A stretch of 11,252 nt of DNA from Fidelibacterota bacterium (GTDB taxonomy: Bacteria > Fidelibacterota > Marinisomatia > Marinisomatales > S15-B10), in NCBI GenBank assembly GCA_046861655.1, contig JBHIAI010000053.1:1-11252 (forward strand). Reading direction: 5' to 3'. How positions within the stretch are numbered: the first letter of the stretch is position 1; every line of letters begins with the position of its first letter. The translations under genes and the position numbers were made by a program. Below the pieces are notes generated by a model, which saw nothing but the letters and a program-made list of their open reading frames with translations, was not told the origin of the DNA and did not search any database. Below, in pieces: positions 1 through 11,252 of this stretch.

Positions 1-661
1 AGAACTCCTTCCTGGTATACCCATACAGGTGTAAGGCCGACCTGTTCACCTCTACGCATTCCCTGGTAGTGGCATCGAAGACTACTGCCGCAACGTTGAT
101 TCCGTCGAAGACCTCCCGGTACCATTCTGAGGATCGCTTCGAATCCTGCAGGGTCTCCTTCAGTTTCTGATTCTCAGTCTCCAATTGAACGGTGCGGTTC
201 TCCAACTTCTGGACCAAGGTTTCGTTGTATTTCTGGTAAAAGATCTCCTCTTCCGAAGCCTGGCTTATGGAAACTGAAGATCTTCTGGAAACAAGACCGT
301 CAATCGTGGCCAGGAGCTTCTCTCTTTCCAGGGGTTTACGCAAATAGGAATCTGCTCCAACATCCTTTCCCAGCTGTTCGTCCTCTTTGTCAACGTAGGA
401 CGCCGAATACAGGATAACAGGGGTGAACTGAACCCTTCGGTCCAACCTGATTTCGCGACATAACTGGAATCCGTCCATCACAGGCATCAGAATGTCTGAA
501 AGGACAAGATCAGGTTTTTCTTTGATCGCTGATTCAAGGGCGGCTTTGCCATTGTCGGCCGTCATGACATCATACCCTTCCTTTTCCAGGATCATTGAAA
601 CGTATTTCAGCATTTGTGGGTCATCGTCCACGATGAGGATTTCCACCGGTTTTTCATTCAT
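1..661 (-). CDS. Response regulator receiver (REC) + coiled coil + PAS protein, 3'-truncated at window edge
   Basis: Not in the ORF track (no stop inside the window). Manual translation from ATG at 661: MNEKPVEILIVDDDPQMLKYV...KPDLVLSDILMPVMDGFQLCREIR...VILYSAS...GADSYLRKP (intact DD, phospho-acceptor D, S and KP of REC), then helical YQKYNETLVQKLENRTVQLE and a PAS start (YREVFDGINVAAVVFD...VEVNRSALHLYGYTRKEF). Frame is open for 220 codons. Confidence 0.93.
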   Translation of the reverse strand, partial: MNEKPVEILIVDDDPQMLKYVSMILEKEGYDVMTADNGKAALESAIKEKPDLVLSDILMPVMDGFQLCREIRLDRRVQFTPVILYSASYVDKEDEQLGKDVGADSYLRKPLEREKLLATIDGLVSRRSSVSISQASEEEIFYQKYNETLVQKLENRTVQLETENQKLKETLQDSKRSSEWYREVFDGINVAAVVFDATTRECVEVNRSALHLYGYTRKEF

Positions 662-746
662 GGCGTTTTTTCTCTAAGAGTCAGGTTGTTGTGGGGCTTT
701 TCCTGGGACAGAGGTGAATTATGTGAGGCAGGAAACAAACAGAGGT

Positions 747-1943
747 TCAGGTTTCCTGGGACCCCCTTCCTCCGGAAGATTCCAGAGGGAGCTGGAGGTT
801 GAAGACGTTTCCCGTTGGCTTGTTGGGATCTGCCCATACCTTTCCCCCATGAGCCGCGGCAATTCTCGCCACGATGGATAGACCCATACCTCGACCACGC
901 TGTGTGGAGGTTCTCAGTTGAATTCGCGGCTGAAATATTCTCTGGCGGTCGTTTTCAGGGATCGTTCTTCCGAAGTCCTTCACGGCGACAATTATTGAGG
1001 AATCTTTCTTTGTCGCCTCGACAACTACCCTCTTACCACTGGAGGCATGCTCGATTGCGTTGCTGATGTAGTTTCTGAGGACCTCTTTGATGATTGGATT
1101 CGCCCGAACCGTTAAGTCCTCTTCCGGTAGATAATCCAGCGTCATTCCGTAGGCTTCGAGAGTGGGCGAAAACTCACTTATCATGTTCCCTATTATTTCC
1201 TTCAGGTCCAAATCCTCCTTTACGATGTCTTCTCCGGTGGCCACTTGAGAGAGCACCGTAGCGTCCTCGAGTACCTTCACCAGATTATCGCAGCACTCCT
1301 GCAAAAGTCTTGCCTCTTCGTTCTCTGGTTTCTCCGCGCGAATCATGCTCACTATACCGCTAATAACACCTACCGGATTCTTCAGGTCGTGGGTTATGAT
1401 GTCCAGGAGCAGTTCCTTCATGCTATTGGATTCAGCCAATTGCCCCGAGAGTATTCGATGTTTCTCTTCACTCCTCCTTAGCCTTTCCTCTCTTCTCTTG
1501 CTTTCGGTGATATCGCGAGAAACCCCCATCAGTCCCACCTGATTTCCCTTGAAATCCTGGAGCACGGATGCCGACAAAAGGGTGGGAAACAGTTCTCCGT
1601 TCTTTCTCCTGTTCACGATTTCTCTGAGATTTCGTTGATCTTTGAGCGTTTTCCTGTACACAGACTCACCTTCGTCAATATCTGAATACAGAATACTGAC
1701 ATGCTTTCCCAGTACTTCATCCTTGAGATACCCAAACGTCTCTTCGGCTGCCTTGTTGAACTCTATGATTCGTCGGTCACTGTCCACAGCAATGATCATG
1801 TCCATTGAACTGTCAATGATGTTTCTTGCGTACTCCTTCGTTCCCTTGAGGTCGTCTATTTGCCGTTCTAACTCAGCTACACGGCTACGAAGCTTGTCCA
1901 CCTCAGACAGGAGTCGTGTACCGGTTTTGTTCTCAGTTTTCAT
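747..1943 (-). CDS. Soluble PAS-domain sensor histidine kinase (HisKA + HATPase_c)
   Basis: PAS (IIDSSMDMIIAVD...FNKAAEETFGY...RRKNGELFP...RDITESKR), H-box ITHDLKNP, N-box NYISNAIEH, G1 DFGRTI, G2 GRGMGLSIV. Start placed at ATG 1943 because GAGGTG lies 6 nt upstream and the ORF-track GTG at 1952 falls inside that SD. No transmembrane segment seen. Confidence 0.93.
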   Translation of the reverse strand: MKTENKTGTRLLSEVDKLRSRVAELERQIDDLKGTKEYARNIIDSSMDMIIAVDSDRRIIEFNKAAEETFGYLKDEVLGKHVSILYSDIDEGESVYRKTLKDQRNLREIVNRRKNGELFPTLLSASVLQDFKGNQVGLMGVSRDITESKRREERLRRSEEKHRILSGQLAESNSMKELLLDIITHDLKNPVGVISGIVSMIRAEKPENEEARLLQECCDNLVKVLEDATVLSQVATGEDIVKEDLDLKEIIGNMISEFSPTLEAYGMTLDYLPEEDLTVRANPIIKEVLRNYISNAIEHASSGKRVVVEATKKDSSIIVAVKDFGRTIPENDRQRIFQPRIQLRTSTQRGRGMGLSIVARIAAAHGGKVWADPNKPTGNVFNLQLPLESSGGRGSQET

Positions 1944-2289
1944 TGGATCCACCTCGCTACTTTGTAGAACGGTCTTGTCATGGTCCCCGGTCCTTGTTTC
2001 CCGTTATGGTGCCGTCCCATTCCCCGAGACTAAGGAATCAGAACTGCGGCGGCTGGGAGAACTTTCTGTCCCCACAGGATTCCTATGCAGCCGCACCAAA
2101 TTTACTGAGTTGTCGCCAACCAGAATAGGCAAATAGGCAGAATTCAAAGGGCCTTCAACCCTGTTCTATCATGTAAGAATCGAGACTTCATTTCAACTTG
2201 TGCATGAACATTTCCATAATTCTAGAGGGACCGTCTTTTTTGCCTGTCTTCTTGCGGGATTGTCGTTGACCCGACCGTTTTTATGGATA

Positions 2290-2426
2290 GCAGTCCGTGA
2301 ACAGCGGGGGCAGGGTAATCCCTTCGAATTCAGCCCCTGTGTGGAGCGTTAAGGATACGGAGTCCTGTGATTCGAGTCACAGGGAAACGCCACGAGTGAT
2401 GGCAATCACTGCAAGAGCTGCCGGAC
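2290..2426 (+). other. Candidate structured 5' leader RNA (multi-branched), family unassigned
   Basis: Nested complementary segments: GTCCG/CGGAC, CAGC/GCTG, GGGGC/GCCCC, AGGG/CCCT, GTGG..CGTT/AACG.CCAC, CCTGTGA/TCACAGG, AGTGAT-GGCA-ATCACT. It ends about 60 nt before the small ORF at 2485. Confidence 0.3.
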
Positions 2427-2484
2427 AGGAATAACTTTACCACAGAAGCTCAGGGTATGAAAACCGTAAAGGAGAAAGCTGATC

Positions 2485-2646
2485 ATGTTTGATCTAGTGA
2501 GGGAACTTTCGACGTGGATGTCACAAGTTGAGATGTCGGACAATGTCGTTGCCCTTCTTTGGGTTACGTTGTTCTGGCTGCCGGCGACCCGGGTTGTGTT
2601 CTTCTGGCTACCCAGGAAATTACGGCAGATCAGGGCTACCGTCTAA
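2485..2646 (+). CDS. Small (53 aa) Trp-rich putative single-pass membrane protein
   Basis: Below the ORF-track cutoff. SD AAGGAG at 2469-2474, ATG 2485, TAA 2644-2646. MFDLVRELSTWMSQVEMSDNVVALLWVTLFWLPATRVVFFWLPRKLRQIRATV: acidic N-terminus, hydrophobic core, basic C-terminal tail. Confidence 0.65.
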   Translation: MFDLVRELSTWMSQVEMSDNVVALLWVTLFWLPATRVVFFWLPRKLRQIRATV

Positions 2647-3361
2647 GATCACACCGGTGAAATCCCGTTCTGGAATTTCATGCTGTTCAAGACTGCCGGC
2701 TGGGGCATGACCTGCCAACCATGTGTCCGGTCAGCGTGGAGCAGTCAGCCCTCATTCTCCCGACCGGGTTCATGACTGAGTTTTGAGTTTGAATCACGCT
2801 ATTTCCAGCGTTCCTAACCCCGTAACTGAATTCTTCTTCCTCCTCTAAGCACGGACGTATTCCAGGGGAGTTGCGTCGTGCTGTCCTCGTTGATCACATA
2901 GATCCTGCGTCCCACGGTTTCCGGTTGCGCAAGATGGTCTCCGGGACTGTCCCCTGCAGGGACTAGAGATGCTGATGGATAGGGGAAACCCTTCGATCAG
3001 GATACGAAACAGACGTACTCTCCTGAGCGGAAGGGGTGGAAGGATTTGGTGCACCCCCAGCCATCTCCATCGTATCCACATTGTTCAGGGGTACCAACCC
3101 ATACAAAGCGTTTTTATCCTACGGTTCCCGACAAGAAATCTCTTTGAAGCGTCGTCAATCCCTTCATAAGTTTCCCCGATTGGGTGGGTGCCTTTCGTGC
3201 TTCCTTCGAATCCTTTTTTCAGGAAAGATTCCGCTGTTTTCACCATTCAACAGGCGTAACGGGAAGAAGAACGTCCAGTCAACAAGCGTCCCATCCGTAG
3301 CTCCAGACTACGACCACAGACCAAGTCTTACCTTAGGTAGGCATAGAAAGGAGAATGATCC

Positions 3362-3679
3362 ATGCTTTTCCACGCAACAATGATGCATACTGAGGACAAC
3401 TGTCCTGGGTACGAGCGTGAGAGGATGCCCGAGGTACTCAGTGCCTTCGAGAATCTCGAATCGCTTGCCAAAGATCTGAGCGTAAAGCTCCATTCCTTTG
3501 TTTGGTGTCCCCCTGACCATGTAGCCTACGTTCTCATCGAGGCTGACGCCCTCAATGTTGTATCCCGTTTTCTTTTTTCAATTCCCATTCGTCAGGAGAT
3601 GAGAATAGTTCCTGTGGAGCCAATACAAGACACTATTGCCATGGGAAAGGCGATGATGGCTGAAGCACAAGGGCGCTAA
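3362..3679 (+). CDS. Small hypothetical protein with H-x4-CP and C-x3-H motifs, probably dimeric alpha+beta barrel (GYD/DUF3303-like)
   Basis: 105 aa, SD AAGGAG 8 nt upstream. Pattern MLFHATMMHTEDNCP...VKLHSFVWCPPDHVAYVLIEAD...EMRIVPV recalls ferredoxin-like barrel proteins. The family assignment is from memory. Confidence 0.75.
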   Translation: MLFHATMMHTEDNCPGYERERMPEVLSAFENLESLAKDLSVKLHSFVWCPPDHVAYVLIEADALNVVSRFLFSIPIRQEMRIVPVEPIQDTIAMGKAMMAEAQGR

Positions 3680-3718
3680 GAGACGGAATCAGAGAAAACA
3701 ACCATAGGAGAAATCACC

Positions 3719-4174
3719 ATGGCAAATGTCGACGTTGTCAGAGAGATACTTCGTCTGGTAGAATCAGGCAAATACGAGGACGCGGGAAACCTGCTGTCCG
3801 ACGGTTTTACCTTTAGCGGTGCCGTTCCGGAGCCTGTGAGTGGGAAGGAATGGCTCGGCTTGCACCGGAAACTGAAGGAAGCCTTTCCGGACTTTTCCTT
3901 TAATGTGAGTGAAATCGAGGAAACAGAGGGGCGGGTGCGTGCCACCATTCAGATCACAGGGACGCATAAGAACGATCTTGACCTATCCGCTATGGGTATC
4001 CCCACGGTGGGGGCCACTGGAAGGTCTGTCAAACTGCCGGTGGAACACCCTGAGTTTGGTGTGGAAGGGGGGAAGGCGACGTCCCTGCACGTCGCGGATG
4101 CGGGACCGGAAGGAGGGGTAGCCGGAATCTTGAAGCAGCTTGGTGTCCAGGAGCCACCTCCGGCCCAGGAGTAA
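3719..4174 (+). CDS. SnoaL-like / ester cyclase (NTF2-fold) protein
   Basis: 151 aa, SD AGGAG 8 nt upstream. Typical motifs AFPDFSFNV, ITGTHKNDL, IPTVGATGRSVKL, GILKQLGV. Confidence 0.88.
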   Translation: MANVDVVREILRLVESGKYEDAGNLLSDGFTFSGAVPEPVSGKEWLGLHRKLKEAFPDFSFNVSEIEETEGRVRATIQITGTHKNDLDLSAMGIPTVGATGRSVKLPVEHPEFGVEGGKATSLHVADAGPEGGVAGILKQLGVQEPPPAQE

Positions 4175-4196
4175 TCACCCAGAGGCGCATCCGAGA

Positions 4197-4215
4197 CGGG
4201 GAGCCTCCCCGGTTT
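4197..4215 (+). terminator. GC-rich hairpin downstream of the SnoaL-like gene, possible weak terminator
   Basis: CGGGGA-GCC-TCCCCG followed by GTTT, 22 nt after the stop, between convergent genes. The U-tract is poor. Confidence 0.3.
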
Positions 4216-4393
4216 GCGGTTTCTCTGCCTTGCGATCACGGGTCTTCTCCCCACATTGTGTCAGCGCGGGCACGTTCTAACGTGGGTGCCGACAGGCAAG
4301 ATGCGTAAGGATTGAGGTGGGATCCCACCCTGTGTTCTGCGCACCCGGGCATGGGTTTGGGAAGGGTCCGGGGCTCTGGGGTGGGGGAGGCGG

Positions 4394-5914
4394 CTAGCGA
4401 AGCTTCTGTTTTGTCTTCATCACGACCTGGGCGTAGGACACATCGAGAGCCTTGGCGATCCTGGTCTTGTTGTTCTGGTATTTGGTCACAAGGTACGAAA
4501 AAAGGTCCTCCTCAAACTTCTTATTCGCCTCCTTCCACTTGAGCGGAATCAAATACCTCAGGTAGTGCTCAAAATGGGGATTGTCGATCACAACGGGCTT
4601 TCTGGCCTCGCCCCTCTTCAATCCCAGTTTCTTCTGGTAAAGAAAATAGGTCCGGGTGTCGATGTCCAGTTGCCTGCACATTTGAGGGGCATTCTTCGTT
4701 CTCTCCAGGTGAAGGTTGAGCAGACTGGTATGAAAGATCCTCCGGATTTCCCTCAGGGTCTTATCCATGGCAAAGCCAAACACTTCCTCCTGAACGTCCA
4801 CCCGGGGGATCTTCTGGTTCCTCCCCAGGAATTCCACGTAAAAGGCCAGCAGTTTTTCCCTGTACCCCACCAACGGCAGCCCAATCTGTACTTCCTTCAT
4901 CAGTTCGGCGTACCCGGCTGAATAGAAGTGGTCCGCGAGACCCACGTCTCCGAGTTTTTCGTGGCACAGTCCCAGCTTGAAATAATCCTCAAAGGCCATG
5001 TCCCGCATTTCATACCGGGTGGTGAGCTGCAGGGACTGGATGTGATAATCGACAGCCTTCCGGTATCTCTTGGACTCAAACTCCAGGTATCCAAGGTTCT
5101 GCAGGGCAAGACTCATATTGTACACAGGGAGATCATCCAGGATGAGTTCCTTGAACAGGGATCTCGCTCTGTCAAGCTCGCCTTTCTTAACCCATACCCA
5201 TCCCAGGTCATTGGTGGCAGAGATCTGATGTTTGGTCAGACCGTACTCACTGGCGATATCCAGTGCCTCATTCAGGTATTCTTCCGCCTTGTCCAGGTCA
5301 TTCATATGGATTAAGATGGAAGCCCTATGCCTCAATATCATTCCCACACGGAAATACTCCCCTGTGGACCTGTAGTGGTTCTCGCACTCTGTTAATAGCT
5401 TCAGGGCGGACTCAGGAGATGTACCTTTCTGGGAAAGTCCGACATAGGTCTGAATGCGCCATCTAAGTTTCTCGTTTTTTGTCAGGTTTGCGGCTGCGTG
5501 AAGAAGGGACAGCGACTCTCTCACATATCCCAACTTGCGGAAGAGATCGGAGACTTCGGCATACGCATAGGCCCTGGCATCGGCGGATAGATTCTTTTCA
5601 AGAGCCAGGCTGAAGGCCGTGAATGCCTTCTGATAGTTTCCGTTGAAGGTATGGTGGTATCCCAAACAGGCCCAGGCGATGCCTCTCTGGTCGGGCGAAT
5701 CCAGTTCAAAGATCCCCGACAGGTCATCGATGGCACCCTCCGGCGTCACAAGATTGAGTCGATAGACGTCCTCCGTTTTTTCCAGGTAGTCGTCGATCGA
5801 AACCTTGGAGATCAATTCCTTTTGGGATGGACCGTCCCCCAGTACCGGGAATAGACTGAGGACCTCAAGAGGCACCAGGTTGCCAGGTGCTTCGTTATCC
5901 TTTGATTTATTCAT
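4394..5914 (-). CDS. TPR-repeat transcriptional regulator with two C-terminal Fis-like HTH domains
   Basis: 506 aa, SD AGGAGG 5 nt upstream. TPR-like helical repeats over aa ~78-340 (AWACLGYHHTFNGNYQKAFTAFSLAL; ATNDLGWVWVKKGELDRARSLF; ALQNLGYLEFESKRYRKAVDYHIQSL; DYFKLGLCHEKLGD). Fis-like segments at aa ~386-432 and ~459-503. Confidence 0.85.
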   Translation of the reverse strand: MNKSKDNEAPGNLVPLEVLSLFPVLGDGPSQKELISKVSIDDYLEKTEDVYRLNLVTPEGAIDDLSGIFELDSPDQRGIAWACLGYHHTFNGNYQKAFTAFSLALEKNLSADARAYAYAEVSDLFRKLGYVRESLSLLHAAANLTKNEKLRWRIQTYVGLSQKGTSPESALKLLTECENHYRSTGEYFRVGMILRHRASILIHMNDLDKAEEYLNEALDIASEYGLTKHQISATNDLGWVWVKKGELDRARSLFKELILDDLPVYNMSLALQNLGYLEFESKRYRKAVDYHIQSLQLTTRYEMRDMAFEDYFKLGLCHEKLGDVGLADHFYSAGYAELMKEVQIGLPLVGYREKLLAFYVEFLGRNQKIPRVDVQEEVFGFAMDKTLREIRRIFHTSLLNLHLERTKNAPQMCRQLDIDTRTYFLYQKKLGLKRGEARKPVVIDNPHFEHYLRYLIPLKWKEANKKFEEDLFSYLVTKYQNNKTRIAKALDVSYAQVVMKTKQKLR

Positions 5915-6276
5915 TGTCTCCTCCTGAAATCAGGCGAAAATATACGAATCGATGGACTTTTCATAGAAAAAAAATGCAGAAGAATCATCTAAATAACAAG
6001 AACAAAACGTGAACTCCTTCTGATGTTTGATTGATTGTGAAAGACAAGCAGGTCCTCCCAGGCTGAACCGCTCCCGATTTGCGCACACATTTCCCGTCCC
6101 TGCCCCAGCGTTCTCTTAGCTGTGGCAGAGCCTCTCCAGATAGCGGCTGGCCGTGGATTCAGCTAGGCGATTCTGGCCAGAACCCGGGCATGGTCATCAC
6201 ACACGCGGCCAGCGTGGCGATGAAACTACCTTTTTTCGTCAGTACCCGACATCGATGTCTCTTCCAGGCGACGGGA

Positions 6277-6489
6277 TTAACTATTCTGGTCCGTCCCAGA
6301 CGAATTCTGGTCTGTGCCAGAGGAGTTCTGGTCCGTGCCAGACGAATTCTGGTCTGTGCCCGAGGAATTCTGGTCCGTGCCAGAGCCAATTTCTTCCATT
6401 GGATCGCTCGAGAGCGGGTTAACGAAATCGCTGCATCCGACTATTCCGATGAAGAATAGTCCCAGTGCAAGGATGAGTCTAGCTTTCAT
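6277..6489 (-). CDS. 70-aa lipoprotein / repeat-peptide precursor with 5 x SGTDQNS
   Basis: SD AGGAGG 5 nt upstream of ATG 6489 (the ORF-track start 6552 coincides with the predicted -35). MKARLILALGLFFIGIVG-C is an SPII-type signal with lipobox IVG|C19, followed by SDFVNPLSSDPMEEIG and (SGTDQNS)5-stop. Repeat differences are all synonymous in this frame. Confidence 0.9.
   Translation of the reverse strand: MKARLILALGLFFIGIVGCSDFVNPLSSDPMEEIGSGTDQNSSGTDQNSSGTDQNSSGTDQNSSGTDQNS
6280..6384 (-). repeat. Coding tandem repeat, 5 x 21 bp
   Basis: Minus-strand units: tct ggc acg gac cag aat tcc / tcg ggc aca gac cag aat tcg / tct ggc acg gac cag aac tcc / tct ggc aca gac cag aat tcg / tct ggg acg gac cag aat agt. 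Confidence 0.98.
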
Positions 6490-6523
6490 GATGCCCTCCT
6501 TTTCGTTTTCTGTTGGACACCGA

Positions 6524-6552
6524 ATTATACCAAAAGAGGCGAACAAGGACAA
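6524..6552 (-). promoter_or_regulatory. Sigma70-type promoter of the repeat-lipoprotein gene
   Basis: Minus strand TTGTCC (6552-6547), 17 nt spacer, TATAAT (6529-6524), with extended -10 TGn. The -10 ends 34 nt upstream of the ATG. Confidence 0.75.
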
Positions 6553-6564
6553 GAATATCCTACA
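6543..6564 (-). promoter_or_regulatory. Putative operator, copy 1 of a 22-nt motif
   Basis: TGTAGGATATTCTTGTCCTTGT on minus; 18/22 identical to the plus-strand copy at 6674-6695; overlaps the -35 element. Confidence 0.5.
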
Positions 6565-6673
6565 AGAGTTACTGCTTTTGGCTGCCGATCGTTGAAAAAT
6601 ATGCTTGATTTCGAATGGCGGCTTCGGTAAAATGTGGTGGCGTCCTCGGGTAAGGGGTCCATCTCGCGGCAGG

Positions 6674-6695
6674 TATAGGATGTACTCGTCCTTGT
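6674..6695 (+). promoter_or_regulatory. Putative operator, copy 2 of a 22-nt motif
   Basis: TATAGGATGTACTCGTCCTTGT upstream of the kinase gene at 6742. It overlaps a possible TTGTCG-N16-CATACT promoter (6692-6719). Confidence 0.5.
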
Positions 6696-6741
6696 CGTTT
6701 GGGACGTTCTAAGCATACTGGGTTAGTGAGGGGTGTGAGAC

Positions 6742-8337
6742 GTGAGTCAGACAGAATCAAAGAGGGACAACCTGAGGAAATCCCTGTGGGAGTTCATCCT
6801 CGACCGATCCCCGGAAGCGATATACGTTCTCGCTCCCGATGGAGGGATCGTGGATGCTAATCAGGGTTGTTCGGACATGCTCGGATATTCCCGGAAGGAG
6901 CTCTTGGCCATGACGGTGTTTGACATCCACGCTGGTTTTTCCTGGAAAGACTGGACGAGGCGGTGGAAAACGCTGAAGGAGCGGGGGACGGGTGTGGTGG
7001 AAACGGAGCACAGGACGAAGGAGGGTGATTTGGTTTCCGTTGAGGTCATGGGCAATTATTTCACCTCCAACGGGAAGGAGTTCAACTGCGCGTTCGCCCG
7101 GGAGATCACGGGACGGAAAAAGGCGGAGACAAAGATCCGGTCGCATGCGGAGAGATTGGCGGCTCTCCACGAGGCGAGCGAAGCCCTGGTGACGTCCCTG
7201 GAGTTTTCTCCCGTTGCGGACAAGTGCGCGAGAATCGCCAAGGATCTCCTGAAAGCGGATGGAGCGGTGATTTTCCTGAAAAAACCCCGGGGAAAGTATC
7301 TCGAACCCATCGTTTCCAGGGGGTCCTATGGGAGTGAAGTCCTCTCCATGAGGCTGAGACTGGGGGAAGGTGTGTCGGGGAGGGTGGCCGTCTCCGGAAA
7401 AAGTGAGATCATCAATAGAGTAGACCTTACGGATAACGGTAAGCAGGTTCCCGGCACTCCGGTTGAACCTGAATCGCTGCTTTCGGCGCCTCTCAAGGTC
7501 AAGACAAAGGTCACAGGCGTGATCACTCTGGACCGCCTGGGCGAACGGAAATTCTCTGAAGACGACCTGTCGTTCCTGGAAGACCTTGCCAACATCTGTG
7601 CGGCGGCCATCGAGAACGCCAGGGCTTATGACCAGGCCCGGAAAGAGATCGAGGACCGCAAACAGGCCCAGGAGAACCTGAAACGATCGGAAGAGGAGCT
7701 TCACAGGCTGACTGCTCACCTCCAGAAAGCCAGGGAACAGGAGCGGATCGAAATCGCACGAAAGCTTCAGGATAACCTGGGCCAAGCCATAGCCGATGTG
7801 AAAAGGCATCTGGAGTCGTTGAAAAAGGAATTTCCCCGGCGGGGGAAACTGGTTCAGAAGATAAACGCCTCGTTGAAAACGATGGATGACTCCAGCCAGA
7901 CATTGCTCGGGATTTCAAGGGAATTGAGACCTGTGGAGCTGGAGGAGGTGGGCCTTACGGAAGCCATCAAATCGCAGACGGAACAGTTTCAGGATCGATC
8001 GGGCGTTCTCTGCAAACTTACCACAGATTCCCGGCTGGATTCCCTGGATGCGGACCGGTGCAGCGACATTTTCTGGGTGGTGCAGGAAGCCCTGTCAAAT
8101 GTGGCCCGCCACGCGAATGCCACCAGCGTTGAGGTAGACCTGAAGAGGGAGAAAGGTGACTTGCGGCTCTCGGTGAAGGACGACGGCAAAGGGATCAGTG
8201 AGGAGGAATTGTGGGACCCAACGGCATCGGGAATCCTGGCCATGAGGCAGAGGATGTATCCGTGGGGAGGGAGATTCAGGATTCATGGCCGGAAAGGGAA
8301 GGGGACCAGGGTAGAGGTCATTCTGCCGCTTGAGTAA
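6742..8337 (+). CDS. PAS-GAF-HisKA_3-HATPase kinase-like protein lacking the phospho-accepting His
   Basis: 531 aa, GTG start with GAGGGG upstream. PAS aa ~15-125, GAF ~140-295, H-box reads ERIEIARKLQDNLGQ, N-box QEALSNVARHA, G1 DDGKG, G2 region SGILAMRQR. Confidence 0.92.
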   Translation: MSQTESKRDNLRKSLWEFILDRSPEAIYVLAPDGGIVDANQGCSDMLGYSRKELLAMTVFDIHAGFSWKDWTRRWKTLKERGTGVVETEHRTKEGDLVSVEVMGNYFTSNGKEFNCAFAREITGRKKAETKIRSHAERLAALHEASEALVTSLEFSPVADKCARIAKDLLKADGAVIFLKKPRGKYLEPIVSRGSYGSEVLSMRLRLGEGVSGRVAVSGKSEIINRVDLTDNGKQVPGTPVEPESLLSAPLKVKTKVTGVITLDRLGERKFSEDDLSFLEDLANICAAAIENARAYDQARKEIEDRKQAQENLKRSEEELHRLTAHLQKAREQERIEIARKLQDNLGQAIADVKRHLESLKKEFPRRGKLVQKINASLKTMDDSSQTLLGISRELRPVELEEVGLTEAIKSQTEQFQDRSGVLCKLTTDSRLDSLDADRCSDIFWVVQEALSNVARHANATSVEVDLKREKGDLRLSVKDDGKGISEEELWDPTASGILAMRQRMYPWGGRFRIHGRKGKGTRVEVILPLE

Positions 8338-8448
8338 CCGGCCCGGAAGTTCCCTGATTCTGCCGTCAGGACCGGTTTGAGACCCCCTTCCAAGGGGGTT
8401 TTTCATAACGGGAAATACTGAATCGTCCATCGCAAGGACGGAGAGGTA

Positions 8449-8492
8449 ATGTAGGACAAATACCTACGGTATTTTGGGGTTTTGTCCTACAT
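8449..8492. promoter_or_regulatory. Perfect 12-bp inverted repeat, probable operator array
   Basis: ATGTAGGACAAA (8449-8460), 20 nt, TTTGTCCTACAT (8481-8492). It contains GTAGG-N7-CCTAC and a nested AAATACC-TAC-GGTATTT. Confidence 0.6.
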
Positions 8493-8531
8493 GATCTCCG
8501 ATCCAGGTTTCCTATTCTTTGCGTAGGGGAA

Positions 8532-11186
8532 TTGTCAAGATTGGGCAAGAAATTCTTGAAAGATAAACAGAAATCCAGGGATCAGCTTGCCCGGGAATTG
8601 GAGGAATCACGCCGGCGGGTTGCTGAGCTGGAAACCCGTGCGTCCGGGCAGGAAAAAGCGGAGCAGAGCCTGCTCAAGAGCGAGGAAAGATTCCGGGCCA
8701 CCCTGGACAGTATGATGGAAGGGTGCCAGATCATCGGACGTGACTGGCGTTACCTGTATGTCAACGACGCTGTGGCGACCCACGGCCGTAAGAAGAAGGA
8801 AGAACTCCTGGGCCGTACCATGATGGAAGCGTATCCGGGTATCGAAGAGACGGAGATGTTCGGCTATCTCCGGCGGTGTATGGAGAAGCGGATTCCCTAC
8901 AGGATGGAAAACGAATTTGTCTTTGCCGACGGAAGCAAGGGGTGGTTCGATCTAAGCGTTCAGCCTGTGCCCGAGGGCATATTGGTGCTTTCTTTGGACA
9001 TCACCGAACACAAAAAGTTGGAGGAGGCCATCCGTAAAAGAAGCGAGGATCTCGCCCTGGTCAATACCGTGAACGAGGCGATCAATCAGGGCCGGACTTT
9101 CCCGGAGGTGCTTACGCTGTTAGCGAAGGGAGTACGGAAGATCTTCTCCGGTTTGGGAGCGAGCGTGTACCTGTTCGATCCCGGTGGGCAACACCTTGAG
9201 TTGAAACAACTGTCAATGCCGCAGAAGGAACTCAGGAAGATCGAAACCTTGATCGGGCGGAAAACCCAGGGGTTGAAGATTCCTGTTGTCAAGGGAAGCC
9301 CCTTCAAGAAGGTGCTCGACTCCGGAGAACCCCAGGTTGTCAACGATCCGGAAACCGTTCGAAAACGGATGGAGGAATTCGTGATCGATGTGGCGGAGCC
9401 GGGGGCCAAGACTCGCAAGGCAATCCAGGAAGTAATCCCACAGATTTGCAGAAACCTGAATATCCACTCAGCGGTTCGTCTGCCTCTTATTTCAGGGGCA
9501 GAGGCCATGGGCATCATGGACATATCGCGATCCGAGCCTTTTGGCGAATCAGACCTGCGCAGACTCAAGTTCATTTCAGAAGGATTGACATTGGCCATCA
9601 GGCGGAAACAGCTGACTGATGAACTGGCGGAATCGCAGAAACAGTACCGGGACCTTGTGGAGAACGCCCTCATCGGCATCTATAAGACCAGCCTGGCGGG
9701 CGACATCCTGTACGTGAACGACGCCGTCGTCGAGATGCTGGAGTTCGAGTCTGCCGAGCAACTGATGTCACAGGGGGCCGTCGTCCGGTATAAGAATCCT
9801 GAGGACAGGGAAGTCTTGATCCAGAATCTCAAACAGCACGGCTCCGTGGTCGGTCATGAAGTGGAGTTGCTTACCCGGACGGGCAAAACAAAACATGTCC
9901 TGCTCAGCGGGACTCTGGTCGGGGAATTCCTGTCGGGAATGATCATGGACATTACGGAACGAAAAAAGGCGGAAAAGGAACTGGCTTCCCGCATCTCACG
10001 GATGGAGGCCCTGCATGAAGCCACGCGGAGTCTGGCCGCTTCCCAGGATTTGCAGGAGGTACTGGACCTGTGCGCCTCGCTGGCTGTCGATTTGATCGGA
10101 GCTACCGGGGCCGTGATCTTCCTGAAGGAAAAGAGAGGGAGGAAAAAAATTCTGACGCCCGTGACCGCCCGGGGTCCTTACGGACAGGATATCATGTCTA
10201 TGACCCTGGAGCTTGGCGAAGGCATTTCTGGACGAGTGGCCGCCGCGGGGAAGAGCCAGTTGGTCAACAGGGTGGACCTGACGGACCGGGGAAGGCTTGT
10301 CCCGGGTACCCCCCTGGAACCCGAGTCCCTGATGTCGGCTCCCCTGAAATTCGAGAAGAAGGTCACGGGGGTTATTACCGTGAGCCGGCTGGGAGATCGC
10401 ACATTTTCAGAGAACGACCTTTCGTTTCTGGAGACTCTCGCCTACATTTCGGCTGCCGCCATCGAGAACAGCCGGCTTTTCGCTCTGACTCAGAAGGAAA
10501 TCGACGAAAGGAAGAACACGGAAGCGGAACTCCGGAGGCTTTCCCGGCATATTTTTCAGGCCAGGGAACAGGAAAGGGTTGAAGTGGCCCGGGAACTGCA
10601 CGACGATCTGGGACAAGTCCTGACGGCCATCAAGATGGACCTGGTTTCCACCGCGAAAAACCTCCCTGAACAGAAAAGTGCTCTAACCCAGCGGATCGAA
10701 AGGTCGCTGAAGACCATCGAAGCCGGCCTCTCCAGCGTTCGAAGGATATCGAAAGAGTTGAGACCGCCGCTGCTCGACGAGGCCGGACTCGCCGCGGCCA
10801 TTGAGTGGCAGGTTGAAGACTTTCAGAATCGGTTTGGGGTTGAGAGTGAACTTCTCATACACACGGATATTGATCATCTTGACCGCGATCGATCCATCAC
10901 TGTTTTTCGCATCGTTCAGGAGGCCCTGAATAACGTAGGTCGACACGCGAATGCATCAAGAATAGAAATTGTCGTCTGGAAGGAAAACAGTCACCTGCGA
11001 CTTGAGATCAAGGATAACGGCAAGGGGATCGCCCAGGAGGAAATCGGCAAGATCGATTCCTTCGGCATCGTTGGCATGAAGGAAAGGGTTCATCCCTTCG
11101 GAGGCGACCTGGAGGTTACGGGACAGGAGGGGATTGGGACGGTGGTCGCCGCCCGTATTCCCCTTGCGAGAAAGAGAAGAAAATGA
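8532..11186 (+). CDS. Soluble PAS-GAF-PAS-GAF HisKA_3 (NarX/UhpB-class) sensor histidine kinase
   Basis: 884 aa. Two PAS domains ending DITEHKK and DITERKK, two GAF domains, H-box VARELHDDLGQ, N-box QEALNNVGRHA, DNGKG, FGIVGMKER. Start uncertain (TTG at 8532, 8541 or 8556). Confidence 0.94.
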   Translation: MSRLGKKFLKDKQKSRDQLARELEESRRRVAELETRASGQEKAEQSLLKSEERFRATLDSMMEGCQIIGRDWRYLYVNDAVATHGRKKKEELLGRTMMEAYPGIEETEMFGYLRRCMEKRIPYRMENEFVFADGSKGWFDLSVQPVPEGILVLSLDITEHKKLEEAIRKRSEDLALVNTVNEAINQGRTFPEVLTLLAKGVRKIFSGLGASVYLFDPGGQHLELKQLSMPQKELRKIETLIGRKTQGLKIPVVKGSPFKKVLDSGEPQVVNDPETVRKRMEEFVIDVAEPGAKTRKAIQEVIPQICRNLNIHSAVRLPLISGAEAMGIMDISRSEPFGESDLRRLKFISEGLTLAIRRKQLTDELAESQKQYRDLVENALIGIYKTSLAGDILYVNDAVVEMLEFESAEQLMSQGAVVRYKNPEDREVLIQNLKQHGSVVGHEVELLTRTGKTKHVLLSGTLVGEFLSGMIMDITERKKAEKELASRISRMEALHEATRSLAASQDLQEVLDLCASLAVDLIGATGAVIFLKEKRGRKKILTPVTARGPYGQDIMSMTLELGEGISGRVAAAGKSQLVNRVDLTDRGRLVPGTPLEPESLMSAPLKFEKKVTGVITVSRLGDRTFSENDLSFLETLAYISAAAIENSRLFALTQKEIDERKNTEAELRRLSRHIFQAREQERVEVARELHDDLGQVLTAIKMDLVSTAKNLPEQKSALTQRIERSLKTIEAGLSSVRRISKELRPPLLDEAGLAAAIEWQVEDFQNRFGVESELLIHTDIDHLDRDRSITVFRIVQEALNNVGRHANASRIEIVVWKENSHLRLEIKDNGKGIAQEEIGKIDSFGIVGMKERVHPFGGDLEVTGQEGIGTVVAARIPLARKRRK

Positions 11187-11252
11187 TCAACGTTCTTGTG
11201 GCGGACGATCACAGGCTTGTGCGTCAGGGACTGATGGAGATTCTTTCTGAGT
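11183..11252 (+). CDS. NarL/LuxR-type response regulator, N-terminal fragment
   Basis: ATG overlaps the kinase stop (ATGA 11183-11186). MINVLVADDHRLVRQGLMEILSE matches the typical DDH-x-LVR-x-GL start of NarL-family receivers. Confidence 0.88.
   Translation, partial: MINVLVADDHRLVRQGLMEILSE

Follow-up and report, generated by a model that had tools for sequence, protein, structure and literature searches.

The DNA analysed here (the window, 11,252 nt) is an entire contig; the genome to which it belongs, that of a Fidelibacterota bacterium, measures 2.06 Mb and is 92.8% complete. A gene for a small exported protein, which we call the precursor, lies upstream of a gene for a TPR protein with two C-terminal helix-turn-helix (HTH) units, which we call the regulator or receptor. 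The features are as follows.

6524..6552, minus strand: sigma70-type promoter of the precursor, TTGTCC-17 nt-TG-TATAAT (10/12 consensus match)
6495..6500, minus strand: ribosome-binding site AGGAGG of the precursor, from the sequence
6277..6489, minus strand: precursor gene, 70 aa (lipoprotein-type signal, linker and five cores), whose relatives adjoin homologous regulators
6433..6489, minus strand: precursor signal region with the lipobox IVG-Cys19 at its end (pattern prediction)
6280..6384, minus strand: five tandem SGTDQNS cores, exact copies at residues 36-70, the last abutting the stop codon
5915..6276, no strand assigned: spacer of 362 nt from precursor to regulator, with no Rfam family and a folding z of -0.10 against shuffles
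4394..5914, minus strand: regulator gene, 506-aa cytoplasmic TPR protein, ribosome-binding site AGGAGG at 5920-5925
4805..5797, minus strand: TPR superhelix, residues about 40-370 (model and family alignment)
4619..4786, minus strand: first Fis/NtrC-type HTH unit, residues about 377-432 (fold match to NtrC4)
4406..4561, minus strand: second Fis/NtrC-type HTH unit, residues about 452-503, a duplicate of the first (profile and internal alignment)

The precursor ORF runs from an ATG at 6489 to the stop codon at 6277-6279. We placed the start at this ATG because AGGAGG lies at 6495-6500 and M1 is invariant in 16 aligned precursors; the ORF listing begins instead with TTG 6552, which belongs to the -35 hexamer, and the resulting 91-aa version was rejected. 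The signal region is hydrophobic (Kyte-Doolittle 2.33 for a 19-mer), Cys19 is present in every one of the 16 short and the 12 long precursors aligned, and a linker of 16 aa (residues 20-35) leads to the cores. The ORF, the lipobox and the exact copies confirmed the original prediction of a 70-aa exported precursor with a 16-aa linker and (SGTDQNS)5. Tandem Repeats Finder reported a period of 21 with 4.9 copies and an 85% match at the DNA level, and 6/6 variant codons among the copies are synonymous.

The near-consensus promoter that had been assigned to the precursor is present, but TTGTCC-17-TATAAT alone is not above chance (2 sites found against 1.8 in shuffles). A similar site, CTTG-N19-21-TAnnnT within 110 nt of the start, occurs in 21 of the 31 precursors as compared with a mean of 0.7 and a maximum of 4 in 500 rounds of shuffling, a pattern that was picked after the alignment was viewed and counted in precursors that are related, not independent. 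An EM motif search 5' of the 31 precursors returned only the AT-rich promoter spacer and no operator motif, and AAATCAAGnATATTT, spotted by eye 5' of three close precursors, was rejected as an operator motif because it is not general. Folding of the spacer was not above that of shuffles, no Rfam match was found anywhere in the window, and no RNA holder is listed for the locus.

The regulator gene follows after 362 nt in the same orientation, as predicted, both genes being on the minus strand. Its product matches TPR_12 (E 6.5e-17) and has no membrane segment (maximum hydropathy 1.02), in agreement with the claim of a cytoplasmic TPR protein, and its AlphaFold2 model is all-helical (pLDDT 88.6, pTM 0.85). 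The best fold match of residues 40-371 was LGN (Z 20.9, rmsd 6.2, 285 aligned). The Rap105-peptide complex 8rte (Z 19.3, rmsd 5.5, 304 aligned), the NprR-NprX complex 4gpk (Z 19.1, rmsd 7.4, 276 aligned) and RapJ were also matched, with Rap and NprR in the Z range of 17-19; the fold matches listed did not include PlcR, PrgX, Rgg or AimR. In sequence, RapJ was matched with an E of 2.5e-5, amid generic TPRs. Since LGN scores at or above Rap and NprR, the regulator is no closer to RRNPP receptors than to unrelated TPRs; designed TPRs, like eukaryotic LGN, match it as well as Rap and NprR do in both fold and sequence.

Conserved residues of the TPR region are R126, R189, R195, N235, D236, W239, Q272, N273, E309 and D310, with N235 and N273 where the original prediction had located them. 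In the close clade (receptor ORFs of at least 300 bits; those below 300 bits are called distant), N273 and R126 are kept in 54/54 sequences, R189 in 52/54 and N235 in 48/54. As to the Rap-type catalytic Gln, no invariant Gln was found in the N-terminal 120 alignment columns.

The HTHs that had been proposed are weakly matched in this regulator (HTH_8 E 0.008, below the curated Pfam cut-off), but the other evidence is concordant. HTH_8 matches 25 of the 59 family members at E ≤ 0.05 (best E 1.1e-12), the top PDB sequence matches of the C-terminal units are TyrR and NtrC4 domains, and the two halves align with each other (probability 92%, E 5e-7). When modelled separately, the last 135 residues gave a pLDDT of 90.3. 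A fold search of this region against 48,161 chains placed NtrC4, NtrX and Fis as the top four, with middling Z scores of 4.5-5.1; the first unit accounted for a Z of 5.1 with the NtrC4 DNA-binding domain (rmsd 2.4, 60 aligned), and Foldseek on the C-terminal domain returned nothing at E ≤ 0.001. From the sequence and the models we infer that the two Fis-type units would act as a one-chain pseudo-dimer. When the 35-aa repeat region was co-folded with the receptor (residues 14-504), the run, made without control folds, returned no answer (score 0.01) and counts neither for nor against binding.

A conserved precursor-regulator family

In a homology search with the regulator, 75 of the 83 matches (query included) had E < 1e-93, at identities of 37-65%. 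The named homologues are mostly from Fidelibacterota/Neomarinimicrobiota, a phylum of the FCB group, and at E ≤ 1e-40 the family is present in 81 of the 401 genomes of the phylum. Among 10 representatives of the distant regulators, six clusters were named (three Marinimicrobia, two FCB group, one Bacteroidota). TPR plus HTH_8 look-alikes in the Atlas are mostly from Acidobacteriota. Marinimicrobia, a phylum of diderms, are known almost exclusively through genome sequences; the present host encodes LpxC and signal peptidase II and, judged by its gene content, is diderm.

The host genome has three paralogous cassettes, with the cores SGTDQNS (×5), SGTNENE (×2) and SGFNEN (×1). The two further regulators (62% and 45% identity) each have their own upstream precursor, namely a 49-aa lipoprotein ending in (SGTNENE)x2 and a 166-aa lipoprotein ending in SGFNEN. 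Only 9 of the 1969 signal-like ORFs of this genome carry a loose version of the tail pattern, and three of these are the cassettes.

We found a precursor beside 34 of the 60 distinct close-clade receptor ORFs, 33 by a strict rule and one more (L013) by a looser rule. Where the locus was assessable, that is, with at least 3.5 kb of upstream and at least 0.7 kb of downstream flank, the precursor was present at 22/24 loci, always within 4.3 kb, so that the conserved neighbouring peptide gene expected beside homologous regulators was indeed observed. The two exceptions, L023 and L110, come from genomes that have a full cassette elsewhere. The other 24 close-clade receptors without a precursor have short flanks; two of them, L028 and L029, are probably true orphans. 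The linkage is kept in four layouts: the precursor gene is coupled to the regulator gene from upstream, lies 340-650 nt upstream of it, lies 3.2-4.2 kb upstream with a divergent 930-aa gene in between, or is convergent and downstream. Translational coupling with the receptor is seen for the long precursors.

The reciprocal scan gave the same picture. A profile built from 12 long precursors found 61 rows in 50 of the 401 genomes, corresponding to 59 genes, and 49 distinct loci were examined: 44 adjoin a receptor and the other five lie at contig ends. The 10 remaining genes comprise eight near a receptor by coordinates and two at contig starts. A profile built from 16 short precursors gave 15 genes after one duplicate row and one marginal match to a long lipoprotein were dropped; 13 are on the same contig as a receptor and two are near contig ends. 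As these 13 were in the training set, the weight rests on the absence of a stand-alone copy. No stand-alone precursor was detected among the 401 genomes with either profile, so the repeat lipoprotein, whose independent occurrence would have spoken against the original prediction, was not seen apart from the regulator. The pair is a real, conserved family of Fidelibacterota (Marinimicrobia).

Linkage is looser among the distant receptors. A precursor is nearby in 10 of the 27 assessable cases, a count that includes pairs sharing one precursor and one split-gene fragment, and 17 of the 27 have no precursor nearby. Linkage in the close clade favours the peptide-signalling reading and the distant clade counts against it; overall, the original prediction is partly supported. 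Most of the distant receptors that lack a precursor are located directly upstream of large secreted proteins (Pfam dockerin in one of six scanned), and their existence implies that the TPR-regulator fold can function where no peptide gene adjoins it. In their clade (17 sequences) R189 is mostly Thr and N235 is His, at about 25% identity and with an uncertain alignment; but the distant receptors with precursors do not retain R126 and R189 either.

The precursors come in three forms: short lipoproteins with 1-10 cores, 52-54-aa proteins without a lipobox, and 166-195-aa lipoproteins with a common conserved body and a terminal core. What the three scaffolds share is confined to the last 6-7 residues at the C-terminus. 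The lipobox pattern is present in 24 of the 31 precursors checked and absent from six precursors of the 52-54-aa subgroup; the lipid anchor, singled out as unusual in the original prediction, is therefore a feature of most members and not of that subgroup. The long body, which we had presumed to resemble a FecR-like self-cleaving fold, found no support in this respect (no relevant Pfam or PDB sequence match, Atlas below 0.9, TM about 0.3).

Exported ORFs of close relatives end in S-G-x-x-[E/Q/S]-N-x. Over 34 terminal cores, of which two come from precursors read in part only, the consensus is S-G-x-[NSG]-E-N-[GDE], with G2 in 34/34, S1 in 33/34, E5 in 23/34 and N6 in 28/34, where G2 and S/G1 were required by the search pattern. 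Tails at distant loci are more variable (e.g., EEDSEE and EVWEIDG). Single-copy relatives fix the register, starting with Ser-Gly and ending at the stop codon, so the candidate signal is SGTDQNS itself; the rotations of it that had also been allowed were dropped. Across the repeat copies of 12 related precursors, 45 variant codons are synonymous and four non-synonymous (tallied once per column; 23% of sites are synonymous), which argues that the internal copies are under selection at the protein level.

The long form is found in both close and distant clades, which suggests that it is ancestral, and the multi-copy mini-lipoprotein appears to have arisen from a 166-195-aa lipoprotein with one terminal core; the tree used was a midpoint-rooted FastTree of 81 sequences with no formal test. 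Core similarity declines with receptor divergence, and shared descent alone explains why the cores track receptor relatedness. Covariation of pocket and core, inspected by eye, resolved no pocket-to-core code; a hint, N235 changing to Ile with SEHG cores, is confounded by kinship.

Neighbours and known peptide systems

At 16 of the 32 close-clade loci scanned, the gene that comes first downstream, in the same orientation, encodes a stand-alone receiver. The acceptor Asp and the Lys are invariant in 17 aligned receiver sequences; this window contains no such gene. A scan of 53 neighbours, of which 47 were drawn from a list of 131, detected no recurring tailoring-enzyme family and no protease as a regular neighbour (one S9-family hydrolase was seen).

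We compared the pair with described systems. Cytoplasmic peptide-pheromone receptors are presented in the literature as a Bacillota trait (PMC10075063, PMC11343458), and the RRNPP(A) signature is a TPR receptor of about 250-500 aa with an adjacent propeptide gene, the propeptide being 10-100 aa long (PMC10075063). The 70-aa precursor is within the propeptide size while its long relatives (166-195 aa) are outside the range, the 506-aa receptor is just over its range, and the genes are adjacent, 362 nt apart here. As the original prediction had pointed out, the effector HTHs are C-terminal (377-503) and the TPR region is at 40-370, whereas RRNPP receptors have an N-terminal effector and a C-terminal TPR region; RRNPP(A) detection discards clusters with N-terminal TPRs (PMC10075063). 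The host is a member of Fidelibacterota with LpxC, in contrast to the RRNPP hosts, which are Bacillota or their mobile elements. Because domain order and host differ, we did not file the regulator family as an RRNPP member. RRNPP(A) propeptides leave the cytoplasm by Sec and are cut by signal peptidase I; lipobox Cys19 points here, by pattern prediction, to signal peptidase II. The strictly conserved RapF N227 grips the peptide backbone (PMC3601957); the conserved Asn residues here, N273 and N235, are candidate counterparts.

Rap-Phr systems have a small exported propeptide with a C-terminal pheromone of 5-10 residues and an adjacent gene, and up to eight identical pheromone copies in tandem have been reported for Phr propeptides (PMC11343458), which qualifies the description of five identical cores as unusual. 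Tandem identical cores, a TPR receptor and the fold match to the Rap105-peptide complex are shared with Rap-Phr, including the multi-copy phage Phr (Phr105, Phr3T). The regulator has no specific sequence homology to Rap beyond generic TPR. Further differences are that most of the precursors are lipoproteins, that some of them include a folded body of about 130 aa, that the core is acidic/polar (S-G-x-x-E-N-x) and that the host has LPS.

In NprR-NprX, a peptide switches a TPR transcription factor and has an effect on the stand-alone receiver Spo0F as well (PMC4970707). The receiver just after the regulator in half of the loci scanned resembles this arrangement. NprR has an N-terminal HTH, so the domain order differs, as does the HTH type, and no receiver is found in this window. 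Both C-terminal units match the Fis/NtrC (Pfam HTH_8) domains of NtrC4, NtrX, TyrR and Fis, but here each chain has two copies joined to TPR repeats and lacks AAA+ and receiver domains. The pair differs from multi-core RiPPs, in which a tailoring enzyme is encoded next to the precursor: no recurring one was seen among the 53 neighbours scanned, and the genes of this window were covered as well.

RRNPP(A) peptides are re-imported by the oligopeptide permease Opp. In the 92.8%-complete host genome, neither an Opp-type binding protein (SBP_bac_5) nor a PTR2 transporter was found; Opp-type proteins occur in 12 of the 27 cassette genomes. The host encodes an OPT-family transporter, which was rejected as a cassette-linked importer, since OPT is found in 26/27 genomes with the cassette and in 16/18 without. 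In Cryptococcus Qsp1-Opt1, a secreted peptide is imported by an OPT-family transporter and acts intracellularly (PMC7537855), a fungal system that serves as an analogy for the import step only.

In the accessible portions of the open full-text literature, we found no description of a comparable system in Marinimicrobia or another diderm, and the precursor-regulator family was not found in print. That it works like RRNPP we infer, and multi-copy cores have precedents in Rap-Phr.

Proposed mechanism and alternatives

The gene pair, its conservation, its domain make-up and the selection on every repeat copy are established. Our main reading, to which we assign a probability of about 0.55, is RRNPP-like one-component peptide sensing in an outer-membrane bacterium: the TPR regulator would sense the heptapeptide after its excision from the precursor and its import. 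The precursor would be exported by Sec and lipidated at Cys19. A protease would then cut before each Ser-Gly, or by 7-residue steps from the C-terminus, to release up to five SGTDQNS peptides, which may cross the inner membrane through the OPT-family transporter. The peptide would lie extended in the basic TPR groove, with Asn273 and Asn235 contacting its backbone and the conserved Arg residues meeting its acidic side chain and terminal carboxylate. Its binding would switch DNA binding by the two Fis-type HTHs, which probably pair up as a pseudo-dimer within one chain; for many relatives, contact with the stand-alone receiver from the next gene downstream may be switched too. Different cores would make the paralogues separate channels.

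A bolder version, which we advance tentatively and hold at somewhat below even odds, is a Gram-negative peptide quorum sensing assembled independently. The C-terminal heptapeptide of a lipid-anchored envelope protein would have become a pheromone; later the folded body would have disappeared and amplification of the core, to as many as ten copies, would have tuned the signal yield, with paralogous TPR-tandem-Fis receptors reading separate pherotypes and feeding both transcription and the stand-alone receiver.

The same ligand-receptor pair could instead act within one cell, the tail reporting export or the state of the envelope. Either the unexported precursor would bind the TPR protein in the cytoplasm, as a secretion checkpoint, or the peptide would be cut and taken back up from the periplasm of the cell that made it, without reaching neighbours. 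A diderm host with LpxC, the lipid anchor predicted for most precursors (24/31), the translational coupling of the long precursors to the receptor and the lack of a dedicated importer linked to the cassette would all suit such an arrangement. We nevertheless consider it unlikely, as selection on internal copies together with variable copy number fits the release of several free peptides, the cores vary among paralogues and taxa like pherotypes, and one precursor subgroup has no lipid anchor.

Less probable again is that the small gene is the target of the regulator and not its ligand. Its product would be a lipoprotein of the cell surface or the periplasm, with a Gly/acid-rich tail that serves in sorting, glycosylation or adhesion, and the TPR domain would sense something else, e.g., the downstream receiver. 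The conserved body of the long form, the distant receptors that adjoin other secreted proteins without a peptide gene and the more variable tails at distant loci are in line with this. However, two subgroups have lost the body while keeping the 7-mer and the linkage, the linkage holds in the convergent and in the 3-4 kb separated layouts, and the 7-residue register is exact, with its position fixed at the stop codon.

Very improbable is a RiPP-like, multi-core precursor of a modified peptide, with enzymes encoded elsewhere and the TPR protein as chaperone or pathway regulator, for although a leader with tandem identical cores and a weak NCBIfam match to the RiPP TPR protein HaaT (E 1e-5; 23.5 bits, where the cut-off is 1125) speak for it, that match is generic TPR, an export signal stands where an enzyme-binding leader is expected, and the 53 neighbours scanned contain no recurring tailoring-enzyme family.

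If the peptide-sensing reading is true, Marinimicrobia would have a counterpart of the peptide-pheromone receptors, and peptide signalling would extend across the outer-membrane divide. The family would then offer a new receptor architecture together with a visible route from an envelope lipoprotein to a multi-copy pheromone. With about 28 distinct cores in the family and three paralogues in one genome, cognate and non-cognate binding would be directly comparable.

Long precursors and unusual cassette layouts

The long precursor on another contig of the source genome (C125, locus L002:1913-2410) has a body of ∼130 aa with invariant Gly and Asn residues. We observed no match to this body in Pfam, NCBIfam or PDB sequences, and none of its 54 homologues carries a Pfam domain. 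In two long precursors (L153:1462-2634 and L154:1498-2637), the body domain is doubled in tandem and followed by a single terminal tail. At L021:2538-3233, an additional lipoprotein gene lies 5′ of the long precursor; its product, too, has a Gly/acid tail at the C-terminus (GGETNN).

A single long precursor was also observed between two divergent receptors (L097:3968-8253, L099, L120, L121 and L125-L152; family f24), where its terminal sequence is G-G-[D/E]-G-G-[E/D]-x-G. At L116:3148-4507, the precursor is intact and the receptor gene is broken into two frames, reflecting either an assembly error or decay.

Genes neighbouring the cassettes

In one subgroup of relatives, the precursor and the receptor are separated by a gene on the opposite strand, encoding a 930–970-aa exported protein with a PD40/TolB-like propeller, which may possibly function in import or processing:
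L006:814-3630, opposite strand to precursor and receptor
L007:671-3592, opposite strand
L011:932-3727, opposite strand
L024:963-3749, opposite strand

A co-oriented S9-family alpha/beta hydrolase gene 3′ of the second paralogue in the source genome (contig C58, L001:4743-5522) is a candidate for processing; no such hydrolase was found at other loci.

Two-component genes are abundant on the window contig (a receiver-PAS protein, a PAS histidine kinase and two PAS/GAF HisKA_3 kinases). Two further genes are convergent with the regulator gene and are possible targets of the regulator; neither was found among neighbours in the scanned relatives.
2-661, 747-1952, 6742-8337 and 8532-11186, two-component genes
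3362-3679, +, 105-aa protein with weak DUF3303 similarity
3719-4174, +, SnoaL-like protein

Distant regulators

The peptide gene is absent in a distant clade of TPR-tandem-Fis regulators (L085-L096, L100, L102, L118, L122 and L124). These regulators mostly lie immediately 5′ of genes for large secreted proteins whose tails are dockerin-like or of T9SS type, often with gene overlap. Their groove residues are different, namely H235, T189, N199 and K195.

Follow-up and report, generated by a model that had tools for sequence, protein, structure and literature searches.

Encoded peptide signals that are read in the cytoplasm by TPR proteins have so far been regarded as a trait of the Bacillota. 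The closest described systems are those of the RRNPP(A) family. In the available portions of the relevant reports, this family was confined to Firmicutes among 13,513 genomes and propeptides with lipoprotein signals were a minority of 211 out of 2,734 (PMC9765709), and some of its precursors carry repeated copies, from 1 to 4 (PMC11343458). A search procedure for such systems, as far as the accessible text of PMC10075063 describes it, calls for an exported propeptide of 10–100 amino acids and an adjacent gene for a receptor of 250–500 amino acids with TPRs, and drops clusters in which the TPRs are N-terminal.

Here we analyze a locus from Marinimicrobia, a marine phylum that is abundant and has almost no cultured members. 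It lies in a window of 11,252 nucleotides (the whole stretch of DNA that we studied) from a Fidelibacterota bacterium (GCA_046861655.1, contig JBHIAI010000053.1). Set beside the values in the accessible text of PMC10075063, the propeptide has 70 amino acids (other members of its family reach 200), the receptor has 506 and its two paralogs in the same genome 499–500, at the upper limit for size, and the two genes are adjacent in the window. The locus probably represents cell-to-cell peptide signaling, of a kind so far described for Gram-positives, in a Gram-negative marine lineage. Among the top matches of a literature search that took in few subscription journals and no supplements, no paper dealt with this family or described an RRNPP-like system of Marinimicrobia.

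A Gene for a Putative Lipoprotein Precursor

The propeptide gene (6277..6489, minus strand), homologs of which adjoin a receptor gene, encodes a lipoprotein signal, a short linker, and five heptapeptides. Its ATG is located 5 nt downstream of a ribosome binding site that is evident in the sequence (AAGGAGG, 6495..6501, minus strand). Because of this site, and because the starts of homologs agree with it, we take the ATG at 6489 as the start codon; an upstream TTG (6552) was ruled out on the same grounds. The signal peptide (6433..6489, minus strand) exhibits a basic N-terminus, a hydrophobic core, and a terminal lipobox, IVG-C, a pattern that is an established marker of lipoprotein signals, and the precursor is predicted to be lipid-anchored via Cys19. 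This cysteine, Pro25, and Ser27 are invariant in all 17 short lipoprotein forms of the family, which also includes 52-residue forms that lack the lipobox cysteine. Upstream of the gene is a σ70-type promoter (TTGTCC, 17 nt, TG-TATAAT; 6524..6552, minus strand) that is conserved in homologs: all 10 upstream regions aligned share the TTG of the −35 element and the A..T of the −10 element. The propeptide had no Pfam or PHROG match and nothing meaningful in NCBIfam, a search of the window against Rfam gave no match, no convincing terminator hairpin follows the stop codon (z 0.76), and there was no RNA dataset among the runs listed as containing the window.

The divergent promoter region also holds two AGGA-N8-TCCT palindromes (6546–6561 and 6677–6692, spanning 6546..6692), a possible operator of local standing only. 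Two such sequences compare with 0.35 expected and were matched in 7 of 200 shuffles, the count being post hoc. One overlies the −35 element of the propeptide promoter, the other precedes a kinase gene, and both are found inside a 20-nt inverted pair. As an operator of the whole family the motif is rejected for now, as only 15 of 203 loci match it (three of these being the window's own) and it was not seen at the aligned propeptide promoters of relatives.

Synonymous Divergence within the Repeat Array

The C-terminal half of the propeptide is an array of five head-to-tail SGTDQNS units (6280..6384, minus strand), recognized by TRF and by codon reading, and this unit is the candidate mature signal peptide. 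Units 1 to 5, each of 21 bp, occupy 6384–6364, 6363–6343, 6342–6322, 6321–6301, and 6300–6280 and encode the same seven residues. An earlier note, made from the letters alone, had claimed that the units diverge only at synonymous sites and that the open reading frame stops at a unit boundary. Both claims stand: six codons vary, none of them non-synonymously, and the TAA codon (6279–6277) directly abuts unit 5. The variation falls at codon positions 1, 2, 3, 6, and 7, just as the note gave it, including the TCC/TCG/AGT serine switch. Of the 63 single-base changes that a unit can undergo, only 15 are synonymous, which gives a probability of ~8e-4 for five independent synonymous single-base changes, with the AGT switch left out. 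The proposed duplication of a 42-bp dimer likewise fits, in that units 1 and 3, and units 2 and 4, are one base apart, whereas the neighbors 1/2, 2/3, and 3/4 differ by 3–4 bases; TRF, which reported 4.9 copies at period 21, matched 93% at period 42 versus 85% at period 21. The repeat does fix strand and frame, each of the other five frames having residue changes between units.

This pattern extends to the family. Within 12 scored arrays, two of them close kin, in which synonymous sites make up a fraction of 0.24, we counted 45 synonymous versus 9 non-synonymous variants. A single false "unit" at one locus (L040) accounts for four of the latter; without it the count, worked out by hand, is 44 versus 5, a ratio of ~0.04 per site. 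Comparison of orthologs did not turn up S/G/T/D/N tails that drift without a unit. We conclude that the SGTDQNS peptide is under selection. The view of the note that the exact peptide appears selected holds within a genome; between genomes and paralogs the sequence varies, and what is general is the seven-residue frame SG-x-x-x-N-x only.

The runs that contain the window are vent metagenomes, all from one study. An assembled contig from run X1, which may be the source sample, covers 5098–6700 with zero differences from the window. In another contig, from run X4 and at a depth of 4.5, a base change at 6377, which may be an error, alters a residue of unit 1. A further record of run X1 (record 5), compared with 6380–6502 of the window, comes from a relative of the propeptide that has another unit and was present in the same vent sample.

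A TPR Protein with a Predicted DNA-Binding Domain

The next gene after the propeptide gene, on the same strand (4394..5914, minus strand, reading from 5914 to 4394), encodes the candidate receptor of 506 residues. Pfam TPR matches, fold searches, and a structure model (pLDDT 88.9) agree on a TPR superhelix (approximately residues 41–372), which is followed by a C-terminal helical domain. Profile comparisons indicate that this domain harbors a Fis/NtrC-type HTH: HTH_8 matched 33 of 68 C-terminal domains of the family (best E 1.2e-12), its match to the window's own receptor being weak (E 0.0077), and the domain also matched the NtrC DNA-binding domain with an E of 8e-4. The secondary structure of the model suggests two HTH-like units. 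No signal peptide was seen in the receptor. Asn273 is invariant across the core receptor alignment; in RRNPP receptors, asparagines of the TPRs hold the peptide backbone. The receptor matches one PHROG, of unknown function, through its TPR part only. At one locus (L048; G017:C45:15535-15780, 20335-20514), two short pieces that match only the C-terminal HTH region lie among genes for large secreted proteins, downstream of a full receptor gene.

Pairing of Receptor and Propeptide Genes

Named homologs of the receptor are assigned to Marinimicrobia/Fidelibacterota or the "FCB group," except for one labeled Planctomycetia and one labeled Bacteroidetes. As a single-protein query the receptor matched 30 of 61 relatives, the source genome included; a core receptor profile matched 30 of the 233 genomes of the order, and a wide profile 95 of the 301 genomes of the phylum.

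The source genome has three receptor copies, each with its own exported protein upstream. The tails of these three cassettes are SGTDQNS in five copies, SGTNENE in two copies, and SGFNEN at the end of a 166-residue lipoprotein, and SG-type tails terminate 8 of the 610 signal-like open reading frames of this genome. More broadly, 32 of 56 distinct full-length core receptors adjoin, as scored by script, an exported protein that ends in an SG-x-x-x-N-x-like unit. The other 24 comprise 16 on contigs too short to judge, four apparent orphans, and four that are probably paired, with an array 4.2 kb upstream in one case, an array at one end of a different contig from that genome in a second, and neighboring lipoprotein genes with masked stretches in the remaining two. 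A set of 37 distant receptors divides into 15 accompanied by a lipoprotein with a Gly/acid tail and 22 whose available flanks contain no such gene. The propeptide gene may lie upstream in tandem, upstream beyond one gene for a 940-residue protein, or downstream and convergent. Two propeptide profiles matched 21 of 30 receptor-positive and 0 of 31 receptor-negative genomes, with the proviso that both were built from receptor-adjacent genes and that kin genomes are not independent.

A midpoint-rooted FastTree tree separates the receptors into three clades: orphans, partners of long lipoproteins with Gly/acid tails, and an SG clade. With this root the long forms are the deepest branches of the SG clade, and the basal propeptide forms are lipoproteins of 165–200 residues. 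The tail would then have been retained while the folded lipoprotein domain was lost, a direction that hangs on the root.

Receptors of the orphan clade (L027, L152, L161, L165, L167, L171, and L173) have no adjoining propeptide within ~1.5 kb; downstream on the same strand are genes for large secreted proteins, several with acidic, cysteine-containing repeats. These may be orphan receptors or ones that respond to another ligand. Members of the Gly/acid clade (L030, L041, L153–L157, L164, L170, L172, L174, L175, L177, and L181) are paired with lipoproteins of ~175 residues (379 in L153) that belong to no Pfam family and have tails such as GEGGEIG and GDGGENG. Within one family, divergent pairs of receptor genes ~1.3 kb apart occur at G126:C10, G079:C15, G068:C81, G119:C35, and others. 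Finally, the ESM Atlas contains clusters of ~500-residue TPR proteins (feature score 0.94–0.96), several with HTH_8, that are commonest in Acidobacteriota and may be a parallel family.

Apparent Covariation between Peptide and Receptor

Over the 32 pairs the terminal unit has the consensus S-G-x-[NSG]-[ESQD]-N-[GEDS], and a propeptide carries from 1 to 10 copies. Units are uniform inside an array and differ between genomes and paralogs (SGPSQNG, SGVSENG, SGTSSNG, SGANQNE, SGGYENG, and others). Where the peptide ends in G, S, or T, receptor residue 72 is Asp in 19 of 21 pairs; where it ends in D or E, in 0 of 11 (r −0.87, against a shuffled maximum of 0.73 in 30 shuffles, four traits having been tried). 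Reduction to independent pairs leaves four, of which on average 3.4 are concordant and 0 discordant (p 0.25). Five of five held-out pairs, related to those of the first set, obeyed the rule, and the two six-residue tails are both paired with Asp at this position. We regard the apparent tracking of the last peptide residue by residue 72 as a lead. Peptide positions 4, 5, and 6 gave covariation inside or near the shuffled range.

A Secreted Protein That Accompanies Tandem Arrays

Array-bearing loci other than those of G000 and G001 have, between or beside the propeptide and receptor genes, a gene for a secreted protein of ~940 residues that combines two motifs, HExxH and W-F-x-E-G, with a TolB-like propeller and a barrel-like end (L182 1303–4248 [G000:C167], L076 814–3636, and L204 4715–7504). 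In the source genome this gene is unlinked to the cassette. Orthologs occur in 12 of 233 genomes, 11 of them receptor-positive; in the twelfth (G314) a six-unit array adjoins the HExxH gene and the contig stops at the expected receptor site. Tandem units are present in 10 of the 12, and in the other two (G018 and G031) the contig breaks off at the site. Conversely, the protein was not found in 12 genomes with single-copy propeptides (G027, G028, G033, G034, G038, G046, G050, G052, G057, G187, G228, and G353). There is a possible counter-case: metagenome contigs L101, L107, and L108 carry tandem units, and the genome of their clade (G028) is without the protein. Weaker HExxH/propeller paralogs coexist in the same genome, and one ortholog group tracks the tandem arrays. 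The HExxH/propeller protein, presumably of the outer membrane, is a candidate for the enzyme that processes the arrays.

Import and Neighboring Genes

Searches for Opp (PF00496) found none in 11 of the 30 receptor-positive genomes, including the source genome, all 11 being incomplete, and PTR2 was not found in the source genome. An OPT transporter is present in the source genome and in 55 of 61 genomes, so that a candidate route of import exists. A receiver-only gene (PF00072) follows 18 of 47 receptor genes; none follows the window's receptor gene. Two genes for PAS-GAF-HisKA_3 kinases (6742–8337 and 8532–11186, plus strand) diverge from the propeptide promoter, and further down are genes encoding a PAS kinase and a response regulator (747–1952 and 2–661, minus strand). 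These neighboring signaling genes are possible targets of the receptor; in the gene maps of relatives examined they are not kept as neighbors. A DUF3303-like (weak) and a SnoaL-like gene (3362–3679 and 3719–4174, plus strand) converge on the receptor gene.

A Proposed Mechanism and Its Alternatives

We favor, with some reserve, an RRNPP-like propeptide/receptor system. What the analysis establishes is the gene, the selection on its unit, the pairing of genes throughout the family, and the domains present; the steps that follow are inferred. The 70-residue precursor would be exported and anchored through the lipid on Cys19; a protease would cleave ahead of each Ser-Gly, each precursor thereby giving rise to at most five SGTDQNS heptapeptides; and the heptapeptide would be imported, perhaps via an OPT-family transporter, and would bind the groove of the neighboring cytoplasmic TPR protein. 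The bound receptor might then alter its DNA binding through the C-terminal HTH and perhaps contact a stand-alone receiver. Signal yield would depend on copy number and specificity on unit sequence; the source genome, with its three paralogous cassettes, would then use three codes. A more elaborate account can be advanced only tentatively: Gram-negative peptide quorum sensing that evolved independently as a lipoprotein tail became an anchored heptapeptide polyprotein, with the HExxH/propeller/barrel protein as its peptidase and a TPR-Fis receptor whose code lies partly in residue 72.

If the proposal is correct, diderms manage such signaling across two membranes, with signal, receptor, and candidate protease named, and a widespread class of HExxH/propeller outer-membrane proteins gains its first substrate. 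Such systems would also supply new peptide-responsive regulators for synthetic biology. The claim is testable without culture, and the three natural cognate pairs of one genome could serve as mutual controls.

The alternative that survives best, which we nonetheless consider unlikely, is a cell-autonomous checkpoint on the envelope or on export, in which the TPR protein reads the tail of unexported precursor or a heptapeptide clipped in the periplasm is re-imported by the same cell. A lipid anchor in a diderm envelope, the 11 of 30 genomes in which Opp was not found, the 165–200-residue lipoproteins at the base of the family, and the presence of C-terminus readers such as APPBP2 among the top fold matches are all in its favor. 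Units that are uniform within arrays yet differ between paralogs and close genomes, however, look like private codes rather than a housekeeping sensor, the 52-residue forms have no lipobox cysteine, and internal copies would have no free C-terminus unless cleaved.

We give a much smaller chance to the idea that the array is a scaffold for modification, as tandem N-x-S sequons or as RiPP cores, with the TPR protein helping. In most arrays Asn6 and the Ser of the following unit do form N-x-S (D-Q-N-S-S across the junction), and there is a weak match to the RiPP TPR protein HaaT (E 1e-5, far below the cut-off). But STT3/PglB was not found in any of the six array-bearing genomes searched (92–99% complete), Asn6 is retained in single-copy tails, where a sequon is impossible, no modifying enzyme was seen among the window's genes or beside the cassette in the gene maps of relatives examined, and the partner protein has an HTH. 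Equally improbable is that the tail serves the HExxH/propeller/barrel protein as a sorting tag or substrate, with the TPR-HTH gene encoding a regulator that is only inherited along with it and does not bind the tail: the proximity of the HExxH gene to both others is what one would expect, but the dozen single-copy genomes in which this protein was not found retain that tail next to the receptor, and residue 72 of the receptor tracks it. The least credible reading, a small ordinary lipoprotein with a slippage-expanded flexible tail next to a TPR gene by chance synteny, accords with the low-complexity S/G/N/D composition and the range of copy numbers but is largely refuted by the excess of synonymous variants, by a fixed seven-residue phase that ends at the stop codon, and by a linkage that persists over three gene layouts with no propeptide match in the receptor-negative genomes.

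Comparison with Known Systems

The 940-residue protein shares a TolB-like propeller with the WD40-Omp85 proteins in the part of PMC4104836 available, the passages of which mention no role in peptide maturation, and it resembles Atlas clusters in which 13–44% of members have Omp85. It differs in its additional N-terminal HExxH...W-F-x-E-G motif set. For import, a parallel is Qsp1-Opt1 of Cryptococcus, where, according to the accessible text of PMC7537855, a secreted peptide is taken up via an OPT-family transporter and acts inside the cell; that system is fungal and its receptor unrelated, and use of OPT in Marinimicrobia is a guess. Contact with a receiver is an analogy to Rap-Spo0F and NprR-Spo0F, drawn from the receiver-only genes that follow some receptors of the family, though not that of the window.

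The nearest likeness is to the RRNPP(A) systems of Bacillota (Rap-Phr, NprR-NprX, PlcR-PapR, and AimR-AimP), with which the cassette shares a small exported propeptide gene adjoining a TPR gene, a short C-terminal unit, and several paralogous codes per genome. In contrast to RRNPP(A), a lipobox is the rule here, copies number up to 10, precursors extend to 200 residues, and Opp is often not found; and whereas RRNPP(A) belongs to Bacillota or their mobile elements, viral contigs yielded no relative here. The TPR fold of the receptor resembles that of Rap and NprR in fold searches, but no more closely than it does LGN or APPBP2. The order of domains is reversed, with TPRs N-terminal and an apparent Fis/NtrC-type HTH C-terminal in place of an N-terminal HTH or three-helix bundle, and the host belongs to a phylum that is Gram-negative according to the available part of PMC11652737. 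Because of this domain order, the type of HTH, the Gram-negative host, and a fold match no closer to Rap, the Marinimicrobia cassette is not a member of RRNPP(A) and is best described as RRNPP-like.
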